From assembly GCA_903909555.1 (NCBI GenBank), contig CAIVWG010000051.1, positions 720 to 64,719 of the forward strand: a DNA stretch of 64,000 bases, in the 5' to 3' direction. The translations under genes and the position numbers were made by a program. Positions 1 through 64,000 of the stretch are shown one piece after another (position 1 is the stretch's first letter; every line of letters starts with the position of its first letter). The notes under the pieces were generated by a model. That model searched no databases. It saw only the letters and a list, made by a program, of their open reading frames with translations, and was not told the DNA's origin. This DNA is from an uncultured bacterium (GTDB taxonomy: Bacteria > Actinomycetota > Actinomycetes > S36-B12).

Positions 1-586
1 CCGCCATCTTGAGGTCGATGTGGTCCGTCACGTCGACGACGATGTTCGGCTGTGGGCCGGCCATCACCCAGACATCCGGAACAGACCAGGCGTCGAGTCC
101 CTCGTCCTGGAGCAGGGAGGGGTGGGCGAAGGGATTGCGCGCGTCGGGGTAGATGGAGAAGATCGCAGCCTCGCCCGCGGCAAGGTGATCGGGATGCGAC
201 GCGGGGATCCGAGCCCAGTTGCGATCCGGTGACTGGATGAGGATCCGCTGCGGCCGCACCTGGCGGATGACCCTGCTGATGTCCCGCCGGAGGTCGTGGC
301 TCACGGTGAGCTCCCCGTCGCGATAGCCCAGGAAGCGGACGTCCTGAACCCCGAGAGCCTCGGCCGCCGCCACCTGCTCCGCTCGTCGGATGCGGGGGAT
401 CTCCGAGCGAGGGACGTCAGGGTCGAATCCTCCGGCGTCGCCATCCGTGACGATGCAGTAGGTCACCTCGGTGCCCTGGCCCACCCAGGTCGCCACGGTC
501 CCGGCGGCCCCGAAATCCACGTCGTCGGGGTGGGCCGTGACCACGAGGGCCCTCTCGACCGGCTCGGGGACGACGACCTCGAGCAT
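1..586 (-). CDS. PIG-L/LmbE-family zinc deacetylase (3' end of gene lies outside window)
   Basis: Hand translation of minus strand from ATG (586-584): MLEVVVPEPVERALVVTAHPDDVDFGAAGTVATW...SHPDHLAAGEA. AHPDD and HPDH motifs are the LmbE/PIG-L signature. Absent from ORF track because no stop lies inside the window. Confidence 0.8.
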   Translation of the reverse strand, partial: MLEVVVPEPVERALVVTAHPDDVDFGAAGTVATWVGQGTEVTYCIVTDGDAGGFDPDVPRSEIPRIRRAEQVAAAEALGVQDVRFLGYRDGELTVSHDLRRDISRVIRQVRPQRILIQSPDRNWARIPASHPDHLAAGEAAIFSIYPDARNPFAHPSLLQDEGLDAWSVPDVWVMAGPQPNIVVDVTDHIDLKMA

Positions 587-773
587 GGGGACTCCCGTGC
601 GGTGGGAGGGCCGGCCCGCCGGCCCCGACTGGGGGACTTCTGGGAAACGGGCCGAGCCGGAAGTGATTCCCGGGGCGCCAGGGGTTACCGTGGCATGCGT
701 GCGTGCCCACCCGGACCGTCTGAGACGTCATCCTAGGTCGGCCTCGGCCGGGGGACCCGGCAGGGGGCCGGGC

Positions 774-2870
774 GTGAGGGCGGCCCTTCGGGTGGCCGTC
801 GCGGGCGTCCTCGCCGTGAGTTCCGTCTCCGCCATCGGCGCCGCGGGTGCCGCAGCAGTGCCGTCCACCGCGGGGCCGCTCGGTGCGGCTGCCGCGGGCA
901 TCCTCAGCGAGGACGACCTCATCGCGGCCGCGGCGGCCGCGGACGTGCGGATTGATCCGCGGGAGTTCGACAGCGCGCCGCGCTCGGCCGGAGGCAAGCC
1001 CGAACAGGAGCCCGACGACGGCGCCCCCGACGACGGCAATGGCGACGGCAGTGGCGGCGGCAACGGCAGTGGCAATGGCGACGGCAATGGCGACGGCAAT
1101 GGCAGTGGCAATGGCGGCGGCGGGAATGGCAACGGCGATCCCGCGTCTGACCTCGATACCGACACCCCCGCACCGGCACCGGCTCCGACGCCCGCGAAGG
1201 TCCCCCTCCCGCCAGGTCCGGCGACCCCGCCGGGGCTGCCGGCAGAAGTCGATCCGCTCGCGTCCTACCAGGGCCAGTTCCTGTGCTCCCCGGATCCCAA
1301 GCCCGGCGCGCTGAAGATCACCGAACTCCTCCAGCAGACGTACTCCACCACCGACGCCATCTGGATTCCCCGCGACTGCTCCGTGGGCGGACGTAGCGAG
1401 CACAAGGAGGGGCGCGCCGTCGACTGGATGATCGACCAGAGCGTCCCCGGGGAGAACGCGCAGGCCGAGTCGTTCCTCCAGTGGCTCCTCGCCACTGACG
1501 AGAACGGCGAACCCTTCGCGATGGCCCGGCGCCTCGGCATCATGTACATCGGCTGGGGTGACGAGATCTGGGAGTCGTACACGCAGCAGTGGACCGAGCT
1601 CAAGGGCTGCTACTCCAAGCCGGACGACGGCTACGACACCTACTGCCACCGCGATCACATCCATCTCTCGCTGTCGTGGGATGGCGCGGCGGCGCAGACG
1701 AGCTTCTGGGGAGGCGACCCCACCCCGGCGCCGACCTGCCAGACGGACAAGGAGGCGGCGGCTGAGGCGATGCCGGTCGGCAACGGCCTGGACTACCTGC
1801 CGGTGACGCCCCGCCGACTTCTCGACACTCGGTCGGGACTGGGACTCGAGCGCCAGCCGTGCCGACTGACGCAACTGTCGTCCGGCGGCCCCGGAGCGCC
1901 GGTCGTGATCAACGTCGCGGCCCTCGCGGACAGCCCGGGCGAGGGCATGCGCGCGGTCGCGGTGAGGCTCGTGAGTTCGGGCTCGAACTCCCCGGCCTCC
2001 CTGCGCGCCATCACCGGCGGCGACGCCACGATGCTCGACATCGCGATGAACGGGCGTCGGGAGATGACGACGATCCTCCCGGTTGCCAAGGACGGCACTC
2101 TCGCGTTCACGACCGACTCGGGTGCAGGTCACCTGGCGGTGGACCTGCTCGGGTACTTCGTCAAGCCGGCGACCGCGACCGATGCCGGCGGTGGCCGCCT
2201 CCTCACCCAGTCCGGCCTGGTCGCCTACGACTCCCGCAAGGGCCAGCAGCCGCTGGGGCCGGGGGAGAAGCGCCTCATCGACGTCGGTCTCGCCGCCACG
2301 ACCGAGGGACCGCCCGCGGGCGCGCTGGTGAGTGTCACCGCTGTTCGCGGCGAGGGCGCCGGCAGCCTCGTGGTGCGCCGCACCGGAGAGCGGCGCACGG
2401 CGGCGACCCAGTCCCTCGCCTACCGCAAGGACGAGCGTTCGACAACCAACGTCCTCACCGCCCTGGATCCCGAGGGCCGGATCACGGTCGTCAATGCCGG
2501 CGCCAAGCCGGTGGACGTCGTCATCACGCTCCAGGCGTCGGCGGTCCGCACCCAGTCCCTGGGGTACCTCCTCGTGCCCGTGGCGCCCAAGCCGGTGGAG
2601 CCGCGGCGCACCACGCTCACGCGCCTCCTCCGCAAGCCCACCGGGGCCAAGGCCGCGATCCTCCAGGTGAGCCTGCGCTCGACGGGCGAGGGTGGATCGG
2701 TGACCTTCTGGTCCCTTCTCGAGCCGGAAGCGCCCTCCCTGTCGGTGGCGCGCGGTGGCGCGACGTCAGCCCTCGTCATCGTCCCCCTCAGCCGTGAGGG
2801 GACGATCGCCCGCTCGGTCGACGGTGACGGCCTGCAGGTGGACGCAGCGGTCGTGGCCTACCTGCGGTAG
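774..2870 (+). CDS. secreted VanY-like (LAS/M15-type) zinc peptidase domain protein with C-terminal triple repeat
   Basis: In-frame part of track ORF 471..2870. The upstream part overlaps the divergent LmbE gene, so GTG 774 (RAALRVAVAGVLAVSSVSA, signal-like) is preferred but uncertain. SEHKEGRAVD and HRDHIH fit the SxHxxGxAxD / HxH zinc ligands of VanY-type peptidases. The last ~350 aa form three related ~115-aa repeats (PVTPRRLLDTR...VDLLGYF). Confidence 0.75.
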   Translation: MRAALRVAVAGVLAVSSVSAIGAAGAAAVPSTAGPLGAAAAGILSEDDLIAAAAAADVRIDPREFDSAPRSAGGKPEQEPDDGAPDDGNGDGSGGGNGSGNGDGNGDGNGSGNGGGGNGNGDPASDLDTDTPAPAPAPTPAKVPLPPGPATPPGLPAEVDPLASYQGQFLCSPDPKPGALKITELLQQTYSTTDAIWIPRDCSVGGRSEHKEGRAVDWMIDQSVPGENAQAESFLQWLLATDENGEPFAMARRLGIMYIGWGDEIWESYTQQWTELKGCYSKPDDGYDTYCHRDHIHLSLSWDGAAAQTSFWGGDPTPAPTCQTDKEAAAEAMPVGNGLDYLPVTPRRLLDTRSGLGLERQPCRLTQLSSGGPGAPVVINVAALADSPGEGMRAVAVRLVSSGSNSPASLRAITGGDATMLDIAMNGRREMTTILPVAKDGTLAFTTDSGAGHLAVDLLGYFVKPATATDAGGGRLLTQSGLVAYDSRKGQQPLGPGEKRLIDVGLAATTEGPPAGALVSVTAVRGEGAGSLVVRRTGERRTAATQSLAYRKDERSTTNVLTALDPEGRITVVNAGAKPVDVVITLQASAVRTQSLGYLLVPVAPKPVEPRRTTLTRLLRKPTGAKAAILQVSLRSTGEGGSVTFWSLLEPEAPSLSVARGGATSALVIVPLSREGTIARSVDGDGLQVDAAVVAYLR
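1035..1139 (+). repeat. in-frame GGC-AAT-GGC-GAC/AGT microsatellite encoding GNGDGSGGGNGSGNGDGNGDGNGSGNGGGGNGNGD
   Basis: Read directly from sequence: 35 codons built almost only of GGC, AAT/AAC, GAC/GAT, AGT. It creates spurious ORFs in other frames (728..1165-, 847..1314+, 919..1179-). Confidence 0.9.
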
Positions 2871-2892
2871 GAACACGCCGTACCATCGGGCG

Positions 2893-5088
2893 GTGACCGA
2901 CCTCAATCCCGCGCAACTCGAGGCGGTCACGCATCGAGGCTCGCCGCTCCTCATCGTCGCGGGCGCAGGCTCGGGGAAAACGCGCGTGCTCACGAGTCGC
3001 ATCGCCCACCTCATTCGCGAGGAGGGCGTGCGGCCGGGTGAGATCCTGGCGATCACGTTCACCAACAAGGCAGCGCGGGAGATGGTCGACCGCGTCGCGT
3101 CGCTCGTCGGGCCTGTCTCCCGCTCCATGTGGGTCTCGACGTTCCACTCCGCCTGCGTGCGGATCCTGCGCCGCGAGGCCAAGCACCTCGGCATCTCCTC
3201 GTCGTTCTCCATCTACGACTCCGCAGACTCCCAGCGGCTCATGGGGATGGTCCTGCGCGACCTCGACCTGGATCCCAAGCGCCACCCGCCGCGTGCCTTC
3301 GCGGCGCGCGTGTCCGCGCTGAAGAACGAGCTCATCGACGAGGACGAGTTCTCGCGAAGGGCCGAGACCCCGGGCGACCGGGTTCTCGCCGAGGCCTACC
3401 GGGAGTACCAGCGCCGCCTGCGCCAGGCCAACGCCTTCGACTTCGACGACCTCATCTCGGCCACGGTCGCCCTGCTTCAACTCCATCCCGAGGTGGCCGA
3501 GCACTACCACCGCCGGTTCCGACACGTCCTCGTCGACGAGTACCAGGATACGAACCATGCGCAGTACGTGCTCGTGCGCGAACTCGTGGGCAACGGCGCC
3601 GACGGTGTCCCGCCCGCCGAACTGTGCGTCGTCGGAGATGCCGATCAGTCCATCTACGCCTTCCGCGGCGCGACGATCCGCAACATCGAGGAATTCGAGC
3701 GCGACTATCCCGACGCTCGAACTGTCGTGCTCGAGCAGAACTACCGCTCGACCCAGACCATCCTCGATGCCGCAAACCGCGTCATCGCGCGCAACTCGGC
3801 AAGGCGACCAAAGCGGCTGTGGACCGAGGCCGGGGCCGGCGATCCGATCACCGTGTATGTCGCCGACGACGAGCACGACGAGGCGACCTTCGTGGCCGAC
3901 GAGATCGACGCCCTCACGGACAGTCGCGGCGTTCGTCCATCCGACGTCGCGGTGTTCTACCGCACCAACGCCCAGTCGCGCTCCTTCGAGGAGATCCTCA
4001 TCCGGGTCGGCCTGCCGTACACCGTCGTCGGTGGCGTGCGCTTCTACGAGCGCCGGGAGGTCCGCGACGCGATCGCGTACCTGCGGGCCGTCGCGAACCC
4101 CGACGATGACGTGTCGCTCAGGCGCATCCTCAATGTGCCCAAGCGCGGCATCGGGGACCGCGCTGAGGAGGCGATCGTCACCTTCGCCCAGCGTGAGCGC
4201 ATCTCGTTCGGAGCCGCTCTCGACCGTGTCGACGACGTTCCGGGGCTGGCTCCGCGATCGCTGGCGCAGGCGCGCGACTTCGCACGACTCCTCAGCGACC
4301 TGCGCACGCTGGTGGAGTCGGGTGAGGGTCCCGCGACGGTGCTCCAGGCCGCGCTCGAGCAGACCGGCTACCTCGCTGAGCTCCAGGGGTCGTCCGACCC
4401 GCAGGACCAGACTCGCCTGGAGAACCTCGCCGAACTCGAGTCGGTGGCCGTCGAGTACGAGCGCGACGCCGAGGAGCCGACGATGGAGGGGTTCCTCGAG
4501 CGCGTCTCCCTCGTCGCCGACGCTGACGACATCCCCGGGGACGACGAGGGCGTCGTCACCCTCATGACCCTGCACACTGCCAAAGGCCTGGAGTTCCCCG
4601 TCGTCTTCCTCACCGGCATGGAGGACGGCGTGTTCCCGCACATGCGCTCCCTGGGTTCGGAGGCCGAGTTGGAGGAGGAGCGCCGCCTTGCGTACGTCGG
4701 CATCACCCGGGCGCGCGAGAAGCTCTACCTCACGCGCGCGGTCGTGCGCTCGGCCTGGGGCACGCCCACCACGAACCCGGCGTCACGCTTCCTCGAGGAG
4801 ATACCCGAGGAGCTCCTCGAGCATCGTCGGCTCGAGCCGGTGGCGACCTCCTGGGCGGCCCGCTCGGCGCCCGCGGCGGCTCCCCGCGCATCGGGCCCGC
4901 GCGCCCCCGGCGGCGGTGCCGTGCTGTCCCTCCAGGTGGGCGAGCGCGTCATGCACAAGACGTTCGGAATGGGCACGGTGGTGGAGACGAACGGCGTGGG
5001 CGAACGAGCCGAGGCCACGATCGACTTCGGGTCCGCGGGCACCAAGCGGCTGCTGCTGAGGTACGCCCCGGTCGAGAGGCTCTCCTGA
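2893..5088 (+). CDS. pcrA: ATP-dependent DNA helicase PcrA/UvrD family
   Basis: GTG 2893 (TDLNPAQLEAVTHRGSPLLIVAGAGSGKTRVLT) lies 22 nt after the upstream stop. Walker A AGAGSGKT, DEYQDTN motif II and a TLHTAKGLEFPVVF motif, 731 aa. The track ORF start at 2755 overlaps the previous gene. Confidence 0.93.
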   Translation: MTDLNPAQLEAVTHRGSPLLIVAGAGSGKTRVLTSRIAHLIREEGVRPGEILAITFTNKAAREMVDRVASLVGPVSRSMWVSTFHSACVRILRREAKHLGISSSFSIYDSADSQRLMGMVLRDLDLDPKRHPPRAFAARVSALKNELIDEDEFSRRAETPGDRVLAEAYREYQRRLRQANAFDFDDLISATVALLQLHPEVAEHYHRRFRHVLVDEYQDTNHAQYVLVRELVGNGADGVPPAELCVVGDADQSIYAFRGATIRNIEEFERDYPDARTVVLEQNYRSTQTILDAANRVIARNSARRPKRLWTEAGAGDPITVYVADDEHDEATFVADEIDALTDSRGVRPSDVAVFYRTNAQSRSFEEILIRVGLPYTVVGGVRFYERREVRDAIAYLRAVANPDDDVSLRRILNVPKRGIGDRAEEAIVTFAQRERISFGAALDRVDDVPGLAPRSLAQARDFARLLSDLRTLVESGEGPATVLQAALEQTGYLAELQGSSDPQDQTRLENLAELESVAVEYERDAEEPTMEGFLERVSLVADADDIPGDDEGVVTLMTLHTAKGLEFPVVFLTGMEDGVFPHMRSLGSEAELEEERRLAYVGITRAREKLYLTRAVVRSAWGTPTTNPASRFLEEIPEELLEHRRLEPVATSWAARSAPAAAPRASGPRAPGGGAVLSLQVGERVMHKTFGMGTVVETNGVGERAEATIDFGSAGTKRLLLRYAPVERLS

Positions 5089-5130
5089 GCCCCGTTGCCG
5101 GCGCGGGGGCGGCCGGTGAGGCGGCGCGCC

Positions 5131-5979
5131 CTAGTCGAGGTGGGCGAGAGCGAGCCCGATCTCGCGGATGACGCGCCCGTCCACGGGAAGCGACAGGTGC
5201 CCGGCGCCGCGCACGAGCACGTTGCGCGCGTCGAGGTCGGGGTGCGTGATCCGGGCGTGGGACTGCGGGATGACGAGCTGGTCGATGTCGCTCCAGAACG
5301 CGATGAAGCGCGTGCTGCAGTCCGGTGCCGGCTCCGTCAGCTCGATGACGATGTCGCCGTCTATGCGCATCTGGCGCGCGACCGGGTGCGGGAACAGGTG
5401 CGCGGGCAGCGTGCCGGAGTGGGGAGTTCCGAGGGTGACCAGGGTGTGGATGCGCGCGTCGCCGTCGAGTCGCTGCACGAGGTAGCGGCCGATGAGACCG
5501 CCCATGGAATGCCCGATGACGTGCACCTGCTCGTGACCCGTCTCCTCGCACACCTCTTCGACGAGGTCGCCGAGCCGCACGGCGACCGAGCGGATGTCGT
5601 CGGTCAGCGGGGAGTAGTTCAGCGCGTACGTCGACCCGAAGCCGCGGCGCTTGAGCCCCCGGCGCATCAGCGTGAAGATCGACCGGTTGTCGAACACCCC
5701 GTGCATGAGCACGATCGGGGTGCCGGCGGCCACGACGTCGCCGACGAGCAGTCCGCGCTGCGCCGGCGGGAGCCCCTCCAGGGAGTGCCGCTCGAGGTGG
5801 AGTCGGAGGTTCTCCTCGGCCAGCCCGAGCGGGTACATCGCGAGGTGCGCGGTGATCCAGGCAGCCTCCACCGCGGCCCCCCGGAAGGTGGACGGGGAGG
5901 CCAGGGTGCGCCCGGCGCCCCGGACCCGGTCGAGAACCCCGGTACTGCCCGATCCCTCGTCGCCGGTCGTCTCCGCCAC
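5131..5979 (-). CDS. alpha/beta hydrolase, lipase/esterase-like
   Basis: C-terminal 282 aa of track ORF 5131..7242(-). GHSMGG nucleophile elbow and VLMHGVFDN oxyanion region. GTG 5979 is chosen because the upstream part of the ORF is antisense to the mutase small subunit and sucC. Confidence 0.75.
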   Translation of the reverse strand: MAETTGDEGSGSTGVLDRVRGAGRTLASPSTFRGAAVEAAWITAHLAMYPLGLAEENLRLHLERHSLEGLPPAQRGLLVGDVVAAGTPIVLMHGVFDNRSIFTLMRRGLKRRGFGSTYALNYSPLTDDIRSVAVRLGDLVEEVCEETGHEQVHVIGHSMGGLIGRYLVQRLDGDARIHTLVTLGTPHSGTLPAHLFPHPVARQMRIDGDIVIELTEPAPDCSTRFIAFWSDIDQLVIPQSHARITHPDLDARNVLVRGAGHLSLPVDGRVIREIGLALAHLD

Positions 5980-6096
5980 GGTCCGACGGTAACCCGACGG
6001 GGCGGGGGAATGCGGGCGATCCGCCCGGTGAGGAGGTGTCCGTAGGCTGTTCCCCTGGCGGAGGAACGCAGGGCGGCGGAAGGCAGGGAGGCGCTG

Positions 6097-6501
6097 GTGT
6101 CCGGTCCCATCCGAGTGGTCGTGGCCAAGCCTGGGCTGGACGGCCACGACCGCGGTGCCAAGGTGGTCGCGCGCGCTCTCCGGGACGCGGGCATGGAGGT
6201 CATCTACACCGGCCTGCACCAGACGCCCGCGCAGATCGCCGAGACGGCCGTCCAGGAGGACGCGGACGCGATCGGAGTCTCGATCCTGTCGGGCGCCCAC
6301 CTGGTGCTCTTCCCCGAGCTCATGGACGAACTCCGCGCCCGGGGCGCCGAGGACGTGGTCGTCTTCGGTGGGGGGATCATTCCCGAGGCCGACATCCCCG
6401 AACTCACGAGAATCGGGGTCTCCCGGATCTTCGGGCCGGGCACTCCGATGCAGGAGATCGTGGACTGGGTCGGCGCTCACGTGGTTTCCGCCCGCGCCTG
6501 A
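6097..6501 (+). CDS. methylmalonyl-CoA mutase family, small cobalamin-binding subunit
   Basis: 134 aa. [24 protein letters not shown] contains the DxHxxG B12-binding motif. GGGAGG lies 7 nt upstream of GTG 6097. Confidence 0.88.
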
Positions 6502-6579
6502 TCCGCCGCCCCTGGCCCGTTTCGCATCGGGGAGATCAGTAGGCTCCCGACGTCGGTCTCCGCTTGCGAAGGAACGCCC

Positions 6580-7754
6580 GTGGATCTGTACGAGTACCAG
6601 GCCAAGCACCTGTTCGGGGAGCATGACGTCCCGGTGACCCCGGGGGAGGTGTGCTCGACTCCCGAGGCGGCGCACGGGGCCGCCCGCAGGATCGGCTCGG
6701 CCGTCGTCGTGAAGGCCCAGGTCAAGACCGGGGGGCGCGGCAAGGCGGGCGGCGTGAAGCTCGCCGCGGACCCCGACGAGGCGCATGACCGCGCCCGGGA
6801 CATCCTCGGCCTGGACATCAAGGGGCACGTCGTGCGTCGCGTCCTCGTGACCGAGGCCACGGACATCGCCGAGGAGTACTACGTCTCGTTCCTCCTCGAC
6901 CGGGCGAACCGCGCGTTCCTCGCGATGGCGAGCGTCGAGGGTGGCGTCGACATCGAGGAGGTCGCTGCCACCCGTCCCGAGGCCCTGGCGCTGATCCGCA
7001 TCGACGCCATCGAAGGGGTGGACGAGGCCAAGGCTCGCGAGATCGTCGAGAGCGCAGGCTTCCCGGAGGCCATCCGAGACCAGGTGATCGACATCCTCGT
7101 CAAGCTCTGGGGTGTCCTCGTCCGCGAGGACGCCACCCTCGTCGAGGTCAACCCGCTGGTGCTCTCCGCCGACGGGCGCGTGCTCGCGCTGGACGGCAAG
7201 GTCACGCTCGACGACAACGCGCACTATCGCCACGCCTCGCACGCCGACCTCGTCGACCGGGACGCCGCCGATCCGATCGAGTTGCGTGCCAAGGAGTTCG
7301 ACCTCAACTACGTCAAGCTCGAGGGCGAGGTCGGCATCATCGGCAATGGTGCGGGGTTGGTGATGAGCACCCTCGACGTGGTCGCCTACGCCGGGGAGGA
7401 GTTCGGTGGCGTGCGGCCGGCGAACTTCCTCGACATCGGCGGAGGGGCCAGCGCGGAGGTCATGTCCAACGGTCTCGACATCGTGCTCAACGACCCCGAT
7501 GTGCGCGCGGTCTTCGTCAACGTCTTCGGCGGAATCACCTCATGTGACGCGGTGGCCAACGGCATCGTCCAGGCGGTGGGCGCCCTCGCTGAACGCGGCA
7601 CGCCGGTCACCAAGCCCATCGTGTGCAGGATCGACGGCAACAACGCCGTGGAGGGCCGTCGCATCCTCGCGGAGTTCGGCCATCCCCTCGTGGAGATGGT
7701 GGAGACCATGGACGATGCGGCACGTCGCGTCGCTGAGCTGGCCGGGAGCGCCGC

Positions 7755-7758
<4 letters not shown>
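6580..7758 (+). CDS. sucC: succinate--CoA ligase (ADP-forming) beta subunit
   Basis: [19 protein letters not shown]... ATP-grasp N-terminus, 392 aa. Stop overlaps the sucD start (ATGA). Confidence 0.95.
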
Positions 7759-8624
<866 letters not shown>

Positions 8625-8654
8625 GCCCCTGTCACCTGGAGGGGCCCCGGTGGC

Positions 8655-9920
8655 GTGCCGTTACCGGTCCCCGCGCGTTATCCCTGCGAGGCTGGTGCGG
8701 TGGCTGACGTCGTCGCGCGCCCGGGGACCGCGAAGGAGCGGGTCGCCCCTCGTGTGACGCCGGGCGACGCCGGCCCGCAGGCAGCGTCCTCGACCTCCAC
8801 CCAGGCACCCCTGCCCCTCGTGGTCGCCGGTGCCCTCGCCGGGGTGGCCGCCGCCGGACTGGGACTGGTCCTCCTCGGGGTGCCCATCCTCCTGGCCTGG
8901 CTGCTCGCCCCCGACGTGGATCAGCCCTGGTACGTGATGGTCGAGGTCATCGGGGGTGCCTGGCTGGCAGGCCAGGGGCTCCCCCCGCGCATCGACGGGG
9001 TCACGATCACGCTGCTTCCCTACGGATTCGGCCTCGCCGCTGGCGTGGTCCTGGTCCTCGCGGGCCGCTGGGCGGCTCGAGCCTCCTCCGCAGCCCGGCC
9101 GGTGGAGGCCTTCGTGGTCGCTGCCACCGGCGCCGTGGGCTACGGCCTCTCCGCGGCCGTGGTCGCGGCCCTGGCCCGGGCCATCGCCGTGCCCCCCACG
9201 CGGGCCCTGGCCACGACCGCGGCGGTCGCCGCGGTGGCGATGGCCCTGGGTGCGTGCACGACGCCCGCCCTGCGCGGCCAGACGGTGGGCCGGCTGCCGT
9301 CCGCGGTGCGCGCCGCCGCCGCGTGCGCCGGTGCCACCATGGCGGGACTCGTAGCGGCATCAGCGCTCCTGCTCGGCGCAGGGCTCGTCCTCCAGGCCGC
9401 GCAGGTCGGCGTTCTCGTCGACCTCCTCGCCGATGACCTGTCGTCGGCGATCCTGGTGGCGGGCCTCAGCATGGGCTACCTCCCCACGGTCATCGCCTGG
9501 TGCACCGCGCTCCTGCTCGGAGTCGGGGTGGAGGCCTCCGGCGTCGCCCTGGAGTCCGCCGCCGTGCCGGCGTTCCCGCCGCTCGCCGCCCTCCCCGTGG
9601 GACTCCCCGGGGCCTTCGCGCTGCCGCTGCTGGCGGTGGCCGCGGGGATGCTCGGCGGCGGTCTGTTGCGGCGCAGGCGCTGCACCGGGCTGCGCGGCGT
9701 TCTCACCGGCCTCGTCGCGTCACTCCTCGTGGGCGCGACTACGGTGCTCCTCGTGCTGCTGTCGAGCGGAGCCCTGGGCACGGCCCGGCTGTCCCACGTG
9801 GGGCCCGACCCTGCCATGGCGGGCGCCTGGGCCGCCGGGCTGACCCTCATCGGCACGCTGGTCGTCGCCGCATGGCCTGCCCGCCGGCGGGTCCGGCTCG
9901 CAGAGGTCGTCGATGGCTAG
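8655..9920 (+). CDS. polytopic integral membrane protein, PerM/DUF6350-like
   Basis: 421-aa Ala/Leu/Gly-rich multi-TM ORF between sucCD and purNH. That position matches my recollection of PerM (Rv0955) in mycobacteria, so the family call rests on synteny and composition only. Start (GTG 8655) is uncertain. Confidence 0.55.
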   Translation: MPLPVPARYPCEAGAVADVVARPGTAKERVAPRVTPGDAGPQAASSTSTQAPLPLVVAGALAGVAAAGLGLVLLGVPILLAWLLAPDVDQPWYVMVEVIGGAWLAGQGLPPRIDGVTITLLPYGFGLAAGVVLVLAGRWAARASSAARPVEAFVVAATGAVGYGLSAAVVAALARAIAVPPTRALATTAAVAAVAMALGACTTPALRGQTVGRLPSAVRAAAACAGATMAGLVAASALLLGAGLVLQAAQVGVLVDLLADDLSSAILVAGLSMGYLPTVIAWCTALLLGVGVEASGVALESAAVPAFPPLAALPVGLPGAFALPLLAVAAGMLGGGLLRRRRCTGLRGVLTGLVASLLVGATTVLLVLLSSGALGTARLSHVGPDPAMAGAWAAGLTLIGTLVVAAWPARRRVRLAEVVDG

Positions 9921-10650
9921 TCCCCTCCCTCTTCCCGACCTGGAGCCGGAGGCCCCGCAACACTCCCCGGCACCCACGCGCACGCGACCGGTCTCGCGCG
10001 GCCGCACCACCGCACGCCCGCCGCGGCCGGAGGCGCGGCCGGAGACCCGCCCCGCGAAGCCCCCTCGCCCCGCGAGGGAGCGCGAAACATCGTCCGCCGC
10101 GCCGCGCGAGCGTGCCGAGCGCAAGGTCACCGTCGCGTCGTGGCCGGCCCGCGTCGCTGGTGCCGCCATCGACGGCCTGGTGCTGCTCGTCGGGAGCGGT
10201 CTCGTCGTCGCGTGGATCACCGCGCGCGACTTCCGCACGACGCAGGTGCGTCTCGACGCCGCCACCGGCGAACCGAGCATCATCGCCGGGGCCACGACCC
10301 CCCCCTGGGTCCTCGCCGGGATCCCGCTCGTGCTCACCGCGGCGTACATGATCCTGCTCATCGGCCTGTGGGGGCGCACGCTCGGCGGCTGGGCCGTCGG
10401 CATCCGCTGCATCCCCGTCGACACGGCGACCGGAGCACCGCGGAGGGGCGCCCGTCCGGGTCTCATCGTCGGGGCGCGGCGGTGGCTCATCCTCTACGGC
10501 ATCGCCGGAGCTGTCAGCCTGCTTCCCGTGGTCGGCGGGTTCGCCTGGATCATCATCCTGCTCGTGGGGCTCTCACCGCTGTGGGACCGATCCGGGCGCC
10601 TGCGAGGCTGGCAGGATCGCTTCGCCGGCGATCTCGTCGTGCGTGCCTGA
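9913..10650 (+). CDS. RDD-family membrane protein
   Basis: Pro/Arg-rich N-terminus followed by TM segments. SWPARVAGAAIDGLVLLV and WGRTLGGWAVGIRCI resemble the RDD-domain core. ATG overlaps the upstream stop by 8 nt. Confidence 0.6.
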   Translation: MASPLPLPDLEPEAPQHSPAPTRTRPVSRGRTTARPPRPEARPETRPAKPPRPARERETSSAAPRERAERKVTVASWPARVAGAAIDGLVLLVGSGLVVAWITARDFRTTQVRLDAATGEPSIIAGATTPPWVLAGIPLVLTAAYMILLIGLWGRTLGGWAVGIRCIPVDTATGAPRRGARPGLIVGARRWLILYGIAGAVSLLPVVGGFAWIIILLVGLSPLWDRSGRLRGWQDRFAGDLVVRA

Positions 10651-10679
10651 TCCCGTCACGGGACGGGTAGGGTCGCCGT

Positions 10680-11276
10680 GTGCCCGCCCGCATCGCCGTT
10701 CTCGCCTCGGGTGGTGGCACCAATCTTCAGGCGCTCCTCGATGTCCCTGACGCGCCGTACGACGTTGTCGGAGTGCTCTCCGACAACGCCGAGGCCCACG
10801 CCCTCGTCCGCGCGCAGCAGCACGGGATCACCACCGAGGTGGTCAGCCCGCGAGACGACCTCGATCGAGGGGGCTGGGACGCGCGGGTCGCCGAGGTCCT
10901 CACCGGCTGGCGCCCGGACTGGGTCGTGTGCGCCGGATTCATGCGCGTCCTCGGATCTCACGTGCTCGAAGCCTTTCCCTCGCGCATCGTGAACACCCAC
11001 CCTGCCCTGCTGCCCTCGTTCCCGGGCGCGCACGGGGTGCGGGACGCCCTCGACTACGGGGTTCGCATCACCGGCTGCACGGTGCACCTCGTGGATGCGG
11101 GCGTCGACACCGGGCCGATCCTGGACCAGCGTGCGGTCGCCGTTCTCCCGCAGGACGACGAGGAGTCGCTGCACGAGCGCATCAAGGTGGAGGAGCGCGC
11201 CATGCTCGTCGACATCGTGCTGCAGTTGTGCGCGCACGGCTGCTCGGTGGACGGGAGGAAGGTGACCATCCCGTGA
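10680..11276 (+). CDS. purN: phosphoribosylglycinamide formyltransferase
   Basis: [18 protein letters not shown] and [16 protein letters not shown] motifs, 198 aa. Confidence 0.93.
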
Positions 11277-12844
11277 GCGGCCCCGATCGCCGGCCGATCC
11301 GCCGAGCGCTGGTCTCCGTCTATGACAAGGGGGGGCTGGAAGAGCTCGTCCGCGGTCTCGCGGACGCCGGCGTGGAGATCGTCTCGACCGGCTCGACGGC
11401 GGCCCGCATCTCCGAGGCGGGCGTCCCGGTGACGCCGGTGTCCGACGTCACCGGATTCCCCGAATGCCTCGATGGCCGTGTCAAGACCCTGCACCCGGGA
11501 GTGCACGCGGGATTGCTGGCCGACCTGCGTCGCGATGACCATCGCCGCCAGCTGGAGGAGCTCGGGATCGCGCCCTTCGACCTCGTCGTGGTCAACCTGT
11601 ATCCCTTCACCCAGACGGTTGCATCGGGCGCCGACCCGGAGGAGTGCATCGAGCAGATCGATATCGGCGGCCCCGCGATGGTGCGAGCATCCGCCAAGAA
11701 CCACGCCAGCGTCGCGGTCGTCGTGTCGCCGGGCAGTTACGGCCAGGTGCTCGAGGCCCTGCGTGAGGGGGGCACGACGCTCGCCCAGCGCCAGCTGTGG
11801 GCCGCGGAGGCCTTCGCGCACACGGCGTCCTACGACATCGCGGTCGCATCGTGGATGGGCAATGTCGTGGCCCCGGATCCGACGGGGGAGGGCTTCCCCC
11901 GGTGGCTCGGGCAGGCCTGGGAGCGGCGCGACGTCCTGCGCTACGGAGAGAACCCCCATCAGCGTGCTGCCCTGTACGCCGCGGACTTCTCCCGACCGGG
12001 CCTGGCTCGCGCGGAGCAGCTGCACGGCCGGGAGATGTCGTACAACAACTACGTCGATGCCGACGCTGCCCGTCGGGCGGCCTACGACCAGGTCGAGCCG
12101 TCCGTCGCCATCATCAAGCACGCCAATCCCTGTGGGCTCGCCGTGGGCTCCGACATCGCGGAGGCGTACCGCCGTGCCTTTGACACCGACCCGGTCTCTG
12201 CCTTCGGCGGTGTGGTCGCCGCCAATCGCCCCGTCACCCGGGCGATGGCGGAGGCGATCGGCGAGGTCTTCACGGAAGTGATCGTGGCCCCGGGCTACGA
12301 CGACGACGCACTCGAGCTCCTCACCGCGAAGAAGAACCTCCGCATCCTGGTGGCAGAGCCGCGGCCGGCGCGCGACTGGGTCGAGCTCCGGTCCATCGCC
12401 GGCGGCGTGCTCCTGCAGTCCGCGGACGATGTCGCCGCGGACGGTGACGATCCCGCGACATGGCGCCTCGCCTGCGGGCCCCGCGTGGATGCAGCGACCA
12501 TGTCCGACCTGGCGTTCGCCTGGCGTGCGGTTCGATCCGTGAAGTCCAATGCGATCCTGCTCGCGCACGACGGCGCGGCGGTCGGGATCGGGATGGGCCA
12601 GGTCAACCGGGTGGACGCAGCCCACCTCGCTGTCGCGCGCGCCGGGGAGGACCGTGCGCGTACCGCGGTCGCCGCCTCGGACGCGTTCTTCCCCTTCCCC
12701 GACGGCCTCGAGGTCCTCCTCGACGCGGGGGTCCGCGCGATCGTCCAGCCGGGCGGTTCCGTGCGCGACGACGAGGTGATCGCGGTCGCCGAGGCGGCCG
12801 GCGCCACGATGTACCTCACCGGCACCCGGCACTTCTTCCACTGA
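11273..12844 (+). CDS. purH: bifunctional AICAR formyltransferase / IMP cyclohydrolase
   Basis: GTG 11273 overlaps the purN stop (GTGA). [33 protein letters not shown]-terminal TGTRHFFH, 523 aa. The longer track ORF (10928) would overlap purN. Confidence 0.93.
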
Positions 12845-12854
12845 GCACCGGGCT

Positions 12855-13862
12855 ATGTCGACGTCACCACCCGTCCGAACGCGTCGTCCCGGTCGCCTGG
12901 CAGCCCTGAGCGGAGCTGCGGCTTTCGGCGTGGGCGCGCTCACCGCGCTCCAATCGCGCATCAACGGAGAGCTGTCCTACGTGACCGGGAACGGCATCGA
13001 GGCGGCTGTCGTCAGCTTCGGCAGCGGGTGGCTCATCCTCACGGTCATGCTCCTGGCCTGGCGGCCCATGCGCGAGGGTCTCCGGCAGGTTATGGCGTCA
13101 GTGAGGGACGGAAGACTGAAGTGGTGGCAGGTCCTCGGCGGCCTTCTCGGTGCCTTTTTCGTCGCGGTCCAGAGCACGACGGTTCCTGTCATCGGCGTGG
13201 CCGTGTTCACGGTGGCGGTCGTCGCGGGTCAGAGCGCCAACAGCCTCGTGGTGGACCGGATCGGCCTTGGGCCGGCGGGGCGCCAGGACATCACGGTCGC
13301 CCGCGTCCTCTCGGCCGTGCTTGCGGTCCTGGCGGTCGGCGTCGCGGTCTCGGACCGGTGGAGCGGGCCGGGCAACTCGTCACTGCTCGCTGTCGCGGCG
13401 GCACTCGTGGCCGGTCTTGCCATCGCAGTGCAGCAGGCCATCAATGGAAGGGTCGGTCGCGCGGCTGGGAATGCCTTCACTGCGACGTGGATCAACTTCG
13501 GCTTCGGCTGTCTGCTGCTCGGTAGCGCCTTCGGTCTGGCGTGGGCGTTCACCTCCTACGACCCGGGGCCACTCCCCTCGCAGCCGCTGTGGCTGTACCT
13601 CGGTGGCGCCATCGGGGTGCTGTTCATCGCCACGGCCGCCTGGGTCGTCCAAGTCCTGGGGGTTCTCCTGTTCGCACTGCTGTCCATTGCCGGCCAGCTC
13701 ACGGGTGCGCTGGTGATCGACATCGTGCTGCCGACCCCCGGATCGACGTTCCACCCGGTCTTGGTCCTCGGGGTACTCCTGGCGGGGCTGGCCGTCGCGG
13801 TGGGCGCGGCACCCGCGTGGCGTGCGCGGCGCCGCCGTGGGGGTTCAGGCAGCGCAGGCTAG
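12855..13862 (+). CDS. DMT-superfamily membrane protein, duplicated DUF606/YdcZ-like
   Basis: Hydrophobic 335-aa protein with two similar halves, each carrying a Q-x-x-I-N-G motif ([18 protein letters not shown]). Confidence 0.7.
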
Positions 13863-13872
13863 GTTGTCGCCC

Positions 13873-14721
13873 ATGAGCGCCACCATCCTCGACGGCAAGG
13901 CCACCGCGGCAGCGGTCAAGACCGAACTCGCGGCCCGCGTGGAGCGGCTCACATCAGCCGGGATCACGCCGGGGCTCGCGACCGTCCTCGTGGGCGATGA
14001 CCCGGGCAGTCATGCCTACGTCGCGGGCAAGCATCGCGACTGCGCCGAGATCGGAATGTCGTCAATCCGCGTGGACATGCCCGCCACGTCGACGCAGGAG
14101 GAGGTCGAGGCGGCGGTCCTTGATCTCAACGCCGACCCTGCGGTCACCGGCTACATCGTCCAACTGCCGCTTCCACGGGGCCTCGACGGCAATCGCGTCC
14201 TTGGGCTTATCGACCCGGCGAAGGACGCCGATGGGCTTCACCCGGAGAACCTCGGCAAGCTCGTCCTCGGGGTGGACGCTCCGCTGCCGTGCACGCCCCT
14301 GGGCATCGTCACCCTCCTGCGCCGGTACGACGTCCCTCTGGATGGGGCCGAGGTCGTCATCATCGGCCGCGGCGTCACCGTGGGGCGCCCGCTCGGCCTC
14401 CTCCTGACGCGCAAGAGCGAGAATGCCACCGTGACCCTCTGCCACACCGGCACCCGCGACGTCGCCGAGCACGCGCGGCGCGCCGACATCATCGTCGCCG
14501 CGGCGGGGGTCCCGGGGATCGTGACCCCCGACATGGTGCGACCAGGGGCTGCCGTGCTCGACGTGGGAATCACCAGGACCGACCACGGACTCGTGGGCGA
14601 TGTGGATCCTGCGGTGGCGGAGGTCGCGGGGTTCCTCGCGCCCATGCCCGGGGGCGTCGGGCCGATGACCCGGGCGATGCTCATGGCCAACGTCGTCGCG
14701 GCCGCTGAGCGGGCCGCGTAG
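13873..14721 (+). CDS. folD: bifunctional methylenetetrahydrofolate dehydrogenase / methenyl-THF cyclohydrolase
   Basis: ATG 13873 ([20 protein letters not shown]), YIVQLPLP motif, 282 aa. The track ORF start 13822 overlaps the upstream gene. Confidence 0.93.
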
Positions 14722-16110
<1,389 letters not shown>

Positions 16111-16145
16111 GTCCCCCACCGACCCTTCGTGAGGAAGTGACCAGC

Positions 16146-17360
16146 GTGAGCAAGATCAAGGTTGCCAACCCCGTCGTCGAGCTCGACGGTGACGAGATGA
16201 CGCGCATCATCTGGCAGTTCATCAAGGACCAGTTGATCCTTCCGTACCTCGACATCGACCTGAAGTACTACGACCTCGGGATCGAGTATCGCGATGCGAC
16301 CGATGACCAGGTCACCATCGATGCGGCTCATGCCATCCAGGAGTACGGGGTCGGCGTCAAGTGCGCCACGATCACCCCCGACGAGGCCCGGGTCGAGGAG
16401 TTCGGACTCAAGAAGATGTGGAAGTCCCCCAACGGGACCATCCGCAACATCCTCGGCGGCGTGATCTTCCGCGAGCCCATCATCATCAGCAACATCCCCC
16501 GACTGGTGCCGACGTGGACCCGTCCGATCATCGTCGGGCGCCACGCGTTCGGCGACCAGTACCGCGCCACCGACTTCACGGTGCCCGGGCCGGGAACCCT
16601 CACGATGACGTTCACCCCCGCCGACGGCGGCGCTCCGATGGAGTTCAACGTCTTCGACTTCACCGGCTCCGGTGTCGCCATGGGGATGTACAACCTCGAC
16701 GAGTCCATTCGCGACTTCGCGCGGGCATCGTTCCGCTACGGCCTGGCCCGTGACTTCCCCGTCTACATGTCAACGAAGAACACGATCCTCAAGGCGTACG
16801 ACGGCCGATTCAAGGACATCTTCGCCGAAGTCTTCGACGCGGAGTTCAAGGGCGAATTCGAGGCTGCTGGGCTTACCTACGAGCATCGCCTCATCGACGA
16901 CATGGTCGCCAGTGCCCTCAAGTGGGAGGGCGGCTACGTCTGGGCGTGCAAGAACTACGACGGCGACGTCCAGTCCGACACCGTGGCGCAGGGCTTCGGA
17001 TCGCTGGGCCTCATGACGAGCGTCCTCATGACTCCGGACGGTCGGACCGTCGAGGCCGAGGCCGCGCACGGGACCGTGACACGCCACTACCGACAGCACC
17101 AGCGCGGCGAGGCCACGTCGACCAACCCCATCGCGTCGATCTTCGCGTGGACTCGAGGGCTGGAGCACCGGGGCAAGCTCGATGGCACGCCGGACGTGTC
17201 CGTGTTCGCGCAGACCCTGGAGCGCGTGTGCGTCGAGACGGTAGAGGCTGGCGACATGACGAAGGACCTCGCGATGCTGATCGGCCCGGATCAGCCCTAC
17301 CTCACCACCCAGGCCTTCCTCTCCGCTATCGACGAGAACCTCCGCAAGGCCATGGCGTAG
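16146..17360 (+). CDS. icd: NADP-dependent isocitrate dehydrogenase (eukaryote-like homodimeric type)
   Basis: [38 protein letters not shown] 16146 has GAGGA ~10 nt upstream. GTG 16137 (track start) is the alternative. Confidence 0.93.
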
Positions 17361-17390
17361 CGCGCCGAAGGCTGCGAGGGCCCCGGCACC

Positions 17391-18215
17391 GTGAAGATCA
17401 TCACCGCCAACGTCAACGGCATCCGCGCAGCGGCGCGCCGCGGGGGCCTGGACTGGCTCAGTGCGGCCCGAGCGGACGTCATCTGCCTTCAGGAGGTGCG
17501 CGCGACCCACGAGCAAGCGCACGCGGAACTCTCCGCGAGCGGCCTGCGCCGGTGGCACGTGTCGCACAGTGCAGCGGCCACCCTCGGGCGCAACGGAGTA
17601 GCCGTCCTCACGCGCGACGAGCCCCGCGCGGTTCGCGAGGGAGTGGGGGACCCGGAGTTCGACGGGACCGGCAGGTGGATCGAAGTGGACCTCGACTCCG
17701 CGCTCGGGCCGGTGACGGTGGTGTCCGCCTACGTCCACGCCGGTGAGGAGGGCACGCCGCGCCAAGAGGAGAAGTTCCGCTTCCTCGAGGCGATGGACCG
17801 CAGGCTCGGCGCGCTGCGACGATCCGCCTCGCGTCGCAAGGGGCACGCAGTGGTGACCGGGGACCTCAATGTGGCGCACGCCGAGGTCGACATCAAGAAC
17901 TGGCGAGCCAATCGCGACAAGGCGGGATTCCTGCCCGAGGAGCGGGCCTACCTCGACCGCTGGCTGGGGGCGCCCGGCTCCGGCTCGGGCCCGTGGATCG
18001 ATCTCGGACGCTCCCTCGGGGGCGACGGCCCCGGCCCCTACACCTGGTGGTCGTGGCGCGGTCGCGGCTTCGACACCGACGGCGGCTGGCGCATCGACTA
18101 CGTCCTGGCGACGCCGAGGCTGGCGGGCCATGCGCGCAGCGCCCGGGTCGGCAAGGCGCCTACCTACGCCGAGCGGTGGAGCGACCACGCCCCGCTCACC
18201 GTGACCTTCGCCTGA
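17391..18215 (+). CDS. xthA: exodeoxyribonuclease III (AP endonuclease)
   Basis: MKIITANVNGIRAA..CLQE...WSDHAPLTVTF, 274 aa. Confidence 0.9.
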   Translation: MKIITANVNGIRAAARRGGLDWLSAARADVICLQEVRATHEQAHAELSASGLRRWHVSHSAAATLGRNGVAVLTRDEPRAVREGVGDPEFDGTGRWIEVDLDSALGPVTVVSAYVHAGEEGTPRQEEKFRFLEAMDRRLGALRRSASRRKGHAVVTGDLNVAHAEVDIKNWRANRDKAGFLPEERAYLDRWLGAPGSGSGPWIDLGRSLGGDGPGPYTWWSWRGRGFDTDGGWRIDYVLATPRLAGHARSARVGKAPTYAERWSDHAPLTVTFA

Positions 18216-18250
18216 GCCCCGCACCCACCCCTGACGCCTATCCTGTGGTG

Positions 18251-19540
18251 ATGGACAGCATCTGGGTCAACATCGCCCTGGTGCTGTTCTTCATCCTCCT
18301 GGGCGGATTCTTCGCCGCGGCGGAGATCGCCCTCGTCTCGCTTCGCGAGAGCCAGGTGGAGCGTCTGGCCTCCCGGGGGCGACGCGGCCGCTCGGTGGCC
18401 CTGCTCGCGCACGACCCCAACCGATTCCTCGCCGCAGTCCAGGTGGGGGTCACCCTCGCCGGGTTCATCTCCGCCGGATTCGGGGCCGCGCAGATCGTCC
18501 CGGTGCTGGTGCCGGTCCTCGAGTCCTGGGGCCTCTCCGAGGGCTGGGCGTCACTCATCGCCTTCGTCGGCGTGACGGTGATCATCGCCTACTTCTCACT
18601 CGTCCTCGGCGAACTCGTGCCCAAGCGCATCGCGCTGCAGCGGGCCGAGTCGACCGCACTCCTGCTCGCCGGTCCGGTGAACCTCCTGGCGCGGATCACC
18701 CGCCCGTTCATCTGGCTGCTCTCGGCATCGACCAACGTCGTTGTCCGGCTGCTCGGAGGCAATCCGGACACGAGCAAGGAGCAGATCACGGGCGAGGAGC
18801 TGCGCGACATCGTCGCGGCGCACGAGGACCTCACGGCGGAGGAGCGGGCGCTCATCGACGATGTGTTCGACGCCGGGGATCGCGAGTTGCGCGAGGTCAT
18901 GCTCCCTCGCACGGAGGTGGCCTTCCTCGAGGCGAGCCTGCCCGTGAACGAGGCTGCGGGCGCGGTCGCGGCAGCGCCCCACTCCCGGTATCCCGTGATC
19001 CGCGACTCTGTCGACGACGTGATCGGCGTCGTGCACATCCGTGACATCCTCGCGCCCGACGCCGCGCTGCGATCGCGCAATGTCGGCCGTCTCTCGCGGC
19101 CCGTGGTCTTCTTCCCCGGCTCCAAGCACGTCATCCCCGCGCTGACGGAGATGCGGCGACAACGCCAGCACCTTGCCATCGTGGTGGACGAGTACGGAGG
19201 CACGGCAGGCATCGTCACTCTCGAGGACCTCGTGGAGGAACTCGTCGGCGACATCCGCGACGAGTACGACGTTGTCCGAGTGGGCCCGGCGAGCGACGTG
19301 GACGGCTTGCTCAACCTCGAGGACTTTGCCGAGGAGACCGGCGTGGAGCTTCCCGAGGGCCCCTACGAGACGGCGGCCGGCTTCCTGGTGTCGCGGCTGG
19401 GGGCCCTGCCCACCCTCGGCGCCTTCGTCGACGAGGGTGGGCATCGCCTCACGGTCACCGAGCTGGACGGGCGGCGCATCGCGCGTATCCAGGTGGTCCC
19501 GCTTCCCGAGCCGGTCCCGGACGAGGTCGATCAGGGCTGA
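18251..19540 (+). CDS. CNNM/DUF21-CBS-CorC_HlyC family membrane protein (hemolysin-family)
   Basis: ATG 18251 (MDSIWVNIALVLFFILLGGFFAAAEIALVS), a CBS pair (VMLPRTEV..., HLAIVVDEYGGTAGIVTLEDLVEELVGDIRDEYD) and a C-terminal CorC domain. Confidence 0.88.
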   Translation: MDSIWVNIALVLFFILLGGFFAAAEIALVSLRESQVERLASRGRRGRSVALLAHDPNRFLAAVQVGVTLAGFISAGFGAAQIVPVLVPVLESWGLSEGWASLIAFVGVTVIIAYFSLVLGELVPKRIALQRAESTALLLAGPVNLLARITRPFIWLLSASTNVVVRLLGGNPDTSKEQITGEELRDIVAAHEDLTAEERALIDDVFDAGDRELREVMLPRTEVAFLEASLPVNEAAGAVAAAPHSRYPVIRDSVDDVIGVVHIRDILAPDAALRSRNVGRLSRPVVFFPGSKHVIPALTEMRRQRQHLAIVVDEYGGTAGIVTLEDLVEELVGDIRDEYDVVRVGPASDVDGLLNLEDFAEETGVELPEGPYETAAGFLVSRLGALPTLGAFVDEGGHRLTVTELDGRRIARIQVVPLPEPVPDEVDQG

Positions 19541-21107
<1,567 letters not shown>

Positions 21108-21111
<4 letters not shown>

Positions 21112-22397
21112 GCGTGGTTCGCGGGCTCGCGCTCGCGGCCGAGGGATGCGTCGTCGTCACTACCAGGAGGAGTGCGCGGCCGGGCCCGTCGCCCTCGCGA
21201 CGTGTCCCGGAGGCTGCGGACGCCGAGCACGATGAGCAGCAAGCCGACGGCCATGGCCGCGATGAGCCCCCAGACCCAGCCGGAGGTCCACGACGCCGTC
21301 GAGGCCGCCGTGCTGCCGCTGGCCACCGCGGTCGAGCCTGGCTCGGCGGCATCGCTTCCCTGCGCCCCCGTGTCGGTGGTGGTCTGGCCCTCGGGAGCGC
21401 CCGGGTTGTCGGCGGGTGCCGGAGCCGGGGGCTCGTCGAACGCGGGGGCCACCGGCTCGACCAGGTAGCCGACGGGGGTGACCTTGTCGGCGTTCTTGAA
21501 ACCCCAGTCCAACAGCGGGGCAGCCGCGTCATAGGTCGGAATGGCGAAGTTGAGCAGGGTCACGACGAGCCGGAGGCCCTTGCGCTCGGCCGCACCGACG
21601 AACGTCTTGCCGGCCTCCGTGGTCCAGCCGGTCTTGCCGCCGATCGCGCCCTCGTACGGCTCGTTGCCGTCGATGGGATTGAGGAGCGGGTTCTGGTTGG
21701 CGATCGCGAAGGTCTCGCGATTGCCGCCGGACTCCTCGGGCATGTACCCGGGATAGTCGAGGACCTCGATCGTCCCCACGATGTCCAGGAAGTCCTGTCG
21801 CGACAGTCCCTCGCGGGCGATCAGGGCGAGGTCGTAGGCAGAACTGGTCTGCCCTTCGGCGGGAAGGCCGCTGGGGGTCTTCGCGACCGTGTCCAGTGCC
21901 TGCAGTCGCTGAGCCTCGTCGTTCATCTGGGCCAGCGTCTTCTTCAGGCCGCCGTTGGCATTGGCCAGGGCGGACGCCGCGTCGTTGCCGCTTTGGAGCA
22001 TGAGGCCCAGGAGGAGTTCGCGCACCGTGTAGGTGCCCTCCTCGACGAGGCCCACCCGGCTGCCCTCGATCGCGATGTCGTCGTAGGTGACCGTGTAGAC
22101 CTCACCGGAGTCCAGGCGCGGGATCAGGGTGAGGGCGGTGAGGGTCTTGAGCGTGCTCGCCGGCGGCCGGGGCACGTGCGGGGCCTTGGCCGCGAGGATC
22201 GCGCCGGTATCGAGGTCGGCGATCACCCAGGCGCTCGCGGGGACGTCGGGCAGCGGCGTCGCCCCGGGGCCGGGGTCCACGATGACGTCGTTCCCCGTGA
22301 GCTTGGCGCCGCCGATGGGCTCGGCGAGGGCCGCGGGGGTTCCCGTGGCGACGAGGCCGACGGCGAGGACCGCGGCACAGACAAGGGTGCGACGCAT
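21108..22397 (-). CDS. dacB: D-alanyl-D-alanine carboxypeptidase (S11, PBP5-like) with C-terminal membrane anchor
   Basis: Signal peptide (MRRTLVCAAVLAVGLVATG). SxxK (ASTLK), SxN (QSGNDAA) and KTG (GGKTGWT) motifs. C-terminal TM segment. Confidence 0.9.
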
Positions 22398-22495
22398 GAT
22401 GCAAAAGGCTAACCCGGGGGCGGGCGGGATGGCGTGTTCAGACGCGCCGGGAATCGGTCAGTGCCGTGCGGGCGCCGCCGTCATCGACGCCGACG

Positions 22496-23232
22496 TCAGA
22501 AGCGCCGGAACAGCAGGGCGCGCTTGACCTGCTGGATCGCCTGGGTGACCTCGATGCCGCGCGGGCAGGCCTCGGAGCAGTTGAACGTCGTCCGGCACCG
22601 CCACACCCCCTCGCGGTCGTTGAGGATCTCCAGCCGCGACTCGGTCCCGGCATCCCGCGAGTCGAAGATGAACCGGTGGGCAGCGACGATGGCCGCCGGG
22701 CCGAAGTAGTCCCCGTCCGTCCAGTAGACCGGGCAGGAGGTCGTGCAGGCGGCGCAGAGGATGCACTTGGTGGTGTCGTCGAAGGCGGCACGCTCTTCCG
22801 CTGACTGCAGCCGCTCCTTGGTGGGCTCGTGCCCGTCGGTGATGAGGTAGGGCTTGACGGCCTTGTAGGCGTCGAAGAAGGGCTCCATGTCGACGACGAG
22901 GTCCTTCTCGAGGGGAAGGCCCTTGATGGCCTCGACGACGATCTCGCCATTCATCCCCAGGTCCTTGATGAGCGTCTTGCACGCCAGCCTGTTGCGGCCG
23001 TTGATCCGCATGGCGTCGGAGCCGCAGATGCCGTGGCCGCAGGACCGCCGGAACGTGAGCGTCCCGTCCTGCTCCCCCTTGATCTTCATGAGCGCGTCGA
23101 GGACGCGATCGGTGGGGTACACCGAGACGACGTAGGTCTCCCAGTGCGGCTCCTCGTCGGTCTCCGGGATGTACCGGCGGATCTTGAAGGTGACGTCGGT
23201 CGGCTCGATGCGAGTCTCGGCGGTGGCGGTCA

Positions 23233-23233
<1 letters not shown>
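22496..23233 (-). CDS. sdhB: succinate dehydrogenase iron-sulfur subunit
   Basis: Three Fe-S cluster motifs: CGHGICGSDAMRING, CILCAACTTSCP, CRTTFNCSEACP. Confidence 0.95.
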
Positions 23234-24987
<1,754 letters not shown>

Positions 24988-24995
24988 CGCTCTCC

Positions 24996-25409
24996 CTAGC
25001 CGAGATTCGGATCGAAGGTGAAGATGACGAGCGTCCCGAGAAGGATGATGAAGGCCGAGGAGACGTAGAGCAGCATCTTGAGCCAGAAGCGGGTCTGGTC
25101 GCGCTCGGCGTAATCATTGATGATCGTGCGCAGTCCGTTGGTGCCGTGGAGCATGGCCAGCCACAGCATGATGAGGTCCCATGCCTGCCAGAACGGGCTG
25201 GACCAGCGTCCGGCAACGAACGCGAAGTTGATGCGCTGAACCCCACCGTCGAGGATGTTCATGATGAAGAGGTGGCCGAGGACGAGGAAGACGAGGACGA
25301 TGCCCGACACGCGCATGAAGACCCACGCGTAGAGCTCGTAGTTGCTGCGCTGGCGGTTCCGGCGGCTGCGAGGAGCGCCGAGGTCGAGGTTGCGGTCGGT
25401 GACGCTCAT
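24996..25409 (-). CDS. sdhD: succinate dehydrogenase hydrophobic membrane anchor subunit
   Basis: ATG 25409 within track ORF 24996..25952(-). 137 aa with 3 TM helices, positioned between sdhC and sdhA. Confidence 0.85.
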   Translation of the reverse strand: MSVTDRNLDLGAPRSRRNRQRSNYELYAWVFMRVSGIVLVFLVLGHLFIMNILDGGVQRINFAFVAGRWSSPFWQAWDLIMLWLAMLHGTNGLRTIINDYAERDQTRFWLKMLLYVSSAFIILLGTLVIFTFDPNLG

Positions 25410-25801
25410 GAGGTCGTCCCGAACAGTGCCTCGACGGTGTGCTTGAGCATGAAGTAGGTGCCCGGGACCATGACGAGGACCCACACGGCGACGATGCCCC
25501 ACAGCATCTGACGCTGGTAGCGCGGTCCGCGCGACCAGAAGTCGACCGCGATGACCCTCAGGCCGTTGAGTGCGTGGTAGAGCACGGCACCCACGAGCCC
25601 GACCTCGAGCAGGTTCACCAGGGGGGTCTTGTAGGTCGCGATGACGAGGTCGTAGGCCTCGGGCGAGACCCGGACCAGGGCGGTGTCGAGCACGTGCACG
25701 TAGAGGAAGAAGAACACCGCGATGCCGGTGATGCGCTGGGCGACCCAGGACCACATGCCCTCCCCCCCGCGGTAGAGGGTGCCCACAGGCGTGGTCGCCA
25801 C
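25406..25801 (-). CDS. sdhC: succinate dehydrogenase cytochrome b subunit
   Basis: GTG 25801 is preceded by AGGAGG (25811-25806) with a 4-nt spacer. GTLYRGGEGMWSWVAQRITGIAVFFFLYVHVLDTALV is typical of actinobacterial SdhC. ATGA overlap with sdhD. Confidence 0.85.
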   Translation of the reverse strand: MATTPVGTLYRGGEGMWSWVAQRITGIAVFFFLYVHVLDTALVRVSPEAYDLVIATYKTPLVNLLEVGLVGAVLYHALNGLRVIAVDFWSRGPRYQRQMLWGIVAVWVLVMVPGTYFMLKHTVEALFGTTS

Positions 25802-25981
25802 GGTGCCTCCTGTCGCGGCGCTGCTTCGGCAGCGGGTGGTGTCCTTGTCCGTCCGCCATCGTAGTGCGGAATGAGGCCACGGGCAGGACGGGGTGAGCCA
25901 GGTCACAGCCCCGTCCCGGAGCCGGCGCCCTAGGCTGCGGGGTGCGGCGCACGCCGCCCGTCCGCTTCCGGGAGGCTCACG

Positions 25982-27556
25982 ATGACGACCGAGTCGGGCC
26001 TGCCCTTCGCGTCCGTCTACGACCCCGCGGCCCTGGACGGCTGGCAGCCGGCCGAGGCCCTCGGGGAGCCGGGCAACTTCCCGTTCACCCGCGGCGTCTA
26101 CCCCACGATGTACACCGGGCGGCCGTGGACCATGCGCCAGTACGCCGGGTTCGGCAACGCGGAGGAGTCCAACGCTCGCTACCGCCAGCTGCTCGGCGCG
26201 GGGACGACCGGGCTGTCGGTCGCGTTCGACCTGCCCACGCAGATGGGCTACGACTCCGACCATCCGCTGGCCCACGGGGAGGTCGGCAAGGTCGGCGTGG
26301 CCATCGACACGATCGACGACATGCGCATCCTGTTCGACGGGATACCGCTGGACAGGGTCTCGACGTCGATGACCATCAATGCGCCGGCTGCGATATTGCT
26401 CCTCCTCTACCAGCTGGTCGCCGAGGAGCAGGGGGTGCCTGGGAGTGCGCTCAACGGCACCATCCAGAACGACGTCCTCAAGGAGTACATCGCCCGGGGG
26501 ACCTACATCTACCCGCCCGCGCAGTCGCTGCGACTCGTCACGGACATCTTCACGTACTGCCGTGATGAGCTGCCCCGGTGGAACACCATCTCCATCTCGG
26601 GCTACCACATGGCAGAGGCGGGTGCGACCCCCGTCCAGGAGGTGGCCTTCACCCTCGCCAATGCGGTGGAGTACGTCCGGGCCGCGGTCGCCTCAGGGCA
26701 GCACGTCGACGACTTCGCCCCGCGTCTCGCCTTCTTCTTCGTGGCCCGCACGACGTTGCTCGAGGAGATCGCGAAGTTCCGCGCAGCCCGCCGGATCTGG
26801 GCGCGCATCATGCGCGACGAGTTCGGGGCCGAGGACCCCAAGTCCCAGATGCTGCGCTTCCACACCCAGACCGCCGGCGTCCAGCTCACCGCCCAGCAGC
26901 CCGAGGTCAACCTCGTGCGCGTCGCCATCCAGGCGCTCGGCGCCGTCCTCGGAGGGACCCAGTCGCTGCACACGAACTCCTACGACGAGGCCATCGCGCT
27001 GCCCACGGAGAAGGCGGCCCGCCTCGCGCTGCGGACACAGCAGGTCCTCGCCTTCGAGTCCGACGTGACCAAGACGGTCGACCCCTTCGCTGGGTCGTAC
27101 GCCGTCGAGTCCCTCACCGACGAGATCGAGGAGGCGGTCGACGCTCTCATGGCGCAGGTGCAGTCCCGCGGCGGGGCTGTCGCGGCGATCGAGCAGGGCT
27201 TCCAGAAGTCCGAGATCGAGAAGTCGGCGTACCAGTTCGCCCAGGAGATCGACGCGGGCGAGCGGATCGTCGTCGGGGTGAACCGCTTCGCCCTCGACGA
27301 GGAGGAGCCCTACGAGCCGCTGCGCGTCGACCCGACCATCGAGCAGCAGCAGCGCGCGCGCTTGGAGCGGATCCGGGCCGAGCGCGACCAGGCGGCGGTC
27401 GATGACGCGCTGTCCCGCATCCGGGCCGCGGCCGGGGGCGGCGACAACATCCTCTATCCCATGCGGGACGCCCTGCGCGCCCGCGCGACGGTGGGCGAGG
27501 TCTCGGATGCCCTGCGCGATGTCTGGGGCGTCTACCAGCCCACCGATGTCTTCTGA
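25982..27556 (+). CDS. methylmalonyl-CoA mutase family, large catalytic (N-terminal barrel) subunit
   Basis: [32 protein letters not shown]...[21 protein letters not shown], 524 aa. It lacks a C-terminal B12 domain. GGGAGG lies 6 nt upstream of the ATG. Confidence 0.92.
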
Positions 27557-27558
27557 CG

Positions 27559-28620
27559 ATGAGCGTCCCGGGACCGACTGACCCGCGCGCCGTGGTGCGC
27601 GCGGTCCAGTGGAGCGACGACACCCTGGTCCTCCTCGACCAGACGCTGCTCCCCGCGCGCGAGGAGCACGTCGCGTGCACCGATGTCGACTCGGTCGTGG
27701 ACTCGGTCCAGCGACTGGTGGTCCGTGGTGCACCGGCCCTGGGGGCCGTCGGCGCCTACGGCGTCGCCGTGGCGATGCTCCAAGCCGAGCGCGAGGACTG
27801 GGGCGATGACCGCCTGCGCAGGGAGATCCTCCGCATTCGCGATGCGCGGCCCACCGCGATCAACCTCGCCTGGGGAGTCGATCGCGTCACCCCCCTGGTT
27901 CCCGCGGGCGTGACTGCCGTGCTGACGGAGGCCCACGCGATTGTGGGCGAGGACCAGGCGGCCAACCGCGAGCTCTCGCGGCGGGGTGCCGACTGGATCC
28001 TCGACCGGGTGGAGCGGCGCCCCGTGCGGGTGCTGACCCACTGCAACACCGGCGATCTCGCCACGACAGGCTGGGGTACCGCGCTGGGGATCATCCGCGA
28101 ACTCCACGACCGCGGCCAGGTCGAGATGGTCTACGCCGACGAGACGCGTCCTCTGCTCCAGGGAGCGCGCCTCACCGCGTGGGAGTGCGCGCGCCAGGGC
28201 ATCCCCTGCCGCGTTCAGGCCGACGGCGCGGCGGCATCGACGATCCTGCGGGGACTCGTCGACGTCGCCATCATCGGCGCCGATCGCATCGCTCGCAACG
28301 GCGATACGGCCAACAAGATCGGCTCCGTCGGCATCGCGCTCGCCTGTCATGCCGCGGGCATCCCCTTCGTCGTCGCCGCGCCGTCGTCCACGGTGGACAT
28401 GGCAACGCCGGACGGCTCGCACATCGAGATCGAGTTGCGCGATGGCGCGGAGGTGACGACCTACGCCGGTGCCCGCGTGGCACCCGAGGGCGCCGACGGC
28501 TTCAATCCCGCCTTCGACGTGACGCCGGCGCGCTACATCAGCGCCGTCATCAGCGAGTGCGCCGTCGTCGAGCCCGATGGGGTGGCGCCCGTCGGCGCGC
28601 TCGTGGGGGAGCGGTCATGA
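27559..28620 (+). CDS. mtnA: S-methyl-5-thioribose-1-phosphate isomerase
   Basis: eIF-2B-related fold: LLDQTLLP...VRGAPALGAVGAYG...GADRIARNGDTANKIG. Starts 2 nt after the mutase stop. Confidence 0.9.
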   Translation: MSVPGPTDPRAVVRAVQWSDDTLVLLDQTLLPAREEHVACTDVDSVVDSVQRLVVRGAPALGAVGAYGVAVAMLQAEREDWGDDRLRREILRIRDARPTAINLAWGVDRVTPLVPAGVTAVLTEAHAIVGEDQAANRELSRRGADWILDRVERRPVRVLTHCNTGDLATTGWGTALGIIRELHDRGQVEMVYADETRPLLQGARLTAWECARQGIPCRVQADGAAASTILRGLVDVAIIGADRIARNGDTANKIGSVGIALACHAAGIPFVVAAPSSTVDMATPDGSHIEIELRDGAEVTTYAGARVAPEGADGFNPAFDVTPARYISAVISECAVVEPDGVAPVGALVGERS

Positions 28621-30578
28621 CGACGCCCCTGGACGAGTTGGTCGCGCGGTCGAATCGCATCGGCGATGACCCCTCCCTGGTCGTGTACGGAGGGGGGAAC
28701 ACCTCGGCGAAGGGGACGATCACGGATCACCTGGGCCGGCAGCAGCGCGTCATGTGGGTGAAGGGGTCCGGCGCCGACATGCGCGGCTCCGTGGACGCCG
28801 ACTACCCGGGATTGCGGCTGGAGGAGCTCGAGGCCCTCCGGTCCTTCGACGCCATGTCCGACGAGGAGATGACCGATCTCGTCGCTCGCGCGCTGCTCGA
28901 CCCCGGATCCCGGCGGCCGTCGATCGAGACCCTCCTGCACGCCTTCCTGCCGTTCACCCACATCGATCACGTGCACGCCGACGCCATCTGCGCACTCACC
29001 AACCATGCCGAGGGTCGGCGTGTGACGGCGGAGGCACTCGGGGACCGCTTCGCGTACGTCGACTGGATTCGCCCGGGTTTCGAGCTCAGCCGTATCGTCG
29101 GCGACCTCGCCGACTACGACGGCGTCGTCCTTGCCCATCACGGTCTCGTGACGTGGGGCAGTACGACGGACGAGTGCTGGGAAGCGACGCGGAGGACCGT
29201 CGATGCGGCGGCGGCGTACGTCTCGGCCCACCGGGTCGCGGCGGGGCCGCCTCCCGTGCATGCTGACCTGTCCGATGACGAGGTCGAGCAGCTCCTGCTT
29301 CGCCTGCGCGGTCGCCTGGGGCGACGGATCCTGCGCGTCGACGAACGATTGCGACCGGTGGCCGATGACCCCCGCGTCGAGGGCATCGTCGCCGGCGGCG
29401 TGTCCAGCGCCGATCACATGCTGCGCATCAAGCCTCGATCGCTGGTCGTGAGGTCGGCCGACGAGGCACCTGCTGCGGTGGACGCCTATGGCGCCGATTA
29501 CGAGGCCTACGTCGCCCGCCACGCGGACCTGATGCCGGAGGGCTTCCGTGCGCACGATGCTCTTCCACGGGTCATGCTGATTCCTGGTCTGGGCGCGATC
29601 ACGGTGGGCGTCTCCAACTCCGACGCGCGCGTGCTTGCCGACATCGCGCTGCACACTCATGCCGTCGCGGCGGACGTGGCCGCTGCGTTCGGGACCGCCG
29701 AGCCTCTGAGCGAGAAGGACACCTTCGAGTTCGACTACTGGCCCATGGAGCTCTACAAGCTCACGCTCAAGCCGCCGCCCCCGCCCTTCGCGGGGTTCGT
29801 GGCCGTCGTCACCGGCGCGGCATCGGGCATCGGTCGCGGTATCGCGCTCGAGCTCGGCCGGCTCGGCGCCTCGCTCGTGCTGGCCGATCTCGACGGCGAC
29901 GGCGTCGAGGCCTCGGCGAGCGATGTGGCGCAGGTGGGCCCGGCCCCCGAGGTCGTGATCGGCGACCAGTCGGATGAGGACGTGGTGCGCGCCACGGTGC
30001 GGTCGGCGGTCCGCGCCTACGGCGGCCTCGACGGCATCGTCGTGAACGCGGGCATCGGGGTGACCGGCACTCTCGAGGAGCTCACCCTGGAGCAGTGGGA
30101 GCGCGCCCAGCGCGTCAACCTCACGTCGGGCTTCCTGCTCACGCGCGAGGCCATGGGAGTGATGCGCCGTCAGGAGATGGGCGGGTCGCTGGTGTATGTC
30201 GCCAGCAAGAACGCCTTCGGCCCCGGCGCGGGGTTCGGCGCGTACTCGGTGTCCAAGGCGGGGATGGTGCAGCTCATGCGCATCGCCGCCCTGGAGGGCG
30301 GCCCCATCGGCGTGCGCGCCAATGCGGTCAACCCCGACGCGGTGTTCGACAACTCCCGGCTGTGGGACGACGGCCTGCGCGAGGAGCGGGCAGCCGCCCA
30401 CGGCATCCGGCCGGATGAACTCGAGGACTTCTACGCCGCTCGCAACATCCTCAAGCGGCGTGTGACAACGGCCGACGTGGCGGCGTCCGTGGCCTTCCTG
30501 CTCTCCGACGCCTCGTCACGGACGACCGGCGCGGTGATCCCCGTCGACGGCGGCGTGGCCGGGGCCTTCCCCCGCTGA
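28617..30578 (+). CDS. bifunctional class II aldolase/adducin-domain - short-chain dehydrogenase fusion (COG3347-like)
   Basis: ATG 28617 overlaps the mtnA stop (ATGA). N-terminal half: GGGNTSAKG, VKGSGADM, His cluster HAFLPFTHIDHVHADA. C-terminal half is an SDR (VVTGAASGIGRGIA, YSVSKAG). 653 aa. The track ORF start 28179 lies inside mtnA. Confidence 0.88.
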   Translation: MTTPLDELVARSNRIGDDPSLVVYGGGNTSAKGTITDHLGRQQRVMWVKGSGADMRGSVDADYPGLRLEELEALRSFDAMSDEEMTDLVARALLDPGSRRPSIETLLHAFLPFTHIDHVHADAICALTNHAEGRRVTAEALGDRFAYVDWIRPGFELSRIVGDLADYDGVVLAHHGLVTWGSTTDECWEATRRTVDAAAAYVSAHRVAAGPPPVHADLSDDEVEQLLLRLRGRLGRRILRVDERLRPVADDPRVEGIVAGGVSSADHMLRIKPRSLVVRSADEAPAAVDAYGADYEAYVARHADLMPEGFRAHDALPRVMLIPGLGAITVGVSNSDARVLADIALHTHAVAADVAAAFGTAEPLSEKDTFEFDYWPMELYKLTLKPPPPPFAGFVAVVTGAASGIGRGIALELGRLGASLVLADLDGDGVEASASDVAQVGPAPEVVIGDQSDEDVVRATVRSAVRAYGGLDGIVVNAGIGVTGTLEELTLEQWERAQRVNLTSGFLLTREAMGVMRRQEMGGSLVYVASKNAFGPGAGFGAYSVSKAGMVQLMRIAALEGGPIGVRANAVNPDAVFDNSRLWDDGLREERAAAHGIRPDELEDFYAARNILKRRVTTADVAASVAFLLSDASSRTTGAVIPVDGGVAGAFPR

Positions 30579-30703
30579 GCCTGCGCCGAGCCACGCCTCC
30601 CTGCTCTCCGACGCCTCGTCGCGCACGACGGGCGCGGTCATCCCGGTCGACGGCGGCGTGGCCGGGGCCTTCCCCCGCTGACCCTGCGCTGAGCCGCGCC
30701 TTC
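30498..30703 (+). repeat. 103-bp tandem duplication: last 26 codons + stop + 22 nt of the aldolase-SDR gene (copy A 30498-30600, copy B 30601-30703)
   Basis: Aligned by eye. The 81-nt coding parts differ at 5 positions (tca/tcg, cgg/cgc, acc/acg, gtg/gtc, ccc/ccg), all third-position and synonymous. The 22-nt non-coding tails differ at 4 positions. Unit borders share gcct(t/c)cct microhomology. Confidence 0.9.
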
Positions 30704-30744
30704 CTCCGCCCTGCGCTGAGCCGCGCCTTCCTCCGCCCTGCGCC
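30682..30744 (+). repeat. 27-bp direct repeat ccctgcgctgagccgcgccttcctccg x2 plus a partial third copy
   Basis: 30682-30708 and 30709-30735 are identical, and 30736-30744 repeats the first 8-9 nt. The unit overlaps the tail of the 103-bp repeat. Confidence 0.9.
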
Positions 30745-30822
30745 GGGAATCGCCGTCGTCAGGGTCACGGAGCCGCGCAAGGCTGCCGAAGGCGGTGGTC
30801 CGCGCTCCTTCGGGCTGCCGTG

Positions 30823-31116
30823 CTACTTCGGGCGGAGCTTGGTCTCGAGATCGATTTCGAGGCGGGACGCGGTGATGCCCAGGCTGCGGCTCGTCGCATA
30901 CAGACCGATGCCCCCGAGGATGCCGCCCACGCCGATGGCGAGGACGATGTCGAGCACCTCGAGGATCGGCACGTCGAAGCCCAGCCAGGCGATCACGCAC
31001 GCAACGACGATGAGCCATCCGACAGCGAGGCTGATGAAGCCGCACGCAAGGACCTGGCGCGCAGTCTGCCGGGCTCGTCGGACTTGCGCCTCGTACTCGT
31101 CGATCGGGAGGTCCAT
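30823..31116 (-). CDS. hypothetical small membrane protein (two predicted TM helices)
   Basis: 97-aa ORF with G/C-rich third positions. CGFISLAVGWLIVVACVIAWLGF and VLDIVLAIGVGGILGGIGLYA are hydrophobic helices. No family recognised. Confidence 0.55.
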   Translation of the reverse strand: MDLPIDEYEAQVRRARQTARQVLACGFISLAVGWLIVVACVIAWLGFDVPILEVLDIVLAIGVGGILGGIGLYATSRSLGITASRLEIDLETKLRPK

Positions 31117-31261
31117 GCGCGAAGCCTAGGGGGGCGGGGCCCGCGAGACACGAGCTCGCGGGGCGTCGGCCCCTCCCGAGGGGGTGCCGCGGCCCCCGGG
31201 GACGTTTCCCGACGCGACGTGACGATAGGCGCGGGCGTTGGGATGAGTTGGCGTCGGGAAA

Positions 31262-31293
31262 CCGGGTTAGGGCGACACCGGGTTAGGGCGACA
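31262..31293. repeat. perfect 16-bp tandem duplication ccgggttagggcgaca x2 spanning the mtnC stop codon
   Basis: 31262-31277 equals 31278-31293. The second unit holds the mtnC stop (TAA, complement of 31283-31285) and the first carries a second copy of it. Confidence 0.9.
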
Positions 31294-32002
31294 GGCGGAT
31301 ATCGGCCATCACCGACACCTCGGGGTACGCCGAGTCCTCGATCGCATGCGGCTCACCGGGGCGACGTACCCGCACCACCTGCAAGCCGGCGTCGCGAGCC
31401 GCGTCGAGTTCCGCGACGACATCCGAGCAGAAGAGCAGCGTTGCCGGGTCTGCGCCGATGGCGGCGGCGATGGCACGGTACGACGCCTCCTCGCGTTTGG
31501 GTCCGGCGTTCACGGTGTCGTAGTAGCCGCTGATCCATCCCGTGAGATCCCCCACGGGGGAATGGGAGTACCAGTTGCGCTGGGCGAGCACCGACCCCGA
31601 CGAGTACACCGAGATCGGCACCCCTGCGTCGTGCCAGGCTCCGAGGGTCTCCAGTGCGTCGGGGTAGAAGTCCGACACGAGCTCCCCGCTGTCGAATCCT
31701 TCCTGCCAGATCAGCCCCTGCAGGGTCTTCAGCGGCGCGATCTTGCGATCCTCAGCCACCCAAGCGGTGAGGGCATCCACGACCTGCTCCCGCGTGGGGT
31801 CGGCCACGCCGATCTCGCGGCCGATGTCAGCGACGATCTCGCGCACCTGCGGCTCGTCGGCATGCTCGGCGAGCCACGCGTCGAAGCGCCGGGTCGCGTA
31901 AGGGAAGAGCACGTCGTAGACGTATGTCGACCTGCTCGTAGTGCCCTCGATGTCGACCACGACATGCGCGATGCCGGTGAACGACGGCTCCGCTAGGGTC
32001 AC
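31283..32002 (-). CDS. mtnC: enolase-phosphatase E1 (2,3-diketo-5-methylthiopentyl-1-phosphate enolase-phosphatase)
   Basis: HAD motif I VVVDIEGTT, KIAPLKTLQGLIW, 239 aa from GTG 32002. The in-frame GTG 32032 (track start) would overlap mtnB head-to-head. Confidence 0.82.
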   Translation of the reverse strand: MTLAEPSFTGIAHVVVDIEGTTSRSTYVYDVLFPYATRRFDAWLAEHADEPQVREIVADIGREIGVADPTREQVVDALTAWVAEDRKIAPLKTLQGLIWQEGFDSGELVSDFYPDALETLGAWHDAGVPISVYSSGSVLAQRNWYSHSPVGDLTGWISGYYDTVNAGPKREEASYRAIAAAIGADPATLLFCSDVVAELDAARDAGLQVVRVRRPGEPHAIEDSAYPEVSVMADIRLSP

Positions 32003-32017
32003 GGCGAAGGAGGCTAC

Positions 32018-32686
32018 ATGTCCCCGGCTCACGTCCCCGCGGAAGACCTCGCGCGCACGTCGCGGCGCCTGTTCGCCCTGGGCTGGATGCGTGGCACCTC
32101 GGGCAACGTGTCGATGCGCGACGGCGACGGGCTGCTCGTGACCGCCTCAGGCGTGGACAAGGCCGCGGTCGACGCGACCCATGCGGTGCGGACCGACTGG
32201 GAGGGCCGGGCCGTTCCCGGGCAGGAGTTCCCGCCGAGCGCCGAGGCTCGCATCCACGGCGCCGTCCTCGCGGCCACGGGCGCGGGCGCGTCCGTGCACG
32301 TGCACGCCCTGTCGGCCGTGGTCGCCGCGGCGCGCTGGCCCGGCGGCGTTCCGCTCGCCGACGTCGAGCAACTCAAGGGGATCGGCCGCGGCGCCCACGG
32401 TGACCTCGTCACGGTGCCCATCGTGTCCAACTCCCAGGACATGGCCGAGCTCGCCGACCGCGTGCTCCGAGCCCTCGACGACGGGGTACCCGGGGTCATC
32501 GTGGCCCAGCACGGCCTCTACGCCTGGGGCAGCACCCTCGACGATGCCGTAGCGCGGACCGAGAGCCTCGACTGGCTCTTCGAGCACGCCCTGCGGATCG
32601 ACGCCCTGCGCGGGGAAGGACTGCCGGCGCGCGGCGGCGACGCCCTGGGCCACAATGGGGCCAGCCGCCCACAGGAGGAGTCATGA
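32018..32686 (+). CDS. mtnB: methylthioribulose-1-phosphate dehydratase (class II aldolase fold)
   Basis: AAGGAGG (32007-32013) lies 4 nt before the ATG. GWMRGTSGNVSMRD...EARIHGAVL...SVHVHALS, 222 aa. The dehydratase-versus-aldolase assignment rests on context with mtnC/mtnD. Confidence 0.8.
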   Translation: MSPAHVPAEDLARTSRRLFALGWMRGTSGNVSMRDGDGLLVTASGVDKAAVDATHAVRTDWEGRAVPGQEFPPSAEARIHGAVLAATGAGASVHVHALSAVVAAARWPGGVPLADVEQLKGIGRGAHGDLVTVPIVSNSQDMAELADRVLRALDDGVPGVIVAQHGLYAWGSTLDDAVARTESLDWLFEHALRIDALRGEGLPARGGDALGHNGASRPQEES

Positions 32687-33270
32687 CCCTGCTCACCGTC
32701 TGGGACGACGATCGCCCCGACACCCCGGTCCTGCAGACCGCCGACCGCGAGGTCATCGCGGGCACCCTCGCCCCCCTCGGCGTCGTGTACGAGCACGTCG
32801 CCGTCGGCGACCGGCTTCCCGACGATGCCACGCAGGACGAGATCCTGGCAGCGCACCGCGCCTTGGTCGACCGGCTCATCGCCGAGCACGGCTACCGCCT
32901 CGTCGACGTCGCGCAGCTGCATCCGGTCGACTCCGAGGAGTGGCGTGCCACGGCGGCGGCCGCACGCACGAAGTTCCTCAACGAGCACACCCACGACGAG
33001 GAGGAGATCCGCTACTTCGTCGCGGGCTCCGGGGTCTTCTATCTCCACATGAACGCGCGGGTCCACGCGATGCTGTGCACCGAGGGCGACCTGCTCAGCG
33101 TCCCGGCACTCACCACGCACTGGTTCGACATGGGGGAGGCCCCGGACTTCACGGCCGTCCGCTTCTTCCATGACGAGGACGGCTGGGTGGGGACCTTCAC
33201 CGGCAGCGACATCTCCACGCGATTCCCGACCTTCGACGAACTGTCCCGGGTCGCGCTGACCACCGCATGA
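32683..33270 (+). CDS. mtnD: acireductone dioxygenase (ARD, cupin)
   Basis: FLNEHTHDEEEIRYFVAGSGVFYLH cupin metal motif, 195 aa. ATGA overlap with mtnB. Confidence 0.88.
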   Translation: MTLLTVWDDDRPDTPVLQTADREVIAGTLAPLGVVYEHVAVGDRLPDDATQDEILAAHRALVDRLIAEHGYRLVDVAQLHPVDSEEWRATAAAARTKFLNEHTHDEEEIRYFVAGSGVFYLHMNARVHAMLCTEGDLLSVPALTTHWFDMGEAPDFTAVRFFHDEDGWVGTFTGSDISTRFPTFDELSRVALTTA

Positions 33271-33283
33271 TCTCGGCCCGCTC

Positions 33284-34042
33284 ATGACCCCGGGCTCGCT
33301 CGGCATCATCGCCGGCAGCGGCTTCTACGGGCTCGATGCCCTCGGCGACTCCGTCACCCGTGTCGTCGAGACGGCGTACGGTCCCGTCCTCGTCACGTCC
33401 GGGCTGCTGCATGGCCGCCCAGCGCATTTCGTGACCCGCCACGGCGTCGATCACTCGGTGCCGCCGCACATGGTGAACTACCGGGCGATCATCCAGGCGC
33501 TCGCCGACCTCGGCGTCACGGAGATCCTCGCCGTCAACGTCGTCGGAGGCATCGGTCACGAGGCAGGTGACCTCGTCGTCATCGACGACTTCATCGACTT
33601 CACTCACCAGCGCACGGTCACGTTCTTCGACGGCAGCACGCCCGAGGGGGTCGTCCATGCCGACGTGAGCGAGCCGTACGACGAGCGCCTGCGGCAGGCG
33701 TGGCTCGCCGCCGCCGCGGACCTCGGCGTCCCCGTCACGCCGCACGGCGTGTACGGCGCCTTCGAGGGGCCGCGTTTCGAGACGAAGGCGGAGATTCGCA
33801 TGGCCCAGGCCGCGGGTGTCACCGTCGTGGGCATGACCGGCGTCCCCGAGGTCGTGCTCGCCGTCGAGCGCGGGATCCCGTACGCGAGCCTGTGCCTGGT
33901 CGCCAACCCTGCCGCCGGGCTCGGCAGCGAGCCGATCACCGTCGACGACGTCATGGCCGTGATCGCGCAGGGGGCCACGACCGTGACGGGAATCCTGGAT
34001 CGCGCTGCCGCGCGGCTGGCGGAAGACGCGGAAGCACCGTGA
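33284..34042 (+). CDS. mtnP: S-methyl-5'-thioadenosine (or -thioinosine) phosphorylase
   Basis: LGIIAGSGFYGL N-terminus, RHG..H..PPHMVNYRA, GMTGVPEV, 252 aa. Confidence 0.88.
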   Translation: MTPGSLGIIAGSGFYGLDALGDSVTRVVETAYGPVLVTSGLLHGRPAHFVTRHGVDHSVPPHMVNYRAIIQALADLGVTEILAVNVVGGIGHEAGDLVVIDDFIDFTHQRTVTFFDGSTPEGVVHADVSEPYDERLRQAWLAAAADLGVPVTPHGVYGAFEGPRFETKAEIRMAQAAGVTVVGMTGVPEVVLAVERGIPYASLCLVANPAAGLGSEPITVDDVMAVIAQGATTVTGILDRAAARLAEDAEAP

Positions 34043-35337
34043 CGGTCGACCTCCTCATCCGCGAGGCGCGCTTCGCCGTCATGGCGGACGAGGATGGCAC
34101 TGTCCACGAGGGCGTCTCGATCGCGATCGACGATGGGCGCATCGTTGCGGTCGGTCCCGACCTGGCGTCGGATGCCCGCACCGTCATCGACGGCCGCGGC
34201 ACCCTGGTGATGCCGGGCCTGGTCAACCTGCACACCCACCTGCCCATGGCGCTGCTGCGCGGGGTCGCGGAGGACGTGGACCTGCAGGGATTCCTCGAGC
34301 GGGTGTGGGCGGAGGAGGCCCGACTCATGGACGCGCGCGGCGTGTACGTGGGTGCGCGTCTCGGCGCGCTGGAGGCGCTGCTCTCGGGGACCACGACGGC
34401 ACTCGACATGTACTTCCACCCGGCGGACGCTCATCGCGCCGCCGTCGAGGTCGGCCTGCGCCATGTCACCGGGCCCGTCTTCTTCTCCTTCGCCGGCCCG
34501 GACGGCCTCGCCTGGGAGGAGCGGATGGCGCTGGCGCGCGACTGGCCCGCCACGCTGGCAGCGCTCGGCGGCCCGCACGTGCCCGCGGCCCTCATGCCGC
34601 ATGCGGCCTTCACCGTCGGCATCGATCACCTCCGGGAGATCGCCGAGCTCGCACGCGCCCAGGGGGCGCTCGTGCACACGCATGCGTCGGAGAACGATCG
34701 CGAGAACGCCGACACCGTGGCATCCACGGGCCTCCGGCCGGTCGCGGCGCTCGATGCGTCCGGGATCCTCGCCCTGGGCCCGGTCCTGGGCCACGGCGTC
34801 CGCCTCGATGATGGCGAACGACGCCTTGTCGCGGCGACGGGGACGTCGGTCGCCCACTGCCCGGGCTCGAACCTCAAGCTCGCCAGCGGCGCCGCGGACT
34901 TCGTGGGCTATCGCGGCGACGGCATCCGGGTCGGCCTCGGCACGGACGGGTGCTCGTCGAGCAACGACCTCGACATGTTCGCCGTGATGCGCCTGGCCGC
35001 GAACCTGTCGCGACTCGTCCGCGACGACCCGGCCTCGGTGCAGTCCCGGGATGTCGTCGCTGCCGCGACGGTGGAGGGTGCCCGCGCCCTGGGGCTGGAC
35101 GACCGGATCGGCACCGTCGAGCCAGGCAAGGAGGCCGACCTCGTCGTGGTGGACCTGAGGTCCCCTCACCTGGTCCCCGTCCGCGACCCGTACACCGCGC
35201 TCGTGTACGCCGCGGGCCGCGGTGACGTGCGCGATGTCGTGGTCGCCGGTGAGGCGGTCGTTCGCGATCGGCGCTCGGTCCGCGTCGATGCCGCGACCGT
35301 CATGGACGAGGCCCTCGCGCTCGTGGCGGTGCCGTGA
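34039..35337 (+). CDS. mtaD: amidohydrolase, 5-methylthioadenosine/S-adenosylhomocysteine deaminase-like
   Basis: GTG 34039 overlaps the mtnP stop (GTGA). PGLVNLHTHLPMALLRG, VHTHASEN, HCPGSNLKLASG, GLGTDG metal-ligand motifs, 432 aa. Confidence 0.82.
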   Translation: MTVDLLIREARFAVMADEDGTVHEGVSIAIDDGRIVAVGPDLASDARTVIDGRGTLVMPGLVNLHTHLPMALLRGVAEDVDLQGFLERVWAEEARLMDARGVYVGARLGALEALLSGTTTALDMYFHPADAHRAAVEVGLRHVTGPVFFSFAGPDGLAWEERMALARDWPATLAALGGPHVPAALMPHAAFTVGIDHLREIAELARAQGALVHTHASENDRENADTVASTGLRPVAALDASGILALGPVLGHGVRLDDGERRLVAATGTSVAHCPGSNLKLASGAADFVGYRGDGIRVGLGTDGCSSSNDLDMFAVMRLAANLSRLVRDDPASVQSRDVVAAATVEGARALGLDDRIGTVEPGKEADLVVVDLRSPHLVPVRDPYTALVYAAGRGDVRDVVVAGEAVVRDRRSVRVDAATVMDEALALVAVP

Positions 35338-35816
35338 CCGGCCAGGCGGACGATCGCGTCCGCAGCCTGGACGCGATGTCGGCGCCGGAGGTCATCGCAA
35401 CCTTGGGCCTGGAATACCTCGACGGCGAGGGCGTGTGGTTCCGCCTGCTGTGGCGCACCGACCACGGCAACGCCATCTACGGACTGCTCACCCCGGAGGA
35501 CTTCAGCGCCCTGCACGTGCTGAGGGAGGACGAGGCGTGGGTGCATGTCGCGGGAGCGCCGGCGCGGATGCTCCTGCTCCACCCGGGCGGGGCACACGAG
35601 TCACCGGTCCTCGGCACCGACGTGGGCGCAGGACACGTGCCAGTGCTGCGGGTCCCCGCCGGGACGTGGCAGGGAGCGCGGACCTGCGGTGCGTGGACCC
35701 TGGTCGCCTGCACCCTCGCGCCACCCTTCAGCGGATTCACCCTGGCCGGCGCCGACACCGACCTGTCCGAGTGGGACGCCGCGGCGGATGCGATCGCGGA
35801 GCTGGTCCGTGGCTGA
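35334..35816 (+). CDS. DUF985 (cupin_5) family protein
   Basis: GTGA overlap with the deaminase stop. VIATLGLEYLDGEGVWFRLLWRT resembles the DUF985 N-terminal motif as I recall it, 160 aa. Confidence 0.65.
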   Translation: MTGQADDRVRSLDAMSAPEVIATLGLEYLDGEGVWFRLLWRTDHGNAIYGLLTPEDFSALHVLREDEAWVHVAGAPARMLLLHPGGAHESPVLGTDVGAGHVPVLRVPAGTWQGARTCGAWTLVACTLAPPFSGFTLAGADTDLSEWDAAADAIAELVRG

Positions 35817-36501
35817 GCCGCGCGTCGTTCTCGTCACCGGGGCATCCGGCGGCCTCGGCAGGGCGCTCGTCGGCGCATTCGGCGGCGACGTCGTGCTGCG
35901 CCAGTCCCGCTCGGCTGAGCGGGGCGACCTCGTGGGCGACCTCGCCGACGAAGGCGACGTTCGTCGCATGATCGATGACGCGATGTCGCGTCACGGGCGG
36001 ATCGACGTGCTCGTCAACAACGCCGCCGACCAGGGCATCGGAGAAGAGCGTGCCGACCTCGAGCGCTGGCGTTCCATGCTCGACGCGACCCTGCTCACGG
36101 CGGTGCGCGTCACCGACGCGGTGGTGCCGCACATGCCGCCGGGCTCCGCGATCGTCAACGTCTCGTCGGCGGCGGCGACGCACGCGTTCCCCGTCAACGC
36201 GCCCTATGCCGCCGCCAAGTCGGCGCTGGAGGCCTTCACCCGTTCGCTGGCCGTGGACCTCGGGCCGCGCGGGATCCGCGCCAACGCCGTCGCGCCCGGC
36301 CTCATCGCGCGCGACGGCCTCGAGGCGGACTGGCCGGAGGGCCATCGCGCGTGGTCGCAGGGGACTCCTCGGGGAAGCATCGTCAGCGCGCGTGAGGTGG
36401 CGGCTGCCGTGCGCTTCCTGGCCGGGCCGGAAGCATCGGGCATCGCCGGCGTCGTCCTGCCCGTCGACGCAGGATGGTCGGCGAGCGCCCGGCTCACGTG
36501 A
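35809..36501 (+). CDS. SDR-family oxidoreductase
   Basis: GTG 35809 overlaps the cupin gene by 8 nt. VLVTGASGGLGRAL, NNAA, YAAAKSA (YxxxK), 230 aa. Confidence 0.85.
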   Translation: MAEPRVVLVTGASGGLGRALVGAFGGDVVLRQSRSAERGDLVGDLADEGDVRRMIDDAMSRHGRIDVLVNNAADQGIGEERADLERWRSMLDATLLTAVRVTDAVVPHMPPGSAIVNVSSAAATHAFPVNAPYAAAKSALEAFTRSLAVDLGPRGIRANAVAPGLIARDGLEADWPEGHRAWSQGTPRGSIVSAREVAAAVRFLAGPEASGIAGVVLPVDAGWSASARLT

Positions 36502-36706
36502 CCCTCGCAGACCCCGCACGCCCCACGGGTCACTCCCGTTCTCCAGCATGCCTCGTGTCACGCGGCCAGCGCATCACGGGATTGTCACGGCGCGCGCGCA
36601 CCCTGTCGTGGCACCGGCGGGCGGCAATAGGGTGACGGCAGATCCGATCGTGACGCGGCGGCGACGAATGCCCGCTCGCGCACACTCGAAGAGAAGGGTG
36701 CCCTGC

Positions 36707-37798
36707 ATGCATCGCAAGTTCGTTCTCGCGGCCGTAGCCGCGTCCGCGTTGCTCCTGGCCGCCTGCGGCGGCAGCAGCAGCGACTCCGCCAGCAGTGGCG
36801 GCAGCGAGTCCGCCGGCGGGAGCAGCCAGGCGGCCGGTGGCGGCGGCGAGGGCGACTGCCCCGGCGCCGACGCGTTCTGCATCGGCCTCGTCACCGACAC
36901 GGGCAAGGTGGACGACAAGTCGTTCAACCAGTCCGCGTGGGAGGGCGCCCTCGAGGCCGCCAAGGCGACGGGCGGCTACGCGAAGTACGTCGAGACGGTC
37001 GACCCGAAGGACTACGAGAACAACATCAACCAGTTCGTCTCTGCGGGCTACGACGCCATCGTCACGGTCGGCTTCCTCATGGGCGAGGCCAGCGTGGCCG
37101 CGGCCAAGGCCAACCCGAACGTCAACTTCGTGGGCGTGGACCAGTTCCAGGCAGAAACGATTCCCAACCTCACCGGGCTCGTGTTCCCCGAGGACAAGGC
37201 CGGATTCGCGGCCGGGTACCTCGCCGGGCTCATGACCAAGACCGGCAAGGTCGGCGCGGTGCTCGGCACGGACACCGTGCCGCCGGTGAAGCTCTTCGGC
37301 GAGGGCTACAAGGCGGGTGTGCTCGCGGCCAATCCCGAGGCGGAGGTGACCCTCGTCTACCACGCTCCGGACAACGCGTTCAACGATCCCGAGTGGGGTG
37401 CGGCCGAGGCCAAGAAGCAGCTCGCCCAGGGAGCGGACATCATCTTCGGCGCCGGTGGCAACACCGGCAACGGTGCGCTCATCGAGATCGCCAAGGCGCC
37501 CGGAGCCGGGGAGACCATCTTCTGCATCGGCGTCGACACCGACCAGTACGCCACGGTGCCGCAGGCGCAGAAGTGCCTCCTGACATCGGCGGAGAAGAAG
37601 CTGACCCAGGGCACGCGGGATCTCCTCCTGCTCGCCAAGGAGGGCAAGTTCCCCGGTGGCAACTTCCTCGGTCTCACCGGCCTCGCGCCGTTCCACGACA
37701 CTGAGGCGGTCGTGCCGGAGGAGGTCAAGGCCAAGGTCGCCGAGATCGTCGCCGCGCTCGACGCGGGCACCCTCAAGACCGACGTGTCACTGGGCTAG
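36707..37798 (+). CDS. BMP-family (PnrA/Med-like) ABC transporter substrate-binding lipoprotein
   Basis: ATG 36707. Lipobox LLLAAC followed by a Ser/Gly-rich linker. GLVTDTGKVDDKSFNQSAWEG is typical of the BMP family. The long track ORF (35975) overlaps the SDR gene. Confidence 0.88.
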   Translation: MHRKFVLAAVAASALLLAACGGSSSDSASSGGSESAGGSSQAAGGGGEGDCPGADAFCIGLVTDTGKVDDKSFNQSAWEGALEAAKATGGYAKYVETVDPKDYENNINQFVSAGYDAIVTVGFLMGEASVAAAKANPNVNFVGVDQFQAETIPNLTGLVFPEDKAGFAAGYLAGLMTKTGKVGAVLGTDTVPPVKLFGEGYKAGVLAANPEAEVTLVYHAPDNAFNDPEWGAAEAKKQLAQGADIIFGAGGNTGNGALIEIAKAPGAGETIFCIGVDTDQYATVPQAQKCLLTSAEKKLTQGTRDLLLLAKEGKFPGGNFLGLTGLAPFHDTEAVVPEEVKAKVAEIVAALDAGTLKTDVSLG

Positions 37799-37829
37799 TG
37801 CCGACGATGTAACTCACGCACGGAACGCG

Positions 37830-37860
37830 GGAGGGGGTGGCGCAAGGCGCCACCCCCTCC
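37830..37860 (+). terminator. perfect 14-bp GC-rich hairpin (GGAGGGGGTGGCGC-AAG-GCGCCACCCCCTCC) between binding-protein and permease genes
   Basis: Arms checked base by base. It lies 32 nt after the lipoprotein stop and 29 nt before the permease ATG, followed by tcgattcctgtg. It could terminate, attenuate or stabilise the transcript. Confidence 0.55.
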
Positions 37861-37888
37861 TCGATTCCTGTGCAAGGATGCGAGTGCC

Positions 37889-39004
37889 ATGTCGACGATG
37901 GATCCGTCCCGGACCGATCTGGGGTTCACCGACCCCGATCCGCGACGTTCGGGGCCCCTGGATCGCATTCCCTCGATCGTGCTCCCGATCGTGTCGGTGC
38001 TGCTCGCCTTCGCGGTCGGCGCGATTCTCATCTGGCTCCAGGGCGTCAGCCCGCTGCGGGCCTACGCCGTGCTCTTCAGCAATGCCCTCGGCACCCCGGA
38101 AGGGCTCCTGCGGGTGATGGAGAAGTCGACCCCGCTCATCCTCACCGGCCTCGCGGTCACGGTCGGCCTGCGTGCGGGCCTGTTCAACATCGGAGCGCAG
38201 GGCCAGCTGCTCGTCGGTGCGATCGGCGCCGCCTGGGCGGGCTACCACTTCCAGTTGCCCGTGATCGTCCATCTCCCCTTCGCGATCCTCTTCGGCATGC
38301 TCTGCGGGGCGGCCTGGGCCTCGATCGCCGGCGTTCTGCGGGCCTATCGCAGCGTGTCGGAGGTCATCACCACGATCATGCTCAACGCGATCGCGATCGC
38401 CCTGGTGGACTATCTCGCGAGCCAGCCCCTCAAGGAGGAGGGGCAGCCCCTCACCCGCACGCCGGCCATCGCCGAGACCGCCACCCTGCCCGTCTTCGGC
38501 ATCGTGCCCTCAGGCTTCCTCCTCGCGATCGCCGTCGCGGTGTTCTTCGGATGGTTCCTCACCCGCACGACGCAGGGCTTCCGCTTCAACACGATCGGCC
38601 TCAACCCGACCGCGGCCCGCTACGCGGGCATCTCCGTCAAGGGCACGATCGTGCTGGCGATGGCGGTGAGCGGCGCCCTCGCCGGCCTCGGCGGGGCCAT
38701 CGAGACGCTCGGCGTCACCGGGCGGTTCGAGCCTGCCTTCAACGCGGGGCTCGGGTTCGATGGGATCACGATCGCGCTGCTTGCCCGGGCCAACCCCATC
38801 GCGACCATTCCGGCGGCGCTTCTCATCGGCACCATGCGCACGGGCGCTGCGGCCCTGCAGTTCCAGACCGGAATCGAGCCGGAGGTGGTCGACGTCATCC
38901 TCGCGATCACCCTGCTCTTCGTCTCCGCGCCCATCGTGGCGCGACTGCTCTTCCGGAATCGCAACATCAAGCAGACCACCGTGACGTCGGGGTGGGGCTC
39001 ATGA
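37889..39004 (+). CDS. ABC transporter permease (BMP-type nucleoside/sugar system)
   Basis: 371 aa, multi-TM. STPLILTGLAVTVGLRAGLFNIGAQGQ motif is typical of this permease family. Confidence 0.88.
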   Translation: MSTMDPSRTDLGFTDPDPRRSGPLDRIPSIVLPIVSVLLAFAVGAILIWLQGVSPLRAYAVLFSNALGTPEGLLRVMEKSTPLILTGLAVTVGLRAGLFNIGAQGQLLVGAIGAAWAGYHFQLPVIVHLPFAILFGMLCGAAWASIAGVLRAYRSVSEVITTIMLNAIAIALVDYLASQPLKEEGQPLTRTPAIAETATLPVFGIVPSGFLLAIAVAVFFGWFLTRTTQGFRFNTIGLNPTAARYAGISVKGTIVLAMAVSGALAGLGGAIETLGVTGRFEPAFNAGLGFDGITIALLARANPIATIPAALLIGTMRTGAAALQFQTGIEPEVVDVILAITLLFVSAPIVARLLFRNRNIKQTTVTSGWGS

Positions 39005-39975
39005 GGGCCCGCTACGCGTACGCACTCGCGATCATCATTGGCATCGCGATCCTCGTCTTCTACGCCATGGACCAGGTGCGCACCGTGTCCGTGCTCGCGT
39101 TTTCCCTGCGCTACGCCGTGCCCCTCATCCTCGCGGCGATGGTGGGGATCATCTGCGAGCGCAGCGGCGTCATCAACATCGGCATCGAGGGTCAGATGCT
39201 CATGAGCGCCTTCGCCGGCTTCTTCGGCGCGGCCGTGACGGGCAACCTCATCCTGGGGACCCTCATCGGGGTGGGCACGGGCATGATCATGGGCGCCTTC
39301 CTCGCCGTCGGCGCCGTCACGTGGAAGATGGACCAGATCATCGCCGGGACGGTCATCAATATTCTGGCCGTGGGGCTCACCAGCTTCTTCTACGCGCAGG
39401 GCCAGGTCCTGCCCGGGAACACCCCGATCGTCGCCATCCCGGTCCTCTCGGACATCCCTCTCGTGGGGCCGGTGCTCTTCGAGAACGGGCTCTTCACCTA
39501 CGCGGCGCTCATCGTCCCCCTCGTGCTGTGGGTGCTGCTCTTCAAGACGCGCTGGGGCCTGCGCACCCGGGCGGTCGGGGAGAAGCCGAGTGCCGCGGAC
39601 ACCTCCGGCGTCGGAGTGCAGGGACTGCGCTTTTGGAATGTCACGGTCGCCGGCATCCTCGCGGGGATGGCCGGTGCCTACCTCGCCATCGAGGCGACGG
39701 GCACGTTCGAGCGCGGATTCACGGCGGGCCGTGGCTTCACCGCCCTCGCCATCATGATCTTCGGCGCCTGGAACCCCATCGGTGCCCTGGGCGCGGCCTT
39801 CTTCTTCGGGCTCACCCAAGGACTCGCCAGCCAGCTGCAGGCCGACGAGGTGGTCGCCATTCCCCAGCAGTTCATCAACATGCTGCCCTACGTCCTCACC
39901 ATCCTGCTCCTCGCGATCGTCTCCGGCCGGATCAAGCCACCCGCCGCTGTCGGCAAGCCCTATGAGAAGGACTGA
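39001..39975 (+). CDS. ABC transporter permease (second membrane component)
   Basis: ATG 39001 overlaps the upstream stop (ATGA). AVPLILAAMVGIICERSGVINIGIEGQM, 324 aa. Confidence 0.88.
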   Translation: MRARYAYALAIIIGIAILVFYAMDQVRTVSVLAFSLRYAVPLILAAMVGIICERSGVINIGIEGQMLMSAFAGFFGAAVTGNLILGTLIGVGTGMIMGAFLAVGAVTWKMDQIIAGTVINILAVGLTSFFYAQGQVLPGNTPIVAIPVLSDIPLVGPVLFENGLFTYAALIVPLVLWVLLFKTRWGLRTRAVGEKPSAADTSGVGVQGLRFWNVTVAGILAGMAGAYLAIEATGTFERGFTAGRGFTALAIMIFGAWNPIGALGAAFFFGLTQGLASQLQADEVVAIPQQFINMLPYVLTILLLAIVSGRIKPPAAVGKPYEKD

Positions 39976-39976
39976 C

Positions 39977-41500
39977 ATGGGCGAGACGCAGCGGCGCATC
40001 CTGCTCCAAGCCAAGGGGCTCACCAAGAGGTTCCCCGGTGTCGTGGCCAACGAGGATGTGTCCCTCACCGTCCACGAGGGAGAGGTCCTCGCGCTGCTGG
40101 GGGAGAACGGCGCGGGCAAGAGCACCCTCGTCAAGATGATCTACGGCCTCTACGCCCCCGACGAGGGGGTCATCGAGATCAAGGGCGAGCCGGTGAGGCT
40201 CGCCGGCCCGCGCGACGCGATTCGCCGCGGCATCGGCATGGTCCACCAGCACTTCCAGCTGGTCCCCGTCTTCACGGTCGCCGAGAACGTCGTCCTCGGG
40301 GACGAGCCCACCCGGTGGCCCTTCGTCAACATGAGGAAGGCCCGCGCGGAGGTGGCGCGCCTGGCGGAGGAGTTCGGCCTCAAGGTCGATGTCGACGCGC
40401 GCGTGGAAGACCTGCCCGTCGGGACTCAGCAGCGCGTGGAGATCCTCAAGGCCCTGTATCGCAAGGCCGACATCCTCATCCTCGACGAGCCGACCGCCGT
40501 GCTCACCCCGCAGGAGACGGACGACCTGCTGCGGGTCGTCCAGGGCTTCGCCGACAGCGGCGTCGGCGTGGTGTTCATCACCCACAAGCTGCGCGAGGTC
40601 CTCGTGATCGCCGACACCATCGAGGTCCTGCGCGGGGGACGCCAGGTCGGCACGACGACGCCGGACCAGACCGACCAGGCCGGCCTCGCGCAGATGATGG
40701 TGGGACGTGGCGTCCTGCTCTCGGTGGAGAAGGCCCCCGCGCGTCCAGCCGACGTGGTGCTCGACGTGGTCGGCCTGTCCGCCAAGGACGACCTCGGGCT
40801 GCCCGCGGTCCGAGACGTCACCCTCGAAGTCCGGGCCGGGGAGATCCTCGGCATCGCCGGAGTCGAGGGCAACGGCCAGCGCGAGCTGGTGCAGGCGATC
40901 ACCGGGCTGCGCCGCTGCACGGCCGACCGCGTCACCGTGCGCGGGGAGGACATCCTCAACCGGTCGCCCCGCAAGATCCACGACCTCGGCGTCGGGCACG
41001 TCCCCGAGGACCGCGAGGCGGACGGACTGGTCGGCCCCTACTCCGTGGCCGACAATCTCGTGCTCGACCGCTTCGACGAGCCGGAGTTCGCCAGCCGTGG
41101 CGTACGCAAGAGGGGTGCCGTCGATGCCCTCGCCACCGATCTCGTCGGCCGATTCGACATCCGCACGCCGGGCATCTCCACGACGGTGCAGTCGCTCTCC
41201 GGCGGCAACAAGCAGAAGGTCGTCATCGCCCGCGAGCTCGCCGCGGATCCCGTCCTGCTCATCGCCGCGCAGCCGACCCGGGGGGTCGACGTCGGCTCCA
41301 TTGAGTTCATCCACTCCCAGATCGTCGCGGCCCGCGATCGCGGAGCAGCCGTCCTCCTCGTCTCGGCCGAGCTCGACGAGGTACTCGGGCTGTCCGATCG
41401 CATCGCGGTCATGCACGACGGTGAGCTCGTGGCCACGATGCCGGCCGAGGGTGCCGACCGCGCCCGCATCGGCCTGCTCATGGCCGGCCAGGAGGCCTAG
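39977..41500 (+). CDS. ABC transporter ATP-binding protein, duplicated ATPase
   Basis: ATG 39977. Walker A GENGAGKST and second-domain GVEGNGQREL, with signature LSGGNKQKV, 507 aa. Confidence 0.9.
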   Translation: MGETQRRILLQAKGLTKRFPGVVANEDVSLTVHEGEVLALLGENGAGKSTLVKMIYGLYAPDEGVIEIKGEPVRLAGPRDAIRRGIGMVHQHFQLVPVFTVAENVVLGDEPTRWPFVNMRKARAEVARLAEEFGLKVDVDARVEDLPVGTQQRVEILKALYRKADILILDEPTAVLTPQETDDLLRVVQGFADSGVGVVFITHKLREVLVIADTIEVLRGGRQVGTTTPDQTDQAGLAQMMVGRGVLLSVEKAPARPADVVLDVVGLSAKDDLGLPAVRDVTLEVRAGEILGIAGVEGNGQRELVQAITGLRRCTADRVTVRGEDILNRSPRKIHDLGVGHVPEDREADGLVGPYSVADNLVLDRFDEPEFASRGVRKRGAVDALATDLVGRFDIRTPGISTTVQSLSGGNKQKVVIARELAADPVLLIAAQPTRGVDVGSIEFIHSQIVAARDRGAAVLLVSAELDEVLGLSDRIAVMHDGELVATMPAEGADRARIGLLMAGQEA

Positions 41501-41535
41501 CCCCGCGTGCGGGCGGGGTGGGTGACGGGGGTCAC
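41501..41535 (+). terminator. two short GC hairpins after the ABC operon (ccccgc-gtgcgg-gcgggg; gtgac-gggg-gtcac)
   Basis: Inverted repeats read directly after the ATPase stop. Stems are only 6 and 5 bp, so this is weakly supported. Confidence 0.3.
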
Positions 41536-41557
41536 TCACTCGGGCCCAGCCTGAACC

Positions 41558-41575
41558 GACCGGTCCTGACCGGTC
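41558..41575. repeat. two copies of the palindromic octamer GACCGGTC separated by 2 nt
   Basis: gaccggtc ct gaccggtc, ending 21 nt upstream of the metalloprotease ATG. Function unknown. Confidence 0.6.
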
Positions 41576-41596
41576 TTAGCGTGGTCATGACCGCCC

Positions 41597-42340
41597 ATGA
41601 CGACCCGCCCGCCCCTGCCCGCTTCGCCTGCGCCGGCCCTGGCCTCGCGCGGGCCGTCGCGCGTTCTCGTGCTCGCCGTGGCGCTCGTGGCCACGCTGAT
41701 CCTCGCGAGCCCGGCCGCGGCGGCCCCCGCCCCCTCGAGGCTCGCCGACGACCACACCTCGTTCTTCGCCGACGGCCCGCTGGCGGGCAGCGGGTGGTCT
41801 GCCTGCCGCGCCATCACCTGGAGCGTCGACGTCCGGGGCCTGCCCGACGACCGGCGCCGAGCCGAGGTACGCCGCTTCGCGGCCGCCATGGACTCCTGGG
41901 CGTCGGCCGCAGGGCTCGACGTGGACTTCACCGGACGCGAGCGCCTCGACTACGACGCCCGCGCGTACCTGCTCCGCCCCAACGGGCCCCCGCGCGAGCG
42001 CCACGTGTACGTGTCCTTCCTCACCCCCCGTCAGGCCCCCCTGCTCGCGCCTCCGGTGGTCGGTCTGGGCAACCCGTCGCGCGTGATCGCCGAGACCCGT
42101 GAGATCACTGCGGGCGTGGTGGTCTTCCGCAGCGGCTTCGTCGCGGCTGCGGGGCGTCGTGAGCCTGACCGGGTGCGTCACCTCTACCTGCACGAGATCG
42201 GCCACGCGCTGGGTCTGGGCCACGCGGAGTCGACGGCCAACATCATGCATCCGGCGATCGGCACGCGTACCAGCCTCGGACCCGGTGACCGAGCAGGGAT
42301 CCGGTCCCTGGTGCAGGCCTGCCCGGGCACGGCCCAGTAG
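41597..42340 (+). CDS. secreted matrixin-type (M10-like) zinc metalloprotease
   Basis: Signal peptide (VLVLAVALVATLILASPAAAA). HEIGHALGLGH (HExxHxxGxxH) plus a Met-turn (NIMHP), 247 aa. Confidence 0.85.
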   Translation: MTTRPPLPASPAPALASRGPSRVLVLAVALVATLILASPAAAAPAPSRLADDHTSFFADGPLAGSGWSACRAITWSVDVRGLPDDRRRAEVRRFAAAMDSWASAAGLDVDFTGRERLDYDARAYLLRPNGPPRERHVYVSFLTPRQAPLLAPPVVGLGNPSRVIAETREITAGVVVFRSGFVAAAGRREPDRVRHLYLHEIGHALGLGHAESTANIMHPAIGTRTSLGPGDRAGIRSLVQACPGTAQ

Positions 42341-42349
42341 GTTCGGGAC

Positions 42350-43438
42350 ATGGCCGATGCGATTCCCTCCCGGGAGACGCTGAATCGCGCCCCCAAGGTG
42401 CTGCTGCACGACCATCTCGACGGGGGACTGCGCCCGGCCACGGTGGCCGAGCTCGCCGCCGAGACCGGCTACCCCGACCTGCCGGCATCCGACCCGGTCG
42501 CCCTCGCGGCATGGATCCGCTCTGCCGCGGACTCCGGCTCCCTCGAGCGATACCTCGAGCCGTTCCGCCACACCGTGGGGGTCATGCAGACGCCCGAGGC
42601 CCTCGCCCGCGTTGCCTCGGAGTGCGCGCAGGATCTCGCCGCGGACGGGGTGGTGTACGCCGAGGTGCGCTTCGCGCCCGAGCTCCACCTCGAGCGCGGA
42701 CTGTCCCTGGAGCAGGTGATCGATGCCGTGCTCGCCGGCTTCCGCGACGGGGAGCGCGCGGCATCACGGCCGATCCGGGTGGGCGCCCTCCTCACCGCGA
42801 TGCGCACCGCCGCCCGCAGCCGTCAGATCGCCGAGCTCACCGTCGCCTACCGCGATCGCGGCGTGGTCGGCTTCGACATCGCCGGCCGCGAGGCCGGCTA
42901 TCCCCCCACCCGCCACCTGGACTCCTTCGAGTTCCTCCGTCGGGAGAACGCCCACTTCACCATCCACGCCGGCGAAGCGTTCGGGCTGCCCAGCATCTGG
43001 GAGGCGATCCAGTGGTGCGGCGCCGACCGCCTGGGCCACGGCGTGCGCATCGTCGACGACATCCATCGTGATCCGGACGGCACCTACCGCCTGGGCCCGC
43101 TCGCCGCCTACGTTCGCGACCGCCGTATCCCCCTCGAACTGTGCCCGACGTCGAACGTCATGACGGGTGCTGCCCCCAGCATCGCCGAGCACCCCCTGGG
43201 ACTGCTGTCTCGGCTGCGCTTCCGCACGACGATCAACACCGACAACCGCCTGATGTCGGATACGACGATGACCGACGAGATGGCCAAGGCCTGCGAAGCG
43301 TTCGGTTGGGGCCTCGAAGACATGCGGTGGCTCACGGTCAACGCGATGAAGAGCGCCTTCATCCCCTTCGACGAGCGACTTGCGCTCATCGATGACGTCA
43401 TCAAGCCCGGCTACGCTGCGCTCATCGCCCGGTCGTAG
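42350..43438 (+). CDS. add: adenosine deaminase
   Basis: [32 protein letters not shown] motifs, 362 aa. Confidence 0.92.
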
Positions 43439-43466
43439 GCTGCGCAGACCCGACCCTGGAGGATCC

Positions 43467-43763
43467 ATGACGATGACCGAGCAACTGACGGAGCAACTGA
43501 CCGACACCGCCGACCGCGTCGAGGGATTGCGTGGCAACCTGGGACGTGTGCGCATGGTTCTCGATCAGACGGACGCCGTCCTGTCCACCGCGGACGACCT
43601 GCTCGGCCGCACGGACGAGTTCCTCGAGCAGGCCACGGTGACCCTCGAGACGTCGCGGCGCTGGTTCCCGCGTGTCGCCGTCGTCCTCGGCGTCGTTGCT
43701 GTCGCGGGCATCGCGACGGTCGTGTTCATCCGGATGCGTCGCGCGAGCCGCGAGGACTACTAG
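43467..43763 (+). CDS. hypothetical tail-anchored small protein
   Basis: ATG 43467 with GGAGG 4 nt upstream. A helical N-terminal region is followed by one C-terminal TM (VAVVLGVVAVAGIATVVFI), 98 aa. Confidence 0.55.
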   Translation: MTMTEQLTEQLTDTADRVEGLRGNLGRVRMVLDQTDAVLSTADDLLGRTDEFLEQATVTLETSRRWFPRVAVVLGVVAVAGIATVVFIRMRRASREDY

Positions 43764-44380
43764 GCCGTCCCCCCGGGCAGCCGCAGCCGCCACGCCGTCG
43801 TCTCGATAGCGAAGCCGGCCCGCTGGTATGAGCGCAGGGCCGCCTCATTGCCCACGGTGACGACGAGGCCGAGGCTGTCCCACCCCTTCAGCCGCTGAGC
43901 GGCCCAGCGCACGAGTGCCGTGCCCGTGCCCGCGTACCGGGGATCGGGATCGCGCCAGACGTCGCACACCCACGGTCCCTCCCCGGGTCGATCCACCACG
44001 AGGATGCCGCCGTACGCGCGGCCCGCGCGCACGGCGATGGCGCTCGCAGAGCACAGGAGCGGGCCCAGCCTCGCCCCGCGGGTGTAGGGCACGAGGTACT
44101 GGTCCACGAGCGTCTCCCCGCCCTCGAGGTGATCGGGATGTCCGGGCGGGTAGGCCGTGAGGAAGGCAGGGAGCACGTCCGCCCAGGGGACCGGGGGCTC
44201 CGCGTCGGGGGTGAAGGGCCGGAACTCAGCAGCGATGTCGGGTGCGGTCGGCGGTGCTGGCACGGGGAGACGCAGGCGCATCTGGTGGGCGTGCCGCTCG
44301 AGCACCGCTCCTGTCGCGATGAGGGCCTCGGCCTGGTCTCGGCGGTGGACCGAGACGACTCCGGGTGCCTCCTCAGACAC
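43760..44380 (-). CDS. GNAT-family N-acetyltransferase
   Basis: GTG 44380 overlaps the upstream stop by 8 nt. RYAGTGTALVRWA (R/QxxGxG/A) and NEAALRSYQRAGF motifs, 206 aa. Start uncertain. Confidence 0.7.
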   Translation of the reverse strand: MSEEAPGVVSVHRRDQAEALIATGAVLERHAHQMRLRLPVPAPPTAPDIAAEFRPFTPDAEPPVPWADVLPAFLTAYPPGHPDHLEGGETLVDQYLVPYTRGARLGPLLCSASAIAVRAGRAYGGILVVDRPGEGPWVCDVWRDPDPRYAGTGTALVRWAAQRLKGWDSLGLVVTVGNEAALRSYQRAGFAIETTAWRLRLPGGTA

Positions 44381-45242
44381 CGATGGGGTGCCAGACCGTC
44401 GTGGTCTCCACGAAGAAGCGCAGGCGGTCGAGGCCCGGCTGCTCCGCCCAGTCGGGCGCCTTCCTCGGGGGGACGAGCACCCGGGTGATGGTCTCCGCCG
44501 CGGCAAACTCCATCTCGGTGGCCAGGCCGTCGTCGTCCACCCCGGTGAGGTCGAGCGCGTTGACGTCGGCGTGCGAGGCCAGCCACGGTCCCATCTCGGC
44601 TGCGCGCCCGGTGAGGATGTTGACCACGCCGCCGGGGAGGTCGGACGTCGCGAGGACCTCGGCGAGTGCGATGGCCGGCAGCGGCCGCGACAGCGACGGG
44701 ATGACGATGCAGGCATTGCCGCTCACGATGATGGGCGCGACGACGCTCACCAGGCCCAGCAGGGACGAGCGCTCGGGTGCGATCGCGGCGACGACTCCCG
44801 TCGGCTCGGGCACGGAGAAGGTGAAGTAGGGGCCGGCGACCGGATTGCTCGACCCGAGCACCTGGGCGATCTTGTCCGACCAGCCGGCGTACCAGACCCA
44901 TCGATCGATGGACAGATCCACCTGCGAGGCCGCGCGTCGAGCGGAGATTCCCTCGGCCCTCGCCACCTCCTCCTCGAACTGCGCGCGGCGGCCCTCCATC
45001 ACCTCCGCGATCCGGTAGAGCACCTGGCCGCGGTTGTAGGCCGTTGCTCCCCACCAGGCGCCCTGCGCGGAGCGGGCCGCGCGCACGGCATCGCGGGCGT
45101 CCTTGCGCGACGCCAGGGAGGCATTGGCGAGGAACTTCCCCTTGGCGTCGGTCACCGCGTAGGTGCGGCCGCTCTCGCTGCGCGGGAACGCGCCGCCGAC
45201 GAAGAGCTTGTACGTCTTGCGTACCTCGAGCCGGGCGTCCAT
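44373..45242 (-). CDS. short aldehyde-dehydrogenase-family protein lacking the catalytic region
   Basis: 289 aa. N-terminus KTYKLFVGGAF and SGNACIVIPS (cofactor-domain motif) are ALDH-like. There is no ELGGK and no catalytic Cys motif, and the only Cys is in SGNAC. Confidence 0.75.
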   Translation of the reverse strand: MDARLEVRKTYKLFVGGAFPRSESGRTYAVTDAKGKFLANASLASRKDARDAVRAARSAQGAWWGATAYNRGQVLYRIAEVMEGRRAQFEEEVARAEGISARRAASQVDLSIDRWVWYAGWSDKIAQVLGSSNPVAGPYFTFSVPEPTGVVAAIAPERSSLLGLVSVVAPIIVSGNACIVIPSLSRPLPAIALAEVLATSDLPGGVVNILTGRAAEMGPWLASHADVNALDLTGVDDDGLATEMEFAAAETITRVLVPPRKAPDWAEQPGLDRLRFFVETTTVWHPIGV

Positions 45243-46675
45243 CACCCCTCCGTCCGCAGGTAGGCCGCGAGTCCCTGCCGGCCGCCCTCCCGGCCGAAGC
45301 CGGACTCCTTGTAGCCCCCGAACGGCGCGGCGGGGTCGAAGCGATTGAACGTATTGGCCCAGATGACCCCCGCGCGCAGGCGCGACGCCATCCACAGTGT
45401 CCGCGACCCCTTCTCGCTCCAGACGCCCGCGGACAGGCCGAAGGGCGTGTTGTTGGCCTTCTCCACCGCCTCGTCCGGAGTGCGGAAGGTGAGAACGGCG
45501 AGCACGGGGCCGAAGATCTCCTCGCGCGCGATGCGGTGCGCCTGCGTCACCCCCGTGAAGACCGTGGGCGGGAACCACCAGCCGCGCTCGGGGAGTGCGC
45601 AGGCGGCGCTCCAGCGCTCGGCGCCCTCATCGTCGCCGGCGCGCACGAGCTCCTCGATGCGCGCCCGCTGCTCGGCGGAGTTGATGGCGCCTACGTCGGT
45701 GTTCTTGTCGAGGGGATCCCCGAGACGCAGGGTGCTGAGGCGGCGCTTGAGCGCGTCGAGGACCTCGTCGGCGACCGACTCCTGCACCAGCAGGCGCGAG
45801 CCCGCGCAGCACACGTGGCCCTGATTGAAGAAGATGCCGTTGACGACCCCCTCGACGGCCTCGTCGAGGGGGGCGTCGTCGAAGACGATGTTCGCCGCCT
45901 TGCCGCCCAGCTCGAGGGTGAGGCCCTTGCGCGTACCCGCGACAGCCCGCTGGATCTGTCGGCCCACCTCCGTGGACCCGGTGAACGCGACCTTGTCGAC
46001 ATCGGGGTGCTCCACGAGGGCCCGCCCCGTGGCGCCGTCTCCCGTGACGATGTTGACCACGCCGGGCGGCAGATCGGCCTGCCGGCAGATGTCGGCGAAC
46101 GCGAGCGCGGTGAGTGGCGTTGTCTCCGCCGGCTTGAGGACGACGGTGTTGCCGCAGGCGAGCGCGGGGGCGATCTTCCACGCCAGCATGAGCAGCGGGA
46201 AGTTCCAGGGGATGACCTGGCCGGCGACGCCGTATGCGCGCGTGCCGTAGCCGGCGTACTCGAGCTTGTCAGCCCAGCCCGCGTGGTAGAAGAAGTGTGC
46301 GGCCGCGAGCGGGATGTCGACATCGCGGGACTCCCGAATGGGCTTGCCGTTGTCCAGGGTCTCGAGCACCGCGAGTTCGCGCGAGCGCTCCTGGATGAGG
46401 CGCGCGATCCGATAGAGGTACTTCGCGCGCTCGGAGCCCGGCATCCTCGACCATGTCGTGCGGTACGCCGTCCGGGCCGCGCGGACGGCGCGGTCGACGT
46501 CGAGCGGTCCCGCCTCGGTCACCTCGGCGAGCGCCTCCTCCGTGGCGGGATTGACGGTCTTGAAGGTCGCGCCATCGATCGGGTCGACGAACTCGCCGTC
46601 GATGAAGAGCCCGTACGACGGGGCGATGTCCACCACGGAGCGGGATTCGGGGGCGGGGGCGTAGTCGAAGGTCAC
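45242..46675 (-). CDS. aldehyde dehydrogenase (NAD(P)+)
   Basis: 477 aa. YGLFIDGEF, LELGGKAANIVF and the catalytic FFNQGHVCCAGSR are present. Confidence 0.9.
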   Translation of the reverse strand: MTFDYAPAPESRSVVDIAPSYGLFIDGEFVDPIDGATFKTVNPATEEALAEVTEAGPLDVDRAVRAARTAYRTTWSRMPGSERAKYLYRIARLIQERSRELAVLETLDNGKPIRESRDVDIPLAAAHFFYHAGWADKLEYAGYGTRAYGVAGQVIPWNFPLLMLAWKIAPALACGNTVVLKPAETTPLTALAFADICRQADLPPGVVNIVTGDGATGRALVEHPDVDKVAFTGSTEVGRQIQRAVAGTRKGLTLELGGKAANIVFDDAPLDEAVEGVVNGIFFNQGHVCCAGSRLLVQESVADEVLDALKRRLSTLRLGDPLDKNTDVGAINSAEQRARIEELVRAGDDEGAERWSAACALPERGWWFPPTVFTGVTQAHRIAREEIFGPVLAVLTFRTPDEAVEKANNTPFGLSAGVWSEKGSRTLWMASRLRAGVIWANTFNRFDPAAPFGGYKESGFGREGGRQGLAAYLRTEG

Positions 46676-46679
46676 GGCG

Positions 46680-47645
46680 TCAGTCCATCGTCACGTAGTC
46701 GGGTCCGGAGTAGTGGCCGGTGAGCATCCGCTGGCGCTGGAGGAGCAGGTCGTTGAGGAGGCTGGAGGCGCCGAAGCGGAAGAGGTCCGGCGTGAGCCAG
46801 GCGTCCCCGCAGGTCTCCTTGACCATGACGAGGTAGCGGATGGCGTCCTTGGCGGTGCGAATGCCTCCCGCAGGCTTCACGCCCACGCGGACGCCGGTCT
46901 CGCGGAACCAGTCGCGCACGGCCTCGAGCAGCACGAGCGTCACCGGGGGGGTCGCGGCGGGACTCACCTTGCCGGTGGATGTCTTGATGAAGTCGGCTCC
47001 CGCAAGCATCGCGAGCCATGACGCGCGGCGCACGTTGTCGTAGGTGCGCAACTCGCCGGTCTCGAAGATCACCTTGAGGTGGGCGGCGCCGCAGGCCTGC
47101 TTCACCGCGACGATCTCTTCGAAGACCTCGAGATAGCGCCCGGCGAGGAACGCGCCGCGGTCGATGACCATGTCGATCTCGTCGGCGCCGTTGGCCACGG
47201 CATCGGCGGTGTCCTGCAACTTCACCGCCAGGCTCGCCCGGCCGGAGGGGAAGGCCGTCGCCACTGCGGCGACGTGGAGGCGGTCGCCCACCGCCTCGCG
47301 GGCCAGTGCGGCCATGTCGCCGTACACGCAGATCGCCGCGACCGCGGGCACCGTGGGGTCGGTGGGATCGGGCCGCAGTCCCTTGGAGCAGAGTGCGCGC
47401 ACCTTGCCGGGGGTGTCCATGCCCTCCAGGGTGGTGAGGTCCACCATCGAGATCGCCAGGTCGAGGGCCTGCTCCTTGCTCGCCGCCTTGACCGAGCGTG
47501 TCGCGAGCATGGCGGCGCGTGCCTCCGCGCCCACCTGGTCGACGCCGGGCAGGCCGTGCAGGAGGCGGCGCAGACGGGCGTCGCTCTCCGCGACCTCGGA
47601 CATGCGCGCGGGTACGCCGTCGATCCGGGCCTCGGTGGCGGTCAC
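46680..47645 (-). CDS. deoC: deoxyribose-phosphate aldolase
   Basis: GTG 47645 overlaps the upstream stop (GTGA). DFIKTSTGK Schiff-base lysine motif, 321 aa. ATG 47603 is the alternative start. Confidence 0.88.
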   Translation of the reverse strand: MTATEARIDGVPARMSEVAESDARLRRLLHGLPGVDQVGAEARAAMLATRSVKAASKEQALDLAISMVDLTTLEGMDTPGKVRALCSKGLRPDPTDPTVPAVAAICVYGDMAALAREAVGDRLHVAAVATAFPSGRASLAVKLQDTADAVANGADEIDMVIDRGAFLAGRYLEVFEEIVAVKQACGAAHLKVIFETGELRTYDNVRRASWLAMLAGADFIKTSTGKVSPAATPPVTLVLLEAVRDWFRETGVRVGVKPAGGIRTAKDAIRYLVMVKETCGDAWLTPDLFRFGASSLLNDLLLQRQRMLTGHYSGPDYVTMD

Positions 47646-48184
47646 CCGGCCAGGGTATCCCCGCCCGCTCGGGCCTCCTCGCGCGCCGGCGACGGGGCCG
47701 AGCCGGGGGCCTGGGTCCGCGCGTACATGACGAGATCGTGGTGCTCGCCGTCCGCGCGGTACTGCGCCCCGCGGAGCACACCCTCTCGGTGGAAGCCCGC
47801 CTTCTCCAGGGCGCGCTGCTCGGCATGGTTGGCGACATCGGTGGAGGCCTCCACGCGGTACGCCGTCTCCAGGAGGGCGTCGGAGAGCAGTCGCTGCGCG
47901 AGACTGCCGACTCCCTGTCCGCGCGCGGCGGGCGCCAGGGCTAGGCCCATGCTCCAGGCGCGCGACCCGCGCGTCGGCCCGTAGAGCACAGCGTGCCAGG
48001 ACATCGTGCCCACGACGGTGCCGTCGAGGACGATCGCGGCGCGGTGATGGACGGGCTGCTCGTCGTCGGGCAGCCAGTCGTCGTCCCAGTCGTCCCACGC
48101 GGACGCCTCGTCAGGGCGTACATCCTCGGCCCTCAGGTCGCGGATCTCGAGGAGCCTGCCGTCCAGGTCGGCCGCGAGTCGCAC
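47642..48184 (-). CDS. GNAT-family N-acetyltransferase
   Basis: 180 aa. ARGQGVGSLAQRLL (QxxGxG) and NHAEQRALEKAGF motifs. GTG abuts the punA stop. Confidence 0.78.
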   Translation of the reverse strand: MRLAADLDGRLLEIRDLRAEDVRPDEASAWDDWDDDWLPDDEQPVHHRAAIVLDGTVVGTMSWHAVLYGPTRGSRAWSMGLALAPAARGQGVGSLAQRLLSDALLETAYRVEASTDVANHAEQRALEKAGFHREGVLRGAQYRADGEHHDLVMYARTQAPGSAPSPAREEARAGGDTLAG

Positions 48185-48994
48185 CTACATCCTCCGGAGC
48201 ACCTCGCCGAGGAGGCCGCCCATCCGCTGCGCTGCGTTGCGACCGGCCTCGAGCACCTCCTCGTGGCTGATGGGCTGGCCCGACATCCCCGCCGCCTGGT
48301 TGGTCACGAGGGAGATGCCGAGGATCTCCAGGCCCGCCTCCCGCGCGGCGATGGCCTCCAGTGCGGTCGACATGCCGACGAGGTCCCCGCCGAGCGTGCG
48401 CAGCATGTGGATCTCCGCGGGGGTCTCGTACTGCGGGCCGGGCAGCTGGACGTACACCCCCTGGTCCAGGGTCGGATCGACCTCGCGGCACAGGGCGCGC
48501 AGGCGCGGGGAGTACAGGTCGGTGAGGTCGACGAACGTCGCCCCGTGCAGGGGCGTCTGCCCGGTCATGTTGATGTGGTCGCGGACGAGCACCGGCGTGC
48601 CCGGCGCCCACTCCGGGCGGAGGCCACCGCATCCGTTGGTGAGGATCACGGTCCGGCATCCGGCGGCGGCCGCCGTGCGGACCGGATGCACGACGGCGTC
48701 GGCTCCGCGTCCCTCGTAGAGGTGGGTGCGCCCCACGAACACGAGGGCTCGGGTCCCGCCGGCATCGATGCTGAGCACTCGCCCCGCGTGCCCCGGCACC
48801 GTGGGCGCCGCGAACCCGGCAACGTCGGAGACGGAGGCGTCGGCGTGAGCGTCGCCGAGCAGATCCACGGCCGGAGCCCAGCCCGAGCCGAGAACCACCG
48901 CGACGTCATGGGTGTCGATCCCGGTGATGCGGGCGAGGTCGTCGGCGGACGCCTGCGCCGCGGCGACGGCGCGGTCGCCTCCCTCGCTGGCCAT
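48185..48994 (-). CDS. punA: purine nucleoside phosphorylase (trimeric PNP type)
   Basis: VVLGSGW..., VPGHAGRV, GRTHLYEG, ILTNGCGG, 269 aa. Confidence 0.88.
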   Translation of the reverse strand: MASEGGDRAVAAAQASADDLARITGIDTHDVAVVLGSGWAPAVDLLGDAHADASVSDVAGFAAPTVPGHAGRVLSIDAGGTRALVFVGRTHLYEGRGADAVVHPVRTAAAAGCRTVILTNGCGGLRPEWAPGTPVLVRDHINMTGQTPLHGATFVDLTDLYSPRLRALCREVDPTLDQGVYVQLPGPQYETPAEIHMLRTLGGDLVGMSTALEAIAAREAGLEILGISLVTNQAAGMSGQPISHEEVLEAGRNAAQRMGGLLGEVLRRM

Positions 48995-49015
48995 GGCGCG
49001 ACGCTATCGGTTCGC

Positions 49016-49459
49016 CTAGTCCCGGCTGGGGTGGGTGCGCAGTCCCTCGACGTAGTCCGCGGGGGCGCCTCCCGCCTCGGCCGCGTCGGCGATGATGGTG
49101 AGGTACTGCCGGGAGGGGAGCCCGCCCTCGTAGTCGTCGAGGACGTAGAGCCAGGCCAGCAGGTCGCCCTCGAGGGTCTCGACGCGCACCCGCACCTTGC
49201 GCCACAGGCCGAGGGAGGTGCCCTCCCAGGCGTCCAGGGAGGCTTCGTCGAGGGGATGCATGTCGTAGAGGACGACGAAGACCGAATGCCCGGGGTCCTC
49301 GACCACGGTGGAGAGGGCGCCGTCCCACCCGAGGTCCTCGCCGCCGAACGTCAGCCGCCAGCCGACCAGCCACCCGGTGGCGGCGACGGGAGAGTACGGC
49401 GCGCGCTCGGCCATCCGGTGAGGGTCGAGGTTGGAGCCGTACGCCGCGTAGAGCGCCAC
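49016..49459 (-). CDS. gamma-glutamylcyclotransferase-like (AIG2/GGACT fold) protein
   Basis: LYAAYGSNLDPHRM N-terminal YGS motif, 147 aa. Confidence 0.7.
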   Translation of the reverse strand: MALYAAYGSNLDPHRMAERAPYSPVAATGWLVGWRLTFGGEDLGWDGALSTVVEDPGHSVFVVLYDMHPLDEASLDAWEGTSLGLWRKVRVRVETLEGDLLAWLYVLDDYEGGLPSRQYLTIIADAAEAGGAPADYVEGLRTHPSRD

Positions 49460-49514
49460 GGCGCCAGGGTACGTCGGCCGACGCCGGCGCGGAGGCTTGC
49501 GCGAGAATCAGGCC

Positions 49515-50900
49515 GTGACATCGGTCGTGATCGTCGGGGCAGGGCCCGGGGGGTACGAGGCGGCCCTCGTCGCCGCCCAACTCGGGGCCGGGGTCGTCAT
49601 CGTCGACCCTCAGGGCCCGGGGGGCTCGGCCGTGCTCACCGACTGCGTCCCGAGCAAGACCCTCGTGGCGACCGCGGACATCCTGTCGTTCTCGTCGCGT
49701 ACCGGGCACCTGGGGATCCGCGTCGATGGCCGGGTGCCGGACGAGGGCTCCCTCAGCGTGGACCTGGGCGTCGTCAACCACCGCATCCTCGACCTGGCGC
49801 ACGCCCAGAGCCAGGACATCGCGGAGAAGCTCGCGCGTGAGGGCGCGGAGTACCTCCCGGGGCGTGCCCGACTGCTCGATGCCGGCCGGGTGCGCATCGA
49901 CCTGCCCTCCGGCGAGACGGAGGAGCGCGACGCCGACGTGATCCTCCTCGCCACGGGCGCCCGCCCCCGGCTGCTGCCCGAGGCGATGCCCGACGGTGAG
50001 CGCATCCTCACCTGGGACCAGCTGTACGCGCTCGACGACGTTCCCGCCCACCTGATCGTTATCGGGTCCGGTGTCACGGGGGCCGAGTTTGCCTCCGCCT
50101 ACCGCGCGCTCGGGTCGCGGGTGACCCTGGTCTCGAGCCGTGATCGCGTGCTCCCGAGCGAGGACCCCGACGCCGCCGGGGTGATCGAGGAGGCGTTCGC
50201 CGATCGAGGCATCACCGTGCTGGAGCGCTCTCGCGCGGCAGCGGTCCGGCGCGTCGGCGACGGTGTGGTCGTCGAGCTCGAGGACGGCCGCGAGGTGTCG
50301 GGGAGCCACGCCCTCCTCGCGGTGGGCTCCGTGCCCAATACCGAGGACCTCGGGCTCGCCGAGGCGGGCGTGCAGGTCGATGACCGCGGGTTCATCGTCG
50401 TCGACCGGGTGTCGCGCACCAGCGCCCGCGGCGTCTACGCCGCGGGCGACTGCACGGGGACGCTCATGCTCGCGTCGGTCGCCGCCATGCAGGGCCGCAT
50501 CGCGATGTGGCATGCCCTCGGCGACTCGGTGGCGCCGCTGGACCCTTCCCGCGTGGCGAGCACGGTGTTCACCACCCCGGAGATCGCGACGGTCGGGATG
50601 ACGCAGGCGGAAGCCGATACGACGCAGGCCCAGGCGCGGTGCGTGATGCTGCCCCTTGCCACCAACGCCCGGGCGAAGATGACCGATATCAGCCACGGCT
50701 TCGTCAAACTGTTCTGCTCGGCCGCGACCGGCATCGTCGTCGGCGGGGTGGTCGTCGCCCCGCGGGCGAGCGAGTTGATCTACCCCATCGCTCTCGCGGT
50801 GGACACGCGTCTCACCGTCGACCAGCTCGCCTCGACGCTCACCGTCTACCCCAGCCTGTCCGGCTCCCTCGCCGAGGCTGCCCGTCGGCTGCACGAGTAG
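49515..50900 (+). CDS. pyridine nucleotide-disulfide oxidoreductase family flavoprotein, LpdA-like (not a canonical dihydrolipoyl dehydrogenase)
   Basis: VVIVGAGPGGYEAA FAD fold. The redox-centre region reads GGSAVLTDCVPSK, a single Cys where Lpd has CxxxxC, as I recall for mycobacterial LpdA (NAD(P)H quinone reductase). GTG 49515 preferred; TTG 49497 is the track start. Confidence 0.8.
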   Translation: MTSVVIVGAGPGGYEAALVAAQLGAGVVIVDPQGPGGSAVLTDCVPSKTLVATADILSFSSRTGHLGIRVDGRVPDEGSLSVDLGVVNHRILDLAHAQSQDIAEKLAREGAEYLPGRARLLDAGRVRIDLPSGETEERDADVILLATGARPRLLPEAMPDGERILTWDQLYALDDVPAHLIVIGSGVTGAEFASAYRALGSRVTLVSSRDRVLPSEDPDAAGVIEEAFADRGITVLERSRAAAVRRVGDGVVVELEDGREVSGSHALLAVGSVPNTEDLGLAEAGVQVDDRGFIVVDRVSRTSARGVYAAGDCTGTLMLASVAAMQGRIAMWHALGDSVAPLDPSRVASTVFTTPEIATVGMTQAEADTTQAQARCVMLPLATNARAKMTDISHGFVKLFCSAATGIVVGGVVVAPRASELIYPIALAVDTRLTVDQLASTLTVYPSLSGSLAEAARRLHE

Positions 50901-51027
50901 GAGCCCCGGTCCTCCGGTTCCCGGGGAAGTCGCGCACGCGGCGGCCCGTGCGAGCGGCGAGCCCATCGCCGGGTGCCGCGCGCCAGGCTGGCGCGGCGCG
51001 GCTCGGCGAGGGTGGCAGGATCGGGCC

Positions 51028-52539
51028 ATGCCGTCTGATGCCGTGTCGCCGTACGTGTCCCGCAACCCCGCCCGCTTCGACGATGTCGTCGCGGAGTTCC
51101 CCCTCGCGTCCGTGTCCGACGTGGTCGCGGCGTGCCGGTCCGCGCATGCCGCTCAGGCCGGATGGGCCGCGGTCCCGGCCCCGGCGCGCGGCCGCGTCAT
51201 CGCCCAGGTGGGCCGCCTCTTCGAGGCCAACAAGGAGGCGCTGTCGCGCCTGGTGACGCGCGAGATGGGCAAGGTGTACGCCGAGGCCCTCGGTGACGTC
51301 CAGGAGGTCACCGACACGTGCGACTTCTTCCTCGGCGAGGGCCGCCGCCTCTACGGCCAGACGGTGCCCAGCGAGATGCCCGACAAGCAGCTCTTCACGT
51401 TCCGCGTGCCCGTCGGCACTGCGATGATCATCACCGCGGGCAACTTCCCGGCCGCGGTGCCCTCGTGGTACATCGTGCCCGCGCTCGTGGCGGGCAACAC
51501 GGTCGTGTGGAAGCCCGCCGAGCAGACGGCGACCATCGCTCGTGCGATGGCCGACATCTTCTACGCCGGCGGCGTGCCCCGCGAGGTCCTCCAGGTGGTC
51601 GTCGCGGACGGTGCGACGACGTACGAGGGCCTGGAGACCGCACTGCAGAACGGCGACGTGCAGAAGATCGGCTTCACCGGATCCACGGAGGTGGGTCGCC
51701 GGCTCAGCGAGCTGGCCGGACGCTTCCTGCAGTCGCCCTGCCTCGAGCTCGGCGGCAAGAACCCCATGGTCGTCATGCCCGATGCCGACCTCGACCTCGT
51801 CATCGAGGGTGCGCTCTTCGCCGGCTTCGGGACGGCGGGCCAGCGCTGCACCTCGCTGGGCACCCTGTGGGTGCACCGCAGCATCCACGACGAGGTGCTG
51901 CAGCGGTACGCCGAGGCGGTGGAGAGCGCCGTCATCGGCGATCCGTTCGCGCCGGTGCTCTACGGGCCCATGATCGACGAGAAGTACCTGCAGAATCATG
52001 AGAAGAATCTCGGGCTCATCCAGGACCACCAGTCGGTGTACGGCTCCACCGGGATCGGCCGGATCACCTCGGGCAATCCCCGGCGGGGCTTCGTCGGGGA
52101 TCCCGACGCGGGCTGGTTCGCCCATCCCACGATCGTCGACGGCATCCGGTCGGGGGATGCGCTCTACGCGACGGAGACGTTCGGCCCGCTCGTGGGCGTG
52201 GGCACGTTCGACACCCTCGATGAGGCCATCGACCTGGCCAATGGTCACGGCTACGGCCTATCGAGCGCGATCTACACCTCCGACCCCCAGTCCGTGTGGC
52301 GATTCCGCCAGGGCATCTCCGCGGGGATGATGTCGGTCAACAACTCCACCTCGGGCGCCGAGGCGCACCTGCCCTTCGGCGGGAACGGGCTCAGCGGCAA
52401 TGGGTCGCGGCAGAGCGGGATCTGGGTCCTGGACCAGTTCACGCGCTGGCAGGCGGTCAACTGGGACTACAGCGGCAAGCTGCAGAAGGCGCAGATGGAC
52501 GTGGCTGAGCTCCCCTACGATCCCGACTTCCGGCTGTGA
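51028..52539 (+). CDS. aldehyde dehydrogenase family protein
   Basis: 503 aa. VVWKPAEQT, CLELGGKNPMVV and the catalytic GTAGQRCTS are present. Confidence 0.88.
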   Translation: MPSDAVSPYVSRNPARFDDVVAEFPLASVSDVVAACRSAHAAQAGWAAVPAPARGRVIAQVGRLFEANKEALSRLVTREMGKVYAEALGDVQEVTDTCDFFLGEGRRLYGQTVPSEMPDKQLFTFRVPVGTAMIITAGNFPAAVPSWYIVPALVAGNTVVWKPAEQTATIARAMADIFYAGGVPREVLQVVVADGATTYEGLETALQNGDVQKIGFTGSTEVGRRLSELAGRFLQSPCLELGGKNPMVVMPDADLDLVIEGALFAGFGTAGQRCTSLGTLWVHRSIHDEVLQRYAEAVESAVIGDPFAPVLYGPMIDEKYLQNHEKNLGLIQDHQSVYGSTGIGRITSGNPRRGFVGDPDAGWFAHPTIVDGIRSGDALYATETFGPLVGVGTFDTLDEAIDLANGHGYGLSSAIYTSDPQSVWRFRQGISAGMMSVNNSTSGAEAHLPFGGNGLSGNGSRQSGIWVLDQFTRWQAVNWDYSGKLQKAQMDVAELPYDPDFRL

Positions 52540-53690
52540 CCGGGGCCGCCCTTCCGGACCGCGCGGATGTCGTCGTCGTGGGCGGCGGCGTCATGGGAGC
52601 CTCGGCGGCCTTCCACCTCGCGGAAGCCGGGGTGTCGGTGCTCCTCGTCGAGCGCGGGGAGCTCTCCGGCGGCTCCACCTCGCGCGCGGCGGGGGGAGTC
52701 CGCGCCAACTTCTCCGACGCACTCAACATCGCGCTCGGCCAGCGTTCGCTGGAGCTCTTCGGCCGATTCGGAGAGCGCCCCGGCCAGGAGATCGACCTCC
52801 ACCGCAGTGGCTACCTCTTCGTGCTCACGCGACCTGAGGACGTCGAGCTGTTCACGGCGTCCGTCGCCCTTCAGAACTCCCTGGGCGTCGAATCCCGGAT
52901 GGTGGATGTCGACGAAGCATGCCGGCTATCGCCGCTGCTCGACCCCGATGGCGTGCTGGGCGCGGCATGGTCGCCGAACGACGGGCACTGCACTCCGGAG
53001 TCAGTCGTGCTCGGCTACGCGACGGGCGCGCGCCGCCTCGGCGCCACGGTGCGCACGGGGGTGGAGGTCGTGGGCATCTCCACGTCCGGGGATGAGATCA
53101 CGTCCGTGGACACCACCGAGGGCAGCGTGAGCACCGGATGCGTCATCGACTGCGCCGGTGCCTGGTCGCCGGAGATCGCGGCGTACGTCGGCGTCGATCT
53201 TCCGGTGACGCCGTACAAGCGCGAACTTCTCATCACCGAGCCGATGCCCGATCCCGTCGATATGGCCTTCACCATCGATTACGCCACGTCCTTCTACTGG
53301 CATCGCGAGGGTCCCGGCATCCTCACCGGCTTCTCGCGCCCTGACATGGAGCCCGGTTTCGACACCTCCCGCGACGCGGACTTCCCCGAGCGGCTCGCCC
53401 AGCTCGCCGCAGTGCGCGCACCCCGGCTGCTCGACCTCGGCGTGCGCAGCGGGTGGGCGGGGCTGTACGAGACGACCCCGGACCACAATGCCCTGCTCGG
53501 CGAGTCGTCCCGGATCTCGCGCTTCCTCTACGCGACCGGCTTCTCCGGGCACGGCTTCCTCCAGGGCCCGGCGGTGGGAGAGATCCTGCGCGACATGTAC
53601 CTCGGGGTGACGCCGTTCATCGACGTGACCCCGCTCGATGTCGAGCGCTTCGCGCGCGGCGACCTGCGCCCTGAGCGCAACATCGTCTAG
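52536..53690 (+). CDS. FAD-dependent oxidoreductase (DAO/sarcosine-oxidase-beta-like)
   Basis: GTGA overlap with the ALDH stop. DVVVVGGGVMGASAAFHLAEAG dinucleotide fold, 384 aa. Confidence 0.82.
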   Translation: MTGAALPDRADVVVVGGGVMGASAAFHLAEAGVSVLLVERGELSGGSTSRAAGGVRANFSDALNIALGQRSLELFGRFGERPGQEIDLHRSGYLFVLTRPEDVELFTASVALQNSLGVESRMVDVDEACRLSPLLDPDGVLGAAWSPNDGHCTPESVVLGYATGARRLGATVRTGVEVVGISTSGDEITSVDTTEGSVSTGCVIDCAGAWSPEIAAYVGVDLPVTPYKRELLITEPMPDPVDMAFTIDYATSFYWHREGPGILTGFSRPDMEPGFDTSRDADFPERLAQLAAVRAPRLLDLGVRSGWAGLYETTPDHNALLGESSRISRFLYATGFSGHGFLQGPAVGEILRDMYLGVTPFIDVTPLDVERFARGDLRPERNIV

Positions 53691-53703
53691 CGGGCAAGGG
53701 TCC

Positions 53704-54303
53704 TCATCCCGCGAAGAGCGACCGGTAGACCAGGATCCACGGGTAGAACAGGTGCTGGCCGCCGTCCCACTGGACGGCGACGAAGGTCGTGAGCAGGCCA
53801 GCGACGATCGCGATGACCGCGCCCCACGACCACCAGCCCCGGGGTGGGGACCGCCATCCCGCGCGGTGCCAGCGCCAGACGAGGGCCCCGATCCCGGCGG
53901 TGGCGACCTGTGCGCCGAGCGCGCCGACCACAACCGGGTTCGTCGCGTAGTACGCGGCCTCCAGCGGCGGGAAGAACGCGGCGGCGCGGATCCCCGACAC
54001 GACCGCGAACGCCAGCGGCGTGGCCAGGATGCCGAGCGCGCATCCCCACCAGGGAGCACCCCTCGCCCGCATGGCCGGCCACACGAGGATCCCGGAGAAG
54101 AACAGCGGGCCCATGCGCAGGAGCACCGCGAGGTTCATCGTGAGTCGGTAGCCCTCGACGGACCAGAAGGCCTCGGGCTGCCCGGCGCGGGCCGCGAGCA
54201 CCAGGTCGAGGACGAGGTACGTCGTCACGGACACGATCGCGGGGGCGGCCAGGTAGAGCAGGTGCCGGGTGCGCGCTCCCGCGGAAGCCTCCGTCACGCT
54301 CAT
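53704..54303 (-). CDS. hypothetical polytopic membrane protein
   Basis: ATG 54303 overlaps the sulfatase stop (ATGA). 199 aa with about six hydrophobic segments. No family recognised. Confidence 0.6.
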   Translation of the reverse strand: MSVTEASAGARTRHLLYLAAPAIVSVTTYLVLDLVLAARAGQPEAFWSVEGYRLTMNLAVLLRMGPLFFSGILVWPAMRARGAPWWGCALGILATPLAFAVVSGIRAAAFFPPLEAAYYATNPVVVGALGAQVATAGIGALVWRWHRAGWRSPPRGWWSWGAVIAIVAGLLTTFVAVQWDGGQHLFYPWILVYRSLFAG

Positions 54304-55712
54304 GCGTACCGCGCGCGCAGGTCGGCCAGTCGCAGCGCAAGGTCGGAGCGCACCTCGGCGTAGGCGGGATCCTCGGCCACGTTGCGTAACTGCCGTGGGT
54401 CGGTCGCGAGGTCGTACAGCTCCGGTGGCAGGCCGCGCTCGTACTCGACGTAGAGCTGTGCGTCGGTGCGGATGGCCTGCGATGGCGGGATGTTGTAGGG
54501 AAAGTCCGCGAAGTACTCGTAGAAGATCTCCTCGCGCCAGGCAGCCTCGTCGTCCTCGAGAAGGGGCACGAGGCTCGCGCCCTGCACGCTGGACGGGATC
54601 GGCGCGCCCGCGAGCTCGAGCAGCGTCGGGGCGACGTCGATGTTGAGGATCGGCTGGGGACGCGTGGCGCCGGGATCGGGAATCCCGTCCGGCCAGCGCA
54701 CGATGAAGGGCAGGCGGATGTTGTCGTCGTAGGCCCACCGCTTGCCGGTCAGCACGTGCTCGCCCCAGGAGTATCCGTTGTCGCTGGTGTAGAAGACCGC
54801 GGTGTTGGCCCCTGCCCCGCTGGCGTCAAGGGCATCCACGAGTCGCCCGATCTCGCGATCCAGCCCGAGGAGGGTCTCGCAGTAGCGCCGGTACGCGGTC
54901 TCCAGTCGCCCGGCGGTGCCCTCCCAGACGTTGCGGTCGATCAGGGTCTGGTAGGTGAAGTACTCGTCGGGCAGTTCGTCCAGCGGCACGTCGTCGTACG
55001 TCCCCCGCAGGTCCGGCGGAGGCTCGAATTCGTGGTGCACCGCCTTGTGCGCGAGGAACAGGCAGAAGGGCTGCGCAGGATCCTGGGTGGCCAGCCATTC
55101 GAGCGCGAAGTCGGTGAGGTCGGTGGAGATGTAGGTCCCCGGCCTTGCGGTCTCGACGCCGTCGATGATGAGGGGGCAGTCGACGTACACGCCCTGCCCC
55201 TCCTCGACCGTGAAGGTGACGAAGCGCTCGACTCCGCGCAGGTCAGGAAGCGCGCCCGGCATGTGCCACTTGCCGATGTACGCGTTGCGGTAGCCCGCGG
55301 CAGCGAGCCCCTCGAAGACGCTCACGGTCTCGGCGCGCCAGGCGGAGATGTTGTTGGTGACCCCGTGCCGGTTGGCGTACTGGCCGGTGATGAAGGACGC
55401 ACGCGACGGACTGCACAGGGCGGTCGTGCAGTAGGCGTGGTCGAAGGTGAGGCCCTGGCGGGCCAGGGAGTCCAGCGCCGGCGTCTGCAGGAACGGCACG
55501 GAGCCCGTCGCCCCGAGGTGGTCGGCGCGATGGTCGTCGCTGAGGATGACGACGAGATTGGGCCGGCTCGCGACGGACGAGGAGAGGGCGGGGTCGACGG
55601 CCACGGGGATCGGTCGCCCGCCGACGGAGGCCGAGGTTCCGCATGCGCTGAGACCGGCGACCGCCGCGCCCCCGGCCAGGCCTCCGAGCACCTGACGCCG
55701 CGTGACCTCCAC
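54300..55712 (-). CDS. sulfatase (formylglycine-dependent, Cys-type) with Tat/lipoprotein-like signal
   Basis: TRRQVLGGLAGGAAVAGLSAC signal. VVILSDDHRAD and the CSPSR (CxPxR) formylglycine motif, 470 aa. Confidence 0.88.
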   Translation of the reverse strand: MEVTRRQVLGGLAGGAAVAGLSACGTSASVGGRPIPVAVDPALSSSVASRPNLVVILSDDHRADHLGATGSVPFLQTPALDSLARQGLTFDHAYCTTALCSPSRASFITGQYANRHGVTNNISAWRAETVSVFEGLAAAGYRNAYIGKWHMPGALPDLRGVERFVTFTVEEGQGVYVDCPLIIDGVETARPGTYISTDLTDFALEWLATQDPAQPFCLFLAHKAVHHEFEPPPDLRGTYDDVPLDELPDEYFTYQTLIDRNVWEGTAGRLETAYRRYCETLLGLDREIGRLVDALDASGAGANTAVFYTSDNGYSWGEHVLTGKRWAYDDNIRLPFIVRWPDGIPDPGATRPQPILNIDVAPTLLELAGAPIPSSVQGASLVPLLEDDEAAWREEIFYEYFADFPYNIPPSQAIRTDAQLYVEYERGLPPELYDLATDPRQLRNVAEDPAYAEVRSDLALRLADLRARYA

Positions 55713-55825
55713 CCTGCGAGGCTACCCCCCGTTCTCGTCCTCTCCCGACGCAGTTTTGGCTCTCGGCGTCGCTGGTCGCCGGCCTCGCGTGAGGAGCCGG
55801 CACGGCTCGGAGCGAGGGGGTGCGG

Positions 55826-56812
55826 TCAGCGGGTGGGTGCGCCCGCGCGCGCGGTCCGCTGCGAGGAGATCTCCGCGAGGATGACGCCCGAGAGGACGAC
55901 GAGGCCGCCGAGGCCCTGGACCGGTGTGATGGTCTCCCCGAGCACGATGAACCCGACGACCGCCGCCCACAGCGGCTCGGTCGTCCCGATGATCCCGCCG
56001 CGCTGGGCGCCGATGCGCTGCAGGGAGCCCAGGACGAGAAGGAAGGGCACGACCGTGAGGGCGATCATCCAGATCACCAGCGACCACACGGGGATGCCGG
56101 TGACCGCGCCATCGAAGAGCGTCGTCGTGGTCGTGAGCGTGGACCAGGGGAACACCCACCAGGGCGAAAGGATGCTCCAGGTCACGGTGGCGATGAAGAA
56201 TCCCCAGAAGGCCAGGCTGAGGATGTCGCGCCGCTTCGCACCCTCCTCGCCGAGCAGGAGGTAGACCGCCAGTGAGATGCCCACGAGCAGCCCGAAGAGG
56301 AGGCCGAGCGGGTTCAGGGTGACACCCGCCCAGACCTGGGCGACGAGGGCGAGCCCGACCAGCACCAGGCCGATCGCCAGCCACAGGGAGCGGCGCACCG
56401 GGCGGTGGCGCGCGAAGCGCAGCCACAGGGCGACCCACACGGGAGCGAGGAAGGCGAACAGGGTCCCGATCGCGATGGGGAGGAGTGCGATCGTCGCGAA
56501 GAAGAGGAAGGGGGTCAGGGCGTACGACACAACGCCGAAGACCACGAGGAAGGGGATCTCGGCGCGCGTGACACGCAGGGACGACGGTCGGGAGACGAGG
56601 ATGACGAGGAGGACGACGATCGCCGATCCGGCGGTGCGGATCTCCGTGACATGCCCGGGGGTCAGGCCCGCTTCGATCTGGGCCTTCGCGACGGTCCCGT
56701 TGAGCGCGAACATGAACGCCGCGAGGAGGTACATGAGGACGCCAAGGGCTTCCTGGCGGGGGATTCGGGTCGCCGGGCTGGCGAGTGGCTCGATGGGATC
56801 GGGGGCGCTCAT
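55826..56812 (-). CDS. EamA/DMT-family transporter (paralogue 2)
   Basis: ATG 56812 inside track ORF 55826..57838(-). 328 aa, 10-TM-like, clearly similar to the upstream gene (e.g. WLRFARHRPVRRSLWLAIGLVLVGLALVAQVW vs WVRFGRRQYVRPWVWLGLVLALIGLALITQVW). Confidence 0.82.
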   Translation of the reverse strand: MSAPDPIEPLASPATRIPRQEALGVLMYLLAAFMFALNGTVAKAQIEAGLTPGHVTEIRTAGSAIVVLLVILVSRPSSLRVTRAEIPFLVVFGVVSYALTPFLFFATIALLPIAIGTLFAFLAPVWVALWLRFARHRPVRRSLWLAIGLVLVGLALVAQVWAGVTLNPLGLLFGLLVGISLAVYLLLGEEGAKRRDILSLAFWGFFIATVTWSILSPWWVFPWSTLTTTTTLFDGAVTGIPVWSLVIWMIALTVVPFLLVLGSLQRIGAQRGGIIGTTEPLWAAVVGFIVLGETITPVQGLGGLVVLSGVILAEISSQRTARAGAPTR

Positions 56813-57771
56813 CGGGAGCGCTCGGCGATGTAGACGCCGGCGAGCACCGTGATGCCGCCGGCGATCTGGAGGGGGGTGAGCACCTCGCCGAGGATGATCC
56901 AGGCGATGAGCGCGGCGGCGAGCGGCTCGATCATGCCGACGGTGGACGCCTGGGCGGCGCTGATCCACGCGAGCGCTGCCACGACGAGGGTGAACGGGAC
57001 GACCGTGCCCATGACGATCATCCAGGCCGTGAGCGACCAGACGGGCAACGTCGGCCCGGCGAGGAGCGTCGCGTCGCCGGAGAAGTCCGACCAGGGGAAA
57101 GACCACCACGGCTGCGCGACGGCCCAGAAGAGCGTGGCTCCCCCGAAGCCCCACATCGTGAGGGACACGGAGTCGCGCGGGTGCTGACCGCGCTGCCGGG
57201 CCTCGCCGAGCAGGTAGAACAGCGCGAGGGCGCACGCGGCGCCAAGGCCTGCGGCCACGCCGATCGCGTTGAGGTCGAGGGAGTTGAGTCCCTGCCAGAC
57301 CTGAGTGATGAGCGCAAGCCCGATGAGCGCCAAGACCAGCCCCAGCCACACCCAGGGCCGGACGTATTGCCGGCGCCCGAAGCGCACCCACAGCACCACG
57401 AGGATCGGCGCGGTGAACTCCAGGACGAGGGCGACGCCGATGGGGAGGTTCTCGATCGCGACGAAGTAGAGGAACTGCGTCATCGACAGGCCGACGACGC
57501 CGTAGGCGAGGAGCAGGAGGACCTCGTCGCGTCGTACCTTCAGCGCGTGGGGGCGCGTGACCGCGACGATGAGGAGGAGGAGAAGGAAGGCGCCGGTCGA
57601 CCGCACGGCGCTGAGCGCCGGAGCCTCGACCGGGGTCTCCAGGATCGTCTTGACGACCGAGCTGTTGAAGGCGAAGCACAGTGCGCCGGCCAGGTAGAGG
57701 GTGAATCCCAGCGCGGGCCGGTTGCCCCGGGTCCCCGGTATCGGGGAGGGTGCCTGATCCAGGGGGGTCAA
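56809..57771 (-). CDS. EamA/DMT-family transporter (paralogue 1)
   Basis: Part of track ORF 56809..58170(-). The only plausible start after the glgA stop is TTG 57771 (TTGA overlap), so the start is uncertain. 320 aa. Confidence 0.75.
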   Translation of the reverse strand: MTPLDQAPSPIPGTRGNRPALGFTLYLAGALCFAFNSSVVKTILETPVEAPALSAVRSTGAFLLLLLIVAVTRPHALKVRRDEVLLLLAYGVVGLSMTQFLYFVAIENLPIGVALVLEFTAPILVVLWVRFGRRQYVRPWVWLGLVLALIGLALITQVWQGLNSLDLNAIGVAAGLGAACALALFYLLGEARQRGQHPRDSVSLTMWGFGGATLFWAVAQPWWSFPWSDFSGDATLLAGPTLPVWSLTAWMIVMGTVVPFTLVVAALAWISAAQASTVGMIEPLAAALIAWIILGEVLTPLQIAGGITVLAGVYIAERSR

Positions 57772-58949
57772 CGCGCCCTCGGCCGCCGTGACTCCAGGGC
57801 GCGCTCGTACACCTGCACGGTGCGCTGCGCGATCGCATCCCAGCTGAAATGGTCGATGGCCCGCTGACGTCCGGCCCGTCCCATGGCGCGGGCGCGCTCG
57901 GGATCCGCGGCGAGCGCGTTCACGCCGTGAGCGAGCCCGTCCTCGAAGGCCCCCGGATCGGCCGCCGAGTACGGAACGAGGATCCCGGTGATTCCGTCCT
58001 CGACCACCTCGGGGATGCCGCCGACCGCGCTGGCTACGACCGGAGCCTCGCAGGCCATGGCCTCGAGGTTGACAATGCCGAGCGGCTCGTACACCGAAGG
58101 GCAGATGAACGCCGTGGCGTGCGTGAGCATCTGGATGAGCTCCGCGCGCTGAGCCTGCTCCTCGATCCACACCACGGAGTCTTCCCCGCGCGCGGCGCGC
58201 AGATCCGCGACGCCGCGCGCCACTTCCTCACCGATCTCCGGGGTGTCCGGGGAACTCGCGCACAGGACGAGAACGATCCCGGGATCGAAGCGCAACGCCG
58301 CGCGTAGCAGGTGGGCAATCCCCTTCTGCCGCGTGATCCGCCCGATGAAGAGTGCGTATGGACGCGCCGGATCGATGCCGCGGGCCACCAGACCGGACAC
58401 GTCGGGATCGGGACGGTACACGTCGGTATCGATCCCGTTGTGCACGACGTGCACGCGGGCCGGGTCGAGCGAGGGGTACGCCTCGAGGACATCGCGACGC
58501 ATGCCCTCGCTCACCGCGATGACGGCGTCGGCGTGGGCGTACGCCGTCGCCTCGACCCAGCATGAGATGCGGTAGCCGCCGCCCAGCTGCTCATGCTTCC
58601 AGGGCCGCAACGGCTCGAGGGAGTGCGCGGTGATGACATGGGGGATCCCGTGGAGCAGCGCGGAGAGATGCCCGGCGAGGTTGGCGTACCAGGTGTGGGA
58701 GTGAACCAGGTCCACGCCCTCGGTGGCCTGCGCCATCTCGAGGTCGACGCCGATGGTCTGCAGCGCGACGTTGGCGCCGGTGAGCTCGCTGGGGGGCTGG
58801 TGCGCCTCCGCATCGGTCCGCGGCATGCCGAAGCAGTGGACCTCGACGTCGATGAGGCTCCGCAGCTGCTCGACGAGCTGCGTCACGTGGACTCCGGCAC
58901 CGCCGTACACGTCGGGCGGCCACTCCCGCGTCATGATCGCCGCTCTCAC
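57768..58949 (-). CDS. glgA: glycogen synthase (actinobacterial GT4 type)
   Basis: [26 protein letters not shown] resembles the corynebacterial GlgA N-terminus. GTG 58949 preferred (ATG 58934 alternative), 393 aa. Confidence 0.88.
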
Positions 58950-59004
58950 GGGCCTCAGCCTAGGGCCCTGCCAGGAGGAGGGGAGGCGGGCTACGCTGGC
59001 GCAC

Positions 59005-60228
59005 GTGGAATCAGGGCCGCACGTGCTGGGGATCGTCCTCGCCGGAGGCGCCGGGAAGCGCCTCATGCCGCTCACCGCGGACCGGGCGAAGCCCGCCGTG
59101 CCCTTCGGTGGGGCCTATCGTCTCATCGACTTCGTGCTGTCCAACCTCGTCAATGCGGGACTGCGCCGGGTGGCCGTCCTCACCCAGTACAAGTCGCACT
59201 CGCTCGACCGGCACATCACCACCACCTGGCGGATGTCTCCGCTCCTCGGCGACTACGTCACCGCGGTGCCCGCCCAGCAGCGGCTCGGACCGCGATGGTT
59301 CACGGGATCAGCCGATGCCATCTACCAGAGCCTCAACCTCATCAAGGACGAGCAGCCGGAGTACGTCGTCGTGTTCGGCGCCGACAACGTCTACCGCATG
59401 GACCCCATGCAGATGGTCCTACAGCACATCGAGACCGGCGCCCAGGTGACCGTGGCCGGCATCCGCCAGCCGCGGTCGATCGCGCACCAGTTCGGCGTCA
59501 TCGAGACCGGGTCGGACGGGTTGCGCATTCAGCGCTTCCTCGAGAAGCCGCCCGATCCCCCCGGGATCCCCGGTGACCTGGACTCGTCCTACGTCTCCAT
59601 GGGCAACTACGTCTTCACGACCGATGCCCTGGTCGAGGCCCTGCGCGCTGATGCCGCGGACGAGGGGTCGGTGCACGACATGGGCGGCAACATCATCCCC
59701 ATGCTCGTCGGCCAGGGCACCGCCTGCGTGTACGACTTCGACCTCAACGTGGTGCCCGGGGCCACCGACCGTGACCGCGGCTACTGGCGCGATGTGGGGA
59801 CCCTCGACGCCTATCACGATGCCCACATGGACCTCGTGTCCGTGCACCCGATCTTCAACCTCTACAACCGGCGGTGGCCGATCCTCACCAACCACCCGTC
59901 CTACCCCCCGGCGAAGTTCGTCGAGGGAGGCAATGCGCACGAGTCCATGGTGGGGACCGGATCCATCGTGTCCGGGGCCCATGTGCGCAACTCCGTCCTG
60001 TCCTTCGACGTGCAGGTGGCGACCGGCGCCTATGTCGAGGGGTCCGTGCTCATGCCCGGGGTGCGCATCGGCCGCAATGCGGTCGTGCGCCGGGCGATCC
60101 TGGACAAGAACGTCATCGTTCCCGAGGGGGCGCAGGTCGGAGTGGACCTCGAGCGGGACCGCGAGCTCTACACCCTGAGCGAAGGCGGTGTCGTCGTGCT
60201 CGGCAAGGGCGTGACGGCGCAGCGATGA
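59005..60228 (+). CDS. glgC: glucose-1-phosphate adenylyltransferase
   Basis: [35 protein letters not shown] 59005 preferred (GTG 59023 alternative), 407 aa. Divergent from glgA with a ~55-nt spacer. Confidence 0.9.
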
Positions 60229-61010
60229 CGAGCGTCCCGGCCTCGCGCCCGCGCGCCGTGGTCACCGGAGCGGGACGCGGCCTCGGCGCCGTCATCGCCG
60301 ACCGCCTCCACGGGATCGGCTACGACGTCGTCGCGACCGATGTCGCAGGGACGGACGTCGTCCTCGACGTGACGGACGCGCAGGCGTGCCGCGAGCTCGC
60401 GGCCGAGGTGGGGCCGGACGTGTGGGTCAACAATGCGGGCGTGCTCGGCGCGGGGGATGCCGCCACGCAGCCCGACGACATCGTCCAGAGCGTCGTGGCG
60501 GTGAACCTGCTCGGAGTGATCCACGGGACTCGCGCCGCGGTGTCCGTCATGCGGGACCGCGACGGGGGCCGCGGACGCGGGCACATCGTCACCATCGGCT
60601 CCCTCGCGTCGTGGGTGCCGGTCCCCGGAGAGGCGGTCTACGCTGCCACGAAGGCTGGCGTCCTCTCCTTCACGCTCGGCCTCGAGGGGGAGCTGCGAGC
60701 CCAGGGCGTCAAGGGCGTCCGCTTCAGCGTGATCTGCCCCGACGGCATGCTCACCCCGATGCTCACCGACATCATCGACGACCCCGCCATCGCGCTGAGC
60801 TTCACCGGCGTGCGCACCCAGGAGCCCGATGCGGTCGCCGACGCGGTGGCGCGGGCATTGCGCCGGCCGCGGCGCATCGTGAGCGTCCCGCGCTGGCGCG
60901 GGGCCCAGGTGCGCGCGTTCAGCTCGCTGCCGGACCTGCTGCTGCCGGCCGCACCTCTCTTCACTCGCCTGGGGCGCGCCCAGCAGGATCGCCTGCGTCG
61001 CCCTCGCTGA
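60225..61010 (+). CDS. SDR-family oxidoreductase
   Basis: ATGA overlap with the glgC stop. [26 protein letters not shown], 261 aa. Confidence 0.85.
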
Positions 61011-61227
61011 ACTCGCCGTCGTCGGACGCAGACTCGGCGATCTGGCCCGGGTCCACGTCCAGCCCGGCATAGAGCAAGGCGTGATCACGGGCCTCCTCGC
61101 GCGCCGACGCCGCTGCGAGGCGCGCTGTTCCGATCCAGCCGCAGGAGCACGCCGGCAGGAGGAATCGAGCGCGGCGCTCGAGCCTGACCTCGTGCGTGGG
61201 GGCGAGGGGAATGTCGGGGACTCCCAC
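60961..61227 (-). CDS. hypothetical 88-aa protein (weakly supported)
   Basis: ORF with mostly G/C third positions, containing LLPACSCGWIGTARL and an acidic C-terminus. Its last 50 nt overlap the convergent SDR gene, which lowers confidence. Confidence 0.3.
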   Translation of the reverse strand: MGVPDIPLAPTHEVRLERRARFLLPACSCGWIGTARLAAASAREEARDHALLYAGLDVDPGQIAESASDDGEFSEGDAGDPAGRAPGE

Positions 61228-61351
61228 GAGGGCACGCTAGACCGAGGGAGTGCCGCCGCGATGGACGGGAGGCGAACTCCGGGTGAACTCGCTGGGCTCG
61301 TCCCCGTGCCATTACGGTGGGTCCGTGCAGCACTCGCCCCGGGTCGAGTCG

Positions 61352-61801
61352 GTGACGACCGACTCACCGTGGATCGTGTCCCGGTCGATCGTCATCGACG
61401 CGCCGCCGGAACTCATCTTCGACATCCCCGCGGATCCGCGTCAGCACGCCCGCTTCGACGGCTCGGGGAGCGTGCGCGGCAGTGTGTCCGGTCCCGAGCG
61501 GCTGGCCCTGGGATCGACGTTCCGGATGGACATGCGGCTCGTGGCGCCCTATCGCGTGTCCAGCACCGTCAAGGAGTTCGAGGAGGGCCGACGCATCGCC
61601 TGGGCGCACGTCGGAGGGCATCGCTGGCGGTACGAACTCGAGCCGCTGGCGGATGGGGGGACCCGGGTCACGGAGACGTTCGACGGGACGTACGCTCGGT
61701 CGGCACGGGCGCTTCGCCTGATCGATGCCTATGCGCGGAACGCACGAGGCATCGAGGAGACGCTGCCTCGGCTCAAGGCATACGCGGAGGAGGGCCCATG
61801 A
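61352..61801 (+). CDS. SRPBCC (START/polyketide-cyclase-like) family protein
   Basis: IVSRSIVIDAPPELIFDIPADPRQHARFDGSG... resembles SRPBCC N-terminal strands. The start could be GTG 61352, GTG 61325 or the track start 61250. Confidence 0.65.
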   Translation: MTTDSPWIVSRSIVIDAPPELIFDIPADPRQHARFDGSGSVRGSVSGPERLALGSTFRMDMRLVAPYRVSSTVKEFEEGRRIAWAHVGGHRWRYELEPLADGGTRVTETFDGTYARSARALRLIDAYARNARGIEETLPRLKAYAEEGP

Positions 61802-62004
61802 TCACGACGACCTACTCGGTGAGCGGGATGACGTGCGATCACTGCGTGCGCGCGGTGACCACGGAACTCGTGATGGTGCCGGGCGTGCGATCGGTCGACG
61901 TCGACCTCGCATCAGGATCCGTCGCCGTCACGAGCGACGGCCCGCTCGACCCGGAGTCGGTACGCGAGGCGATCGAGGAGGCCGGCTACGAGCTGGCTGG
62001 ATGA
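61798..62004 (+). CDS. heavy-metal-associated (HMA) domain metallochaperone-like protein
   Basis: ATGA overlap with the SRPBCC stop, with GGAGGAGGG upstream. YSVSGMTCDHCVRAV (GMTCxxC), 68 aa. Confidence 0.85.
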   Translation: MITTTYSVSGMTCDHCVRAVTTELVMVPGVRSVDVDLASGSVAVTSDGPLDPESVREAIEEAGYELAG

Positions 62005-62916
62005 TCAGCCGAACCGACCCGAAATGTAGTCCTCGGTGCGCGGGTCATTCGGAGCGGTGAAGATGCTCCGGGTCGGTCCGTACTCCACGAGCCGGCCGTG
62101 CCGGACCCCCTGCGCGTCCACGTCCGCGGTGAAGAAGGCGGTGCGATCCGACACGCGCGCCGCCTGCTGCATGTTGTGGGTGACGATCACGATCGTGTAG
62201 TCGGCGGCGAGCTCCTTCATGAGGTCCTCGATCTTCGCTGTGGCGATGGGATCCAGGGACGCGCAGGGCTCGTCCATGAGGATGACCTCAGGCTTGACCG
62301 CGATACAGCGCGCGATGACGAGTCGCTGCTGCTGGCCGCCGGACAGGGCGTAGGCGCTCTTCTTGAGGTCGTCCTTGACCTCGTCCCACAGGGCGGCCCT
62401 GGTCAAGCACTCCTCGACGAGGTCGTCCATGTTGACCTTCATGCCGTTGACCTTGGGCCCGTACGCGACGTTCTCGTAGATCGACTTGGGGAAGACGTTG
62501 GGCTTCTGGAAGACCATGCCGATACGACGGCGCACCTCGATGGGGTCGACGTCGGGAGCGTAGATGTCGAAGCCGTGGTAGGCCAGGAGTCCCTCGACGC
62601 GCGCGCCGGGAATGAGGTCATTCATCCGATTGAACGAGCGGAGGAGCGTGGACTTGCCGCAACCCGACGGGCCGATGAACGCGGTGATCTCGTTCCGGCC
62701 GATCTGCATGGTGACGTCGCGAACTGCCTCGAAGTCACCGTAGAACACGTGGACATCATCGAGGTTGAAGACCACCTCCCCGACGGACTCGGGCACCACG
62801 ACGCCCCTGCCCTCGTCCAGGACCGCGGAGACGTCCATGCGCCCGGTGTTGGCGAGGTCGCTGGTCGACTGGGGGGCGTTCGGATCGTGGATCTCGCTCA
62901 TGGTGCCGCTCATCAT
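62005..62916 (-). CDS. pstB: phosphate ABC transporter ATP-binding protein
   Basis: [18 protein letters not shown] and the C-terminal DYISGRFG. The N-terminus is ~45 aa longer than the PstB I remember, so in-frame internal ATGs are possible starts. Confidence 0.9.
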
Positions 62917-62917
62917 G

Positions 62918-63829
62918 TCACCACCGCTTCTGGGTTCGGTTGCGGATCAGGATGGCGACGGCGTTCATCGCCAGGAGGATGACGAGGAGCAGGACGATCG
63001 TGGCCGCGGCCAGGACCTGGAACTCCTCCCGGGATTCCTTGGTCCAGTTGTAGATCTGGATGGGCAGGGTCGTGTAGGCGGAGAAGGGGCCGGTGGGGTT
63101 GAAGGAGATGAAGGTGACCGCGCCCAGGAGGAGGAGGGGCGCCGCCTCCCCGATCGCCCGGGAGAGGGCCAGGATCGTGCCGGTCGCCATGCCCGGGATG
63201 GCTGCGGGCATGGTCTGCCGCCAGGTCGTCTGCCAGAGGGTGGCCCCCAGTGCCAGGGACCCGTGGCGGATGTTCTGCGGAACGGCCCTGAGCGCCTCGC
63301 GCGTCGCGACGATCACGACCGGGAGGACCAGCAGGGCCAGGGTGAGCCCCGCCGTGATCACCGTCTGGCCCAGCGCGAGGGCTCGAGCGAAGATCGCCAG
63401 CCCCAGGATGCCGTAGACGATCGACGGGACGGCCGCGAGGTTCTGGATGTTGATCTCCACGAAGCGCGCGAAACGGCTCGTGGGCTTGGCGTACTCCTCG
63501 AGGTACACCGCGGAGAGGAAGCCGATGGGCAGCGAGAAGAGGGCGGTGAAGGCGATGACCCAGAGCGTCCCGGTGATGGCGGACTCCGCGCCCGCCTGCT
63601 CCGGCCGGCGGATCGAGGGCATGTTGGTCCACAGGCGGGAATCCAGCCGCGGCCAGCCCTTGATGACGACATAGGCGAGCAGGACGGCGAGGAACGCGAT
63701 TCCCACGAAGAGGCAGAGGAACAGGATCCACCGGAACGTCTTGTCCACGAGGGGCTGCCCGTGGCCTCGAAGGTCGAGGTCGGCAGGGGCGTCGGGCTGG
63801 TCGAACGGACGCGTGAGGGTCGCGCTCAT
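62918..63829 (-). CDS. pstA: phosphate ABC transporter permease PstA
   Basis: 303 aa, multi-[18 protein letters not shown] is the EAA-loop-like motif. Lies directly upstream of pstB. Confidence 0.9.
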
Positions 63830-64000
63830 TGGTAGGCCTGCCGATACTTGCGGACCAGTCGGATGCTGATCATGTTCATGACGAAGGTGATGATGAAGAG
63901 CAGGAGGCCCACCGCGAAGATCGACTTGTACTCGATGCTGCCCGTGGGGACGTCTCCGGACCCTGCGGCAGCGATGTAGGACGTCATGGTCTGCATGCCC
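63826..64000 (-). CDS. pstC: phosphate ABC transporter permease PstC (C-terminal fragment; 5' part outside window)
   Basis: Hand translation of the minus strand ends ...[27 protein letters not shown]. The stop overlaps the pstA ATG (ATGA). Confidence 0.8.
   Translation of the reverse strand, partial: GMQTMTSYIAAAGSGDVPTGSIEYKSIFAVGLLLFIITFVMNMISIRLVRKYRQAYQ

Follow-up and report, generated by a model that had tools for sequence, protein, structure and literature searches.

Within the 64 kb stretch of DNA analysed here (the window), a gene for an S-methyl-5-thioribose-1-phosphate isomerase (mtnA, 353 aa; 27559-28620, + strand; TIGR00512 score 391 bits, cutoff 279) is followed on the same strand by a gene for a 653-aa aldolase-short-chain dehydrogenase (SDR) fusion (28617-30578), which belongs to the RhaEW family and, within it, to an MtnA-linked clade (clade A). 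The two genes meet in a coupling junction (28605-28620, + strand), where an SD-like GGGGGAG (28605-28611) precedes the letters ATGA at 28617-28620; the ATG of the fusion therefore overlaps the TGA stop of mtnA, as the initial annotation had stated, and the fusion is translationally coupled to mtnA. The isomerase is expected to accept 5-deoxyribose-1-P as a substrate as well and to supply the ketose-1-phosphate. A methylmalonyl-CoA mutase large-subunit-like gene (25982-27556, + strand; PF01642, 742 bits; TIGR00641, 767 bits), whose stop lies 2 nt ahead of the mtnA ATG and which recurs in 11/96 related loci, is probably the first gene of the mtnA-fusion transcription unit and serves here as context only.

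The canonical MtnB/C/D genes that had been reported nearby were matched by their models, and together with mtnP they lie 0.7-3.5 kb downstream of the fusion. In detail, mtnC (enolase-phosphatase/acireductone synthase; 31283-32032, - strand; TIGR01691, 226 bits, cutoff 128) belongs to the canonical methionine salvage branch, mtnB (methylthioribulose-1-P dehydratase; 32018-32686, + strand; TIGR03328, 152 bits, cutoff 137) encodes a competing consumer of the MtnA product, and mtnD encodes an acireductone dioxygenase (32683-33270, + strand; PF03079, 91 bits). The MtnP-type phosphorylase (33284-34042, + strand) passes the cutoff of the methylthioinosine phosphorylase model (NF006599, 235.6 bits against 223) and fails that of the MTAP model (TIGR01694, 238.7 against 274.85); it is the predicted source of MTR-1-P and 5-deoxyribose-1-P. 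An adjoining amidohydrolase, a relative of 5'-deoxyadenosine and MTA/SAH deaminases (34039-35337, + strand; PF01979, 207 bits; matches to NF006549, NF005557 and NF012037, all below cutoff), probably deaminates the nucleoside ahead of phosphorolysis. A Bmp ABC transporter of the nucleoside type is encoded at the same locus, as are further catabolic genes.

The open reading frame at 28617-30578 encodes the class II aldolase-SDR fusion as previously described, with all quoted motifs in place (GGGNTSAKG, residues 25-33; HAFLPFTHIDHVHADA, 108-123; TGAASGIG, 399-406; YSVSK, 543-547). Pfam recognised Aldolase_II at residues 9-201 (61 bits, cutoff 22) and adh_short_C2 at residues 400-647 (164 bits), and the AlphaFold2 model of the fusion reached a pLDDT of 87.7 and a pTM of 0.86. 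The class II aldolase-like domain (28641-29219, + strand) was found by Pfam, hhalign and Foldseek alike. In the PDB, 3m4r was its sole good match (Foldseek TM-score 0.89, target-normalised; rmsd 1.6), with FucA-type chains at E = 0.007-0.035. Hhalign aligned the metal and acid/base motifs of the domain with those of the MtnB of the window (87% probability), and MtnB models were not among the best 25 of the 219 NCBIfam families matched by the fusion. The predicted phosphate-binding residues (N28, S51, G52, S102), catalytic residue (E104) and metal ligands (H118, H120, H175) are invariant across all three groups of the family. Dehydratases, epimerases and decarboxylases share this fold with the aldolases, and such conserved residues would not tell them apart. 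The middle region (residues 202-391 approximately; 29220-29789, + strand) is without a Pfam match and was modelled as a high-confidence helix/strand domain; it combines invariant residues (D266-H267 and Y374-W375-x-x-E378) with many clade-specific substitutions (S264, A265, M268, I271, S275, H348). In the SDR domain (residues 400-647; 29814-30557, + strand) the G400-x3-G404-x-G406 motif, D424, S530, Y543 and K547 are invariant. The acidic D424 stands at the end of the second beta-strand and presumably fits NAD and not NADP.

Characterised members of the family are the bifunctional L-rhamnulose-1-P aldolases/L-lactaldehyde dehydrogenases (RhaEW), which require NAD+ for net cleavage and yield an acid (PMC3870299). 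The initial annotation had correctly named B. subtilis YuxG as such an enzyme but not that of Chloroflexus aurantiacus (Caur_2283), which has been characterised too; the assayed members of the family are these two, and both oxidise the aldehyde with NAD+ (PMC3870299). The window protein scores below every NCBIfam equivalog cutoff, including that of TIGR02632 (RhaD_aldol-ADH; 543.5 bits against 567.75), and falls short with each of the ten NF0061xx bifunctional aldolase/SDR models too (best NF006190, 580 against 1014). Clade A, in which it falls, is actinobacterial and monophyletic among the matches listed (100/100 NJ bootstraps, at least 54% identity), and the rha-linked RhaEW group is likewise monophyletic (100/100 NJ bootstraps). 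At positions conserved in RhaEW, clade A carries 31 specific replacements, among them T119V and P121A, which flank the histidines that bind the metal, and, within the loop preceding the catalytic Tyr, K538A.

The gene neighbourhood was surveyed at 169 related loci from the genome and metagenome matches listed, and all counts below refer to these matches. Counting only clade-A loci with enough upstream DNA (n = 82), MtnA lies directly upstream of the fusion in 76, compared with 1/73 homologues of 45% identity or less (Fisher p ~1e-35, for loci that are not phylogenetically independent). An adjacency of this kind is far beyond chance, again with the loci not being phylogenetically independent. 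The spacing is -4 to +1 nt in 82/86 MtnA-fusion pairs, and the 4-nt stop/start overlap itself (-4) is found in 62/86. In the RhaEW group, rha genes occur at 34/50 loci. The comparison of mtnA with rha genes proposed at the outset gave the predicted outcome.

It is highly improbable that the window protein is an ordinary RhaEW of rhamnose catabolism (L-rhamnulose-1-P aldolase plus L-lactaldehyde dehydrogenase) with mtnA adjacent by accident. Such a scenario would account for the two-domain architecture, the identity of all catalytic residues, a TIGR02632 score barely below the cutoff and the public names of close relatives ('rhamnulose-1-phosphate aldolase/alcohol dehydrogenase'). It would not account for the separation of clade A (100/100 bootstrap), nor for an mtnA overlap that is kept over 54%-100% identity and 44%-76% GC. 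Also, the rha genes are missing: tblastn with RhaA, RhaI, RhaB, RhaS, LutB and DeoR queries gave no match within the 64 kb window, in agreement with the earlier statement that it holds no rhamnose isomerase or kinase gene, and among the clade-A loci, the set typed for rha genes (L001-L016) yielded no bona fide ones. FGGY-kinase matches within this set were restricted to L001 and L011 and were of the xylulokinase type where tested (L001, TIGR01312 above cutoff).

The MtnA-fusion pair stays constant while its other neighbours differ. They may be MtnB/C/D, a RuBisCO-like protein (RLP) accompanied by a split transketolase, or MtnK accompanied by a sugar ABC transporter. MtnK homologues were detected by tblastn in 16/96 related loci (the copy in L008 scores 358 bits against a TIGR01767 cutoff of 275), often along with a sugar ABC transporter; across the 96 loci a binding protein is found in 15 and a GntR regulator in 27. 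MtnK, MtnA, an aldolase and a transporter together make up the published signature of 5-deoxyribose disposal/DHAP-shunt clusters (PMC6079011), and the MtnK-MtnA-fusion-sugar ABC transporter clusters of some members carry this very signature. In Candidatus Omnitrophica, three loci with different surroundings (L072, L170, L173) show a purine nucleoside phosphorylase (PNP)-MtnA-fusion order with adenine phosphoribosyltransferase (Apt) adjoining or near the fusion. In this second, unrelated lineage, whose fusion shares 38% identity with the window protein, the MtnA-fusion arrangement recurs independently.

Six of the 82 clade-A loci are without MtnA upstream. In two of these six (L104/L105) the fusion is immediately followed by a xylose isomerase gene, and in two others (L135/L136) a cupin with a weak D-lyxose-isomerase match lies upstream of it. 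Together with the Bmp transporter and the catabolic genes at the window locus, these neighbours would suit a fusion that cleaves some other ketose-1-phosphate or deoxysugar phosphate and sits beside mtnA through a broader nucleoside/sugar scavenging regulon. We consider this quite improbable, given that a 4-nt overlap in 62/86 loci speaks for operonic coupling and not for loose co-regulation, and that the recurring partners (MtnK, MtnP or PNP, Apt) all belong to 5'-deoxynucleoside salvage.

The initial annotation had placed the fusion in parallel with MtnB/C/D. This holds for the window, but MtnB/C/D occur in 11-12/96 related loci, and for most relatives an RLP with or without the split transketolase makes up the parallel branch instead. 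RLP with split transketolase is the commonest extra neighbour; RLP stands beside the MtnA-fusion pair in at least 40/96 loci, frequently as the next gene in the same orientation, and the split transketolase is present in 20/96. The fusion could hence act on the MtnA product by chemistry other than that of the DHAP shunt, as a step of a new pathway with RLP and split transketolase, its aldolase-fold domain being a dehydratase or epimerase, or its SDR acting on a sugar-phosphate intermediate, and the window could have kept only part of that pathway. The class II aldolase fold indeed hosts the MtnB dehydratase, the AraD epimerase and decarboxylases (NCBIfam matches of the window MtnB), among which the conserved residues do not discriminate. 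We nevertheless regard this scenario as unlikely. Neither RLP nor transketolase accompanies the MtnA-fusion pair in the window, in its close relatives or in the Omnitrophica operons, and thus the fusion is independent of them. True aldolase/aldehyde dehydrogenase activity is what the characterised relatives show (PMC3870299). Furthermore, RLP and aldolase branches that share MtnA are known from R. palustris and R. rubrum (PMC5893883), and therefore co-location need not mean a single pathway. In R. palustris, RLP1 and Ald2 share the MtnA product, a direct precedent for the suggestion that this product is a branch point (PMC5893883).

Our analysis favours the view that the fusion is probably a functionally diverged RhaEW-family member, acting as the aldolase of a DHAP-shunt-type route that salvages S-adenosylmethionine by-products. 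Because the protein forms a separate branch and, with few exceptions, its gene overlaps the mtnA end, disposal of the sugar derived from these by-products is its predicted role. MtnA products are ketose-1-phosphates, and these are the kind of compound that DHAP-dependent class II aldolases use. In the proposed route, the MtnP-type enzyme would phosphorolyse MTA and 5'-deoxyadenosine, which the adjoining amidohydrolase might deaminate first, and MtnA would turn the aldose-1-phosphates into 5-methylthioribulose-1-P (MTRu-1-P) and 5-deoxyribulose-1-P. MtnB/C/D would take the sulfur compound to methionine, and the metal-dependent aldolase domain would split a ketose-1-phosphate, probably the 5-deoxyribulose-1-P that the methionine branch cannot use, into DHAP and acetaldehyde (2-methylthioacetaldehyde if MTRu-1-P were cleaved). 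Either substrate is possible, and 5-deoxyribulose-1-P from 5'-deoxyadenosine is probably the more economical prediction. The NAD-type SDR domain would then oxidise the aldehyde to the acid at once, as RhaW does with lactaldehyde, which would remove a reactive compound and pull the aldol cleavage against an equilibrium on the side of the sugar phosphate (equilibrium constant ~1e-4, favouring dRu1P formation; PMC6079011).

The pathway could also hold with an SDR domain that works as a reductase, using NAD(P)H to turn the aldehyde into ethanol or 2-(methylthio)ethanol, no acid being formed. This variant has some appeal, as in the DHAP shunt of R. rubrum and R. palustris the in vivo fate of the aldehyde is reduction, 2-(methylthio)ethanol being the product recovered (PMC5893883), and alcohol/carbonyl pairs are the substrates of most SDRs (PDB neighbours), but it seems the less likely one: C. 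aurantiacus RhaEW is inactive with NADH and makes lactate with NAD+ (PMC3870299), oxidation supplies a thermodynamic pull (PMC6079011) that would justify fusing aldolase and SDR in the first place, and D424 presumably suits NAD over NADP.

Several points count against the favoured DHAP-shunt-type route. In the window, MtnB and the fusion would be rivals for MTRu-1-P, and RLP and split transketolase could form one pathway with the fusion. The six clade-A loci that have no MtnA upstream count here as well, as do the conserved residues, which would fit other activities of the fold too. Also, L-rhamnulose-1-P is 3R,4S and D-ribulose-1-P derivatives are 3R,4R, like fuculose-1-P. The 3R,4R configuration has been assigned to dRu1P (PMC6079011), and since the characterised relatives cleave the 3R,4S compound, a change of C4 stereopreference would be required.

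A more speculative reading, to which we give little weight, is that the RhaEW family may not be mainly devoted to rhamnose. Clade A and the orphan grade of the family would then provide the missing housekeeping enzyme for disposal of the 5-deoxyribulose-1-P left by radical-SAM enzymes, and freshwater and marine Actinomycetota, through their mtnA-fusion-(transketolase)-RLP clusters, would have a further, undescribed oxygen-independent salvage pathway with RLP, split transketolase and fusion cooperating. The orphan grade is paraphyletic (Chloroflexota, Dehalococcoidia, Nitrospirota, Rokubacteria, Acidobacteriota, Omnitrophica), lacks rha genes and shows PNP-MtnA-fusion-Apt operons in places. No description of a fused MtnA-linked aldolase-dehydrogenase was found in the literature searched, in line with the earlier impression that such a variant has not been described.

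Among known systems, the Streptomyces cattleya fluorometabolite route employs a 5-FDRP isomerase (an MtnA homologue), a fuculose-type aldolase and a fluoroacetaldehyde dehydrogenase. This route (mentioned in PMC6079011 and PMC6302742) follows, in an actinobacterium, the sequence of isomerase, aldolase and aldehyde oxidation to the acid that is predicted for the fusion, but with separate proteins, on another substrate and in secondary metabolism instead of through a conserved fused housekeeping enzyme. With MtnB, the fusion has in common the fold, the metal and acid/base motifs, the upstream MtnA and the substrate pool; a bona fide MtnB (TIGR03328 above cutoff) is, however, encoded separately 1.4 kb downstream, and the SDR domain would be needless in a dehydratase route. 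RhaEW is of the same family and shares the three parts (aldolase-like N-domain, conserved middle region, C-terminal SDR), all catalytic residues at 36-45% identity and the predicted logic of cleavage to DHAP plus aldehyde followed by NAD+ oxidation. In contrast, the window protein sits in a separate clade (100/100 bootstrap) with 31 fixed substitutions, its gene is overlapped by mtnA outside any rha locus (the typed clade-A loci likewise have no bona fide rha genes), and its predicted substrate has the opposite C4 configuration.

A further close parallel is the DHAP shunt/5-deoxyribose disposal, which consists of MtnP or MtnN+MtnK, MtnA (DrdI) and Ald2 (DrdA) (PMC6079011, PMC5893883, PMC10986504). 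There, too, a phosphorylase or kinase and MtnA are accompanied by a class II aldolase gene beside mtnA, and commonly also by a sugar transporter and a repressor, in a branch that shares MtnA with the methionine/sulfur salvage branch (PMC5893883). At our loci the isomerase gene likewise adjoins the aldolase gene, and an MtnP-type gene lies in the window cluster (MtnK or PNP in relatives). Ald2/DrdA, however, is a stand-alone, FucA-like protein of about 210-220 aa, whereas the window encodes a 653-aa fusion with a dehydrogenase whose aldolase domain is remotely related to FucA (E = 0.007 to 2opi). The DHAP-shunt variants listed in a 2026 review number only two; each relies on stand-alone Ald2, and the review has the aldehyde-handling enzyme as not identified. 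In the known shunt, an unlinked enzyme takes over the aldehyde (PMC13474568). Predicted from its gene context, the window fusion is thus best read as a fused, non-orthologous counterpart of the DHAP-shunt aldolase, and its novelty would lie in joining this aldolase to an aldehyde dehydrogenase in one polypeptide distinct from stand-alone Ald2.

Our analysis places the 653-aa class II aldolase/SDR protein of the window (the fusion) in a branch of the RhaEW family (bifunctional rhamnulose-1-P aldolase/lactaldehyde dehydrogenase) that is operonically coupled to MtnA, and a fusion serving MtnA is well supported by context. The window has a G+C content of ~70%. As noted in the initial annotation, the ATG of the fusion gene (28617-30578, plus strand) overlaps the TGA of mtnA (27559-28620, plus strand; 353 aa, TIGR00512 391 bits vs a cutoff of 279) as ATGA at 28617-28620; a GGGGGAG sequence is located 5 nt 5' of the ATG. 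Residues 9-201 of the fusion match Pfam PF00596 and make up its class II aldolase-like N-terminal part, ~190 middle residues have no Pfam match, and residues 400-647 form a C-terminal SDR domain. All aldolase and SDR motifs previously quoted for the two halves are present in the translation. The mtn genes reported nearby were all recovered 3' of the fusion gene, namely mtnC (minus strand), mtnB and mtnD, and the reported lack of rhamnose isomerase and kinase genes holds for the full 64 kb, where tblastn gave no match for RhaA, RhaI, rhamnulokinase, RhaS, LutB or DeoR.

An MtnP-type phosphorylase gene follows mtnD and is the first of a series (33284-36501) that continues with an MTA/5'-deoxyadenosine deaminase-kind (MtaD/DadD-like) amidohydrolase, a DUF985 cupin and a separate SDR; a Bmp/PnrA-type ABC transporter is also found beyond the MtnP-type gene. 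The MtnP-type protein passes the methylthioinosine phosphorylase model (235.6 vs 223) and misses the MTAP cutoff (238.7 vs 274.85), which together with the amidohydrolase gene behind it suggests a pathway entry by deamination first and phosphorolysis second. PDB matches of the Cupin_5 protein (35334-35816) are all hypothetical proteins. The called 5' ends of the divergent mtnC (minus) and mtnB (plus) share 15 nt (32018-32032). Since the MtnC profile match begins at residue 22, the true mtnC start is probably ~60 nt further in, and the divergent control region would probably still be very short. In a riboswitch search, no Rfam family reached its gathering score within 20000-42000. Simple scans for sigma-70 promoters and intrinsic terminators (25800-32200) gave no match, a result that is uninformative at 70% GC.

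The 3' end of the fusion gene carries a tandem duplication of 103 nt (30492-30594 and 30595-30697, 91% identical), in which the last ~28 fusion codons and the stop are copied right behind the real stop, so that there are two copies of the coding sequence for LLSDASSRTTGAVIPVDGGVAGAFPR. These are followed by two exact direct repeats of 27 nt (30682-30735). The spacer between fusion and mtnC is ~700 bp in the window vs 4-90 bp in relatives; the extra copy may be either the scar of a duplication event or an artefact of the assembly.

A total of 169 loci related to the window protein, among the matches listed, was surveyed for neighbouring genes. They derive from contigs encoding close homologues, from species-representative genomes (80 loci listed, found by family-wide alignment) and from metagenomes (80 loci listed, found by clade alignment), and are related rather than independent samples. 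Flanks were typed by tblastn and ORF clustering. Clade A is represented by 96 listed loci, in which identity of the fusion to the window protein is 54% or higher, and 82 of these hold at least 1.1 kb of upstream sequence. The gene immediately upstream, in the same orientation, is mtnA in 76 of the 82 clade-A loci, vs one of the 73 loci with a fusion at most 45% identical to the window protein (both among the matches listed), which bears out the MtnA linkage proposed in the initial annotation. The mtnA stop and the fusion start are spaced by -4 to +1 nt in 82 of 86 listed MtnA-fusion pairs, with the same 4-nt overlap as in the window in 62 of the 86, and the tight spacing holds across loci of 44% to 76% G+C. 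One apparent triple fusion, with MtnA reading into the fusion (L113), was rejected as an artefact caused by an ambiguous base (N) in the stop codon (TAN), as the near-identical L112 has TAG-ATG.

The low-identity loci fall into two sets. Fifty of the 73 listed form the RhaEW group (Bacilli, Chloroflexi, Thermoleophilia and other Actinomycetes), of which 34 have one or more rha genes within 7 kb and 27 have a rhamnose isomerase; DeoR and LutABC are often found there too. According to the published description, RhaEW genes always lie in rha loci (PMC3870299), and our survey agrees. The other 23 listed loci belong to Chloroflexota/Dehalococcoidia, Nitrospirota, Rokubacteria, Thermoanaerobaculia, Acidobacteriota and Omnitrophica, and no rha or mtn genes were found near them except for an FGGY-kinase match in L024 and the MtnA of L072.

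L072, from Ca. Omnitrophica, encodes a fusion 38% identical to the window protein and is the sole low-identity locus with MtnA among the matches listed. A chance linkage is countered by two further loci, L170 and L173, which encode fusions with 66-67% identity to the L072 protein and share with L072 the order purine nucleoside phosphorylase, MtnA, fusion (L072 2300-7598, L170 3063-8788, L173 2059-6641) in three different surroundings. Adenine phosphoribosyltransferase, which recycles released adenine, is encoded next to the fusion or nearby in all three. Omnitrophica is thus a second, independent lineage with the same MtnA-fusion arrangement, which is absent from the more distant Omnitrophica homologues examined. 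Among the closer of these is the fusion of L174 (4001-8905; 63% identity to the L072 protein), which has no MtnA nearby; a spermine/spermidine-synthase-like protein of 713 aa is encoded two genes downstream of it. Spermine/spermidine synthases are MTA producers.

Sequence comparison separates clade A from RhaEW. NCBIfam bifunctional aldolase/SDR models match the window protein, which misses every curated cutoff (RhaD_aldol-ADH, TIGR02632: 543.5 vs 567.75; best model NF006190: 580 vs 1014). A search against one representative per 50%-identity cluster gave matches of 61, 54 and 51% and then at most 46%, and the best 120 clusters listed at the 90% level each share 71% identity or more with the window protein. 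In a neighbour-joining tree (74 sequences, 673 columns, 100 bootstraps) the MtnA-linked clade and the rha-linked group were each recovered in 100/100 replicates, with the 'orphans' as a paraphyletic grade between them. Clade-A proteins (P0023, P0044, P0114 and others) carry the public names 'rhamnulose-1-phosphate aldolase/alcohol dehydrogenase', 'SDR family oxidoreductase' and 'hypothetical protein'; for this separate clade the rhamnulose name is probably an over-annotation.

The catalytic sets of both halves are intact. Profile comparison with the window MtnB aligns the class II aldolase motifs of the fusion (G-G-G-N28-T-S, K49-G-S51-G52, P-S102-I-E104, H118-x-H120, H175-G), and these, like the SDR residues (G400-x3-G404-x-G406, D424, S530, Y543, K547), show no or almost no variation across the three family groups, so both halves are expected to be active. 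D424 presumably points to NAD, not NADP. Positions at least 95% conserved in clade A with another residue at least 85% conserved in the RhaEW group number 31. Two of them, V119 and A121 (Thr and Pro, respectively, in RhaEW), flank the metal histidines. Further examples, with the RhaEW residue in parentheses, are Y63 (Phe) and W150 (Tyr), in the middle region S264-A265-D-H-M268 (C-P-D-H-L) and H348 (Ile), and in the SDR half Q451 (Val), S504 (Gly), A538 (Lys) and M550 (Glu). This pattern fits a predicted change of specificity with retained chemistry. The AlphaFold2 model of the fusion is confident (pLDDT 87.7, pTM 0.86), and its Foldseek matches are SDRs and the uncharacterised Thermoplasma N-domain 3m4r only.

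While the MtnA-fusion pair is constant, its neighbours vary among the 96 clade-A loci listed, and salvage-type partners recur: MtnB/C/D as in the window (11-12 of 96), a RuBisCO-like protein (RLP; at least 40), split transketolase (20), an MtnK homologue (16, by tblastn), MtnP (16), a sugar ABC binding protein (15) and a GntR regulator (27). The RLP, encoded for example in L001 (12006-15084), L015 (4045-5115) and many of L096-L169, is short (366 aa; best PDB match 3qfw, 226 bits) and scores below the MtnW cutoffs. Its loci are ordered mtnA-fusion-RLP, mtnA-fusion-TKn-TKc-RLP or in a convergent layout, and the RLP and transketolase genes may form one pathway with the fusion; the window itself has no RLP/split transketolase pair. 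A methylmalonyl-CoA mutase large-subunit-like gene (25982-27556; 524 aa, no B12-binding domain in the ORF) ends 2 nt ahead of the mtnA ATG. A functional link is doubtful, and we rejected it as a partner, because it is present in only 11 of the 96 clade-A loci listed and an opposite-strand GntR gene separates it from mtnA in L100.

MtnA products are ketose-1-phosphates, a class cleaved by DHAP-dependent class II aldolases; DrdA and Ald2 cleave 5-deoxyribulose-1-P (dRu1P) and 5-methylthioribulose-1-P (MTRu-1-P). On gene context and residues, we consider it fairly probable that the fusion is an aldolase/dehydrogenase acting on the MtnA product: it would cleave this product into DHAP and an aldehyde and oxidise the released aldehyde at once. 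Its main job would be the 5-deoxy compound, with MTRu-1-P as a possible second substrate, because the pair is constant while the sulfur-recovering partner branch (MtnB/C/D, or RLP with or without transketolase) varies and cannot use the 5-deoxy compound. The 5-deoxy preference and the oxidative direction are each put forward with less confidence than the aldolase/dehydrogenase activity. The cleavage equilibrium of ~1e-4 favours the sugar phosphate (PMC6079011), and RhaEW shows no net cleavage without NAD+, its product being the acid (PMC3870299). MTRu-1-P is the point at which the RLP and Ald2 routes of R. palustris diverge (PMC5893883).

Several points count against this assignment, among them the possible joint pathway of the fusion with RLP and transketolase. 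The fold also hosts dehydratase, epimerase and decarboxylase chemistry, and MtnA is missing upstream in six of the 82 clade-A loci listed. In L016 a divergent nucleoside phosphorylase takes its place. L104 (877-5502) and L105 have the order GntR / fusion-xylose isomerase, with the isomerase directly downstream (TIGR02631, 544 bits), and L135 (6108-8702) and L136 have upstream a small cupin gene whose product weakly matches D-lyxose isomerase; these four fusions may use another isomerase or another substrate. Stereochemistry is a further point against. Rhamnulose-1-P is 3R,4S, and the predicted substrates share the 3R,4R configuration of fuculose-1-P. For dRu1P the 3R,4R assignment is given in PMC6079011. 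Stereopreference must then have changed, since rhamnulose-1-P and the predicted substrates differ in configuration.

To our knowledge, every cell using S-adenosylmethionine makes 5'-deoxyadenosine and MTA, both of which are inhibitory. In many genomes no aldolase has yet been identified that would take care of the deoxyribose moiety, the 'unidentified aldolase' scenario of Beaudoin et al. (PMC6079011). If the proposed function is true, a single polypeptide does both the cleavage and the aldehyde step in an environmentally abundant group of Actinomycetota, a substrate-class change has occurred inside a fused enzyme family, the widespread 'rhamnulose-1-phosphate aldolase/alcohol dehydrogenase' annotation would be corrected, and the fusion would be a ready example of an aldolase drawn thermodynamically by its fused dehydrogenase.

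RhaEW and the DHAP shunt are each already known. A fused RhaEW-family aldolase/dehydrogenase serving MtnA was not found in the searchable literature, outside which lies North et al. 2020 (Mol Microbiol) on DHAP-shunt distribution. A July 2026 review gives two DHAP-shunt variants, each relying on a stand-alone Ald2, and states that the enzyme acting on the aldehyde is unknown (PMC13474568). Kinase, isomerase, aldolase and transporter together are the signature of the 5-deoxyribose disposal/DHAP-shunt cluster (PMC6079011). The clade-A locus L008, with the order MtnC, MtnB, MtnD / GntR / MtnA, fusion, ABC transporter, MtnK (TIGR01767, 358 bits vs a cutoff of 275), resembles this cluster in bringing all four together.
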